DNA from: Guillardia theta CCMP2712
Lineage: Eukaryota; Protista; Cryptophyta
Assembly (NCBI RefSeq): GCF_000315625.1
Contig: NW_005434550.1
Location: 109,391-173,390 of the forward strand
Direction: 5' to 3'
Length of the DNA: 64,000 bases
The translations under genes and the position numbers were made by a program. Below, one piece after another: positions 1 through 64,000 of the stretch; the first letter of the stretch is position 1, and each line of letters begins with the position of its first letter. The notes under the pieces were generated by a model. The model had not been told where the DNA came from, made no database searches, and saw only the letters and a list, made by a program, of their open reading frames with translations.

Positions 1-1789
1 CGATAGTGATGTTGATGGAGGAGATGATGGTGATAAAGAACAGGAGGAGAGAATCAGAGAAGGAATGAGAAGTGGGGGGTTGGCAAAGATCAAGTACCAA
101 AATCAGCCTGTAGTTGACATCTCAAGGGAGAATTTCTCCGTTGGGATTTGTCGAAGTGAGAGGCAAAACTGATGGCGCAGTTAGTCCTTCAATCTCTCCT
201 CATACATACAAGACATACTGGCAAATTTGCCGTAGCGTTATCAGCGCATTCAAGTCCTCGGGAAAGCCACCAGGGGCCTGTTTCTGAACAGAAGGAGTCA
301 AGATCATCACGTTGCATCCTTCTCTCACGTTGGAACTAGTCTGTTGAAGCTCATCGCTCGCTCGCACGAGTGACTTGACCAGATGAAACATCTTCAGCTG
401 CCGAGGAATCTGGTGCCACCACCGATGGATCGGAGACGACTGGGCCAAGTCACATGACACACAATCGACCCGATCCCAATCACATGATCATCTCTCGCTC
501 CATTGCCTCTCCCTGCAAACATTTCAGACGAGCTGTCTTCACGAATTCTCTCTTCTCACCCTCTGCCTCTGCCGCCCTCATCCTCCCTTCGAAAGTCGAG
601 CACACAAGCTCAGCACTGCTCGGAGATCAGAGTCGTTCACAGTGTCGAGCACAACGATACCAGGTGAAGGAGCACAACTTCAGACATTCACTCGGACAAC
701 ACGTCGAGATCTCCTTCCCAGACTGGCACAGCCATTCGGCTTCCTTCCAAACCTCTGCTTTGACAAGTGTGATTGCACTGGGGGGGGGGGGGGGGTAGGG
801 AAACCTGTGCTGCTGTCCGAAGCTCTCACGTCAGCATCCTGCAGCCTGCTGAGGAACCCTCCATTCGTGATTACTCGCGTCATCTCCCAGAACGTGTTGA
901 GGTCCTGCACCAGCTCCTGGTCGGGCTTGAGGGAAGTAGGTTTGCCGTCTTCGTGCACAACATGCAGGTGAGAGAGGAGGAGACTGTGAGTACTCAACGT
1001 GAGCGTCTGGCAACCAACGCCACAGCAAGTCTCACCTTGACAGAGACATCTTCCTATCAAGATGGTCGGACAGCACAACATGCGCTCTCGTTCTTCCTTC
1101 CCGCTCCTCAGGGTCTGTGCGGACCGTGACGAACTGACGGACGTCTGCTTTCTTGCAGGGATCTTCGTTTTGATCTGGCGGTTCGCCATCGCGGATGCTC
1201 TTCTTGCCTGCAATCTTCTTCAAGAGCTTGTCTACTGCTTCAGAGCTTCCTCCCGCTCTCAGCAACTCTTCTCTCAACATGTCCATGGTCTTGTCGTCTG
1301 GTCTCGACGGGTTTGCTTTCCTTCCGCGAGGGTGATCGTTAACAGCATCAGTGACGTCATCGTCAGTGAAGGCAAAGCGACAGCACTTGAGCGATCTGAA
1401 CTCAGGTAAGCATATCATAACACCCCACACTAGCCTTACTGTGCCGCAGCTCTCGATCTCGATAGGCGAAAGTTCACCTCCTCGCTCGCCATGGCCATCA
1501 CAGTTGAGATCCATCGTTCGTTCCTGATAGTAAGCACTTCTACTCGCTCCGAGATAGATAATCTTGAAAACCAGGACCTCCACTTCCTGCCATCGCCTGC
1601 CCGTCTGACCATTGCGCCTTTGCCGGCGTTACTCGTTCCGATTTCTTTCTGCTGCTGCTCCTTGTCCTTGTCCTTGTCCTCCTCCTTCTCCACCTCCTCC
1701 TCCTCGTCAGTATCGTTATGTCTCAGCATATCTGTCTCACCTGGGTCCTCGCCTTCGCCCTCGACTCGCCTCCTCCTCGAGCTTCGCAT
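1..1789 (-). CDS. Multi-exon gene, 5' part; probably runs off the window. N-terminus resembles plant MEE44-type nucleotidyltransferase-family proteins
   Basis: ORF pieces 1436-1789, 1032-1405 and 800-966 can be joined by GT-AG introns. Motifs WFSRLSISERVEVLTI, DLNTFWEMTRVITNGGFLS and WKEAEWLCQSG recall the MEE44-like N-terminus from memory. No catalytic domain is seen in the window. Confidence 0.4.
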
Positions 1790-2328
1790 TTCTCAGGCCC
1801 CTTCTCTCATTCTCAGAGCTTTACCAGGACCGTTACAGAGCGGTTAAACGAAACTTCTGTTTTGTACCTGATCGTTATAGTATCCGTTATATTCGTGCAT
1901 CATTCTGGTCAGGTTACCAGTGGTAATTTAGGTGACAGGTGAAGCACCGTCGTTGCGGCAATGCAGGGGGCATGGTGCAGGAGGGAGGGAGGGAGTATGG
2001 AGAGCATGCGATGAAACGGGGAAGAAAAGCAGGTGAAGGTGAGGACTAGCTTGATCTTGCTCGATACTTACCCGTACTTGATCTGAAGCTGCCGTCTGAA
2101 TGCTTGTCCAACGGTTTGCTCGTTGTTTATGAAACGACCTCTTTCCGTCCAATTGCGCACGAATCGCTCTTTTCACTCATTTGGAGATGGCAACATACCA
2201 CACAATCGATGGTAAATTCCTTATGAAACTTCATGGGAACGTTGAAGTATATGAAAAGGTTTAATTCGAAGACTGGAAGATATTCATGTAGAAATCTCGG
2301 ATGGAGTGGTAAACAAGGAAGATCGATC

Positions 2329-3533
2329 ATGGCCAAACTTACGCACCTTTGGTAGAGCGAACTTACAGGCAGCAAACGTGACGAAAGAAGCCCTCTCCAA
2401 ATCGCTCAGGCATCCTTGTACAATCCCGTGGACCTCTCTGACTTGATAGCCAGTCCGACTGCATCGATCAGATCGAGTTGCTAAGAAGGAGTGTTCACAG
2501 AAGAGACGAGCTCTTCGCTCAGGTTGTTGAAGACATGCTGTTCTACTACACTCTCTGACTGCCCATGTCTCTGCAGGGAAAGAATAGATCGGTCGATGGC
2601 ATTGCGGCGGCAGCAGCAGTACGACGCGATCTCAACGAGCTGGCCATGAAAGCGGAGAAGTGATGGAGTCCAGTAAGAGCGCAGTTGTTCTTACACGTTC
2701 TCTCACAGGCTGGAAAAGATTCATGCCAACTCATACAAGGGAAGCGACAGTGAAATGAGCCACGAGGTTCACGCCATACTCAAGAACATCGACATCTGCA
2801 TCAAGGTAGCTGCTGCTGTCGTGGTCCTCCATGGTTGGCCTGACGATGATTCTCAGCGCGAGAAGGAAGCTGGCTCTACGAGTGTGAAGAAAAGCACGAA
2901 AGTGAGCTTCTCCCTAGAGATCCGAGACATATGACTGACTTCTCCCTCAGGACGAGAAGCTGTTTCACTCACTCCATCACGGTCCCAACAGCCGGGTCGA
3001 CAGCAACACCCGCATCGTACCTCCCATGTGCCACATCCCGGTCAGTCACCCTCGAGCAGGAGATCGACGACTCCTTGCGCGAGCGTCTCATCCATGTCAA
3101 CCAACGAGACGAGGAGCTGGATGGCAGCCTGGACTCCATCGCTGCCGGTGACTGGAATCCTGTCGTGACAGTCGTGCTGATGCTGTTGAAGGCCTTCAGA
3201 GACTTCGTGCCATCGCCACCGACATCCACAACGAAGTTCGCGTGCAGGCGGTCATGATCGACGAGATAGCTATCAAGGTGACCGATGTTCTCCCTCCTCC
3301 TCCCTCTGAACGCTGCTTGCAGGCGGACAACGCTGAGAACCAGTTGACGAACATGAACAGGAAGATGCACAATGTTCTCAAACAAGCTGGTGGGGACGAG
3401 AGTTTCCTCGTACTTGCATAACGAGATCGCAGGCGGTGCATCGCGGTTTTTCATCAACATAATCCTCTCCTTCATCCTTCTATCCCTGGCTCTTTTCATC
3501 TTCCAGGCACTTAGGAATGCATCTGGAACCTAG
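2329..3533 (+). CDS. Qc-SNARE, SYP7 (SYP71-like) syntaxin family, multi-exon
   Basis: The spliced C-terminus reads RDEELDGSLDSIAAGLQRLRAIATDIHNEVRVQAVMIDEIAIKADNAENQLTNMNRKMHNVLKQAGGASRFFINIILSFILLSLALFIFQALRNASGT*. This is a SNARE coil with zero-layer Q followed by a C-terminal TM helix. Start codon is tentative. Confidence 0.85.
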
Positions 3534-3685
3534 TACATGAAGGCAGAAGCTCTTGGTTGTCTTCTGGAACCTAGTACATGAAGGCAGAAGCTCTTGGTCG
3601 TCTCCTAGAATCTAATACATGAAGGCAGAAGCTCTTGGTCGTCTCGTAGAATCTAATACATGAAGGCAGAAGCTCTTGGTTGTCT
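3522..3685. repeat. Tandem minisatellite, 4 x 41 bp (TCTGGAACCTAGTACATGAAGGCAGAAGCTCTTGGTTGTCT)
   Basis: Units start at 3522, 3563, 3604 and 3645 with no spacers. Confidence 0.95.
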
Positions 3686-3916
3686 TCTCCTTCATTTATC
3701 TCTCAATCATTCTTGATCGTCCTTTCGTGTCTCAACATTTCTTCCCGATGCCCCTCTCTTCCTCCACTCGTTGCGATCGTCTCAACCCCTCTCTACATCT
3801 TTCCTTAGTCCACTTCACCCGAGAGGAGCGTATCGCAGTAAACTTACTACCCCTACCCCCTATTCTCTTGGTATCCCTCCGGGTCCTTTCCCCTAACAAG
3901 GATCTGGGGGGCCGTC

Positions 3917-5212
3917 ATGCTGGTCGGGCGATTCCGCATGGCGATGGCCATGTGCCTGCTGTGTCCGCAGGGAGCAGGAGGAGCGACGACTCTCCTGCCC
4001 TCCACCGCTCGAGCCCTCGCTCGAGGAGCCGTGCTCCGCATCACAGCCGATCTGACAGGCGGGCTTCCTCTCGACCACTGGAAGGTGTGCAGAAGGGAGG
4101 GAGTGAAGTGAAGGTCTGACGAGTAGGCAGACGAGGAGCATCCGGCACCCCGAGGAGTCTGCGCTACAGGCTCTCAAGGCTGTCTACCAGCAGCAGGGGG
4201 GGCTCGGAGCTTACTGGGCGGGTCTGCCCGCGAAGCTTATCGAGGGATCGCTGTGTGGGGCCGCGCTCATGGCGACTAAGGAGGGGATGAGGGCAGCGCT
4301 GGTGCAAGCTCGAGTGCCGCTAGCCGAGTCGGCTATAGGAGGGATCGCAGGGATAGCAGGAGGAATCGGATCATGTCTCGTCCTCGCTCCCACCACCATG
4401 CTCGTCCTCACGACTGCCACGACTGGGAAGCCGGCGCTGACGACTCTGAGGGACGTTGCGGAGGGGAAGCGAAACTTCCTTGAGCTGTACACGGGAGGAG
4501 GATCTCTTGCTCTACGAGAAGCAACGAACTGGTTCGAGAGGGGAGGGGAGGAGGAAGAGGAAGATGAGAGACTGTCACAGGGCATCGCGTGAGGGTCTGA
4601 CCGGACTAGCGAGAAACTGGTTGAAGAGGTCCCCTCCTGCACTGCGCCTTCTCCCCGAGCATCTCCCCTCCTCCTTCCTCCTCCTCCCTCCTCCTCCCTC
4701 CACGAACGATGCTGTTCAGCATCACTTTTCTCACATCCCCCGTAGACAAGGTGTAGGCAAAGGAGCAGCGCTGGAGATAGGAAGCGGGGTGATTGGAGGT
4801 GTACTAGCATGCTGGAATCATCCGTTTGAGGTCTTACTCTGCCTTCTCCTCCCCCTCTTTCCTCCCTTTCCTCCTACTCCTCCCTTCCCGTACTTTCGCT
4901 GTTCTTTCCTCCCACTCTTCCTCCGGCATTTTTCCTCCTCGCTCGTCTCTTTCCTCCTCCGCTCCCTTCTCCTCCTCCCTCCCTCCTCACCTCCTCGGCC
5001 TCGGGCATGACGGGTCGCAGATCGCGAGGATCCGGCAGCAGAGAGATCAGGTGCTGCTAGGAGGGAGCAAGGAGAGCACGCTGGATACGATGAGGAAGGT
5101 GGTGGAGAAGGAGGGGCCGCACGGCCTCTACGTCGGTCTCGTCCCTCGCTGCGCCCTGTCGGCATGGCTGACAAGCTTCATGGTTGTCGCTCCCCGGCTC
5201 TTGTTCAAGTGA
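3917..5212 (+). CDS. Mitochondrial carrier family protein, YHM2-like (citrate/oxoglutarate type), multi-exon
   Basis: Carrier signature PLDHWK|TR spans an intron. Other motifs: AYWAGLPAKLIEG, LREATNW, GGVLACWNHPFEV and GLYVGLVPRCALSAWLTSFMVV. Confidence 0.8.
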
Positions 5213-5221
5213 ATGGAGTCA

Positions 5222-5288
5222 AGAGGAGGAGGAGGAGGAGGAGGAGGAGGAGGAGGAGGAGGAGGAGGAGGAGGAGGAGGAGGAGGAG
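5222..5288. repeat. (GAG)n microsatellite
   Basis: Perfect GAG run directly after the carrier stop codon. Confidence 0.95.
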
Positions 5289-5688
5289 ACGGGGGGAGGG
5301 GAGCTGGAGGAACGGGAGGAAGGAAAGAGGCACGAGAAATGGTGGAACAGAGAGGGGAGTCCAGGAAGGAGTTCACATGTGGATGATGAGAGGAAGGGAG
5401 CTTGAGCAATGCAGTGAGACGCGGGGAGAAGAAAGGGAGAGTGCAACACAAGATGATGAGGGATAATGGAAGGCGGTGGACGAATAAGAGGGGAGGGGAG
5501 GGGAACGTGTAAGGGAGGAGGAGGAGGAGGGAAGGAGGAGGAGGAGGAGGGGTTTGTTATAGCTTCACGTACAGTAATAGAATGACAGCATAGCTTCCAA
5601 TGCTCCTCACTGACTAGGGACACAGACCCTCAGACCCTCCGAAGAGGAGGAGGAGGGGGAGGAGGTGGAGAAGTAGAAGAGAGAAAGT

Positions 5689-8600
5689 TTATCTTCCTGA
5701 AGTCCCGTCCTTGTTGCCTCCGAACGCAGCTGACTTGGGCGTCTTGCTCCATGTCTTGTCGAAGCCCTGAGAGTTGATCAGCGAGGAGGGAGGGAGAGAG
5801 AGGGGAAGAGAGAGACGGAGCAGGAGTAGGAGAGGAAAGGAGAGGAGAGGAGAGGAAGGAGCAGGAGGAGACCTTGTAAGATGATCCAACAACAGTCTTG
5901 AGGTAGTCGCCGTTCTTCTCGTTGTGCTTCCATGGAATAGCCTTTCCTCCGATGTCCACAACCTGATCATGGGTCACTCCTCCTCCTCCTCTGCTGTCAT
6001 GCTCCTACCTCACGATCGTAGCTAGGCTTGTGCGTGTAGACCTCGGCAGGAACCTGAGAAATGAATAAGAACAACCGTTCCTCTAGTCCTCCCTCCCGTT
6101 CTATACTCTTTTTCCTCCTCCTCTTCTCATGGAACCACCCCAACCCCTGCCCCCCCCCCCTCCATGCTCTACTCTCCTCCCTCTGTCCTCTCCTCCCTCT
6201 TCACCGTGGAGTGCACGTATGCGTTGGCCTTCTTGGTGTAGTCGGTGTAGGGCTTGATGATCTTGGTGACATGGTCGCCAATCTCCTCCTTCCAATCCGC
6301 AGCATCGTAGACCCTCCACTTCTTGTTCTTGTTCTTGGACAGCCATTTCTGCAGAGGAATTAGAGAAAAGAGGAGGAGGAAAGAATGGAGCCTTTCAGAG
6401 CACTCGGCAGTAGAGAAAGTGAGGAGGGAGGGACGAGGAGAAACAAGAATGGAAGAAGAAAGTAGAGGAGGTAGCGAGTGGGGAGGAGGAGGGAGGAAGC
6501 AGCGGCACCTTGTCGTAGTCGAAGAAGGGATTCTTTTCCCTGTACTTGTTCGCATCGCCGAGGTCCACCGAGTCGCCGTTGGACAGCTGGACGCCCTTGA
6601 GGGATCCGAGGCCGATGATGCCCGTCTGAGGGGATCGAGGTGAGAAAATCACGGGAGGGGGAGGGGGAGGAAAAAAGGAGGACACGTCGAGGGCAACAGC
6701 ATCGGAAGGGGTGAGGAAGGGAAGAAAGCGAGGAGGGGAAGGAGGAGGTATGAGTCAGGATGAGGCAAGAGGAAGCAGTCGAGAAGAGAAGGATTACCTC
6801 ATGATATCCCTCCACGAGCTTGAACGTGTCGTCGGAGCCGGTATCAGGTCCAGCATACTGCAGCACGAGGACCTGGTGGCCCCAGTAGCGTCCTGAAGGA
6901 GCTGATGAGAAGAAGAAGGTGGGAAAGAGGAGGGGAGGAAGAGAGGAAGTCGAAGATACTTCTTACCCATCTTCACGACGGATTCCGGAAGGATCTGATA
7001 GTACGCGAGAGTGTTCTCGTTGGCCAGAGGAGCTCCGTTGTAACTGAGGGACTGCTCGATGGAAGGGATGTCAATGGACTTCGCCAGCTTCTCCTTGAGG
7101 TCGTAGACGGTGGTGGAGCTCGGGAGCTTGAACTTGATCTTGTCACCCTTGGAAGTCTTCACGTAGAACGTCAGCGTGTCGCCACCCTGCATTGCTCCTA
7201 TCATGTTGTCGTCGCCAGTCTCTTGCGGGAAGGTCGTCAGGTTTTCCTCCCATGTCGGGTTGGTGACGTAGTCGTCGTCGGTGCCGTCCTGCCTCCACAT
7301 CAACCTGACCCCATGCCACCTGGTCCGACCAGTCAGAGACTACCCCCATGGCTCAGAGAGTTTTCCTACCCCTTGTCCAAGTAGATCTGCGCTCTCTTTT
7401 CGTGGGGATGAAGAAAGCCTCCCTCAGCTGCTCAACGTCAGTCAAGTCACATCTAGAGGGCCAGCAGCAGCACCGTCAGCTGAACCGTCGGCGTCGGCGT
7501 TCTCAATGATCAAGTCGTCGTCGATCTCCAGCTGGAAGGTGGGGATCAGATCGAGCGACTGAGCTGAGAAGCGTTACCGATGAGCCGTCGTCACTGGTCA
7601 GAGCGAACTCGTAGACTCCTCCCTCCTCGATCTTGATCATGCCCTCCGCCATCAGCACAACCTGCCGCGTGGCCTTCAGCACACCCACAAACATCCTGTG
7701 AGTGACTTGACTCACCATCTTCCTGGGGAAGTTCTCGTCTTGCAGAGCCTCCACCCACTCATCGTGGTTGCGGTAGTCAAAAGTGGCCAACCTAGTCAGA
7801 CGTCAGAACGCTCTCCGCCCTTTAGTTGTCTCACCTCGCCGCCGAGTTGGGAGGGTTGAAGAGGGACCGATTCTGGATATCGGAGAGGGAAGGAACAGAA
7901 ACGTCGGTATCACTGAAGTAGGCGAAGCTGACGAGGATGGTAGAGGAGGGCTGAATGTAGTAATCCTTCAAGGTTCTACCGTCAGCTAGGACTATTCCCT
8001 GATACATCAGCTTCTGCTGTGCGGTAGCGATGTTGCTCTGCTCTGCCACCTTCTCACGCAACGTCTCGATGGTGTCTGAGCCGTCCAGGTCGACAGCGAA
8101 AGTCTTGCCAGTGATGGTTTGGACGTACAACTTCATCGGTCCATCTGGGCCAAAGTCACAACAAAATGTTCGCAGCTACTGCTGGTTACCGGGAGTTGGG
8201 GTAGATGAGGAGCTGTAGCCACCTTGGGGAGCCATGTAGTAGAACAGGCAGCCGAATCCTGGCTGCACGTTTCTCTTGGCTTCGACCTTGCCCTTGGCAT
8301 CGAGGTCGAGAGCGAAGTGATATCCCATTACATTCCCTTCCTCTCCTCCTGTGTCTGGACCAGTGTACACAACTTGAACAAATGAGTTGCCCTCATCCGG
8401 CTTAAAACGAAAACTTTTAGCCCCAGGCAACCAAACATCAAGATCAACATCACCTGCGGCGCTTTCCAGATGAAAGTGACCTTGTGGTATCCACTCTCCA
8501 GTGTGATAGGATCAGTGGACTCAGGCCCGCCATTAGGTGCGACGATGATCTGAAACATGTCAAGAAAACAATTCAAAGCATCATGATGACCTGTTTGTTG

Positions 8601-9360
8601 TCAACGAACAAAACGCAGGGGGATGTTGCTGAAAGGTTGAATGTGTAGTCGCCCTTCTTCACCACTTCCATTCTATCAAAAAGGTTTCAGCGTCTAAGAA
8701 AGCAAAGGATAAGTTTCTTCTTGCTACCTCCCATGAAAGATCGCAACGAACTTGGAGTAATCCGCTGTGTTGTTAGCAGGAAGCGAAGGCCCCGCACTCT
8801 CAGCAATGTCTGCATAGTTTCCAAAGTGCAACGCAGTCTTGAAGGTTTGAGCATCAGGAAGTCCCAGCATAGTCTTCAAGTCGATGAGCTTTCCGGTCAT
8901 GTCACTGAAAGAGACGTCTTTCTGCCAGTACATCTTAACTTCGAAGCCTGTTGGGATGTTACTACAACTTGCAATGCAAACAAACGATCAAGATTCACCA
9001 GGCTCGGAGTACATGGTGTGCAGCAAGCCACTCGAGTCATCGTAATTCTCGATTGCACCGAGTTTCTGTGTAGCTGATTTCAACATCTTTCGTGCAGCAA
9101 TCATCTTTTGTGCCGCGCTGGTGTAGATTCTTGCCGCCTTGTCAGTGCGTGAAAGGGCGACCACTCCCACCAAAGCAAGACAAGCTGCAAGCATAGACGA
9201 GTACAATGCCTGACAAGGGCGTCAACAGGCATCGCAAGAGACGTTGCAACGCTACCCTTCGTTTGTTCTTGGAGTTGCGATCATTGAGAAACTGACTTCT
9301 GGAGGCAACAGCTCCGTAGTTGCCATCCGTCACGTTGACCTCGAACACCTCCGACCCGTT
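5689..9360 (-). CDS. Type-II membrane protein with two PA14-like domains, two inserted ubiquitin-like domains and a conserved unknown C-terminal region (start lies further upstream, uncertain)
   Basis: TM helix MLAACLALVGVVALS. PA14-1: FVAIFHGRIEVVKKGDYTF...ITLESGYHKVTFIW...VVYTGPDT. PA14-2: EGMIKIEEGGVYEFALTSDDGS...IYLDKGWHGVRLMWRQ...VLVLQYAGPDT. Ubl-1 at ~7918-8136 (MKLYVQTITGKTF...LADGRTLKDYYIQ) and Ubl-2 at ~6967-7174. Checked junctions splice in frame. Confidence 0.8.
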
Positions 9361-9989
9361 CTAGTCAAGATAACGTCAGTAAAGGCCAATCGCATGGCTC
9401 AAACGCATTGCAGCAAGCTCATGATGTGGATGGATATTCGAGTATTTGGCTTCCGACAACCTTGGGCAGTGAAGAGCAAGAGCAGAGGCAGCAGAGGAGG
9501 AGACTATCAATAAGGAGGACGAAGAAGCCGGGACGAAGAATACAATCACGATGCTGGTGGTGACGATGATGAGGTGGTGGTGGTGGATGTCAATCAGGCT
9601 CGCACGAGCATTGAAGCGCGACAAGAGCGCATTTTGATCCTCACCATGATCGACGAGGGTTCTATTTCGGGAGCAGCCCCAGAGACCCATATATAGCTTG
9701 GCCTAGGACCGGGTGATATCTCACCCCGTAGCAATCCTTGTAGAGCCGAATAATAACTAAAACATGGAGTACGGGGAATACAAAAAAAAACAATCAAAAT
9801 TTGACAAGGTGCTCAACAACACCCTACTACCTACCCCTCTCACCCGTATTATTGGCTGGGTTGAAATAAACTTTCGAGGACTTGCCTGATTGTTTTAGAT
9901 GCATGCGGATGACATCGATCGTCTCTTAGCAGGTGGTCCAAGATCCAGAGGAAACAAACATTTGAAAAGACGGATGTTCATATCAAAAT

Positions 9990-11700
9990 GAAATTACACT
10001 TTTCTAAGAGGTGATCAGGGGTGTCGCACGGAGAGAAGGCTTTGTAGTTTTCAAACTTGCGCATGGAATAGCGTGGTGCAATGAGTGTGTTGATAAACTT
10101 GTTGGTCAATTGGTGATTGAGTTTTGGGTGTTGTTTCTTCCATTGATAGGTTGTGTCGACTGCGTGAAGAAAGTGTTTCCACTGGGTTCTGGAGAGTTGC
10201 TGGTTGTTGATTCGGTGAAGAGCTCTTTAATTTACAGTGTGGTGCTAGAAAACATCTTCCCACCATAGAGATTCCGGCGCAAAGCTGTTCAGGTGATGAA
10301 GCAGAGTGAACATAACGCTCATGGACGATAGGACGGGCATAACACTGAATTCTCCAAAAACCCACTTTGCGACACGAATATCACAGAAATGGAAGAGAAA
10401 CAAATAGAGCAAACCTGTGCCATCAGGATCATCTGAAGAATCAATGCACCCACTTCGAGACACTCTGCAGCGATGGATGCTACTGACAACAGCCTGAAGA
10501 AGAAGAAGATTCAATGCGAACTCGTTGACCATCTTGTCCAAACCATTTCTGGGGATCTTTGCCAACGCTATACTCCAACGCTGTTTTGAAACACCTGATA
10601 TTGAGTCAATTTGTTTCAAAGTACTAAACGACTCATGAATGAACTTACATTCTGATTGCAGTCACAACTGCAATTAAAGTAGCTAAAGTAGCAACTGCTG
10701 ACGAGGCTGTCATGGCCTTGGATCGGAGGCGTCAGCGAAGACAACGAGCGAACAGGCAACATACCACTACGTATGCGAACAAGAACCGGAAATAGTGCAA
10801 CTGATTGTAGGGCCTTACTACCCTGTCACCAATTGAGAGACTTATCCTGCATGTTACACGAAGAGACTACCTGACAAATGCTCTACAGAATCCGCAGATT
10901 GAAATAAGTGCAAGACAAATCCGAAAGAAGGTGAACAAAGGAGAACTGTCCGTCCTCATTCTGAGAGTCGGTCAGCGGAGAGGTGTCTGCAGAAGGCAGG
11001 ACTACTTGGCAGCAGCGGCAGCACAGCAAGCAGACCCAACGAGTAATCCAACCAGGCCAGCCTTGGCGGCTGCCTCACGTCCATGCCTTGAGCAGTCGAT
11101 GAGAGTGATTCTGTAAGAACTTCAGTGAAGCCTCGGAGCTCAACCTAACTCACCTGCTGGCTCTACTCAGCGACTCTGCCTGAAAACAGTCGGCACATCG
11201 CGTCCTAGACTTCATGATGCTTCCTTTGCTGTTCTTGTTTGGAAGCTCAATGAACAAATCAGGCACCATTCGAAGCATACCACAACTACGTGTGATTGAT
11301 CCCAGTTGAATCCAGTTCTGTAACCAGATCAAAAACAGCCTGACAATCAACGATTAAATCGCACAAAAGTATTCAAGGTAAAACATTGATCAGCGAAGAG
11401 ACATACCTGCCTTCATTGAAGGCTTCCGGACAGTGCTGGGGATCCTTGAGAAATCCAGAAAAGCCGACCTTATTTGTCTTGTTGGGAACCGATTTGGATA
11501 GGTGGAGGCTTATTTGTCTTGTTGGGAACCGATTTGGATAGGTGAAGAATAGACCAAGGAGGTACTCGTGTGCTTGCTATGAAGTTTGTAATCTGGGTCT
11601 TGCATTCGAGTTCAGCTCTATATCAAAAAAAAGATAAATCGATATGCCAGCATTGCTCATTTCTATGTCCTCCCAGGATTGTTGTCATGAAACAAGGCAC
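9990..11700 (-). pseudogene. Probable decayed intron-containing gene of unknown family
   Basis: Protein-like minus-strand frames are broken by in-frame stops (WWEDVF*HHTVN*RALHR; DLSFF*YRAELECK) and by a 40-bp tandem duplication at 11469-11544. Confidence 0.35.
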
Positions 11701-12516
11701 GCTTTTCCCAATCTGTCTTTAGACTTTAATTCATTCCTTCCTTCATTCCTTCCAATTGTTTTCTTCCTTCTGTCTACTCTCTTCTGCTCTCCACTGTGAA
11801 AACACAACACCATATCAAATTCCCTTATGATTTGTTTCCCTCCTCTCAACATTGAAGTTCATCTACAAATAATCACCTTAGTCAACCCATCACTCATCGT
11901 TCTTCCGAAAATCTCTCCTCGTATTTCCACTCTATCTCCCAATCTTATCTTCTTAACTAGTTGATCCGCCATCTCCTGCTTTTAGACCATTCATTGCAAC
12001 TGTTTACTAGAACACCACCACCCCACTCTGCTACCCATACAACCCCACCCTTGCATAGCACCTACCCCTTTTAACCCCTGGTAGTAGAGTTGCGACTGCT
12101 GAAGCGGCCCCCTTCGCGTTTTAAAACTGAAATAAAACATTGTTGACTTAAGTTGAGTGAAATAACTATGAAATAATAATTGTACTATCTACAATTGAAT
12201 GTTATATATAGTTTTTATCTTTAGATGTCAATAGTACAGATTCTTATTTTAAGCTGTAACTAATATAATTTAAGACAGCTAATAACGTTTCACCAATAAA
12301 AATAACTGCCAGATCGTATTGCGAATGAAACGGTCTGAAACAGACGCCTCCAGGAGCCAAAGGACGCGATGGCAATGCGCAAGGGAAGGATGGCGAAGAG
12401 TGGGGAGAGGTGAAGGAGACATGATGTCTTCCTCCTGCAACAGGAAGCATGCAAGGTCAGAAGCACTTGCCTGATTGAGTCTGCTCTACTTAGTTCGGCA
12501 ACGGTTCATTCTCAAC

Positions 12517-15271
12517 ATGAGCTTGTTCAAACGTGTTCTTTTTCAGTGGATGGTACTGGCTACTTTGAGGGTGTGCAGCGGGCATATTGCCCCAGAGTTC
12601 ATTAATGTGGGTGTCAACTGCACTGGCGTCAGTTCAAATTGTTTTGTGACTCCTCCCAACGATCATGTCTTCTGGGGTCAACCTGGAGATCAGATCAAGT
12701 TTTTCAGTGCTATGCGCCAGGACAACCCAAGCGACCAAGGTTCGCAGTACAGGGGCATTTTCTTCGAGATCAACTCCACCTTCTACAACAGCAAAGCAGT
12801 TAATGTCGGTTCGCAAGGGCTGAGCATCCCCGCTTTTATGCCCTTCCCCAATGATGTTACCAAAGGCTACAGGGAATTCACAGCCACGTTGGTGGACTTT
12901 GCTCCCTCCAACGACTTGAGAGTTTGCTTCCAAGCTCTGGTGGATTGCAGGCCCACCGATGAAGTGACATGTCCAGTCAGTCAAGTCGCATACAGTGGAC
13001 TCAAACAGGTTCTAGGGCGGCAAACCTGTTGCATCGTGAATCCCGATGGCTCGTACAACACGAACTTTTACCCTAAGCGATGTGTGAACTTGTACGTTGC
13101 CGTTCCTCCTCAGATTGTTGCAATCTCACCGGCGGACGACAACATGTGCTCCACAAGGCGTACTATTCTTCCCCTCAAAAGCTGGGAGAAGCCTGTAAGC
13201 GTGTGCGACGTAACGGTGAACAACGGACAATTGCTGCGGTTGAACATCGATGCGGTAGACATGAATCGTGAGGACGACATAGACGTACACGCCACAGGTC
13301 TCCCCAATGGAGCCGTTCTCGGCCCGAGGATGTGCTGCGATGAAAACTTCACAGCCTGCCATGAGCTTCCGATGGGCTCCATGACGGAGACAACTGAGTG
13401 CACGAACCCATGTTTTAGCGAGGCATCGGGTTACGCCTTCAGTCCTAAGTGCGGATCTGTATGTACAATGCGATACGCACGCAATCCATGCAGATTCGTG
13501 CGAAGACAGCTGTTGTTCCAGCCGGGCTCTAATGAATCTAAGGTAGCACAGGTTGTGTCAATCCAAGCCTACGCGCAGGATGATTCATCAAGACTTGACA
13601 CAAACATCAATGGTCTCTGCTGCCATGCGTCTAATCTTAAAGGAAACGCTACCGAATTCAGTGTGACTGCCCAGTACAACAATCCGGCATTGATCGAACC
13701 TCTTCCTCCGACAAGGTTGCCAGATGCTTATGTCAACTGTCCCATTCCCGTGTTCGGAGTACATGCTTTTTCGGTCCTTACCAAGAACTTCTCAGATTTG
13801 CAAATTGTACCGGAGGGCTGTGTTTTCAACAGTTACACTCTTGCTGAAGGTTGCCCCGATCAATCCTTGTGCACGGTATGCCTTCCCGCCATCACATGTA
13901 CCAATGCTCAGTGCAAGTTTCCGGTGGGAATCGACATCGGATCGAATTTACCATACATCTGGAATTCATATGAACTTAGTTCACATTCTTCAGTTTACGA
14001 TGCGATAACGTCATACTACATAATCAAAGCATACTACAACAAGCCCTCAAATTCTCTGCTGAACTTGGCGGTGTATTCAAACATTGTACCAGCAAACGGT
14101 ACAGTGTTGGTGGTTGAAGGCGTCCAGCCGTCAAGTCCATCGATGTCGAAAGTTTCCTGTCTTCTAGATGATAAGATTGGACTGTCGACTCAATGGGTGA
14201 ATAATGCCCTAAGAATTGTGCTAAACCTTGAAAAATCCACGGGGCTGACTCCGCTAAAGGGAATCAAGTAAGTCTCATTTGGAGGTTTCAGTTCATCTAA
14301 GACCTTGTGCAGTGTGACCTGCCACTTTGAAGAATCCTTCTCTTTGCCCTCTCCAAATGTCTCATACGATTCTTCGCTGGTACTTTTCACTCGAGAACTT
14401 CTCCTGTGGTTCATAAGATTTGCAGGTGGGCGGATTGAAGTTCAGTAAGATTCCCGTGCCTTTAACGCAGTGCTCTATGAACTGCGATGTACATGCTTTG
14501 GGGGATGGATCTAGAGGGGTTGGGGTGTATAGAGCGATCAGGTGCGTATTCAACCGACTCTGTCTGTGGCCCTTACGATGTAGCAGGTGGACGCCAAAGA
14601 AAGGCCAGGAAGGGAAGGACTATAGCCTCTGCTTCCGAGCAGTGGACACAAAGAACATTTCTGCCGTCGCATCTTTCAAATGCTTCAACATTCGGGTGAG
14701 ATCATTCAATGGTCCTAGACACTGTTTTTGACTGAGAGTCAGGTTGTCAAATGTAAGTACTGCGCTCTCCCGGGCGACAGTTACACATCACTGGCCAAGT
14801 TATTCTTCACAGGTATTCCACTTGATGTGGGTCAAGGCGGATGCTGACATCTCGCAGACTGGTTCCAGATCTGGTCGTCCAATCCGAACCTCGGAGGGAA
14901 TCCTGATGCCATTGCACCAGGCAGACGCGCTGGGATCTTGTGCACAGACTGATTCTCGTAGCAGGGAGCGTGGTGAACCTGGGAGGTCTGTACGCGCCTC
15001 CAAAGTCAATCCCAATTAGCCAGGTATGACAATAGATGGGGACGAAAGAAAATCTGACAGACTTCCAGCTTGCGTTTCAGATGGCGACAACAGAAAAGTC
15101 GCTGAGGAACGCCAACCCTGACATCCCCGTCGAGGCCACTGAGGTGAATGCGAACCAGGTAGTTCGATGATGGCAGCTCCTCCTCCTCTCCTCATATCGA
15201 TGTCGCAGGAGGTCTGCATTCTCCCTGGAGTCTGCGATAGTTTCGTAGCACCAGATGGCTCGAGCACTTGA
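12517..15271 (+). CDS. Secreted cysteine-rich protein with C-terminal degenerate LysM-like repeats, multi-exon
   Basis: Signal peptide MSLFKRVLFQWMVLATLRVCSG opens a ~580-codon Cys-rich ORF. Spliced tail: WTPKKGQEGKDYSLCFRA...CKYCALPGDSYTSLAKLFFTDWFQIWSSNPNL...TTEKSLRNANPDIP...EVCILPGVC. Confidence 0.75.
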
Positions 15272-15454
15272 GGGTTGCTGACTTCGATTGACTCATCTTA
15301 ACATGTCTAGCTAGTAGCTGCCGTTAACTCATAGAGAGAGATTGTACCACTACAACCAGCATGAATGCAGGAGCACATGTGCGAAGTTCGGGGTGAGAAA
15401 AAGCTTCGTCTAATGCGAAACAACAACTTCTGCTTCCCTTGCATTTCGCTCCCG

Positions 15455-16914
15455 TCAGTTGCCGTCTTCCAACTCTTGAACAGCCTGACAGCCAAATTAG
15501 ACGCGCTAAGGAACCGAGACCGGGTTAACCTGCAGGAAGGCGTCTGCAAAGGCATTGGAAACCATCGCGATCGTTAGCTCGATGCCAACCCTGCATGAAC
15601 GTGAGCTGCTAGCATCGGCGAGGAAGAGACAGACATGTAGCAGTAGTAGGAGAAGCCCCTGGAGAAGCCCGGTCCTCCATACATCCTTCTAAACCATCCA
15701 CGTTTCTGCTGAGCCCCCTCCTGTCAGAGGACGTCAGCGACCAGATGATCTCTCGGTCAACCGACCCTTGATAATCTTGACATGGCGACCTCCGCGTCTC
15801 TCCGACCTTGCGGTACAGCATCAGCTTGCACGCAAGTCACTTCCGACTTGTCACCGCATAACTTCTGCAGTGTTGCTTTTCTCTCCAGCGGAAATAGTCC
15901 AACCATCCAAAGAAACCCCGCCGGAAGGTTGAAATAGCCGAATCGCACTGGTATTGACAAAGTGCTGAGAAGCAGCTGGGTGTTGAGCCCTGTTACAGAA
16001 TGGACGTCACGCCGGGCCCTCATAGTCGAACGTGAAATCGCATCAAAATAGATCAAAACATAGTCGATCGCATCAAAACATATCAAATCACATGAAATGA
16101 CATGCAATCAAGACATGTTGGCCATTGGTTCTCCACTGACCTTCGTAAGCCGTGTCTTCTTTCAGTGCTGTTACAAGCCCTTGGTAAACGCCACAGTTCG
16201 TATAACCAGCACATCTAAGAAAACTTCACGTGCTGTCAGCAAGAACTCTAAGGCTACCCGGCCATCATTCGGTGAGAGACAACGTCGAGCGGATGGGTGA
16301 GGGAGGCAAAGAGCATGATGGAAGAAACCGACTTGGCTAAAATCCCTATGACGTTGTTGCCTGGAAAGGCAAGGAGTATCTGAAGCACACGTGAGAGACT
16401 TGCCACTCTGGTTGTGAACACAGAGAGAGAGTGAGAAGCACGGGGCAAAGCACACTAGTGTCCTGGAGCACACAAGCAACCAAAGTCATCGACGGCTTAC
16501 CTCCATCATGCTGATAGATCCTGCACGCCATAATGCTTGATGGAGGACCCTAGCGTGCAGGCCATTCCAGAGCGCACCATTCCCCTCGTCATGCCGGATT
16601 CTTCTCCATGAGATCGGGGGAAGCGGCCTCTGCTCTTGCACGACCTCGTTTCCTTCATCATCCAACTCCTGGATCCGGGGGGTCGGCGCTGATTGAACTG
16701 TGCGGTACTGGATCCTTGTCTTGAGGACAAGGAGAGGCTGAGAGAGGCTGTAGAGCGAGCCGAGGGTCACGTACTTGGAGATGAACTCGAACAAGAGCTC
16801 GACGGAAGCAGCAGCCACCAGCTCCACGGGCGAGAGCTCCTCCTCGTACCCCACGTCGAAACTTGGCTCTGGGGAGTATTGGGGGGTGATCCCCGTGTTC
16901 TGGAACGCCGACAT
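15455..16914 (-). CDS. Divergent mitochondrial-carrier-fold protein (possibly MTCH/Ugo1/SLC25A46-like), multi-exon; ends approximate
   Basis: Motifs SQPLLVLKTRIQ, RIRHDEGNGALWNGL, THPLDVVSHRMM and FPLERKA. Confidence 0.65.
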
Positions 16915-17569
16915 CAACTTCGCTCCGTCCTACAAAACAATCAGGCAAATCATAGATGAAAAAAGCTTCAAATCTTGGTGCTGAAGCTATTCTCAACCTC
17001 ACTGATTGTTTCGCTTTGTTTGCGCCACGGTGAAGTGAAGGGTGACACGGTTCCTTGCCTAAGATCACCTACCCGACATCGCTCTACCTATTCCTGATCT
17101 TGATCTCTCTTCTGCTCATCCCTCATATAATTATCCTACTTCCCTTGCACCTGCTGCTACCCCCGCTCCCCAATGCCCCCCCCCCCCATCTTACTGGCTT
17201 GCGTTCCTGTCCCCTCCCCATCGCATAGCACAAGGAACTATTCCTCCTGCATTCTGCTCTATCTCTCCCTCTAACCATCTCAGCAGTTCTGTCTCCCCCG
17301 TCTCTCTCTGCCCTCTGCCCCACCGCCTCCTCCTCCTCCCACCCTCCCACCCTCAGGTCGTGCATACCTCGCTCATGTTACGTCGCTACCACCTTACCCC
17401 ACCCCCTCCAATCCCATTAGTTCTACCCCTTCTCAATCGAAACCCTCATGCAGCACATTCACTCTGAGGTGAGCTCCGAGCCGTTCTGCTCGCAATGGTA
17501 CTGGTAGATTCTCCTGCGTGCGATCCATGGCGACCGCCTCCCTCATACCCTGCCAACATGCACGTCAGA

Positions 17570-17622
17570 CGAGGAGGAGGAGGAGGAGGAGGAGGAGGAG
17601 GAGGAGGAGGAGGAGGAGGAGG
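17570..17622. repeat. (GAG)n microsatellite upstream of the LRR gene
   Basis: Perfect GAG run. Confidence 0.9.
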
Positions 17623-17668
17623 GGAAGGCGCTCATCTTAGCAGGTGCTGACAGGCTGATTGAGGCATT

Positions 17669-20600
17669 ATGTCTCAAGAAACGGAGGCAGCGGGAGAGGC
17701 GGGTGCGAGCTTGTCCGCACAAGAATGGAAGAAGCGAGTGGACAATGCGTCAGACAGCGGCGTCTTTGATGCGCATGCTTGTCGATTGAGCAAGTTCCCC
17801 GAGGAAATCTTGAACTTCAAGAATCTCAAGAAGATATTCTTGCAGAACAACTACATCGAAACGCTGCCGTCTGAGATTGGAAACTTTCCGAATCTCGCCA
17901 TCTTGTACCTGCAAGAAAACAAGTTGCATGATGTTCCTCCTGACCTAGGAAAACTCTCCTGCCTCTCTATCCTCGCGCTGCATGGAAATCAGATTCGGTA
18001 CATCCCGAGGGACCTGGGACACTGCCAGAGCTTGCAGGTCCTGTCGCTGTCCAACAACCGATTGACGCAGATTCCACTTGAGATCGGAAGATGCAACAAG
18101 CTGAAGAGCCTCGACCTTAAAGACAACCCGGACATCGCGGTCCCTCCTGCCTACGTCATCGTGCAGGGGCCAGCAAAGGTGTCGGAGTACATGCAGCGAT
18201 ACGGGATGGCGTTGACAAGCTGCAGTCTGAACCTGGTCAAGTTCAAGCTGCGAGGGTTTCCGAGTGAGATCACATGGACGGGTTCCTTCCTGACGGAGCT
18301 CGACCTCTCCAACAACAGCGAGATATCCGAGCTTCCCTACTCCATCTCCTCCCTCTCGCAGCTCCGCAAGCTCTGGATTGACAAGAGCAACCTGGAAGGA
18401 AGGTTGACGCAGGGGCTGGGGTACCTGACGAGCCTGACAGACCTGTCGCTGAAGAGCAATCAGATCACTTCGATCCCCATCGGGTTGGGACGAGCCACAC
18501 AGCTCAAGAGCATCTCGCTGGAGAAGAACCTCAGCATGTCGCTGCCGCCCAAGGAAATCTATTCCCGAGGCGCGAGCGCTGTCCTGCAGTTCTTGCATGC
18601 CCTTGTGATCGGAGAGGCGTTGGGGCAGGTCAACCTGTCCGGGCTGAGCCTGACGGCCGTTGACTTCTTCCACGTGGCTGTTTGCAGCCATCAGCTCCAT
18701 GTGCTCCAGACCCTCCCGGACGCCGGGGGGCCCTGGAGCCACTTGACCTCCCTGGACTTGAGCAGCAACAAGATTGTCTCGCTGGGCAGCATGCTGGAGC
18801 TGATGACAAACCTGCAGCAGCTCATCTCCAGCAAGAACAGACTGAGCGAAGTTCCTGAAACCATCACCCGGCTGCGAGGTCTGCGCGATCTCAAGCTCGA
18901 TGACAACGCCTTCTCCTCGTTCCCCATCGTCGTGTGCTTGGGGGACGAGGGAGTGATGGTGGAGAAGCGGTCCGAGTTTGGTGCGACCAACAACGAAGAC
19001 TTCAAGATCGATGAGGGGATGGAGTGGAAGGCAGGCCAACCCTGTCAGTCCCTTGAGCTGTTGAACCTGAGCAACAACAGACTGTCGACTCTCAACAAGG
19101 TAGTCGTAGCTGTGTCGCAGCTCAAAGTCTTGCAGCTGGCGAACAACCTGCTGGAGAAGCTTCCTCCTCTCTTCTTCAACCTGCAGCTACTGGAGGAGCT
19201 GAACCTGAGCAGGAATAGGTTCGAATCGATCCCTCGGGACGTCTTTCAGTGCTCCTCACTGCGGCGCCTGCTACTGTCCAGCAACAAGATCTCTGAGATC
19301 TCAGACTCGATCGAGAACCTCAAGGAGCTGCGCGACATCGACGTGTCCAACAACCTGATAGAGGACATCCCTCTGCAGCTGGGGGCTCTGATGAAGCTTA
19401 CCCGCGCGAACTTTGACGGAAACATGCTGAAAGGTGTGCCTGTCAACTTGACGTCTGCAGGCGAGGGGGTGCTGCTCAACTTTTGGAAGGCCATGTACGA
19501 CAGCAAAAAGTCCAACAAGTTCGTGGCGTCCAACCTGGGAATGCAGGACCTGCCCAACCAGCTAGTCTCGCTGACGTGGCTTGACTCGCTCGACCTCTCG
19601 AAGAACGAGCTGCTGGACCTCAAGACTAGCGTCTGCTCTTTGACGTCTCTCCGCAACCTCGACATCTCACACAACAAGATCGTGAACCTTCCCGATGAAA
19701 TCGGAAACTTGACTAACCTGCGGCTCCTCAACATCTCCAACAACAGGATCCGACGGCTGCCGATGGCGCTGGGGCTGTGCAAGGGCATCCGCGAGCTCGT
19801 TCTGGACGCGAGCATGATAGTCATCCCGTCTCAGCACATCTTGTCTCTGGGGGTGCAGAAGACGCTCATCTTCCTAAGGAGGATGCTCGAGGCAGGCGAG
19901 GTGGGAAGGCTGGGGCTGAAGGGGATGCAGCTGGGGGAGATACCAAAGGACGCGTGGAAGACGATAGGGCTGCAAGAGCTGCTTATCGACAAGAACGACA
20001 TAGTCGAGATCGACTCGGAGGTCCTGCAGATGGACGACCTGATGGTCCTGTCAGCGAACATGAATCGCCTCGAGCACTTGAACTTCCTCCTTGGGGAGGC
20101 CGGGAAGCCCCCGTGGGACCGGGCGAGGCTGCAGCTGCTCACTAGGATGGAGCTGCGAGGGAACCTGCTGAAAGAGATCCCAACGGAGATCTCGAAGCTC
20201 AGGGCCCTGAGGGTCCTGAGACTGGACAACAACAACTTGCAGCAGCTGCCCAACGGCGTCTGCTACTTGACGGAGCTCGAGGTGTTGTCAGTGTCTAAGA
20301 ATGCTCTCACCAGGCTCCCCGAGCACCTGAGCCTCTTGGCTGAGCTCTCGGTGCTCGACGTGTCCGTCAACAACATCAGCAGCCTTCCGTTCGCACTGGG
20401 GAGGCTGCTGGACCTCGCCAAGTTCAACATAGACTCAAACCCCATCCGAGAGCCTCCGGTCGAGATCCTCCGCAAAGGCCCCGGCCCGATCCTCAACTAC
20501 CTGGAGAGCTGCCATGCCGCCATCTCATCCAACTCACTGGACGTGTCTGGTCTGAGCTTGTACGAGATCCCGACTGAGGTCTGCAGGCTCTTGACCCTCA

Positions 20601-23600
20601 CGCGTCTGGACCTGTCAAACAACAGGATCGGCGTGATGCGGCAGCAACTTGTCAACCTGAGCGGCCTTGAAGATCTCAACCTGTCGGAGAACATCCTAAA
20701 AGAGTTCCCGCTGGTGGTCTGCTCCTTGACTCAGCTCTCCAAGCTCAACCTCTCCTACAACAAGTTCACCGACATGCCCATCACCATCGGTCGCCTCACC
20801 AACCTCAGGCACCTGGGCATAGAGGGGCTTAAGCTCACGAGACCTGCGAGTGAAGTGCGGGAGCTGTCAGCGTCGGGCCTCATCCAGTACATGAAAGAGC
20901 TGCTGCTGGTCTGCTTGCAGCGAGAAGACAAGCTTGACTTGTCCAGCTACTCCTTCAAGAAGTTCCCACTCGAGCTGGAGGATCTTGGCACCCAGCTGAA
21001 GTCTCTGACTCTAGATCACAACAACATCCCGTCGATACCCGAGTCCTTCTCATCGCTCAGAAAGCTTGCCTTGCTCTCCGTCAAGCAGAACCGACTGCAG
21101 GCTCTCCCGCACTCCCTGAAATACTTCGGGAGCCTGAAAGAGTTGGATGTGTCTCAAAACAACATCGTGAACCTGCCCAACATCGTGTTGAGGTCCATTC
21201 AGAAGTTCAATGCTGATCACAACTCCATCGCTGAGATACCTCCTCGCTTGTGCAAGTGGACGACATTGAAGTCGCTATCCATGAACAACAACGAAGTCAA
21301 GTCGCTTCCCTCCAAATTCGGGCAGCTTGTCCACCTTGTATCGCTCAGCTTCGCCTCCAACAGGCTCGTCGTCCTGCCCAAGTCCTTCGCCTTCCTCTCT
21401 CGTCTCAAGTCGCTCAACCTCGACAGCAACCTGCTCACCTTCCTTCCCCTGGAAATCGCCAGGCTAACGGCCATCACCTCCATCAGATTGACAGACAATC
21501 AAGTTGCTGTCCTGCCGCCTCAAATCAGTCTCTGCACCAGGATCGTGTCACTGGAGGTATCTCCCCAGCATCTCATAGTCCCTCCTCCAGAGTCTTTGGT
21601 CGACGGCGTCAAGAGCATGTTCTCTTACCTCGCTTCTCTCCATTCTGCGAGCTTCTCTGACTCCCTTCTGCTCAGCAACTGGGACCTGAGGTCGTTTCCT
21701 CTCGATGGGAACTTCTTGATAAATCTCACCTCCCTAAACCTTTCAAAGAACAAGTTCACGTCAATCCCTGACTGCATAGAGTCGTACAACAATGTTGCGT
21801 TCTTGAATCTCGATGGTAACGCCTTGGAGACTTTGCCCGAACAAATCAAAAACCTGAGTGAATGTCTCGTCGATCTGTCAATCTGCAACAATCGCCTTAT
21901 CCGCCTCCCTAAAGGTTTGATTTCTTGTTTGACTTGTTTGCGGTTCAAAGCTTGACGAATGATCTTGAAGGTCTTTTTCAACTCACCAAGCTTGTGCGCC
22001 TCTCGCTACATCACAACCAACTTCCGCTGATACCAGACTTGGTGTCTACTTTGAACAGAATGAAACTGCTGAATCTGAATCAGAACCAAGTCAAAGTGAT
22101 ACCAGATGCATTCGCAACACTTTCGAACCTCCAGGAGTTGCTTCTTGAAGACAATCCAGTCACAGTCTGCAACGCTGAATCATTTCTCGGGTGCAGGTAG
22201 GACTACGTCGTTTCACTTCAGATTCGCTTGCTCTGACTTGCATGACGCAGGTCACTTCGAAACTTGCGAGTCTATCTCAACTATCTGGATTATTACACGT
22301 CTTGGAAGAAGGATTTGTTCGCTTGGAAGCCAATCTCTGGGCATGGAGTCAAGTATCCTCCATGTGAAGTGTTGTGCAGCGGCCCGGATGCTGTATGGAA
22401 GTATCTTCGACTGACGCTGCAGAGCAAGACCTCCTTGTCGCTGGACTTATCTAGGAAGCGATTTTGGATCATGGAGGTCCAAGACAGCAGCCGCAGGTTC
22501 TACTCCCTGCCCCTTGAGGTCTGCAAGCTCACGCACCTGACCTACCTCAACCTCTCGGGCAACTTTCTCGTCAAACTCCCCGGGGAGATCGGCAGGCTGA
22601 CGAAGCTGGAGGAGCTGGACTTGGAGCAGAACCGGCTCAAGACTCTGCCGATGGAGCTCTCCTACTGCCGGGCCCTCAAGCGCATCATGCTGATCAGAAA
22701 CCTCGACCTCTACTCGCCCTCACGCGAGATCGTCAATCAGGGCAGCAACGCCATCCTCGGCTTCTTCCTCTGCTTGTACACGGCTCAGCGGAGAGACGTG
22801 GTGAGGTTCGAAGGAGGAGCCTACCGGCGCTTCCCGCGAGAGTTTCTCGACCTCACCAACGTCACCGAGTGCTACCTGAGGAACAACAGGATCGAGTTCG
22901 TCCCCCCCGAGATCACACGTTTGTCAAACCTCTTGACCCTGCGGTTGGATAACAACTCCCTCGCCCTCCTGCCCGACGAGCTGTGCGACATGACCACTCT
23001 CAAGGTTCTCAGCTGCTCCAAGAACCTGCTGGTCGCCCTCCCCGACCGGATCTACCGCCTCTCGGGCTTGAGAGAGTTCTCCGTCAACGGCAACTTCCTC
23101 TGCGACGTCCCTCCCGAAGTTCACAAGTACGGGTGCCTGCTTGCAATGGACTTCGTGCAGGAGGTGAAGAAGGGCAGGCTGACGGCGCACGTGGACCTGA
23201 GCAACTTTGACCTGCTGACCTTCCCCGTTGATGTGATGCGGCTGGACAGACCCGAAGGGTGGACGAGGTTTGGGATCGACAACTACCTGAGGATCTTGAA
23301 GAGCGAGACCAATGCGAAGATGAAGCGACAGGCTGCGGAGGACAGGAAGCGGCAGGAGATCGAGCAGAGGAGGACGCTGGGGCTCGACCTTGACTTTGAG
23401 GGCGAGTTTGACGAGCGCGACAGCTCCTGGAATGCGCTGGAGGAGTTCTGCGAGGACGCGATCATCGACGTTGGGACGGGTCAAAGTTTCAGGCGGGCAG
23501 ACAGGCTGAGGTCGCTGGAGGAGGTCTACGAGTCGTTCAAGGAGTGGTACGCCTTCGCCATCGGGTATCAGTCGGTGGAGGAGATGAAGGAGAACAGGAG

Positions 23601-25533
23601 GCGGGACGAGGACGCGAGGCGGGTCCCCTCGGAGATCGACCTCTACGACCAGCTGGTGCTGCGCTACGGGCCCCCTGAGGTGGAGCATCCTTGCAAGTCT
23701 TGCATCGCGCTAGGGACCAAGTGTCATGAGTTGGGGACGAGCCGGGGGCAGAAACGGAGACACAAGGGAGGGAGAAAGGCGTCGAGGTCGGGATGGTACA
23801 ACATCAAGGTGAGGAGGAAGCATGGGCCCGAGGCCGAGTGGAGCGACGACAATCCCAACGAGTCCTACAGCGAGGGGTCGGAGGAGGAGATTGAGGCCGG
23901 CAGCGGGAGCGAGGCAGAGCAGTTCGACTGGACTGAGGACGTGGTTTACTATCCGGCGGAGGAAGGGGAGGTGGAGGAGAGCGACAGCGACAGCGACGAT
24001 GGAGGGGAGACCTTGACGGAGGTGTTGAGCGGAGGAGCGCACAAGTACGTGGAGAGCCTCGATCTCTCCTACAACCTCATCTCCTCAATCGCTCCCCAAG
24101 TCTCTGCTCTTAGGAACCTCCTCAGCCTCCGCCTGTCCTACAACACCCTGACCCTGCTGCCCCCCGAGCTGGGCAAGCTGAGAAGCCTCACCAACCTGGA
24201 CATCGTGGGCAACCGGATCTCCTACTTTCCGAATCACTTCAGCGCCTTGACTAGCCTCAGGGTTCTGAAGATCAGCAGGAACGAGTTCAAGCTGATACCC
24301 GACTGTGTGCGGAACTTCACCAGCCTGAGGGTACTGTCGGCCAGCAGGAACAAGCTCGTCACGCTCTCGAGCGTGCTGGAGGGCTGCATCCTCCTGGAGC
24401 AGCTCTGGCTGCAAGAGAATCTCCTCACATCGCTCCACCCCATGATCGGCAACCTCGAGCGCCTCAACTCCCTCAACTTCGGCAGGAACGCCATCACCTC
24501 CATCCCCCCCCAGCTGGGCTCCTGCGTCGCCCTGACGGCGCTGGGGATCTACGGCAACGGCCTGTCGCGTCTGCCTCCCTCCCTGAAGAAGCTCCGGTAC
24601 CTGCAGCGGCTGATGATCAACCACAACGAGCTGCTTGAGATCCCCGAGACGATCGTCTTCATACGAAACCTCACCTACCTCAACATCTCCAACAACTCCC
24701 TGAGCGAGCTCAGCTCGGAGCTGGGCAAGATCGGGAGCCTCAGGAGCCTGGTAGCAGACAACAACAAGATCGCGCAGATCCATCCAGACATTGTAAACCT
24801 CTCCAGCAGCCTCGAGCAGCTCAGGGTTGAGAACAACGAGCTTGACAACATCGACAAGTCCCTGGCGGAATGCACGTCACTGACCGTATTGAATCTTTCC
24901 ACGAACAAGATCCCATCGCTGCCATCGGAGTTCGGCCTGCTGAAGAACTTGTACAAGCTCTCCGTCAACCACAACAAGCTGGTCGAGCTCCCTGAGGACA
25001 TTGGAGGGTTGGAGGCGCTGGAATACTGCTGGTTTGATAACAACTTGCTGACGAGGCTTCCTGAGAGCTTCGGGCTCTTGACGAGGTTGGTTGAGTTGTA
25101 TCTTGACAACAACCATCTCCATCAGCTTTGCAGCAGCTTCTCCAGTCTCACCTCCTTGCGAGAGCTTTACCTCCACAACAATCGTTTCGGTCAACCACAG
25201 CAGAATAAGGTTGGCGACGTCCTCGTCGAAGCCCAAGGCATCCCCCAGGAGGTCACGTCCCTTGTCAACCTAGCTGTCTTGTCGGTAGCTGGGAACCACC
25301 TTGTCCCTGACATGCTGCCGCAAACTTCTTCACGGCTGACTAACCTCACCGAACTTTGGCTGCAAAACAACAACTTCGAAGAACTTCCGGCCTGCGTTTG
25401 CGACATTCCAAACCTCAGGTACACGCTGCTTGACTGGAGCACGGACGCCACCACCACCACCACGAAGCACTTTGGAAAGGTAGCCTTCCCCGAGGAGATG
25501 AAACAACGAGGGCCCGGGAAGTCGAAGAGGTGA
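17669..25533 (+). CDS. Giant (~2500 aa) intracellular leucine-rich-repeat protein of SHOC2/Roco-type LRRs with a non-LRR insertion
   Basis: ORFs 17669-21955, 21925-22200 and 22264-25533 are joined by short introns (e.g. ~21915-21970). There are dozens of LxxLxLxxNxLxxLP repeats and no signal peptide. Confidence 0.92.
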
Positions 25534-25581
25534 CGGTTGACATGAGACGCGTGTACTTTTAGCTCAGTTACATGACATGAT

Positions 25582-26667
25582 TCATAGATTGCATAAAGCT
25601 GCTAATGCGCTAAGACAGGCTAAGACAACGAGAAGACAAGAAGAGCTCGATGACGATCTGCTTGCTTGTGATCACATAAGGAGAAAAATTTAACTTCTCT
25701 CACCCGCGCGCTCCGGACGTGCATTTCCTCTGGTTGCCAAAGCCAGTCAACTGGTAGAAGTAAGACTCCTTCTCAGGTCCAACCAGCTGCAGGCCAGCAA
25801 GTCAGACCCTCCTCCCCACATGATCAGCTCTGACATTTCGATCAGCTCTACACTTGTATGTCGGGTACTGCTCGTCGAAGGTGATGGACTGCATCGGATC
25901 CTATGTGCATGCATCCTTGAGATAAGGAAGAGCGTCGCTTCTTTACCGTCGTCATGGTCCTCTTGCCGATGTTCATCAGGTCGTCGTAGTTGAGAAACAT
26001 CCCCTGACATGTTCGAAGGCGATCAGATCTAGGGAGAGGAAGCAAAATTCTCGGTACCGGCGGTAGGATCGTTCGCTCGTACCGGCAGGTAGACAGGCAC
26101 CGTACACATTCACTCCGACATACCTGCAAGGCGAACCATGTCAGCTCTCACTGCCGCTCCCATACTCCTCCCTACCTTCATCGGCACGTTCCCGTCGGAG
26201 CTGCATTTCGGGAAGTAGTTGGCACAGACGTAGGGCAGGCAAGCAGAGTTTTGAGCAAGGGAATCGCATCCGTAACGCGAGAAGCTGCAGCAGCAACATG
26301 AGCCCCTCTACTGCTCCATGTCTTCCTTACAGCGTATACGCAAACCTCTCCGCGCCCCTGCCACCTCTTCAGCGGGGGTACGAGCAAGTCGCTTTATCAC
26401 CTGTCCAAGTTGAGGAACTCCTGGGGATCGAGCTCTGACTGCACGACGTAAACCTGGACCTCTCTTATCCCCTCGTGCCGACGCTCTCCTCCTACCGGGT
26501 AAGTGATGGAGCAGAACTCAAGGATGCCGGGGGGAGGGACGACGCATGTCCTGCAAGCTCTCTTAGCCTTGCGAGTAATATAACAGAAAGCTTCACCCCG
26601 CATGGACTGGGAGGATCTTCCCAAGGTGCAAGCAGAGGTAAACAACTAGCTGAAGCCTTCGCTCCAT
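25582..26667 (-). CDS. Secreted, probably GPI-anchored Frizzled-type cysteine-rich-domain protein, multi-exon
   Basis: Spliced reading: MERRLQLVVYLCLHLGKILPVHA (signal), TCVVPPPGILEFCSITYP...NSACLPYVCANYFPKC...VCRSECVRCLSTC (CRD Cys pattern), and C-terminus KCTSGARGSSSSSSCLLVVLACLSALAALCNL*. Confidence 0.7.
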
Positions 26668-27639
26668 GGGCCTCCGAGTCTGATCGTGTGCTGCTGCTCG
26701 CTACTGTTCTTCGCTCCTCCTCGCTCCTCCCCCTACCTCCTTCACTTCCCGTTCATTTCTCATCTTCCGTTGACCAGGCACGTCAAATCACCCCTACCCC
26801 CCACCCTAACCCACCCCCTCCCCCCGCCTTTCACCATGCAAGTCGAGAAATAGAGCCACTTTGGGACTATGGGGTCTAGTAAGTTTCTACTCTGAGGTGG
26901 GTTGGTTGCTGCTACCCACCCTAGCAATCCGTTTACACCCCTACCCCCTATTCGCCATACAAAAATAAGATTTGTGGGTCTAAAACTGTACACCCACCCC
27001 TTTGATTTACCTACCCCATCAAATTAGGTTCATTTTCACCCTGACCTGTTCACCCCTACCCCTTTCCAATCGTTGCCGCCCCAATATCCTCACACCCCTA
27101 CCCCCCAATATCGAGCCACCCACCCTAACATCCATGTGCCAAAACACTATTTTGGGTCTTGGCGCTATGGCGGAGGCGTACGGCGCAGTATGCAGCCGGG
27201 AGGTGAGTCAATGGGAGGAGGATGCGGTCGAACAGAGCAGGGGAGAGGCGCGTAGAGCTGACAGGATGCGATGAGTCGGTCTCTTCGTCCAAGATGATCT
27301 TGTGAATATGTAGCAAGCGGTAGAGTACAAGTGTGCAATGAGATTATAGCTTGAACGAGTTGTGGAGATTCCTTGTTTCAGGAAGGCAGAACTGTTGAAT
27401 ATGCTTCGAGAGGACACGGTATGATAAGTTGGCTGGATCGAGCTAGGATTCACTTGATAAAACTCGTGATGCACCATGGAGATGAGAACTTGAAGAATGA
27501 GCGAAAAATTGTTCCTGACATGCAATTCTAATCTTCGTTGGGCAGGCACAACTCCTACGTAAGTGTCGCCTAACAGACAGCAGCTTTGCTTGTCTGCTTG
27601 TCTGCCCTCTCCCTCTTTCTGTCAATCTCTTCCTAGCTC

Positions 27640-30600
27640 CCTCAGCAGCCCCTTCAATCAGACCTATCTATTCGCATCTCCAACTCTGCCATGACTAGTC
27701 GCAGCTCGCATGTGCTCTTGATCACTCTTGTCTTGCCAGATGGAGGCACCTCTGCCAAAAGAATTCGCCCCTTGGTCGCTGTGGGATCGACGGTCCTGGC
27801 GATCTTGTTGGTTTCCCTGCTGATCGCCACGAGTGCGGTCAGTGTGCATTTTCAACTCCATCGCTTCATTCACATGGGATTCATGACAGCCGTCCGAGAG
27901 AGATAGCAAATCTCTTGCTGTGAAGATGGTATCAAGTACGACTGAGGTCTGCACCTCTCCCACCCGTTCTCGTGATCTCTAACGAGCAAGTTGCCCTTCT
28001 TCTTGGCAGTCTTTGAAGCAGAAGATGTTAGCGCTCAGGCAGATGCTAGAGAACGCCTACGTGGAGTATAACTCTCAGAGCGGCCTGTTGGTCACTCGTC
28101 ACTTCGACGATGGATTCAAACTGCTTGTGTGAGTGCGGAGGGAGTTGAGAGCCTCCGAGGGTAGTTGACTGCCGTCAAAGGTGGTGGAATGCCGACGTTC
28201 GTTACGACCAGAAGAACCTCGTGAAGCTGTTCAAGCCGGAGGCGGAAGGGACGACCAAGTACATCAACTTTGTCAACTACTCCTCCATCCAGGAGAAGCT
28301 GCTGAAGGGCGACACCTTCCCACCCGAGGGATCCGACGACGTGAGATCCTCATTCTGCTTGCTCCTGCCTGACGCACGTGCAAGCTCGATGACCTCGTGG
28401 TCCTCATGGTCGGCCAAGTCAAAGTCCCTGCAGACGGTGACTACACGATCTTCCTCAACACAACTGGAGGGGCGGTGATCAACGTGACCGACTCTAAGAC
28501 GGGAGCTAGCGTGGTGGGACCTGCCGACGTCTGTCGTCTTGCTCCGCCTGTGATGATGTGCGTGTACAGGAGCTCTCTGGAGTTTCTGAAGGAGTTGAGA
28601 GCGGTGAGCTTGCAATCAGAAGCTGCCGGTGGCCTGATCGCGTGCCCAGGTGTTGTCACCCTCTCTGAAGGGATGGCGACCGTGGTTGCCTTCTGGCATC
28701 CTAGCGCTGATGGTGAGCGACGAGTGCAGGAGGAGAAGGACGAGGTGGAGGATGGGGACTCCTGACCCTCTGCATGCAGGTGCAGGTGTGAGCGTTCCGC
28801 GGCTGATCGTCACTTGGAATGGAACAGGGACAGGAGGAGAGGTGAGAAGAGGAGCAGAGCAAGTTGGGGATGCAGAAGGGAGAGCTGGGAAGTGTAGGTG
28901 AAGGTGGGACGGAATTGTGGACGGACAGAGGCAGCTGCTTTGGAGCATTGTGAGGCTCTTGGCAGGTACCTCTTGTCGGGCGCCACTGGACGGACGGAAA
29001 GTCCACCAAGCCCAAGGGCGAAAGTACGGGAGGAGTGAAGGAGGAGGAGAATCTGACTTGGAGGGGTCAGTTCCAGACGGGAAGGTGCAGCATGGCTGGG
29101 GTTGCCGTTTCATATGCTACGAGGAGTGAGTGAGGGAAGGAGGGAGGAGAGGATGGTGACCTGCTCCTTGTCTCTCAGTCCCATCGTTGAGCTCCCGCCG
29201 GCCCACCAGCTGCTGAACGAAACTCCCTGCGCAGCCGTCAGGTCCTGCTCCTTATCATCGGGACGGGAGGGGGGTAGATGAAAGTTCCTAGGGGGATGGG
29301 AGAAGGGTGGATGACGGGGGTGGATGAAGGTTTGACCCCTCTGTCCAGGTTGGACACAATCAACATCTCGAGCCACGACGAGCTGTGGTCAATCGTCCGC
29401 GAAGAGGTGAAGATCAGCTGGGGGCTGGTAGGGCAAGGCAATGACGTCATTGCAGGGCGAGGAAGACTTTCTCAGCTACCACGTTGCTGCTGTCTGTCAG
29501 GGTCTAGTCAAGACCGAGGTTGTCAAAGTTCTCCTCTTCACTACGCTTGCTGACCTTGACCTTTCCCAGCATGCCGGTCGCTATCAGTTTGACGTGGCCA
29601 GCGACGACGGCGCCAGCCTGATTATCGATGACATCCTGGTTGTCAAATGTTTGACAACCTCCGCCCTCCAGAGCTCACGAGGGTGCAGGTGCTGAATGAG
29701 ACGGGGGAGGTTGACCCCTTCGTCGTGACCAGCGCGCTTGTCAAACTCCCGGCGGGCTACCACGAAGTGACTTTGACCTGGTTTCAAAACTCAGGTCTGT
29801 CTCAGCTGGACTGGGAGGGCGTGCGGGGCTGAAAGTCTTGACAGTGCAAGGGCCAACACAGGCTGGGACTGCCAACTCCCGCTATGAGAAGCAGACAGGG
29901 GGGCAGGTGGGAAGAAGCAGGAAGGAGGGAAGCGAGGAGAAGCTAGAGGAGGAGGGAGAGGAGGAAGAGGAAGAGGGAGAGAGAGCGAGGGAGGAGGAGG
30001 AGGAGGTTCTGATCCTCTGCTAGGTGCTCGTGCTCCTCTACCGTGGGCCAGACAACCACTACAACGTCAATCTCTCTGACCCCATGGGCCCCGAACTCTC
30101 GTCTGGAGGAAGAATCGTGCTGATTCCTCCTCCCCAGAACCCTGCACAGATCACTTACTCAGGTATGAATCCTCCTCCTCCTCCTCCTCCTCTTCCTCCT
30201 CTTCCTCCTCTTCCTCCTCCTCCTCCTCCTCCTCCTCCTCGTCTCCTCGACCCCTTCCTCGTCCACAGTCACCACCGCTTCCTCCAACACCACTACCACC
30301 ACACACTCTCTCATCTTCTCACCTCTCCCTCCTCCTCCTCGTCTCCCCTCCCTTCTCGCTCGTTGATGTCGCATGTAGGGAACGGACCTCTCATCTGGAG
30401 CCCGGCCGCCTCTGACTACTCCCTTCTTACTCAAGGGTCTGCTCAGCCCCCGCCTCCCCCTCCCTCCCCCTCTCTGACTCGTTGCAGATTTTTCCTCCCC
30501 GGCGGCTTCGGCGACATCAAGGGGTTGAAACTTACGGGAGGAAGAACCGTACATGTAAAGAGAGTGTGGGAACATGGCAGGACACTGACGATGCCGACTC

Positions 30601-31879
30601 CTCTGTCCTGCCCCTTCTTCTCCTCGCCCCTCTTATCCCCTCCTCTCCTCTTCTCTCCCTACCTCTCCCTCCTCTCCTCTCTCTTTCTCTCAGGGACGAT
30701 TGCTGGGTTATTCTGCATCCAACGGCAAGTTCAGGAAAGAGCGAAACCCACTGGAAAGCTTCGACAAGAAGTGGTAGGAGGAGGGAGAGGAGGGGGAGGG
30801 AGGGAGAGGGGGAGAGGAGGGGAGTCAGGAAGGGGAATATGCAGAGGAGTAGGAGGGACAGGAGCTAAGAGAGGGGTATAGGTACTCGAAGAACAAGAAC
30901 AAGGAGTGGAGGAAGTACGACTACCATGGAAAGGACTATGACGATGAGGTAGAAGCATTTCCTTCTCTTGTATCCCCTCCTCCTTCCTGTTCCCTCCCGC
31001 ACCTCTCTTCTTCTCTCTTCCTCTCCTTCCTTCTTCTCCTCTCCTCCTCTCCCCGAGAGAGAAGTAAAGCTTTCTCTTCACCCGCTCCTCCACCTCGCTC
31101 TCGCTCACTTCTCACACTTCGCAGATCTCCAGCAAGGCCGACAGCATCATTAAGCCTTGGACGGACCACAGCAAAGCTGCTTACGAGTACGGTCACAACC
31201 CCAACAAGAGACTGCAGGTTGGACCCCTCCTTCCTCCCTTCTCCCTCCCTCCTCCCTCCCTCCTCTCATGTTCTCGTCAGGTCCCAGACTCGGTCTACAC
31301 TCAGGATCCTCCCTATGACATGAACGTCGTCGACATCGGAGGCAAAGGAATTCAGTGGCAGGTGCTGGCGCATGGAGAGGGAAGGGGGCAGAGGAAGGGG
31401 GGACGAGGAGGAGAGGAGAAGAGGAGGAGAAGAGGAGGAGAAGAGGAGAGGAGGAGAAGAGGAGAGGAGGAGAGGAGGTGCCTTCGGAGGTGGGAGGGAG
31501 GGGGGAAGCTGACGGCTGCTGCAGCACAACGAGGGAAGCATCGGCGATGATGTGAAGACAATCAACGGGGAGAGCAGCGTGATCGGTAGGACAGGCAGTA
31601 GGACAGCGGGAGGAGAGGATGAGAAGGAGGGTGATAATGACAAGGCAGGGGGGGGGGGAGAGGGCGAAGAGGAAGACGAGGATGAAGCTATTGGGGGCAG
31701 GGGCAGGAGGCGGAGGATTTCCTAATGGTTGACTCTGAGTAGGGAAGGACTATGACTTCGGGAATGGTTGGAGCAAGACACTCAATTCCGTACCAGAGGC
31801 CCTACACTCACCTGACCCTGTACGCGATCCTCCTCCTCCTCCTCCTCCCCCTCCTCCTGCTCCTCCCGCTCCTGCTCCC

Positions 31880-31935
<56 letters not shown>

Positions 31936-32307
31936 CTCCTACCTCCTGCCTCCTGCCTCCTCCTCCTCCACGTCTTCTCCTCCACGTCTTCTCCTCCTCG
32001 TCTCCTCCACTTCCTAAGCTTTTCTCCCCGGGTCTTCTCTCATGTTTGAGGCTTGTTTTGACGGCTTGACATCAGGCGAGGAATTGGAAGTTCGACGATG
32101 GCGAACTGCCGGAATTTGCAGGTGAAGGGGAAGAGGAGGAGGAGAGGAGGAGAGAGTAGGAGTACGAGGGAGGACAAGGGAGGGGAGGAGGAGGAGGGGA
32201 GGAGGAGGGAGGAGGAGGAGGAGGAGGGGAGAGGAGGGATTTCTGACTGTCCTTTAGGTGGGAAGGATACACCTCCTACAACATTCGGAGATTCAACGGG
32301 GAAGTAG
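27640..32307 (+). CDS. Type-II membrane tandem-PA14 protein, paralog of the gene at 5689-9360 but without ubiquitin-like inserts (start approximate)
   Basis: TM helix LVAVGSTVLAILLVSLLIATSA. PA14 motifs: LMVGQVKVPADGDYTIFL, GRYQFDVASDDGASLIIDD, LPAGYHEVTLTWFQ and VLVLLYRGPD. Blocks shared with the paralog: VQHGWGCRF, SKNKNKEWRKYD, IIKPWTDHSK and NVVDIGGKGIQW. Confidence 0.8.
31855..31935. repeat. (CTCCTG)n intronic microsatellite
   Basis: Visible hexamer run. Confidence 0.9.
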
Positions 32308-32427
32308 TGATGAGGGAAGGAGTGGATGGAGCAGCGTTAACTTTCTTGTGAAAGATACTTGTTTCAGTCAGTCTCGTGCTCTTGCTCCCCCCACTTCCTC
32401 TTCTCTTCCTCTCCTCCTCACATTTCT

Positions 32428-34209
32428 TTAGTATCCCAACTCCTTGCAAACTCTCAGGGCAGCTCCCACAGCTCCTTCCATGACTCCGGGGCTTTCGAGA
32501 TCAGCTTCCTGTGCGAGAGCTGTCAGCAGGAAGCAGGAAGATCAGGTGAGAGGACGTAGCGGGACCAGGCTCGGAAGGAGCAGTGGTAGTGGAGAAAGAA
32601 GGAGCAGGGAGGAGAGGAGAGGAGAGGAGAGGAGAGGAGAGGAGAGGAGAGGAGAGGAGGGCAGGGGAGGGCAGGGGAGGGGAGATGAGGGGCTGGGGGA
32701 GAATTTTACAGTGGAGGCGAAGAGGAGCTTTCCGTCCCAGTCGCTACGGGCAAGAGGAGGGAAAGGAGTAGGATGGGGATGAATCTGCTGCGGATCGATC
32801 TCGTCGCTAATCAGCTCCTCCTCCGGCCATCGCTGCACAGTCACTCGCTTGAACTTCTGCAGCGCTGAGGAGTCTTGCTGCAGCCCCATCATCTTCCAAT
32901 GCCTGCAGACGCCCTTACATCCTCTCCCCTCCTCTCCCCTCCCCTCCCCTCCCCTCCCTTCTCTACGCCTCCTCTCAACGCCCGCTGCATGCGGCCCCAC
33001 CCTCTCAGCTGTTCGACGCAGAGGCGCGCGAGCTCCTCCTCCTTCAAGTCCCTCGGGGCCAACGCGAAGAAGGTGAGGGCGATCAGCTTATCGCCATGTG
33101 TGCTGCCGTCGTAGACCTGAACGATGGTTAGGGAAGGGAAGAAAAGGAGGAAGAGGAGGAAGAGGAAGAGGAAGAGGAGGAAGAGGAGGGAGAGGAAGTG
33201 AAGGAAGGGGGTGGAGGAGGGTGGGGGACAAGAGGAAGAGGTGCTTGCCTGGAAAGCTGGTCCTCCCCTAAGACCTGTATTGCATGCGCGACCTAGAGAC
33301 CAGACCCTCTTGTCGTACTCCAAGGCGACCTGAACGAGGGTGACAAGGTGGAGGGGGAGTGAGAGCAGGGGTCGGGGGCAGGATAGATGAGAGTAGCGGG
33401 GAAATGAGGGGGGGGAGAGAGGAGGTTACAAGGAGCAAGAACAAGGCAAGACGAGATTAGAGGGGGAGGAGGAGACAGAGAGAGGAAGAGAGGAAGGCAA
33501 GACGAGATTAGAAGGGGAGGAGGAGACAGAGGGAGGAAGAGAGGAATGGAAGAAGGAGTCTTCACCTTGGTAACGCCGGCCATCCATGTCCTGCACTCCT
33601 CCATGGCCCTGCGCCGAGAGTTGGAGAGAGGAGGGTCGAACTGAACGCGAGAGATCAAAATCCTTGGAGGGGCAGCAAACACAACTCTGCGAGCAAGGAC
33701 AGACTGCCCGCTCGAAGACGAGATCTTCACCAGCTCTCGGTCCTCTCCCTGCTCCCTCTTCTCCTTTGCGCAACTGGTCACATCGAAGTTCATCACGATC
33801 CTGTCCTGCGGCAGCTTCTTGGCCAGCTCCTCGATCGCCTTGTACGCTCCTCCTGCTATCCTCGTCGACGACTCGTCGTCGGGCTGTCTGAATGTGCCGA
33901 TATTGAGCTCCCTCAGCAACTCTGCTATTTTGCGCTGCCCGAACTCTGGCCAAATCCATGCTCCTCCCAGGTCCACTCCGCTCTCACTGTTCTTGAGCCT
34001 TCCTCCCAGCCTGCTGCTTCCTTCAACCAGCACCCACGAGCACTTGCTTCCAAGTCGATGCACAACGGTCAGGCCGGAGAGTCCCCCTCCTACCACCGCT
34101 ACGTCCACCACCCTCTCGCATTCCTCCATCCTGCTTGTACAGGCCATTCTGGACAAGTTCACCACAAGAGACACGAAGCACCACCTGCTACTTCTCCACC
34201 TCTGCATGA
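32428..34209 (-). CDS. Flavin-containing amine oxidase (monoamine oxidase family), multi-exon; start approximate
   Basis: FAD-binding motif DVAVVGGGLSGL...VEGSSRLGGRL, then VDLGGAWIWP, and C-terminal LLFAST|EADLESPGVMEGAVGAALR. Confidence 0.9.
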
Positions 34210-34479
34210 TCTTGCCTGTACATCCCAAAGCACCTGGGAACGAAACTCAAACAAGTCTTTCCCGCCTATTCCTATCCTCCACTTTCCTTTTACCCCAATC
34301 TCTCTGTCCTCCCCTTCTTCCTCCTAGCTTCCCTCCTACCTCCTCTCCTCCTTCCCCGCTATGGTTCTGACTATCTCCTCCTCCTCTCTTCTCTGCTCGT
34401 CCCTTCTCCTCCTATAGCATTCGAGCCTACCCTTCGCTGCTGTCCTGGACGTAAGCAAACCATCTGACTCTAAAGACAA

Positions 34480-34620
34480 CCTGGCGGGCCCAACAGATGA
34501 CTCAGTGACCGTCCGGCCCCGGCGGCGGCCCGGTGACGACTAGCCGGAGGCGGCGCGGCCCGGTCGACCCTCAGTCGAGCCTGAGCCGCGCCGTCGGCGG
34601 TCGGCGAGGGGACTGAGGCA
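34480..34620. repeat. GC-rich CCGG-word element (similar tracts at 41300-41480 and 44945-45450)
   Basis: Abrupt rise in GC with recurring CGGCCCGG and GGCGGC words. Confidence 0.55.
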
Positions 34621-34685
34621 ACTGTACTCACTCATCGCGGTCTTTGGCTTGAACATATTTTACTAAACATTGATTTGATTAACGG

Positions 34686-35978
34686 TTAGTACAACCTCCC
34701 CGTGTAGTTGTAAGGATCTGAGGAGAAATACAAGAAACCAACCGCAATTCCTCCTGCAAACATCGCCGGCACGGCAAACATCGACTTCAGTGACAGCAGC
34801 GCGACCCCCGATAGACCATGCCCGCTCGTGCACCCCGACGCAAGCCGGCTCCCGAAGATGGCGCAGAAGCCTCCTGCAAACGCCTCTCCCGGCGTCACGC
34901 CCTGGAACCCCCGGAACGTGCCTACGGCGTTGGCTGCGATCGCGGCTCCTCCGATGGCGGATAGCAGGTAGACGGCTTGCCACCAGTTGATGATCCCGGT
35001 CCTGTATCCGTTCAGGTGCTTCATCACCTCTTGGCAGTTCTTGCACACTGTCAAGGGTTGAGAGGTGTATGTCATGTACGCCGAGCTGCTCCCCAGGGTG
35101 TCTTGGATGAGCAGAATCGCGGGGACCTGTAGGAAGCCGATGATCGCCCCCATAAGCTCTGGAGGAAGGACTGACTTCCAAGGCGTCGTCCCTGCTGGAA
35201 CCTCCTCCTTCCACGGGAAAAACACTTCGAGGATGATGATGAAGATGGTCATGCAGACCGCCAGAGCAAGCGCAAGCCCCCAGAAAGGCACCTTCTTCAG
35301 AGGCCCGTAGTCCTCGAACTTCGGTGACTTCATCTTCCCTGCCTTGAGGTACGGCTCGATCTTGGGCTGCACCACCCCATACAAAGCTGCTGCTGAAAGA
35401 CCCCCAAGAAGGGTTACCCACGAGTAAGGGACGCCTGCTCCGACTTGTACCAGCACCATCCCTGGACATGACCCTGACAACGCCATGCCACATCCCAGGA
35501 TGAAAGCTCCCAGAATGATCGGTATCAGCCCCTTGCACTGCAGTGTGCTCATGAACTCCTCGCGCGCCCTCTCAAAGTGCAAGGGGAAGATGAGCGACAC
35601 TCCCGCGATGCAGTATGCCGACCCCGCCGACGCTCCCAAGAACATCTTCAGCATGATCTCCCGCCTGAAGATAAACTGCTCCCTGATCACCAGCGGTAGC
35701 GTCACCTTCCCCAGATCCATGACTACCCCGAAAACAAGGCCCATGAACATGGCTGCAAGGATGCCCTTGACCCATCGCGTCCTCCCTTCCCATGATTGGC
35801 TCTCGCTGTTGTTACCCGCTGCGAGCTCCTCTACGGCTACCTTGTACTGGCTGGGAAGCTTGGGGGAGCTGGTGCCATCCAATCCTTCGTTCTTCATGTC
35901 GGTGAAGTCGTCGGGGGGAGTTGTGGTGTAGACGACATGGGGCTCTACCTTGACGGAGATAGCGGCTTCCGGCATCAT
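34686..35978 (-). CDS. YeeE/YedE-family (thiosulfate/sulfur-compound) transporter, intronless
   Basis: 430-aa polytopic membrane ORF with GCGMALSGSCPG and GSRLASGCTSGHGLSG Cys motifs. Confidence 0.92.
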   Translation of the reverse strand: MMPEAAISVKVEPHVVYTTTPPDDFTDMKNEGLDGTSSPKLPSQYKVAVEELAAGNNSESQSWEGRTRWVKGILAAMFMGLVFGVVMDLGKVTLPLVIREQFIFRREIMLKMFLGASAGSAYCIAGVSLIFPLHFERAREEFMSTLQCKGLIPIILGAFILGCGMALSGSCPGMVLVQVGAGVPYSWVTLLGGLSAAALYGVVQPKIEPYLKAGKMKSPKFEDYGPLKKVPFWGLALALAVCMTIFIIILEVFFPWKEEVPAGTTPWKSVLPPELMGAIIGFLQVPAILLIQDTLGSSSAYMTYTSQPLTVCKNCQEVMKHLNGYRTGIINWWQAVYLLSAIGGAAIAANAVGTFRGFQGVTPGEAFAGGFCAIFGSRLASGCTSGHGLSGVALLSLKSMFAVPAMFAGGIAVGFLYFSSDPYNYTGRLY

Positions 35979-37909
35979 GTATCACGCAGGATATGTCTTT
36001 AGCTGAGCAATATGACACCTAAATGCACAATCACGCAACTAGTTTGCTTCTTCACGGTGTTTGTGATGCTCGAACAAGCCTGGTCGTGCTCGGACTTCGC
36101 AGCCCTCTTTGTTCACAGAAGGAGTCTAGATGAAAACACGGAGCAGAGAGGATCAGAACGCAAGATTGGCGAGGCGAGAAGGATAGTTCCCAGAGGAGGA
36201 GGAGATAGGGTAGGAAGTACAAGGAGATAGGAGGGATATGACGACAGCGTCTCCTCACAGGCGCCCTACAACCAAGGGACTCCCCGACTATCATATATTG
36301 CTACTACCCACCCATCCTCACTCAATCTTACTACCACCCCTGAAAACAAGACTACCCCCATCTCAGAAAGGGATCATCGTGTTGAAGAGGTTACCCGACC
36401 ACTACCACCATATCTTCTCTGCTACCACCACCGGTAGGATAACCCCTACCCCTTCACCCTGCAGGGTAACTGTAATCAAGATCTGACTACCCGACCCCCT
36501 TCATGATCACACCACCCTCCATGGAGCTATTACACCACCCTCCATGGTACCACCTGGGATAGAGAGACATACGTAAATCAGCGACCACCCCAGGCAGGGG
36601 CATACAATGTTTGAAAGATCCTTCGAGCTTGTCATGGCCAGTCACGCAGATCCGAACACCCGGGTCACATGGTCACGTGACAAACATGAGTACATTTGAA
36701 ATTGAGAATCTGTATGTTTCAAATTTGAGGCATCTAGATGAAACCGTAAGATATGTACCCTTGCGGTCATTTTCAGCCCCGTCGTTTCGCGCTTGCAGAG
36801 CGAAATGTTAAAGTAGTGAAATGTAACTCCAAATATTGAATTTTTGACCAAAACCATTAAGATTGATCATTACGGTTTTGAGGTGTCCTCGATTTCGTTA
36901 TCAATAATAGGAAATTCTCCCATTAAAATTGATCCTTCAGCTTCAAAGTTTGATAGAGTATCTGAAATGTTTTTGTTTTTTTAACAGTCATGGAGATCTA
37001 CGGTGGTACATGACCAACTGCTGACTGGATCTCGGGGGGGACCTTCACCCCACAGACTACCCCCGTCAGGAACCCCCACCCACCCACCCACCCCTCCCCT
37101 CTCCTCCCCCAGCCCCCCCACAACTACAATGCCATTTTTGCAGGACAATGGATATCCTTGCTACCCCCACCCTCCTCCGCAGGTACCGTATTGGGTTTAT
37201 CTCGAAGATTATAAATATATATAACGATTCTACCTTCCTACCACGTAGTCACGGAGTCGCCCGAAAATAAACGCTAGTTCAAATGAGCACCTACCTATCA
37301 AATGACCCCAACAGGCCACCAGTCAGCTCACCCCTGATTATGCATGCGCGCACACATGCAAAAATCCTAAGTCATCATTGGCGAACTTTACCACATCGTC
37401 CGTGGAGCGGAGATTGGGAAGATGGATGTGAGGGGGTGGGGTACAGAGACAACAGGGGTGAGGGTCGACAGAGCTCTGACATTGAGTCGAAGTACCAGGT
37501 GCTGAGAGAGGAATAAAGCAGTAAATAGGTGGGTAGGGGGTACATACACTCTGCGAAGTATCAATGAGAGAAAGGTAGGGTGAAGAAAATGAAGAGGTGG
37601 GGTGATTCAAGTTCCACGGTGCCTCCTTGCTCCCCTGCTTCCCCACGACTGTCCCCCGCCCCCTGCCCTGAGCTTGGTTCTATCGCTCTCATCCTCCGAC
37701 CCTCCGTTGCTCTACCCCATCTCTCTTGGACATTCCTGACTGAGCTCCTGCCCTTACGATTGCACTTCTAGTCTGACTCTCGAGAACCCTTCACATCCAA
37801 CAAAGTTGAAACAAACTCCGCTTGCTCGTCTCCCTCGAGATCTCCTTCCTTCCTCCCCCTGCCCTCCCAAGCGACGTACTCATCAGAGTAGCGCCCTCAG
37901 AGCTGCACG

Positions 37910-39075
37910 ATGCCGGAAGCCGCTATCTCCGTCAAGGTAGAGCCCCATGTCGTCTNNNNNNNNNNNNNNNNNNNNNNNNNNNNNNNNNNNNNNNNNNNNN
38001 NNNNNNNNNNNNNNNNNNNNNNNNNNNNNNNNNNNNNNNNNNNNNNNNNNNNNNNTGGATGGCACCAGCTCCCCCAAGCTTCCCAGCCACGTACAAGGTA
38101 GCCGTAGAGGAGCTCGCAGCGGGTAACAACAGCGAGAGCCAATCATGGGAAGGGAGGACGCGATGGGTCAAGGGCATCCTCGCAGCCATGTTCATGGGCC
38201 TTGTTTTCGGGTCGGCGATGGATCTGGGGAAGGTGACGCTACCGCTGGTGATCAGGGAGCAGTTTATCTTCAGGCGGGAGATCATGCTGAAGATGTTCTT
38301 GGGAGCGTCGGCGGGGTCGGCATACTGCATCGCGGGAGTGTCGCTGATCTTCCCCATGCACTTTGAAATAGCTCGCGAGGGGTTCATGAGCTCACTGCAG
38401 TGCAAGGGGCTGATACCGATCATTCTGGGAGCTTTCATCCTAGGATGCGGCATGTGTCTGTCAGGGTCATGCCCAGGGATGGTGCTGGTACAAGTCGGAG
38501 CAGGCATCCCTTACTCGTGGCTGACGCTCATCGGGGGCCTGTCGGGCGCGGCCTTGTATGGGGTGGTGCAGCCCAAGATCGAGCCGTACCTCAAGGCAGG
38601 GAAGATGAAGTCACCGAAGATCGAGGTCTGCATGACCATCTTCATCGTCATCCTCGAAGTGTTTTTCCCGTGGGAGAAGGAGGTGCCGGTAGGGACGACG
38701 CCTTGGAAGACGGCGCTCCCCCCAGAGCTTATGGGGGCGATCATCGGCTTCCTACAGATCCCAGCTATCCTGCTGATCAATACCACCCTGGGGAGCAGCT
38801 CGGCGTACATGACATATACCTCCCAGCCTCTTGCTATCTGCAAGAACTGCCAGGATATGAGGCAGTACCTGAACGCGTTCGTAGGAGGCTTCTGCGCCAT
38901 CTTCGGGAGCCGGCTTGCGTCGGGGTGCACGAGCGGGCATGGGCTATCGGGGGTCGCGCTGCTGTCACTGAAGTCGATGTTTGCCGTGCCGGGGATGTTT
39001 GGGGGAGGGATAGTGCTGGGCTTCATCTACTTCTCGGTGGACTCATATCACTACACGGGGCGGTTGTACAGCTAG
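37910..39075 (+). CDS. Second YeeE/YedE transporter copy (inverted duplicate) with two in-frame deletions; spans the assembly gap
   Basis: Same start MPEAAISVKVEPHVV and the same Cys motifs. It lacks 18 aa and 42 aa relative to copy 1, and has a 1-bp discrepancy near the gap (~38090). Confidence 0.85.
37956..38055. other. Assembly gap (100 N)
   Basis: N run. The equivalent segment in copy 1 is only ~48 nt, so 100 is probably a placeholder length. Confidence 0.98.
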
Positions 39076-40552
39076 TCAAGCCTGCCGGCGTCGGCTAAGG
39101 AGGAAGGCCGCGCGTGAAGGGTGTGTAGTATCTGGAAGACTTGGGAAGGGTTATGTATAGTCAAGGGATAGCAGGTGAAGAGTACCTGCATGTGTGTTGT
39201 GTATTTGTCATTTTCTTACACTAGAAGGTTATTGAATACTTTATCATTCGTTATAAATGCAGGAACTCAACCGCGTTGGACCCGGACCCGGAGATCATCG
39301 CCGGGATTGCCGCTGGTCACTCTTAGTCCGATCCTCCAATTCAAAGTTAAGTTAATCAGAACGATCTTGTAAATTGTTCGTCATGAAAGTAGAGGATAAT
39401 TTGTTTATCTATCAGGCATGTGTAAATGTTTATTGCTATCAGCACTCCCAACGGAAAGTGGATGGAGAGTGGGGGGGACCGAGCGACAGTAATGTGCTGT
39501 ACTCTTGGTCTTCACTTACAGTCCAGGTATACAGCTTACAAGGCTCGAACAGAGGATCGATGTGAACATTTCGAGCTGCGGAGGAAAGGCCCTAAGAGTA
39601 GGAAGGCACATGCATTGAGAAAGCAGGCTTCAAGGATGAAGACGAGAAGCAGTAGAAGACGAAATGTAAACGAGACAAGCAGCAGGCGTGTGAGGAGAAG
39701 ATGAGAGGTAAACGAGTCAAGCAGCAGGAGTAGGAGACGAGGAGAGGAGTAAGGAGGAGTAAGAGACGAGGAGAGGATTGAGCAGGAGTAAGACTCTGAC
39801 GAGGACTCTATCAGCCTAGCTGGGTAAACCCAACCACCCACCCCCTCCTTCAAACGCCCCCAGCCCTGGCCCCTCCCGTCACTGGGTGATTTCACCTACG
39901 TGTAGAGGGCAGGCAGTGGGGAAAAACTGAAAGTTAATTTATCTTGAGGGGTGGGGTCCTCATTCAGAATCCGCCGTCCACGGGTACATGAATATGGTAT
40001 ATTTAGGGTGGGGGTACCGGTAGAAACAGAGTGGCACAGTGGCTGTGGCAACAATGAGAGAGGGAACTTGAAGGCAGAAGAGATCAACATGTGGTTTCAT
40101 GGAGGCGAGCTGAAGATGGCTCGAAGAAACTGGACAGTGGAGACTTCTTAGTGGAGACTTCTTGTCCTACAAGTGACCTAGTGATGTCGAAGATTGGTCT
40201 GTGTAAATGAGTGGAGTGGTGTAATAGAATGTTTAGGACAAGAGAACTGAGAGGAAGGCAAGGCCTACAGCGAGAAACAGGAGAAGCAGAGATAGAAAAG
40301 ATTAGCGATGAAAATGCTCATAAGGATGTTTTACGTTTTTCTGCGGGAATTTTGAGCTATAGAGAAGTCTTGATGAAACTTTGAACTTTGCTATTCCGCT
40401 AGCCTGAGCCAAACAAGTGTAGAAATAATTGGAACGCAAAGGGTCTTGCCAAAAAGATTTTTTCATCAAGGTGTTTTGAACGAGTATTTTTGTCTCATGT
40501 TGGAGCCAGGTTGAAGAATTCAAGACAAATACAGATTCACTCTCTTCACACA

Positions 40553-41150
40553 ATGAACAATGAAGACAAGGAAAACAAGTACGAAACACCGATTACCGTG
40601 GAAGATTTGCAGATTGAAGAATGTCCTCCACTCTCCAAAGCCACAGAACTTTCAAGTGCAGGTGGATGGGTCGTGGCTGGGTTGCAGTGTAACGAGGCAG
40701 AAGGTCTTTCCGAGGATCATAGGACAAGACATATTCAGATAGTTCGGCCGCATGGTGATTTTATCCTCCAAAGTGCAGCGGATCCGAAAGTCAAGGACGT
40801 TCAGAGTTGTGGCCAGACACGGGACGATCAATGTGCAAGATCGCCCAGTGAAGAAGAAGTTCTTTCGGCGACCAGTACACCTCCGAATACTCTCAGGATT
40901 CAGCTTTCAGTCAACAGCACTCAAGGCGTTGCGACAGGGAAACTTCCAAAGGTATCAGTTTCAGTCTCAGGACCTCCTCCAGCGTCAGCAAGACTGAGGA
41001 CGACGACATTTGTCAGGTTGACATGCAACGGGTAATCTTGACGGCCAAGTTTTCCTCCTTTCTTCTGAACCATCTGATGCTTGCCTTGTTTTGCAGGGGG
41101 AAAGTAGCTGTTGCTGGCACGGAAAGACTTCGGGTGACTCGGATGACTGA
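40553..41150 (+). CDS. Hypothetical protein; end approximate
   Basis: Open frame MNNEDKENKYETPITVEDLQ... with plausible splice sites. No recognisable domain. Confidence 0.35.
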
Positions 41151-41699
41151 TAGCAGAGCTCGATTGATGATGACATAATTGACATTGCGGGCAAACTGCT
41201 TCACAAATACTTGTACATACTCCACTTGTTCACTAGGAACTAACTTAGTAAACCGTGAAACTTTGAGTAATGGATGTACCGTTCATACTATCAGCGTACT
41301 GGCATGATCGGATACCATGGGCGGGCCCGCCCGGCCCAGCCGCCACTGAGTGTCCGACTGCCAGGCAACCATGACTCCGTCCCCGCCCGCGGCCCGGGCC
41401 GGTCCGGCCCGGCGGCGGGTTCCGAGTCACAAGTTCCGGGTTCGGCACTGCCGGGCCTTCACGGTGCCGCAGACTGGCAGCAGGAATGATTTTTTACTTA
41501 ATCTGTCTTGAGTAAAGTCAGGAGGACTGGCGGGCGATGAGAGGGCCTGTGGACGAGCGCGCAGTCAACAGAGTTGTACATGTGAGGGATGGGGGATGTA
41601 GATAGCTGAAGCAAGGAAGGATGCAAACATGAGATTGTTTTGAGCAGATTCTGAAAGTGAGGAGAGAATATCAAACAAGACCGGAGGGAAACGCCGTTG

Positions 41700-42397
41700 G
41701 ACCATATGACCGACGCCGTCATTGAATGCTTGGGACTCACTCAAGAGGAGGAGAAGGTACAGCGAGTTATCTCGTACTTTTCACCGTAAGATGAAGTCAG
41801 AAATCGATACGAATGTTCCTGACATTGTGAGGTCCTAGATGGGAAATCCAAAAGTATCCGTCAACAGGAAAGCTTCCGGCTTGTGAGTATCATTCATGCA
41901 AGAGCAAGGGAATACAACTATGTGAGCTTCAGGTCCCCTCTAAACAACGTCTGAGAAAATAATCGTGAAGGTTTCGAACAACATTCATCAAGTGTGATTC
42001 TATCAGCAGTGCATTTCTTCAATGAAGGTCACATTCAAGACGGGATGTCGTCGTGGTGACCAAGGTGACAGGACAAGATGGGTTTTCAAAGTACCAAGAT
42101 ACTCTCCCCCATGAATTGAGCTTTGATCTCACCAATGTAGATGGTCGTCGTTCTCTTTGATGCCTCTGCGTCTTCTTTGACAACACAACAGTGGTCAAGA
42201 GGTTCGGAGAGCCGGAGGGCAAGGGCGGTCACCATGTACCTGTGTGGCTTTCATACGAGCAGAAGGGGCTGCAGATCAACTTTGAGGGATTCTCTTTTGA
42301 GGATCGACAGAATAAGATTGTGAGTTGTCTTCGCTCTGCCCTCAACCTTCCTCTGACTTCTGACAAGACCTCCGTCATCCTCTACTACAAGCAATGA
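41700..42397 (+). CDS. Hypothetical multi-exon protein; start uncertain
   Basis: Short exons with GT-AG boundaries: MTDAVIECLGLTQEEEK; VKRFGEPEGKGGHHVPVWLSYEQKGLQINFEGFSFEDRQNKI; TSVILYYKQ*. Confidence 0.35.
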
Positions 42398-42512
42398 CTG
42401 TCAAAGACCGACCTTCGAAACATCCCAGTTTGATCATATTGCGTGAACGTTCACCAAATGGTTTAATGATAGGGAAGAAAGGTGTTGGCAAATTTGTCTG
42501 AGAGAAACTTTA

Positions 42513-44781
42513 TCATAAGACAGTACAGCAAGTGTAAGCGTAGCGGTGATGACCCCAAGGGCAATTCCATCTGGTAAAACTCCAACTTTTGATGCCTTCC
42601 AGGTGATCGCACTGAGCCATGATTTAGTGAGAACATAGTCGATAAGACCAAACACGCGAACGTACCTTTACGTCATGCCGATCAAGATACTCTGCCCTGT
42701 GCCCGTCGGACACTTGGCATGCAGTGTACACAGCCTTTTTTTTCCCACACCATCAGTGGCTCATCGAAATAAAGGCAAATCGTCATACTCTGCAGCTCTT
42801 GAGGCCCCTGGTTGCGGAACAGCATGTGTAGTCTGTGCGAATTTGCTGCCAGCTGCAAGAATGCTGGAACAAACCGTGCTAAGAGAAAGGAACACATTCA
42901 GGTCTGCTCATGATACCACTCGGAAGTAGGTGAGGAGTTTGTCGCCAGGGCAGGAAACTGTTCCACAATTCGATCAGACAGGAAGTCCTTTGACGCAACT
43001 TGAAGGTTCAACCTGACTGACGGTCCCAAAACTCAAGGTTGCCTGTCAACTGACATCCCGTGCTACGTGACTCACAGCCGCCGATGCCGATATCTGAGCC
43101 TTGTGCGCAAACGCAGTGCTGAGGTCGTTCCCTTGATCAGTACCTCTCGCTCCACAATGAACAAAGTGCACCTTGACAGCGCCTGGATACGGGTCTCCGA
43201 AGGAACCATCGCTGAACATGAATCGGTCAACAAGGATGTCATGAAGCCAAGGAACTGTACTTGCAATAGACCCTTCCGTTGATTGTCCGATAGGCTGACC
43301 ACCTGGTCCCTTGCCCATATCTTACGTAGCCATTACAGTCGCAGAATCCCCCTGAAACGAGATCAAAATTGCATTTCTTCAATGCCGGTACCAGACCTTG
43401 TTGAGAGCAGGTTTGCAGTAGAAAGGGATTCAAGCAGGTATACCTTGATAAATTTCAGTCTCGAATGACAAAATGATACAATTGTCATCACTCAAAATGC
43501 ATGTCATTGCTCCCTGCACATCCTCTCAATCTTTGTCGTTGAAGGAACCCCATTCCTTTCTTTTTATTTAACCAGCAATCGATGCCGTGACGATCGTAAT
43601 AGTTGAGAATTCTTCCTCGGACATCATTGCATGGTGTAGCTTCTTGATACGCACGAAAGATCTGTCTACAAGGTCAATTTCAAGGATTTCACCATCCGAT
43701 GATGTTACCCTCATAGGTCCACGAGCTCCGGCACGTCCCTCTGGACCAGGTGGGCCAGCCCTTCCTCTGCCTCCCCTGTTCCCAAGGGCACCAGGAGGAC
43801 CTTTCGGACCAGGAGGCCCCATATCCCCTCTTCACAGTGCAAGTCAGCAGAAAGAACAATAGGAGTTGCTCAACTAGATTACGTTGGTCCCCTCTGTCCG
43901 ATGGGTCCGATGTATCCTTTCCCCCCTGGGCTTCCGATGTAGCCCTGAGGGCCTTTTTCTCCAATATCTCCCGTCTCTCCTCGGTATCCCTTCTGTCCAG
44001 GATGTCCTCTTGGGCCCTTGGGTCCCACTATACCAGGGCTTCCACGCTTTCCCTGGGCTCCAGGAGGTCCTGCATACCCTTGGGGTCCCTTCTTTCCCTG
44101 TGGACCTTGCACTCCAGGCCGTCCTTGGTTCTTACCAGAAGAGTCATGGGAGGAAGTGAGAGACTTCAGTGGAGCACCTTCAACGTCATCGCATCGATGA
44201 TGACTGAAATCCTACTGTTGAGCTTCTTCTTGGCCTAGCACACGAGCTCTCAGCCGGCTCCACGGGCGCATCGTAACAACTCACGTTGGCCAAAACTTTC
44301 TTGAGCATGTCGATGTTCTTGGAGGCAGAAGTGATGTCGCGTCCCAACACCTGTTGACAAGTCATCCTGTTCCACAGGGACACCAGCATCCATGTCTCAC
44401 AGATGTTGCCGAGTGTACATCACTTTCACGATTGCAGCACTTGGGATTGTAATTCCTGCTCAAAACGCCGTTCTCAACACAACACGCGCGGCAAGGGAAC
44501 GGAACCCACCCCCAGGTATTATCTGGTTCCATGATGTCACTCAGGTCGTTGCATTCACATCCTAGCATCTCAAACAGCTGCTGTCTCCGAGCAGCAGCTC
44601 TCCGTGCCCTCACCATCCTCGGGTTCCACTGAACCCCCCTGACGGGTGATGCCTCCTCCACGACCTGGTAGTGTTCATCCTCCTCGGATTCCCAACCTGC
44701 CATGAACACGATGGCAACCATCGTCAGCACCGCAAGCGCGGCTGACGCTGCTGCCCACGACACGCGACTGTTCTTCGCCAT
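42513..44781 (-). CDS. Type-II membrane collagen-like protein: TM, Cys-rich segment, coiled coil, Gly-X-Y helix, YLDRH-type Cys repeats with an inserted FGDP module
   Basis: TM helix WAAASAALAVLTMVAIVFMAG. About 40 Gly-X-Y triplets at ~43715-44125. Spliced tail: EATPCNDVRGRILNYYDRHGIDC...EYTC; CDCNGYVRYGQGTRW...GSFGDPYPGAVKHCVC; YTACQVSDGHRAEYLDRHDVKCDHLEGIKSWSFTRWNCPWGHHRYAYTCCTVL*. Confidence 0.8.
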
Positions 44782-44944
44782 CCGCGTCTCTTCGCACTGC
44801 CGCAGGCCGATCACCCCACCGTCCTCAAAGTCCCACTACCCCTGGTTGCAACTGGAACTAGGGTGGTATGAACCTACCTACCACCCATGGTTGAGATCAG
44901 TGTGACAACAATGGCACACCCACCGGTCCTACTAGCAACACTAG

Positions 44945-45450
44945 GCCCGGAGATCCAGTGACCCCACTTAGGCCGCTGTCAGTGATCGGACCGGACTGTC
45001 TGTCCGATCGGACTGTCGGCGGTCACGCGGGCCCAAGGCACTGGCACTGGGGGACTCCGGCCGGGATCGGATCGGCCGGGCGGCCCTGGCCGCGCAGTGC
45101 TACGGTGCCACGGTGCCAGTGGGCCGGCCGCCCGGCGCGCCCGGCACTGCGGCACGGTGGCAGTGGGCTGGCCGGGCCCACCGGGTCGCCGCACCGGCCG
45201 GGCGCCGGGCCTTCAGGATTTCGGGAAGGACACCGGTCAAAAATCAGCACGGACCGTACTTCAACTTAGGCTTCACTGAGTCAAACTCGGACAGCCGCGG
45301 CGCATCATACCTTACCTGTGTGCCCTATCATGATCCGATGATCGGACCGTACGCCGACCGTGGTGGCATACCGTACCCGCCGAGAACGCGCGGCCCCCCG
45401 GCTGCCAGCCTCGCCGGCGGCGTGAATCGTTAGTAACCGGGGGCCCGTAA
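44945..45450. repeat. GC-rich low-complexity element with palindromic words (GTCCGATCGGAC, GATCGGACCG, CGGCCGGG)
   Basis: Very high GC compared with the flanks, built from repeated short words. Confidence 0.6.
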
Positions 45451-45949
45451 AAGATCGGAAAAAAAGGATAAAAAAAAAGAGCGGAGGCAGTAAAGTTTTT
45501 CAGCTGAATTGATTTGCTGCCTTCGTGAGGGTCGGAGCGAAAAGTGTTACCACGAGCCTGAGGTCTGACGACCGCAGGTGAAAGCAGGTCTTTTCGATTA
45601 CAGAGGGTTTATGAGATGCGACGAGATATTGGCGAGATTGTCACCTCGAGGGTCGGGGTGCTCAACCGTTGTATCTATTCGAGGCTGAATGAGACGGGTA
45701 TCGAAAATTCCCTTCCTGAATTGAACAATTTTCCATATCATTGAAAATTTGTGTCAAATTTTGAAAAATATGCTAGAATTTGGAACAGGCAGATTGCGGA
45801 GATTGCAGGAGATTGAAGGGGAATTTGATGGCGTGGGGAACAACGAGGAGGATCGAACGTAACATATGAAGTGTTGTGCATGAGAGAAAAGCGAGACGAA
45901 CAAGTTTGAACTTTGCAAATCATCTGAAGAAACAATCCTCGGGATCAAG

Positions 45950-48756
45950 ATGAGCGTTGCCGCTGGCATGCGAAGAAACCTTTCGGATATCAACTTGTCA
46001 ATGCTGCCATTGCAACAGGAAGTGGTCGCAACCAAGGTCCAACCAGAGAGGAAACTGTCTTGGGAGTATCTCGATCTCAATGAAATAGGGAAAAAGCCTC
46101 TCATGCTCGGGATAGAGGTTTTATTTCAGGATTCCACTTCAGAACACTGCGCAACAATTGGACAAGCCCTGGACAAGGCTCAGGAAGGCAGTGTAATCCG
46201 GTTATTTCCAGGGATCTATAGGGAAGAGCATACACTGAGGATTGAGAAAAATAACATCACCATCGTGTGCTCACAGAGCCTTGAAATGTCTTGTGTTGTC
46301 CTTCTAGACTGCAGCGATTCCATGCCCCTGATCGAGGTTTGTGCCGACAACTTCACCATGATTGGAGTACAACTTTCTTGCTGTGACAACTCTTTGGCGC
46401 CCTCGTCAAAGGAAGACTTTAGGAATTGTATCCGAATTATGCATGGAAGCCCGGTCTTCGAAAGGTGCAAGGTTTTTGCGTTCAAGGGCATCAGTGTGTT
46501 GGCCTCGGAGAGTTCGTCACCGAGGTTTGTTCAATGTGAATTCGAGGTGAAGTCTCATATGATATAACCCTCTCTTGCTTGTGTGACCCGAACTTGACAG
46601 AACTGTGTGGGAACTACCGTCATGATAGTGGAGAGCTCTCAACCGATCTTCATCGGAAACAAGTTCAAAAACAACTTCGGATACGACGTGGTCCTTCGAG
46701 ACTCTTGCAAAGGGAGATTCGAGAGAAATTTTTTCTACGGCACCAGAAAGGCAACGGTAGCAGGTAATCTGCCATTGCCTGGGGATTGATCGTCTGACTG
46801 CAAGTCCACAGCGATGGACTCTTCGGAGACAACATTCTATAAGAACACTTTCGAAAGTAGCAACCAAGGAGCTCTTTGGCTGCAAGGATCTTCAAGATGT
46901 AAGGTTGTCGACAACATGATGAGAGGAAACGGCAAGACACACATCCAAGTCAGCCATCGAGCTGAACCCACTGTGACTGGGAACTCCATGCTCAATGGTC
47001 AGGGAGGTGGTATTGTGGTGCATGATGAAGGGAAAGGTTTGTTTGAAAGGAACGTTATCAAGGGAAATGAACAAGCGGGGATTGGAGTCATAGATCGTTC
47101 AAAAGCAGTCTTTATTCAAAATCAGATTGAAGAAAATGGAGGGGGAGGAGCGGCGATCGATGGTCAGAGTGCACCGATCTTTGAGAGCAATGTGTTTAAA
47201 CAGAACCTTGCGCATGGAATCTGCATCTCTGGTGTATCTCAGCCTTTTATGATCTACAACAACATTTCGAACCATGATGGAAGCGGGATTCTTATTCAAG
47301 ATGGAGCTCATCCCTTTCTGCAGCAGAACAAGGTGGAGTCCAATTCCCAAGGTGGGATCATAGCGACTGGTTCCTCCAGGCCATCCGTTCACCAGTGCAC
47401 GATCTTTAGTGGTGAACAGATGTCACAGCCTCTGGGGCTGCTCTGCCGTGACAATGCTAGAGTTGAGCTGGAAGAGAACAACATCTGGGGGCATCCATCG
47501 TGTAACGTGATATTTCGTGATTCGTCCATAGGAAAGATGTCTGGCAACGAAATCTCCAATGGTCAGTGCGGTGGGGTCATTGTACAAGGCGAAGCTTGCC
47601 TCAGCCTTGTCCACAACACGATTAAAGCAAACGGGATCTGTAACGTCGGCGTCTTGGAGAGCGGCTGCATCAACTGTCATCACAACTCGATTCTTGAATC
47701 CACAGGTTGTGGGATCCTCTTGCTGGGGGATGGGAGTTGCGAGTGCAAGTTCAACACCGTCACGGGTAACAAGAGCATTGGGATCAGATGCTCTGGAACA
47801 AGTCATCCAGTCCTCACTCACAACCGAATCTCGAACACGAGCAACGGATGCGGGGTTCTTATCGGGGGGCGCTCCAAGGCTGCGCTTCGATACAACCTCA
47901 TCTTCGACAACGGGGAGTCTGGTCTTGCGGTGAGAGACAAGTCGAAGCCTGAGATCTACATGAACATCATAGTGCCCAAGTCAAACTCGCATCCTGGCAC
48001 CCTGTACATCTCTGGCTCTTCGAATGCAAAGATCAATGGGAATACTTTTGTGATCACATGTCCTGCCGACCTGCGAATCACCCAGAAGAACAAGGGTTTG
48101 TTGATGTCCAACTCAATTCTCGAACTCCAGGAGTTTCCAGACATTGTTGACGAAGCCAGGAAGATTCTCGAGGTGATCCATATCAAGCATGTGGTGGTCC
48201 AAGGGCCGGATCCAGACGAGCCGATTGTGCTGGGAAGAACGAATCCTCAGAATCTTATCGTGGAAGAAAGCGATGTGTCAGCGAGGCCGAAGTGTTCACA
48301 TCGGTGAGTTTCAGTCCCTTGACGCAGGCAAGCCCCTTTTACTCACACCCATCGCAGGAAGCTCCTCAGTCGCACTGAAGACGACGTTCCATCTCGAAGA
48401 GAGGTTGAAAGCCATGGCTGTCTGGCCAGAACGGGCGAGTCAAGCAATGTCTCTGCAGATATTGCGAGCGGTCTGTTTGTCGTAAGGTATCCACCACTCT
48501 AGCTTGTCTTGACAGGAACTCACTGAGGTCTTGGCAGGAACTCTAGTCTCCACTCAATGTCGTCTCGTCACGAGGAAGCTGGTGAAATTTCCTTGACTGG
48601 CGCAACCTTGTATCTGATCGTTGTCCGATGCAGGCGAGTGCGAAGGACACCATAATTTCCTTGAAAGAACCGGAGGCTCCAACGGGCGACCCACCCGAAG
48701 TGCCTCGTGCCCGCCGTCGCCCTACCGCAACGACGTGTGAGGAACCTCGTCGATGA
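45950..48756 (+). CDS. Right-handed parallel beta-helix (PbH1/CASH, FBXO11-like repeats) protein, multi-exon; end approximate
   Basis: TIGQALDKAQEGSVIRLFPGIYRE followed by many P-x-[IV]-x-x-N-x-I-x-x-N-x-x-x-G-[IV] coils in ORF 46814-48307. Confidence 0.85.
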
Positions 48757-49459
48757 ACCTCAAGGTGTCACCTGAAACCCCCGTGTTGACTCAGTTTGCT
48801 GTGTTTCACTGCTGTACATAAAGTGTACCTACTAGTCACTTGACCGTCGGCTACAGCGAAAGGTGACTCGGAAGGTTTAGCTCCAGCGAGTTTAGGTTGT
48901 GTTTTAGTTTGGTTCTGTCAAATCTAGTCTCATTGCTGTGTAAGGGGGTAGGGGTGGGAGTGGGGGCTGAACGGGTCTATCGCCCAGAGTGGGGCAGGTT
49001 ATTTCCCAAGGGGTGGGTGAAAGTTTGGAATATATAGCTCAAACAAAGGGGTGGGGTGGCATCTGGAGATGTTTGCGGACATGCAGAAATGCCGCACGTG
49101 CTGATGAGGGGAAGAAAGAGGAGAGGAGGACATGAAGAGAGGGAAGGAAGAGGAGGGAGAAAACGAAAGGAAGATGACATGCGAGAAGAGGAGGAGGGAG
49201 AAGACGAAGGAGAGGTGGAATTAGGCGATGGATGCACAGACATGAAAAGGAAACAAAGGCAGGCAGAGATCAGGGCCAACCAAGGCTGAGGCAGAAAGGA
49301 ATTGTGAGGGGAGAATTAGATGAGATGCGAAGCTACATAGAAATATTTGAAATTGCAACAAGAGTTAGGAGCAATTTGATGGGCAGACTAACTCAATTTG
49401 CTGATAGTGCTTTCTCGATTTGAATTTCTTTGCCTGGTGGATTGATTTCTGTGTGGAGC

Positions 49460-49790
49460 ATGGGGAGTTCGATCTACGATGAGGTGGAGATCGAAGATAT
49501 GGAGTTCAATGAGGTATGCGACAGGCTCCCCATGTCACATCTTCTCGGCCAACTAAACTTGATCGCAGGAGCTGAAAACGTTTTTCTTTCCTTGTCCCTG
49601 TGGAGATCGCTTTCAGATCACTGTGGTATGGCTGGCCGTGGATAGCTGTTGGTGACCATGACATGCTCTTCGTGCTCATCAGGACGAGCTGATTGATGGT
49701 GAGGACATCGCAAGATGCCCCAGCTGCTCGCTGCTGCTCCGAGTTATCTATGACGAAGAAGCCATTGAAAAGTTGACCGAGAGCGGATGA
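49460..49790 (+). CDS. DPH3: Diphthamide biosynthesis protein 3 / KTI11 (CSL zinc finger), 3 exons
   Basis: Spliced reading: [18 protein letters not shown]|[19 protein letters not shown]|[35 protein letters not shown]. Confidence 0.95.
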
Positions 49791-49826
49791 GGGCGGTGCG
49801 GACAGCTGTTCTCCTGCTCGTTGTAC

Positions 49827-51725
49827 ATGTCGAGAGAGCTGCTTGTTCGCTACCAGCGCTCTTCGCTCTGTTGTCTCCTCCTTCTCAGCTCTCTGATAGA
49901 CGCTGAAAATCATGCGGATCCAAGCGAAGGAGTACGGGAAGGGACAGGAGCAGGGACAGGAGCAGGGTTTCGGGATGTTTTTATCGAGCTGGCCAACACC
50001 TCGTTTCCTCTGGACGTAGACGCACTTCAGGTTCCGGGATTCGAGGTGGTGGTGAGAAGAGAAGAGCGGCATTGGACCAGGTCGCCTCCTCGTCCTCTGC
50101 TCCATGCAGACTGCGAGGGTCTTGAATCCATTCAGCGTCCTACTGTGCTCAACACGCACAGGGTGCTGTACACGGGAGGACACATGGCGAGCCTGCCGTA
50201 CCTGCTGCGCGAACACTGCAAGGTTGGGCCGCCGAAGATGGTGGACGAGGTTGCCTTCGTCGTGAGGAAGTCGAGGGTGTGGGTTTCCCGGCATGGCGCA
50301 ATGATATACAGGGATGGCAGGGGGACAGACAAGGGGCGAGGTCACAAGCGATGGCGAGTCTTGATGCAGCACCCCGAGTATCACAACCTGAACACGAGAG
50401 AACTTGAAGATACTCGCTGCTTCGAGTATGCAGATGTTTTGGTCAATCTAGGTCAAGTCCACTCGCACAACTTCTATCACTTCATTGCTGAGGTGCTCCC
50501 TCGGTTGCTGCTGGTCCCTCCACCCGTCCTTTCGCGCGATGGAACACGGGTGCTGCTTCCTCCTTTCAGCAGGGATCGCAAGAACTTCGTGGAATCGTTT
50601 GTGGAGCTGCTGGACATCAGGAAGGATAAGCTAGCGTCCTCGCACTACCTTGGTTGCCTGCACTTTGCAAGGGAGGTTTGGTTTTCATCCTACTCTCCTT
50701 TCAGGTCGTCTGCCTTGCTGCCTCCTCCTTGTCTCCTCCTTCCTCCCGTGCTCTGCTCACTGTCTTCTCCAGATGGCACTCGCAGACCCCCAGGAACGCG
50801 CTCCTGACTGTTCATTTTACAGTCGTCGAGCGGACAGCATGCAGCTCGAGCGACAGCTCCTCCGACAGCCAGCTTGTCCTCCTCTCTCGGCGGGAAGAGG
50901 AGGAGGATCGGGGGGGAGCGAAGAGTGACGTGCAGAACTGGGATGACGTGGAGAGGTGGATGGCAAAGAGGATGGATCAGGGACGAAGGATTTCCATCGC
51001 TACCATCTTCCCGGGGCGAGAGAGTCTGGAGAGACAGGTAGCGACTGGCTGCTGCATCCTGCCATGTTGAGCTGATCGCGCGCCAGGTCTGCTCCTTCTC
51101 CTCCGTCCATGCTGTCATCGGCTCTCATGGCAGTAACCTCGCCAACATGTTGTGGATGCCAAGGGGCTCGTTGGTGTTTGAGATTCACAAGTAGGATCAA
51201 TGATTCCTTGCCCCCTCCTGCTGTTACTGTTTGTGCTGCTGCTGCTGCTAGTGGTGGTGGTCGTGGTGGTGCTGCTGCTAGTGGTGGTGGTGGTGGTGGT
51301 GGTGGTGCTGCTGCTGCTTCTCCTCCTCCTCCTCCTCCTCCTCCTCCTCATCATCGTAATTGCCGTCGTCGTCATCATCTTGCTCAGCTCGATCTCTCAC
51401 GTTGCATACAGACCAGCCAACGAGCGAGGTCCGGTCTTCGCCAATTTCTGGCACATGGCGGAGGCTCTGGAACTCAGGTGAGAGGACAGAGCAAGGAGGA
51501 AGGAAGGTGATGAATGAGAGTAGGTGGAGGAGGGAAGGGAAGGGCAGAGAATGAAGTAGCGGGGAGAGGGAAAGCAAGAAAGAACGGGGAGAGGAGTGGG
51601 GAGGGAGGAAGACGGGATGAGTCGAGTGAGATGAAACCAGGTATCACTTCACCCTTGCTCATGACGGCTTCGTCCTCACGGAGAAACAAATTGATCGCGT
51701 CCTCGCTGCTCTACAGGGAGGGTGA
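49827..51725 (+). CDS. Glycosyltransferase family 61 (DUF563) protein, multi-exon
   Basis: Hydrophobic N-terminus, then HNFYHFIAEVLPRL, LVLLSRR, SLERQV, AVIGSHGSNLANMLWMPRGSLVFEI and FWHMAEALELRY. Confidence 0.88.
51232..51352. repeat. Compound trinucleotide microsatellite (CTG/GTG/CTC) in a GT61 intron
   Basis: Visible runs. Confidence 0.9.
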
Positions 51726-52063
51726 AGCAAAACAGAGACGCCTTTCGCGTTCCGTTGCCCCGCTCTTCCACTTCCGCCCTCAACCACTCCTCCCGCCCCC
51801 CTTCCCCACTTTTTGTGCAGCTCCTCTCCCCTCCTCTCCCCTCCTCTCCTCTCCTCTCCTCCTGTCTCTTGCCTTGCCTCTCCTGCCCTCTCCTCCCTTT
51901 ATCTCTCCGCGCTTCCTCTCTTCTTAACTCACTTGTCGAGCTTTGTTCTGCATTACATTTACACTACATTCCCTTCCTCCCCTCTTCCTCCTGCCCCTGT
52001 CGCTTCACCAGGAAGTGTCTCCTCAGCTTCACCGCAAAGTTTCCAACGACCCTTCATGAAGAG

Positions 52064-55000
52064 TTACATGTCAAACTTTCTCAGCTCTGGCTCGCACCCA
52101 GAGTTGGGCCTCCTCAAGTGCAGCTGGACGAGAGTACCAGGTGGGCCAGTGATGAGCTCCGACACTTCCTTCACCGACATGTCCTGCAAACATGCCAACC
52201 TGAGCTGGGCCTGAGCTGGAGAGTGAGTATACCTCGGTGGGCCTCCCGTCGATCGCAACGAGCTCGTCTCCTGCTGCACAGTGACGAAAGGGAGGACCTG
52301 GAAGACAGCGAGGAGGAGAGGGAGAGGAGAGATGGTGGAGGAGATCGGATGTACAGGACAAGTGCGTGGGAGAGGCGGGGAGGAAGCGAGATGCAGTAAA
52401 GGAGCACGAAGTGGAAGTAGAGGAGGAGCTGGAGAAGCAAGGAGATCAAGGACTTGCCCGCTAGCACGACGTCTTTCCTCGGCATTCCGCCTTCCTCCAG
52501 CAGCACCTGCTGACATATCAACCTGTGGCACCGACAGGCCGTCGTTCCTCACCCCTTGCACACTGAGAACGGTGAAGGGAGCACGGAGATCAATCTTCAA
52601 CCCTATCCCAAAGTCCTTGGGGCTTCCTGCTGCTGCTGCTGCTGCCGCTGCTGCTGTTGCTGCTGCTCCCTTTGCTGGCCTGTGAGCTTCTGCCGAATCT
52701 CGCCATTGCAAGGTAGGCATATTTTGGTCAGCATGCTGCCAGCTCTCGTTCGAGCTGTTCAATTCCAGCTGAGAACAGTCATGACGTGAGAACGAGATCA
52801 AATTAGGTCTGTCACCTTGTTGAGTAAAGTTTGTATGGAGTGAAGGGCTTCTTCGCCAGAGGAGAAGGAAGACGTGGCGAGGTGAGACTTGAGGCTGCTG
52901 ACCAGCACGTCCACGTCACTCTCACGCCCCTGCGGTGGCCTGACAAGCCTCGATCTTCCTTCCCTCCCCTCCTGCTCCTCCTCCCCTTCCTCCCGGTCTC
53001 CGTCCTCCTCCCCATCCTCCCAGTCTCCATCCTCCTCCACCTCCCTCTCAGCTTCCACTTTGTCCTCCTCGTCATCTTCTTTCGCATCCCTCTTAGTATC
53101 CATTGACAGCTCGTTGTCCTCCTTGGCAATCCTCTCTTTGACCAGAGACAGCGGGGAGATCGAAGGAAGTTTTGCTTGACCTCGTGCGAGAGGAGAACGA
53201 GCGTAGGAGGCGAAGGACAACGAGAACGGGGAGAAGGAGGAGAGGGGGGGGGAGGAGATTTCTTGCTTGTGCAACTCCAGCATACGACCGGAAGTTCTGT
53301 GCTGGTCCTGCACGGCTGATGGGGGAGTGGAGACACTGGCAGCGAGGATGGCAGAGGAGGGTATCCCTGCTGGGAGAGAAAATTGCTCGGACCTGCTGGG
53401 AATGTCGGGCGAGCTCTCTCCCTCAGTCTCGTAGGAGCACGTTGGCTCCTCGGACCCATCCATGTAGATCTTCTCCTGCTCCCTCGCTACCTCCTCGCGC
53501 TCCCCCTCAGCCTCCATCCAGAGCTGCTGCTGCTCCTTCCCTGCCCCCTGTATCTCCTCAGCCTCCTCTTGCCTGCTGATGTCCACCCCGTCCCCTGACG
53601 TCTCGAACGAGGCGCGGACTTGCGAGAACAGCTCTCGGGGCCCTCCTCCTCCTTCACCTCCTGCCAGCGGCGAAACGTCTAGGCTTCCCATGCACAAGTG
53701 AGATCGTAGGGTGAAACCTCCCTCCTGATCCCTTGAGCAATCGAGGTGCAAGGCAGAGGAGGCTGACTCAGTCAGAGCCTCGATGCTCGCCTCGTCGGGA
53801 GCGTTCTTGAGCTCTTGCTCCAGCCCTGCCTGAGGTTCTGAAGCAGGAGACTCTGACACACCAGGTTCTTCAACCTTCTCCCCAGCAGAAGTCTCGGCCT
53901 CTTCACGTCCGCTCTCCACCTGAGTAGAAGGCAAGCCAGCCTTGTCCTTCTTGTCTTGCTCCTCCTGCTCAGCCAACCTCTGCAGAGACGAGGGGAAGTC
54001 AGAGGGCTTGAACCCTGCTTGCCTGCACACGGGGAGGTAGAGCGAGAGGAATCGCTTCCATTCACAAAGTAGGTCAGGCTTTCTGCCCATCACCTTGAAA
54101 TACTCATCCGCGTTCTCCAATACAAGGCCCCCGGCCTTCACTGCGGTCAAGAAGTCGTCTGTCTGACCCAGGAAGTAAGGGCAGTAGATCTCCGCGCGAG
54201 ACACCCTCCTCTGGTCTATGTGAAGCTCCCCTAAGCGCATCGGGCTGAAGACCAATGCACACATGGGCCTGTAGAGTTTGAGAGCGCTGACGGGATTTCC
54301 TTCAAGGGCAACGAACTTGAGCTTCGGCTGCTTCTCAACTCCAGCGAAACTGCAGATCGAGTTGGACTTGAGGCTTAAAAGCTCCAGGTGCGGCATCTTT
54401 CCTAGCCCTCGCATCGAGGTTATGCGGTTGCCCTCAAGGTACAACTCGACTAGCGCGTCTGCGCAGAGATGGATGTGATGCAGGGAGTTGATCATTCTGT
54501 TCTGAAGTGAGAACACCCGTCCGAACACAAGAGACTCTTTTGTGAGAGACTTCCCTTTCTTCGGATTCTCGCACGAAAACAGAAACCCAAGGTAAACCTC
54601 CTCCGCCGGATCCTCCGATCTCCTGCGGGTAACATCCATGGCCCTTTCACCCGACGTAGTGCTTGTCTGAGAGTTGCTTCTACTCATGGCTCTTGGCTTG
54701 GGCTTTTCTACCTCTGCTGATGGATTCAAAGAGGTTGTTTCCTTTCTCCCAGCCTGTTGCCTCTGTGCAGTCTTCATCGTCCAGGACAAGGTTGGCGTAA
54801 GAGACTTGCTGGTGAACATCGATTTCGACGAAGGAGGTTTTGCTGTTGTCAGCGACTTGTTGAGGTAGGAGGGAGCTGTTGAGGTCTTGGTATCCTTGAT
54901 CGTTGCATCTGCTGTGCCTGTGGAAGTCGATTCAGCGCCTTGCGGCTTTACTCTGATCGAGTCAGATGTGATGAATTGTTCCATACGCTCGCACCATTCC

Positions 55001-55663
55001 TGCAACAACCGGTGAGGGCTGAAGAGCGGCAGCATGCAAGGAAACCTTGAGCTGCCGTATTGAGAGGGGAGAGATGCCGTTGCTGTGACCAGAAGCCTCA
55101 GGGACTTCATCTGCTGGGACGTTAGAGGAGAACGACGTCGAAAGAGCGACACGACCAGCTTTGATGTTCGAGGCGACGTACTCGGGCAACTGCACGGCAG
55201 CCCAGCCATGGGGCAACTGAGATGAGGGAGAAGCATTGCTCTAGAGCACAGGAGGTAGTCAGCACGGGCTTCAGACGCTGTCAGATTTCCAGACCTGGTC
55301 AGGAGGAGGTTGCCTCAGAATTTCAATCTCTCGAAGTTGAGCACCAGCAGGACCAGAGCTCTCCTCTCTTCTGGGCTCTTCCTGAATTTTGGCATCGGGA
55401 GGTTTGCGCTTCATGGAGACAAGGCTGCTGGCTGAAGATGCTACTGCTGTCACCCATCCACTGCTGACTAGGAACTTTTCCCTCCTGTACTCAGCCCTTT
55501 CTCGCTTCGATAGAGACTTCAGGACTTCTTCGTCTGTTGCCTTCTTTCCCGAAGAATGATGCCTCCTCCTCCGTTGTCTCCTCTCCTCTCCTCCCCCTCC
55601 CCCTCCCTCCTCTCCCTCCCCTCCCTCCATCGCTCGTACTTCCAGGGCCTCCTTTGTTGCCAT
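52064..55663 (-). CDS. Protein with short SDS22-like LRR block, long acidic disordered region and C-terminal PDZ domain, multi-exon
   Basis: LRR block LVELYLEGNRITSMRGLGKMPHLELLSLKSNSI...LEGNPVS. PDZ: FGIGLKI...GDELVAIDGRPTE|DMSVKEVSELITGPPGTLVQLHLRR. Confidence 0.75.
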
Positions 55664-56001
55664 TGCCAGTGCCCTGTATCGACCTAGTCTACATATAGAG
55701 TTGGAGGTATCTGTTTCCTATGACCTCGGTCATAGAAATATCAAACTTTTGTCATAGGCCCTAGTCAAAGTCCAACGTCAGAAAGTCTGCAAGTTTGGAA
55801 GTTTGAACTTTCAAACTTTCAAACCTCAGACAACTTTGGGTTAGAAGTTTTGAGAACAAAAATGTCAAACCCGTGATGTTCTATTTCCGGTCGGAAGCTA
55901 GAACGATGGCGGGGGAGACGCCATGAGGGAGAGGAGGCGGATGGGGAGGAGAGTCAACTAGCGAGGGGAGGAGGAGGAGCTGAGGATTCAGATAAGGTCC
56001 C

Positions 56002-58480
56002 ATGACTGTCCCATACCGCCTGCCCGCCAGCAGTGCCCAGGGCGGCTCTGCATGGATCCAGTCCGCGGTGAAGATATCATCCTTTACTTTACTGGTCTCG
56101 ATAGTTCTCTTCGTATCCCTCAACGCAGGGCCGAGGGACGTCAGTCTGCTCTCAGGACCGCAGCATCCTGACAGTCTGGATGCTTCTGCGCAAGTTCTGC
56201 ACGACTGGTTGCTCAAGAGAGCCTTTGCAAAGCACAAGACCGAGCGAGAAATTCATGAGCAGGGGCTGGATGAGATAGCTACCAAGATTTTGAAGTCGCT
56301 GGTGGCTCGGAAGAAGATCAAGTCCCTGGCGAGGACTTCTGCTCTCGTCTCGGACGAGCATGTGTCCAGGGGACGAATGTATCAGTCGTCGTTGTACCAT
56401 GAGGGATCAACGCGCGATCGAGTAGCAAGGCCCTCGATCGTGAAGGCTCTGTTTGGTAGACGAGCAGAAGACGAGCAGCGGGACAGAATGCTTCACCGGC
56501 TTCGCATGCTAGAAAAGGCAGTCAGATATGTAAAAGAAGACCAGAGCCCGGAAGTTAGGAGGTATCTGATTTTCATATAATTGTCCTTCGTGTGTTTTGA
56601 ATTGCAACCCGAAGGAAATTCATTCAGATTGACAACTTCAAGAATGCTGACAAGGTGGATCGAGATATTACGATGCGAAATGTGTCATGTTTCTCAAGAA
56701 ATGATCAGGCAATCAACAAGCAAGAGGAAGCTGTCCGTCGGAAGGAAGACGACTTTGTCAACACGTATCTTTTTAGTCATAACAAGTGCTGTGCTGATGA
56801 TTGGTAGCCTTTTGCAGAAAAATTTTGAAACATTCGATCAAAAGTTGGGCTTTGGAGTTGACAATGTACGCTTGCAGAGTCCGCTCAATCCAGCACTGCT
56901 GACTTGTTTGTCACAGGTTGTCAACCACTATTACAGGCATATTCCAAGCTCCCATTCATGGGAATCGCCGATGAACTCGACCGCTGGAGATGCAGTCGAC
57001 TTCTTGTCAAACTCTGCAGGAAAGGGAGGTTCCAAGATAGTGATCACCCTCCAAGGAGGAGAGGACCAATCGTCTGACACTCCTGAAATCGTGATTGGAG
57101 TCAAGAGGAGGGCAGCAGCCGGCACGTCTACATCTGTGCTCTCTCAAGATGAAAGCTGTCCATGCTTGGACACTTTCACATACAAGAGCTCGATTTATAG
57201 TGGCTGCATTGCTACCGATGGCTGGGATAGACCATGGTGTGCTACTGAAGGGTGCGGTACGTGCGGGAACAGCATGATTTCTTCATCGTGTTGGAAATTC
57301 TGTGGAACCTTTGATGAGACTCCACCAAAAGCTGTGAACAGCAAGGACTCCAAAGGTGAGATGGATCACAATAACAAAGCTGGCAGTTGTGCTAGCTAGC
57401 ACTTTTCCTTTAGCTAACAGCACTTTGAAGGTCCGGAGTTGCCACGTAGAGCTGAGAAGCAACCAGACACCGAACCCGCCGTTTCTACTGCTGAAAGTGG
57501 TACTACAAATGTCTCCAACTCCTCGCTCGTTTGTCACTCACCTGCTAGTAGCAGGCGGACCGGTCTTGTCACCAGCAGTTTGTAAGCGAGACGCTGGGAA
57601 GTTCTTCTGCAAGACGGACCTGATATGCGTGATCTCGTGCGAAGGATGTACAGACCTACCAAGAGGCGCGGCAGATGCCGACGGGAACATTTGCAGCCCT
57701 GCCCTGGACGAGAAGACAGAGACAACTGCTCCTGCTGCGGAGGAAAGCAGGCAGGAAGACGGAGAGGTGAAGGTGATGCTGGAAGACAGTCGTCGATGTT
57801 TCTAACGAAAGTCGTGTGGGACAGGAGGAGAGCGAGAGGAGGGGGACTGCTGAGGAGAAGAAACCTGAACATGCAGAGGAGAAAGAAGCAGAACAAGAGC
57901 CCCAACCCCCCTCAAGGAACAAAGGTCCTGCCCGTGCCTGCTGCTTGCCTCTTGTGAAGTTTTTGGATTTCTTTTATCAGAACCGGAAGTTCAGCAGGAG
58001 GAGCCCGAGAGACCAAGGAAGAAACCACAGCAAGACAAGCAGGAGGAGGAGCCAAAGGAGGAGGAGAAATCGAAGGAGCAGCCCAAAGAGGAGAGGTGAA
58101 GTCGAGGACGTGGCAAGATTGTTCTGATCGCACCTCAGGAAAGCTCCGGAAGAAAAGAACGCCGCGAAGGAGGAAGGCAAGGAGGAAAAACCAAAGGGAG
58201 ACAAGCCGAGGGAGGCGGAGGCTTCAAGTGAAGGATCCGGTGGCAGTGGAGAAGGCAGGGAACCGGAGGCGAGGAAAGAAGAAGAGCGAGAAGATCAGAG
58301 CGGAAGGGGAGGAGGGGAGAATATGCGGCCTCTCACCTACAGCTCCATGTTGCCGCTGCAACGAGCAGCCTGGCGATTGCAGGAGGAGGCCCGTCACCTC
58401 TCGACAGAGCAGGAGGAGCTGCGAGACGCTCAGCAGAAGGCCAGGAGGTGAGAAGGAAGGAGGAGGTGAGGGGTGACTGA
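56002..58480 (+). CDS. Type-II membrane protein with a fibronectin type-II-like domain and a Glu/Lys/Pro-rich tail, multi-exon; end approximate
   Basis: TM helix ISSFTLLVSIVLFVSL. FN2-like segment CPCLDTFTYKSSIYSGCIATDGWDRPWCATEGC...CWKFC at ~57157-57303. Confidence 0.7.
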
Positions 58481-58739
58481 CGTATTGCCAAGCATCGAGA
58501 AGAGCATCGTATCCACGAGGAAGGAACTTTCTAGCAGGGAGATGGATGGAGGTAGGAGAGAGGGAGGGGGAGGAGGAGGAGGAGGAGGAGGAGAGAGAAG
58601 GGAGAGGGAGAGAGGGAGGGAGGAGCGGAGGAGGGAAATCTTTAACTTCTGCCCGCAGGCTCGGTTGGGAATGGTTGGACATTGACATTCCTTTCATTCG
58701 GCATCGCCATCCTCGCTCTCTTGATCATGGTATGCCAGC

Positions 58740-60391
58740 TTCCTTGACCTCGTCCCCGCTTCAGTTGTCCTCCCCGTTTGTCTTGCGCTCTGCTCTTCAC
58801 CGCTTGGCATCCTCGTCCTCTTCCTTCCCTCCTGTCCTTTCCTCCTCCCATCCCCTCCTCTTCTCATGCCTTGCGCAGGCAGCAGTCGTGGCCATTCTTG
58901 TCCTCAACAGGTCTACCAATGTAGTTATAGAAAAGTAGATTCTTCCTCTACCCTCTCCCTTATAGAAAAGTAGATTCTTCCTCTATCCTCTCCCTTCTCT
59001 CTCCTCCTCCCGCTGCTCGTTCGAACTCGATGATCAGCTTCTCCTGCGCCTGCCATGTTCTCAGCTGAGCCATCGATCCAGCCAATCCCTAGCTGGACTC
59101 ACCTCCAGTCTCCGCATCCATCGCTCGAGAGCTGGTAGAGCTGTTGCCTCCCCTGCTGGCACATCAGTCCGGGTAGGAGCAACAATCCACTCCTGACCCT
59201 CCCTTGGAACCATCTCCCTCCTCATGCTCGCCCTCCCGTAGGACTTCTTCAAGCTCGCCGTCAGCTCTGCTCGCTGCTTCTCCACCAGCTCGCGAGCCTG
59301 TTGGCAGTTCATGAGAGGCAAGAGGGAAGAGGAAGGTGAGGAAAGGAGCGACGGCTGAGCACATGACAGCAGTGGAGGTTGGAGAGCTTAAGGAGGATTC
59401 ACCTCCAAGAGGAGACCGTTGATGTCTTCCCTCAGCGTGCATGCTTCCCTCCTCGCGTCTTCCAACTTGACCCCCCAGAAGTCGAGGGGACGAGCGATCG
59501 AGCTTTCCTTGTCCCCCGTCCTCACCCACGTCCTTTCGTCGCCCGCTGCTTCCTGCCGGCTGCTCTCGGAGACCAGAGGGCCCTTCGCTTTCCTGCTGAG
59601 GGCCTGCTCAAGGGAAGCAAGCTTCCTCTCGAAGTACTCCACGTTCTGCAAGGGTCAAGCGAGTCAGCAAGAAGCGTCGGGTCTGTTAAGCGTGCATGCT
59701 GCTACCGCAAGTAGTCTGTTCCTCATCTCGGGGCAACTGATAGCAAGCTGAGCAGGAATAGGAACTTGAGCCTTGCCTTGCTGTTGCTGCCGCTCATGGG
59801 TAAGACAAGAATCCAAAGGATCGTTTCCATGGTTTACTTCGATCTTGCTGCCTCTTCTCCTTTCTGACTCCTTCCTGATCTCATACAACATCTGCAGACA
59901 GAATCAACACTGGAAGTGAAAAAGGGAGGCTGGAAAAGACGGCTGAGAGGAGATTATGGAGTCATGCCTTAGACACTGCTGGAATCTCCTTCGCTATCTT
60001 GACAAACACGTCGTCCCTCTTCGTCTTGCGATTATTCGGGTCCGATCTGACCGACGGATGTCAGAGGGAATCATTTCGCAGTGCAGCATTACAGGCGGTC
60101 CCAAACCGAAAGCTTCTTCACCTCGACCTCTTCATCTTCCTTGCTGTCCAACATGTCTCTGTTCATCTCATGTGAAAACAGAGGCGAGACGTATCGATCG
60201 GTCTCTTCCATGAGCTTGTAACTCTTCTTCACCAGCTCCCTCAACTCCTGCGCTCTTGTAGCTTCGCCATGGGACAAGAAGACCACGGAAGAACTTTCTT
60301 CTTCCTTCACGTCCCTGCGGCTCTTGCTGCCTGGCCGCCATGCACGTCGCGGAGGTCCCGATGTCACGACCATGAGCAAGGTTACTGCCAT
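58740..60391 (-). CDS. Hypothetical coiled-coil protein, multi-exon; ends approximate
   Basis: Charged helical exons: ELRELVKKSYKLMEE, NVEYFERKLASLEQALSRK and ARELVEKQRAELTASLKK. Confidence 0.45.
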
Positions 60392-60478
60392 GAAAGTGTG
60401 AGTGGTACCTTTAGACCAATTCCAGACCGCTCCTCCCTCCCTCCCTACCTCCATGTTGTACTGTCGATCCTCTCAAAT

Positions 60479-60547
60479 CCTCCTGTCCTCCTGTCCTCCT
60501 GTCCTCCTGTCCTCCTGTCCTCCTGTCCTCCTGTCCTCCTGTCCTCC
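60479..60547. repeat. TCCTG/TCC-based microsatellite
   Basis: Visible CCTGTCCT-type run. Confidence 0.85.
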
Positions 60548-60652
60548 TCCTCTCCTCTCTTTTCCTCCTTCTCTCAGCCCCTACTTCCCGCTCTACCGCC
60601 TGTCTACACATTGACAACAACTAACGTCCGTTAAAAAGGGAAGAAATAACGG

Positions 60653-63600
60653 ATGCAACGAATCCGTTACAATGGACACCCTTTTCTGAGCCCCCCTCAG
60701 AGCTTCCCCCGCGGCATGAACTACGTCCCGCACTGCCCAGAATCCGTACGGACATGCGGGGAGGGAGGAGGGAGGAGGGAGGAGGGAGGAGGGAGGAGGA
60801 AGGAGGGAGGAGGGAGGACGGAGGATGAAGGAGGACGGAGGCAGGAGGCAGGGAAGAAGGAGAAAGGAGGAAGGAGGGATGAGAAAAGATGGGGCAGGCA
60901 AGCAGGGAGATGAAAGGAGAGGATGGATGCAGGGAGGAAGGGGGAGGAGGATAGGGGTAGAGAATAGAAGGGGAGGTGAGGATATTGAAGCAGACGGTCG
61001 GACGGGAAGGGCAAGAGGGATAAGGCGGGGGGGGACGAAAGCGCAGACCCCTCACGTCTCACATCGGAAAGCAGGGCCTCAACCTAAAGGCATGAGCGAA
61101 GACGCTGAAGGCTCCCATCGCGGGAAGAGAGAGCTGGAGTCCGATGAGGTGGAGAGGCTGCAGAAGCGTGCGAGGCACCGGAGCGGATCGCAGAACTGGA
61201 GCGCAGATGTGACAGATGAGCTAGTGAACTGCACGATGGACCTGGTGGAAGATATGCTGGCGAAGGTCGAGGTCGATGCGAACTTGAAGAAGAAGCCGCA
61301 CACGCTCGTCCCCTACCTGTCGGAGGCTCTTGCCCACCTTGCGACAACCAAACCGGATGATCCTATCATCACCCTAGCTAAGGTGAACTCCTCCTCCTCC
61401 CCCTCCACCCCTCCCTCCCTCCACCCCTCCCTCCCTCCCCCCCTCCCTCCCTCCCTCCCTCCCTCCCTCCCCCCTCCCTCCCTCCCCCCCCTCCCCCTCT
61501 CTCTCTCAGTTTTCTGTTCATTTCTGTCCTCCTCTTGTTTTCTTCCAACAGGCCTGCTAGTTGTCCTCCTTGACCTCCTCGCTCTTCTCTGTTCTTCGTC
61601 GTTCTGATTGGCCGGGCAGCTTCTCACGGAGCGGGGGATAAAACCGCAGTGGGTACAAGTCTTGGCCCTCGAACTTTCGGTAATGGCGGGGGGAGGGGAG
61701 GAGGAGACGAGGGTGGGATGCGGAGAGCGAAGAAAGGATTGTGAAGGAAAAAGGAGAGAAGAGAGGAGGGAGTGATTTTCTGATGGAAAGACTACCCATG
61801 AGACTGATTCATGTCTTCCAAGGTTGGAGATTTCTTTGGTGAGATTGCACTACTTGACGATCGGCCCCGACAGGCAACAGTGAAGGCCATGACAGATGTA
61901 ATGATCTTGTGCTGTTGGTTGTTTGATTCTCAGTCGTTGCTTCCTCGAGCAGTGTTGTCTCTGTGATATTCTGTTTCTTTCCTCTCCCTTCCCTTCCACT
62001 TTTCATCTTGCCTTCACCACCACCTCCTCTTTCTCCTCTTACTCCTCCTCTGACTTCTCCTACTCCTCCTCTTACTCCTCCTCGTACTCCTCCGCTAACT
62101 CCTCTTACTCCTCCTCTTACTCCTCCTCCTCCCCCTCAACCACCACCCGCCTCTTCCCCCCCCCCCTCGCTCCTTATGTCTCTTTGATCCTGACGGCGTG
62201 CCGCAGAGGACAGAGGTGCTGGTGATCTCAAGATCGGTATTCCATCATACCTGTGAAAAGCTCTCGACGACCCTCAAGGAGAACATGATCAAGTACAACG
62301 AGTTCGAGTACCTGAAGGAAGAGTTGATGGAGGAGGAGGCCCAGCCCCTCTCTCGCGAAGCTTCTTCAGCGTTTGGACAGTCGGGAGGAGGGGAGGAGGA
62401 GACTAGAGGGGAGGTGGACGGGGACGAGGACTCTGAGAAGATGTCCGATGTGGACAAGGTGAGGGCTGGTTGTGTCAAGTTTGCGATGTTGAGTTGCCAT
62501 GTGAAGTGTTAGCTGTTGTGATGAATGGAGAAGATGCGGGCTTGATAAGACAATGATGATGGTGGTGGTGTAAAGATGTTGTTCAGATCTTGTTGCTGTT
62601 AAGATGGTGTTTTTTGTTGTGGAGATGTTCCGCAGTTGACATTGCGTCACTGCTGTTGAAATGTTGTTGTTGAAATCAGTGTTCGTCGAAAAAGTGAGAC
62701 GATGACGTGCGATGTGCAGGATGGAGTGCAGAGCAACATGTCAGAGGCTGTGAAAGCGATGAACCTCGGGAGGAGGAGAGGAGGAGAGGAGGAGGAAGAG
62801 GAGGACGGCGCGGAGTCGAAGCAGCAGGATGAGGAGTCTGCGCGGCTAGACCAGCTCATGGGGAGCATGAGATGGTTGACGAGGGGCAGAAGGAAGGCAA
62901 AGGAGATAATCGCAAAGACCCTTGAGAAGAAAAGTTACTCGAGCGACGAGGTTTTGATGCAGAAGGTGAGGGACGGGAGGGATGGGGAGCGGTGGAGAAG
63001 GGGGAGCACTGGTGAGGAAGGGATGGAGGTAGAAGAGCATGACGTGTACACGAGCAGGAGAAGGAGCGGTGGTGTAGGAGGAAGGAGGAGCAGTAGATTA
63101 GTGGAAGGGAACGAGGAGGAAGGTAAGGAAGTGGAGTAGACGAAGAGTGAAAGATTAATGGAGGGAGGGAGGGGAGAGGGAGAGGAGGTGGAGGAGGACG
63201 AGGATGCAGGTATAATCTGTCTTCTCAGGGAGGAGCAGCAGAGCACATCTACTTCATTGAGGAAGGAACCATTGAAGTGTTTGACGATGGTGAGTGAAGA
63301 GGCTGTTGTCGAGCAGGAAGAGAGGCAGGGAAGGGGCAAGACAGGCAAGAGGAAGGAGAGGAGGAGGGAGAGGGGCAAGAGGGAAGAGGAGGGGGGAGAC
63401 AGGGGGGAAGGGGAGGGGGAGGAGGGAGGAGGGAGGAGGAGTACGAGGAGGAGAAAAGAGGAAATGGGAGAGGATGGATAGCATGACTATCTTTACAGGA
63501 GAAACTCTGCGCAAGGAGCTGAAGAGGGGAGAGAGCTTCGGGGTGAGGGGAGTGGAGGTCAGGAGGTTTCTGAGTAGCCTCAAGGCCGTGGAGCTTCTTT

Positions 63601-64000
63601 TCGGCCTTCCGACAAGTTTCACCAAGGCCGCTGGGGAGGCGAAGGTAGGAGAGGAGGGAGATTGGGTAGGAGAGGAGGGAGGAGAGCGAGGAGAGGAGGG
63701 AGCTGAAGGAGAAGAGAGCGGGAAGAGCGGGAAGAAAGAGGAAGAGGGGGTAGGGAGAGGAGATGGAGGGAGGAGGAGGAGTGGAGAGAGGAAGAGGGAC
63801 GGGGAGGGAGGTGTGAAGGAGGGGAAGAGGGAAGGAGGACGGGGAAGCGAGGAGGAGGAAGAGTTGTGATGGAGCGGCAGGTCTGGAGGCTCCCCGAAGG
63901 AGACGATGAGGAAGATTTCGAGCCTTCAAGGATCCAAGTCGATGAACTCAATCTGCAAGTTTCTCAACAAAGTCAGCCTCTTCAACGTGCTTGTGCCCGA
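60653..64000 (+). CDS. Dpy-30/RIIa-like dimerisation motif plus cyclic-nucleotide-binding domain protein, 3' truncated by the window edge
   Basis: Dpy-30 motif TLVPYLSEALAHLATTKPDDPIITLAK. cNMP motif GDFFGEIALLDDRPRQATVKAM...EVLVISRSVF. FLNKVSLFNVL at the edge suggests a second cNMP domain. Confidence 0.75.

Follow-up and report, generated by a model that had tools for sequence, protein, structure and literature searches.

We found that a minus-strand gene of Guillardia theta CCMP2712, at positions 9194 to 5689 of the window (the whole 64,000-nt stretch of DNA that was analyzed), encodes in at least 17 exons a protein of 770 amino acids in which two ubiquitin-like domains, Ubl-1 and Ubl-2, very probably occupy loops of one PA14 domain, an arrangement that a paralog 20 kb away does not share. 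This architecture, taken by itself, is based on spliced transcripts assembled as contigs, on Pfam matches, on a profile search of the PDB, and on alignment of the internal repeats. In order, the protein consists of a hydrophobic N-terminus, a basic segment, a degenerate PA14 domain (PA14-1), a second PA14 domain with a DDG motif (PA14-2), and a basic C-terminus. The public gene model, a "partial" hypothetical protein of 152 aa, is hereby corrected to a 770-aa multidomain protein. We propose that the hydrophobic N-terminus would direct the protein to the secretory pathway, that PA14-2 may work there as a lectin-like module, and that the two Ubls may be protein-binding handles or lids beside the sugar site. 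We consider the chances of this location and function to be about even, and we give the whole explanation, nested architecture plus location and function, a probability of roughly 0.55.

The gene has the following parts, listed from the N-terminus.

5689 to 9194, minus strand: whole coding region (ATG 9194-9192, stop 5691-5689), with the frame open from ATG to stop (770 codons)
9150 to 9194, minus strand: N-terminal hydrophobic segment MLAACLALVGVVALS, signal-peptide-like or a short anchor, the sole Kyte-Doolittle peak
9045 to 9149, minus strand: basic segment (aa 16-50), with 8 K/R versus 2 D/E, conserved with the paralog (..QKM[IL]A.R.ML..)
8308 to 9032, minus strand: PA14-1 (aa 55-229), uninterrupted, with a degenerate metal motif
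8233 to 8268, minus strand: PA14-2, first strand, VQPGFGCLFYYM
8137 to 8232, minus strand: linker 1 (aa 255-271), Ser/Thr/Pro/Gly-rich, containing the 45-nt intron 8145-8189
7921 to 8136, minus strand: Ubl-1 (aa 272-343)
7283 to 7920, minus strand: PA14-2, middle part (aa 344-476), with G-x-Y-x-F..TSDDGSS (7578-7661) and strand GWHGVRLMWRQDG
7178 to 7282, minus strand: linker 2 (aa 477-511), acidic by composition, with no K/R and an NLT sequon
6968 to 7177, minus strand: Ubl-2 (aa 512-581)
6798 to 6967, minus strand: PA14-2, last strands, GRYWGHQVLVLQYAGPDTG..EGYHE, including the 74-nt intron 6893-6966
5692 to 6625, minus strand: C-terminal basic region (157 aa, aa 614-770), no Pfam match, common to the paralog

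Fifteen GT-AG junctions of this gene, that of the 45-nt intron among them, are backed by spliced transcript contigs from three runs (X1, X2, and X3); as read from the contig joints, the introns begin with CT and end with AC on the plus strand. One more intron is predicted only.

5767-5872, 5963-6008, 6054-6204, 6349-6508, and 6626-6797, minus strand: read-backed introns, C-terminal side
6893-6966, 7320-7369, 7428-7473, 7532-7577, 7662-7715, and 7792-7834, minus strand: read-backed introns, Ubl-2 and PA14-2 core
8145-8189, 8401-8453, 8550-8590, and 8673-8727, minus strand: read-backed introns, Ubl-1 linker and upstream
8948-8998, minus strand: predicted intron without read support

The most informative contig is one of 812 nt (record 2 of X1), whose segments (6988-7317, 7368-7427, 7474-7531, 7578-7659, 7714-7789, and 7833-8038) place Ubl-2, the five exons of the PA14-2 core, and the Ubl-1 exon in a single molecule, with all five introns between the Ubl-1 and Ubl-2 exons spliced out. 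The original prediction had named skipped Ubl exons or a locus split into separate genes as outcomes that would speak against it; this contig joins Ubl-1, the PA14-2 core, and Ubl-2. It had also called for RNA-seq confirmation of the junctions, and the in-frame 45-nt intron (TPTP joined to DGPMKLYVQ) is indeed seen spliced, at joint 8144/8190, in contigs of two runs, X1 and X3. The 74-nt intron after Ubl-2, with its joint in X1 and X2, yields ..VVKM joined to GRYWGHQ. Alternative intron lengths of 78, 58, and 65 nt were discarded, the reads having chosen 45, 46, and 74 nt instead. The reads likewise overruled our initial hand model at 7662-7715, which it had treated as coding: this 54-nt intron, in frame and free of stops, is spliced out of the mRNA, so VSQVTHRMFVGVLKATRQ, which the original prediction had included in the protein, is absent from it. 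The features that this prediction placed at 6840-8290 are all present, but the coding region is far larger, running from 9194 to 5689 in 17 exons.

Joints are supported down to position 5765; the last 40 nt before the stop are without reads, and the stop at 5689 is uncovered. At the other end, an additional 5' exon upstream of 9194 is likely; the frame is open upstream of the ATG to an acceptor-like cag at 9210-9212, and there an X1 contig departs from the genome (9208). A candidate for this exon, encoding MATTELLPPE, lies at 9297-9326. An X1 contig from 9568 with a loose end (GGAGGAG..) was rejected as this exon because the loose end mismatches the exon at 9209. That contig may belong to a plus-strand transcript. 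We also set aside the joint 4857/5977 (depth up to 380, side 20), a low-complexity artefact of an abundant unrelated transcript. Expression of the gene is low, with contig depths of 3 to 7 and 2 raw reads in approximately 6% of one RNA run.

Both Ubls, scored on their exact exons, lie above the curated cutoff of PF00240 (25.4 bits), Ubl-1 at 70.4 bits (E 1.1e-19; 43% identity to ubiquitin) and Ubl-2 at 57.8 bits (E 9e-16; 33% identity). As originally predicted, there are thus two such domains and neither ends in di-Gly: the C-termini (..STILVSFAYF in Ubl-1, ..ESVVKMGRYW in Ubl-2) continue into PA14 strands, and the last strand of Ubl-1 leads without a linker into the PA14 motif YFSD. Because the Gly-Gly tail is absent from both, they are built-in domains and not modifiers, which supports their classification as non-conjugatable ubiquitin-family domains. 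Aligned with ubiquitin, Ubl-1 has I8, M44, L68, and S70 at the patch positions and Ubl-2 has S8, S44, V68, and M70; in place of K48 they have I and A, respectively, and in place of K63 both have P. By this alignment, the Ile44 patch is lost in Ubl-2. The AF2 model of the Ubl-2 exon reaches pLDDT >90 over exon aa 48-117, a partly circular result given an input alignment of ubiquitin-like sequences, and a Foldseek search with the Ubl-2 model returned ubiquitin, ISG15, and NEDD8 (target TM-scores 0.85 to 0.90), which indicates a beta-grasp fold for Ubl-2. The Crinkler N-terminal Ubl header (PF20147) did not match Ubl-1 above its cutoff of 24.6 bits (13.5 bits, E 0.13). The linkers on the N-terminal side of Ubl-1 and Ubl-2 are long and flexible (17 and 35 aa), and those on the C-terminal side are nearly absent, an arrangement required by a beta-grasp guest, in which the ends of the first and last strands lie at opposite poles of the fold. 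Linker 2 has pLDDT <50 when folded in isolation.

The PA14 assignment rests on motif, profile, and repeat comparisons. Scored on single exons and not on the whole spliced domain, the Pfam PA14 model (PF07691, curated cutoff 24 bits) gave 23.0 bits for the 28-aa core exon of PA14-2, 13.7 for the core exon of PA14-1, and 12.4 and 17.6 for the paralog, all at profile positions 43 to 85. In the profile check proposed earlier, the best fragment score, that of PA14-2, lies just under the cutoff. In a PDB profile search with four core segments, 6qdi_A, a "PA14 domain-containing protein," ranked first (E 1.2e-6); below it came MpPA14 entries, 5j6y among them, and then a GH3 beta-glucosidase (4i3g) and a Lap adhesin. 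The same kind of search with the strands before or after the Ubl-2 site alone gave nothing significant. The alignment of PA14-1 with Ubl-excised PA14-2 has z = 5.9. The DDG motif is retained in PA14-2 (TSDDGSS), as had been claimed, and the DD pair is absent from PA14-1, where SATSPC replaces SDDG. Judged from these comparisons, the PA14 core motif is genuine. We infer that a single PA14 beta-sandwich, host to both Ubls, is assembled from aa 243-254, 344-476, and 582-613; four complete exons, together with the tail of the Ubl-1 exon and the opening bases of the Ubl-2 exon, encode its middle part.

The insertion points of this double nesting can be read from an uninterrupted twin in the same protein and from the paralog. 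A three-way alignment of PA14-1, Ubl-excised PA14-2, and the PA14-2 of the paralog is co-linear with two clean insert points. The first strand of PA14-2 aligns with FEVKMYW in PA14-1 and WGCRFICY in the paralog, and its last strands align with VQVVYTGPDTGGEE..GYH and VLVLLYRGPD, respectively. The alignment supports insertion of Ubl-1 in the turn after strand 1 of PA14-2, between ..LFYY and YFSD, and of Ubl-2 in the loop that the GWHGVRLMWR strand leads into, both as first proposed. That the paralog lacks a Ubl at either site was borne out as well.

27692 to 30137, plus strand: N-terminal part of the paralog, a predicted in-frame GT-AG model without read support

In this model, two PA14 units, neither with a Ubl, follow an N-terminus that resembles an anchor. 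At the sites of Ubl-1 and Ubl-2 it has 223 and 203 nt of stop-ridden, intron-like DNA with GT-AG ends, which on the predicted model leaves no space for a Ubl, and its PA14-2 would be a 171-aa domain with short loops, near the 147 positions of the Pfam PA14 model. The two genes also share C-terminal pieces (SKNKNKKWRVYD, IIKPYTDYTKKA, and VVDIGGKAIPWK). For comparing the two loci, tblastn with the spliced protein served better than tblastx, which was swamped by low-complexity Pro/Ser/Gly/Glu translations of introns. We propose that the insertions arose in this lineage, at positions where the family has introns; the coincidence of both insert points with family intron positions makes the gene a useful example of guest-domain acquisition.

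A PA14 domain with two loop-nested Ubls was met nowhere else in the databases and literature that we searched, and we compared the parts of this layout with known systems. Flo5-type lectins have a DcisD motif in calcium-binding loop 1 (CBL1) plus a Ca2+-binding Asn in CBL2. PA14 adhesin lectins (yeast Flo5, Epa1, and Cea1; Marinomonas MpPA14; PDB 6qdi) have the G-x-Y-x-F ... S-D-D-G core in common with PA14-2 and also, by motif, the DD pair responsible for Ca2+ binding in CBL1. By motif analogy with Flo5/Cea1-type lectins, not by structural alignment, the loop of PA14-2 that starts ..MWRQDGTDDD and carries Ubl-2 would be equivalent to CBL2, adjoining the ligand pocket. PA14 adhesin domains tolerate elaborations of pocket-side loops, such as the Flo5 subdomain in L2 (PMC6218569). 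Unlike in those lectins, the guests here are two complete ubiquitin-family domains of approximately 70 aa and not loop extensions, one of them stands at the expected place of CBL2, the N-terminal twin lacks the DD pair, and glycan binding is putative. GH3 beta-glucosidases (4i3g) also have a nested PA14 domain, but there PA14 is the insert and here it is the host.

On the side of the guests, deubiquitinases of the USP family, which are cytosolic enzymes of the ubiquitin system, have integral (type 2) UBL inserts in their catalytic domain. These resemble our case in placing a ubiquitin fold without a Gly-Gly tail in a loop of a host domain; they differ from it in that a beta-sandwich of the lectin type, preceded by a hydrophobic N-terminus, is the host here. 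The Crinkler N-terminal Ubl header and secreted ISG15 are ubiquitin-like folds on proteins that leave the cell, and neither is nested in a lectin domain. ISG15, in contrast to this protein, consists of two Ubls, is free and conjugatable, and is secreted without the help of a signal peptide.

Should the PA14 part lie outside the cytosol, true Ubls would stand beside a lectin pocket in a compartment without ubiquitin machinery, which would widen the roles of Ubls; if the protein is cytosolic or periplastid, the PA14 domain becomes the odd part instead. Of the original interpretation, the nesting of non-conjugatable Ubls in PA14 loops was upheld by contigs, Pfam, PDB, and alignment, and a place outside the cell or in the lumen is only suggested by the sequence; the role as decoys for pathogen ubiquitin effectors that it offered for the Ubls is hypothetical. 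PA14 domains are almost always extracellular, and the hydrophobic core, at 13 to 14 residues, has the length of a signal peptide, less than a membrane span usually takes; residues -3 and -1 are small (VVA/LS, ALS/RT), as suits cleavage. These properties weigh against an alternative that we consider unlikely, in which the segment is a reverse, P450-like signal anchor (N-terminus out, C-terminus in) that keeps the PA14 domains and the Ubls cytosolic and membrane-tethered, with the Ubls as ordinary integral UBL domains meeting proteasome, UBA, or UIM partners. The flanking charges agree with this alternative, being reversed: positive charges are absent ahead of the hydrophobic segment, and the strongly basic 35 aa after it (8 K/R versus 2 D/E) form a pattern that holds the C-side cytosolic. 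It is further favored by the presence of only two cysteines in the mature protein, by hydrophobic residues at the Ile44-patch positions of Ubl-1 (I8, M44, and L68), and by the normally cytosolic location of Pfam-type ubiquitin domains. However, the paralog has a membrane-anchor-like segment at the corresponding place and keeps the basic segment directly behind it, so the basic segment may be structural. Candidate N-glycosylation positions of the native protein are N124, N151, N360, and N490.

The basic segment bears in a similar way on periplastid targeting, which we regard as quite improbable. The periplastid compartment of the cryptophyte complex plastid has its own ubiquitin/ERAD-derived machinery (SELMA) and a starch store, and the N-terminus could be read as a signal peptide followed by a transit-peptide-like basic stretch without Phe at +1: the 35 aa after the hydrophobic segment are rich in Ala, Ser, Thr, Lys, and Arg and nearly free of acidic residues, and the first of them is non-aromatic. 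Periplastid targeting and ubiquitin-dependent import are the subject of PMC3045029 and PMC12136025, among others. Against this reading, the stretch is homologous to a paralog segment that carries acidic residues and follows a long anchor-like part; this suggests a conserved part of the mature protein and not a transit peptide.

Within the preferred secretory reading, a more specific form may be entertained, tentatively and with more doubt than confidence, in which a ubiquitin fold stands in for the sugar-binding loop of a lectin: a lumenal or surface PA14 scaffold of the Ca2+ type would show two Ubls, one of them arising from the loop by which the glycan pocket is normally closed. If true, glycan binding would be physically coupled to Ubl-mediated protein recognition, in a rare extracytosolic use of true ubiquitin-family (PF00240) domains as built-in recognition modules.

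GenBank EKX35567.1 / XP_005822547.1 (GUITHDRAFT_47044, partial; 152 aa; scaffold JH993088.1 of GCA_000315625.1) comes from the same locus and matches the gene's Ubl-1 and Ubl-2 residue for residue. It fuses Ubl-1 directly to Ubl-2, removes the PA14-2 core as intronic sequence, and contains neither PA14-1 nor the C-terminal region. This model is a mis-annotation of the gene for the 770-aa protein; the gene predictors apparently extracted the two Ubl pieces and dropped the host domain. In a search of 1.8 billion cluster representatives, the junction occurred in no other protein. In a representative search with the Ubl-2 exon and a word search, the full-length protein was absent and only two entries belonged to it, an unspliced ORF on an ENA metagenome contig (P0001) and the GenBank model (P0002), the remaining matches being polyubiquitin-like repeats. 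A scan of JGI metagenomes for relatives gave 199 pattern matches and 0 confirmed, and no ortholog from another genus was found in the representative and metagenome searches. Literature searches for a Ubl inserted in PA14, or for the locus tag, returned nothing.

An environmental contig is 96.5% identical to the gene, with differences of 2.2% in exons and 7.0% in introns. Between the two we counted 16 synonymous and 11 nonsynonymous changes (rough dN/dS approximately 0.2), and every indel was intronic. Judged from this divergence, the PA14 exons are under purifying selection. The same counts enter into another improbable explanation, in which a weakly expressed and decaying paralog, specific to this lineage, recently acquired the insertions by near-neutral accident and the Ubls themselves are functionless. 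It would fit a gene known from one species and one near-identical environmental contig, the low expression, the missing Ile44 patch of Ubl-2, the nonsynonymous share of the changes (11 of 27), and an in-frame TAG at codon 427 of the environmental contig. Decay is, however, at odds with the low dN/dS, with introns that diverge three times faster than exons and alone carry indels, and with the full-length, Pfam-significant cores retained in both Ubls. The TAG also has a reading that preserves the protein: in the sequence, the same G>T change makes an acceptor (..ctgtag) 6 nt downstream, so the frame would be kept.

Finally, the GenBank product itself could be real, a small protein with Ubl-1 spliced to Ubl-2 and the PA14 transcripts minor or unproductive, a view for which the model's existence and a read depth too low to detect rare isoforms can be cited but which is very improbable, since the model is partial, has no start context, and omits in-frame PA14 exons under purifying selection, the direct Ubl-1/Ubl-2 joint (approximately 725 nt skipped) is listed in 0 of 3 runs, and every small inter-Ubl intron is spliced in one contig.

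The gene studied lies on the minus strand (9194-5689), where a six-frame reading gives short coding pieces whose frame shifts from one to the next, the pattern typical of eukaryotic genes whose introns are very short. Contigs from three public RNA runs (X1, X2, and X3) gave 15 listed joints over 4000-9700, and at every joint the skipped part is CT..AC on the plus strand, that is, GT..AG on the strand of the gene. The introns skipped are 46, 151, 160, 172, 74, 50, 46, 46, 54, 43, 45, 53, 41, and 55 nt long, and an additional skip of 106 nt was seen in pieces of X3 record 12. The original prediction had placed two ubiquitin-like domains (Ubl-1 and Ubl-2) inside one PA14 domain (PA14-2), with a 45-nt intron before Ubl-1. 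Splicing of this intron (8145-8189) was seen in two runs, and one spliced molecule of 812 nt (X1 record 2) links the exons of Ubl-2 and Ubl-1 through four small exons of PA14-2. The same prediction had read 7662-7715 (minus strand) as coding; although this stretch is in frame, stop-free, and would encode plausible protein (VSQVTHRMFVGVLKATRQ), the transcript contigs splice it out as a 54-nt intron. The paralog, a second PA14 gene on the plus strand from 27692 onward, apparently has a similar in-frame intron of 51 nt at 29519-29569.

The joined exons yield a new gene model, with an ORF open over 770 codons from the ATG at 9194 to the stop at 5689-5691; within it, the intron at 8948-8998 is predicted only, and the final 40 nt ahead of the stop are without read support. 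An X1 contig leaves its genome match at 9208, next to a cag (9210-9212) that resembles an acceptor and from which the frame runs open to the ATG, so a 5' exon is probably missing from the model. One candidate is 9297-9326 (ATG at 9326, donor GTCAGT at 9296), which would add MATTELLPPE. The gene is weakly expressed and known from one lineage. Some X2 contigs are unspliced over 7365-7558 (intron 7428-7473) and 6731-6891 (part of intron 6626-6797), and another contig from the same run is spliced at 6891/6966; the unspliced pieces reflect either intron retention or DNA carry-over in that library.

The transcript contigs contradict the GenBank model EKX35567.1/XP_005822547.1 (GUITHDRAFT_47044, "partial," 152 aa; 6966-8134, minus strand), which splices Ubl-1 directly to Ubl-2 and counts the PA14-2 core between them as intron. 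No joint of this type is among those listed for the contigs of the three runs over 4000-9700. In the gene table (GCA_000315625.1, scaffold JH993088.1), the upstream exons encoding the uninterrupted twin domain, PA14-1, and the downstream, C-terminal exons are wholly unannotated. Neither this locus tag nor a Ubl insertion in PA14 turned up in our literature search. The encoded protein is laid out as follows.

Segments of the predicted protein (minus-strand gene, residue numbers)
aa 1-15, hydrophobic segment; the protein has no other hydrophobic peak
aa 16-50, basic, with a conserved counterpart in the paralog
aa 55-229, PA14-1, uninterrupted, with SATSPC in place of the usual PA14 SDDG
aa 243-254, opening strand of PA14-2
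aa 255-271, Ser/Thr/Pro linker
aa 272-343, Ubl-1
aa 344-476, central part of PA14-2, containing GVYEFALTSDDGSS together with the GWHGVRLMWRQDG strand
aa 477-511, acidic linker
aa 512-581, Ubl-2
aa 582-613, last strands of PA14-2, VLVLQYAGPDTG..EGYHE
aa 614-770, basic C-terminal region, no Pfam match, common to the paralog

Both ubiquitin-like domains are borne out by Pfam: the ubiquitin family matched twice (7834-8175, E = 1.5e-19; 6797-7339, E = 1.7e-15), with 70.4 bits for Ubl-1 and 57.8 bits for Ubl-2 on the exact exons. Identity to ubiquitin is 43% for Ubl-1 and 33% for Ubl-2, and the two are 36% identical to each other. Aligned to ubiquitin, both lack Gly-Gly, as had been predicted, and also Lys48 and Lys63. 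At the Ile44-patch positions, Ubl-1 keeps hydrophobic residues (I8, M44, L68) and Ubl-2 has Ser at 8 and 44. A model of the Ubl-2 exon, folded from an alignment of ubiquitin-like sequences, has pLDDT >90 over Ubl-2, and its Foldseek matches were ubiquitin, ISG15, and NEDD8; the preceding 45 residues (PA14 strand and acidic linker), folded in isolation, stayed at pLDDT <50. Each Ubl has a long linker on its N-terminal side and almost none on its C-terminal side, the final strand of Ubl-1 continuing directly into the PA14 motif YFSD.

Pfam PA14 matches are weak on the pieces between and upstream of the Ubls, the 28-aa core exon of PA14-2 alone scoring 23.0 bits against a cut-off of 24. The two genes together have four PA14 units, and the core exon of each matches the same region of the profile. 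A 37-position profile built from core segments of these four units retrieved solved PA14 domains as its top PDB matches (6qdi_A, E = 1.2e-6, then MpPA14 entries), followed by a GH3 beta-glucosidase and a Lap adhesin; profiles of the flanks alone gave no PDB matches. With the Ubls excised, PA14-2 aligns to PA14-1 with a z of 5.9 against shuffles. A three-way MAFFT alignment of PA14-1, PA14-2, and the paralog PA14-2 (a predicted 171-aa model, fully GT-AG and in frame) shows a clean gap at the exact position of each Ubl. Ubl-1 sits between ..LFYY and YFSD, where PA14-1 has ..KMYWQKDVSFSD, a tight turn; Ubl-2 sits between ..MWRQDG and ..HQVLVLQY, where PA14-1 has a loop of ~10 aa and the paralog one of 12 aa. 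These gaps and the transcript joints confirm the predicted layout in the sequence, and the comparisons, direct in the case of the profile matches and indirect in that of the alignments, support the reading that the flanking pieces would form one PA14 domain hosting two ubiquitin-family guests. Such a protein would be an unusual, new layout of known domain types, and it raises directly testable questions.

At the two Ubl sites the paralog has only 223 and 203 nt of intron-like DNA, with GT..AG ends and stops in the frames, leaving no room for a Ubl; it had been predicted to lack both. The gene studied itself has introns at these places or at most a few codons from them, one of 45 nt ahead of Ubl-1 and one of 74 nt following Ubl-2, and the 53-nt intron of PA14-1 is at the equivalent spot. 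This arrangement would fit a gain of both guests at sites of introns.

In PA14/Flo5-type lectins, Ca2+ and sugar are held by the DcisD motif of CBL1 and also by the CBL2 Asn and following residues, right after strand 12 (PMC6218569). TSDDGSS of PA14-2 resembles the CBL1 motif, and the loop following ..VRLMWRQDG, which bears the acidic linker and Ubl-2, may correspond to CBL2, an assignment made by motif resemblance and not by structural alignment.

The original prediction had also proposed surface display and a decoy role as putative functions. We judge the protein to be extracytosolic with a probability of about 60%. A secretory location fits the usual habitat of PA14, the hydrophobic core is short and of signal-peptide length with small residues at -3/-1, and the paralog N-terminus is anchor-like. 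However, the charge pattern is reversed (no positive charge before the core, 8 K/R after it), there are two cysteines only, and a 5' exon is probably missing from the model; a cytosolic, tethered protein comes next, as a rather unlikely candidate. A periplastid location is improbable, since the basic stretch, although readable as a transit peptide, is conserved in the paralog, there behind a long anchor. That paralog N-terminus (27692-27840, plus strand) has ~26 residues including KRIR, then a 23-residue hydrophobic stretch (PLVAVGSTVLAILLVSLLIATSA), and resembles a signal anchor more than a cleavable signal. The first predicted paralog intron, after GFKLL, is only 25-31 nt, so its junction is unsure.

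One metagenome contig in ENA (ERZ930064, 1735 nt; L002:1-1735) matches 8432-6704 with 96.5% identity. Of 1245 exon positions, 27 are different (16 synonymous, 11 nonsynonymous; dN/dS roughly 0.2), as are 34 of 484 intron positions, and all indels fall in introns. A G>T at 7528 turns codon 427 into TAG and also gives rise, 6 nt downstream, to a new acceptor (..ctgtag), use of which would preserve the frame; the change may reflect an error, a rescue, or decay. Another G>T, 12 nt from the first, gives D431Y. Among the matches listed from 1.84 billion cluster representatives, the flank of the Ubl-2 exon is matched only by this contig (P0001) and the GenBank model (P0002); the other 148 are polyubiquitin-like. 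A word search and a JGI metagenome scan added no relatives, which is weak evidence because cryptophyte transcriptome coverage of the searched collections is uncertain.

The adjoining annotated gene (~3936-5210, plus strand; L001:8925-10199) encodes a mitochondrial carrier (PF00153), and long (CCT)n/(GAG)n runs (5215-5301) lie between it and the gene studied. An apparent 1119-nt joint between 4837-4857 and 5977-5998 is false; both are 20-letter purine-rich low-complexity stretches, which draw in contigs (depth as high as 380) of unrelated, abundant transcripts. A transcribed piece at 9568-9700 (X1, X2), which begins at 9568 with a loose end (GGAGGAG..), is possibly a plus-strand exon (ORF 9574-9696) unrelated to the gene studied.
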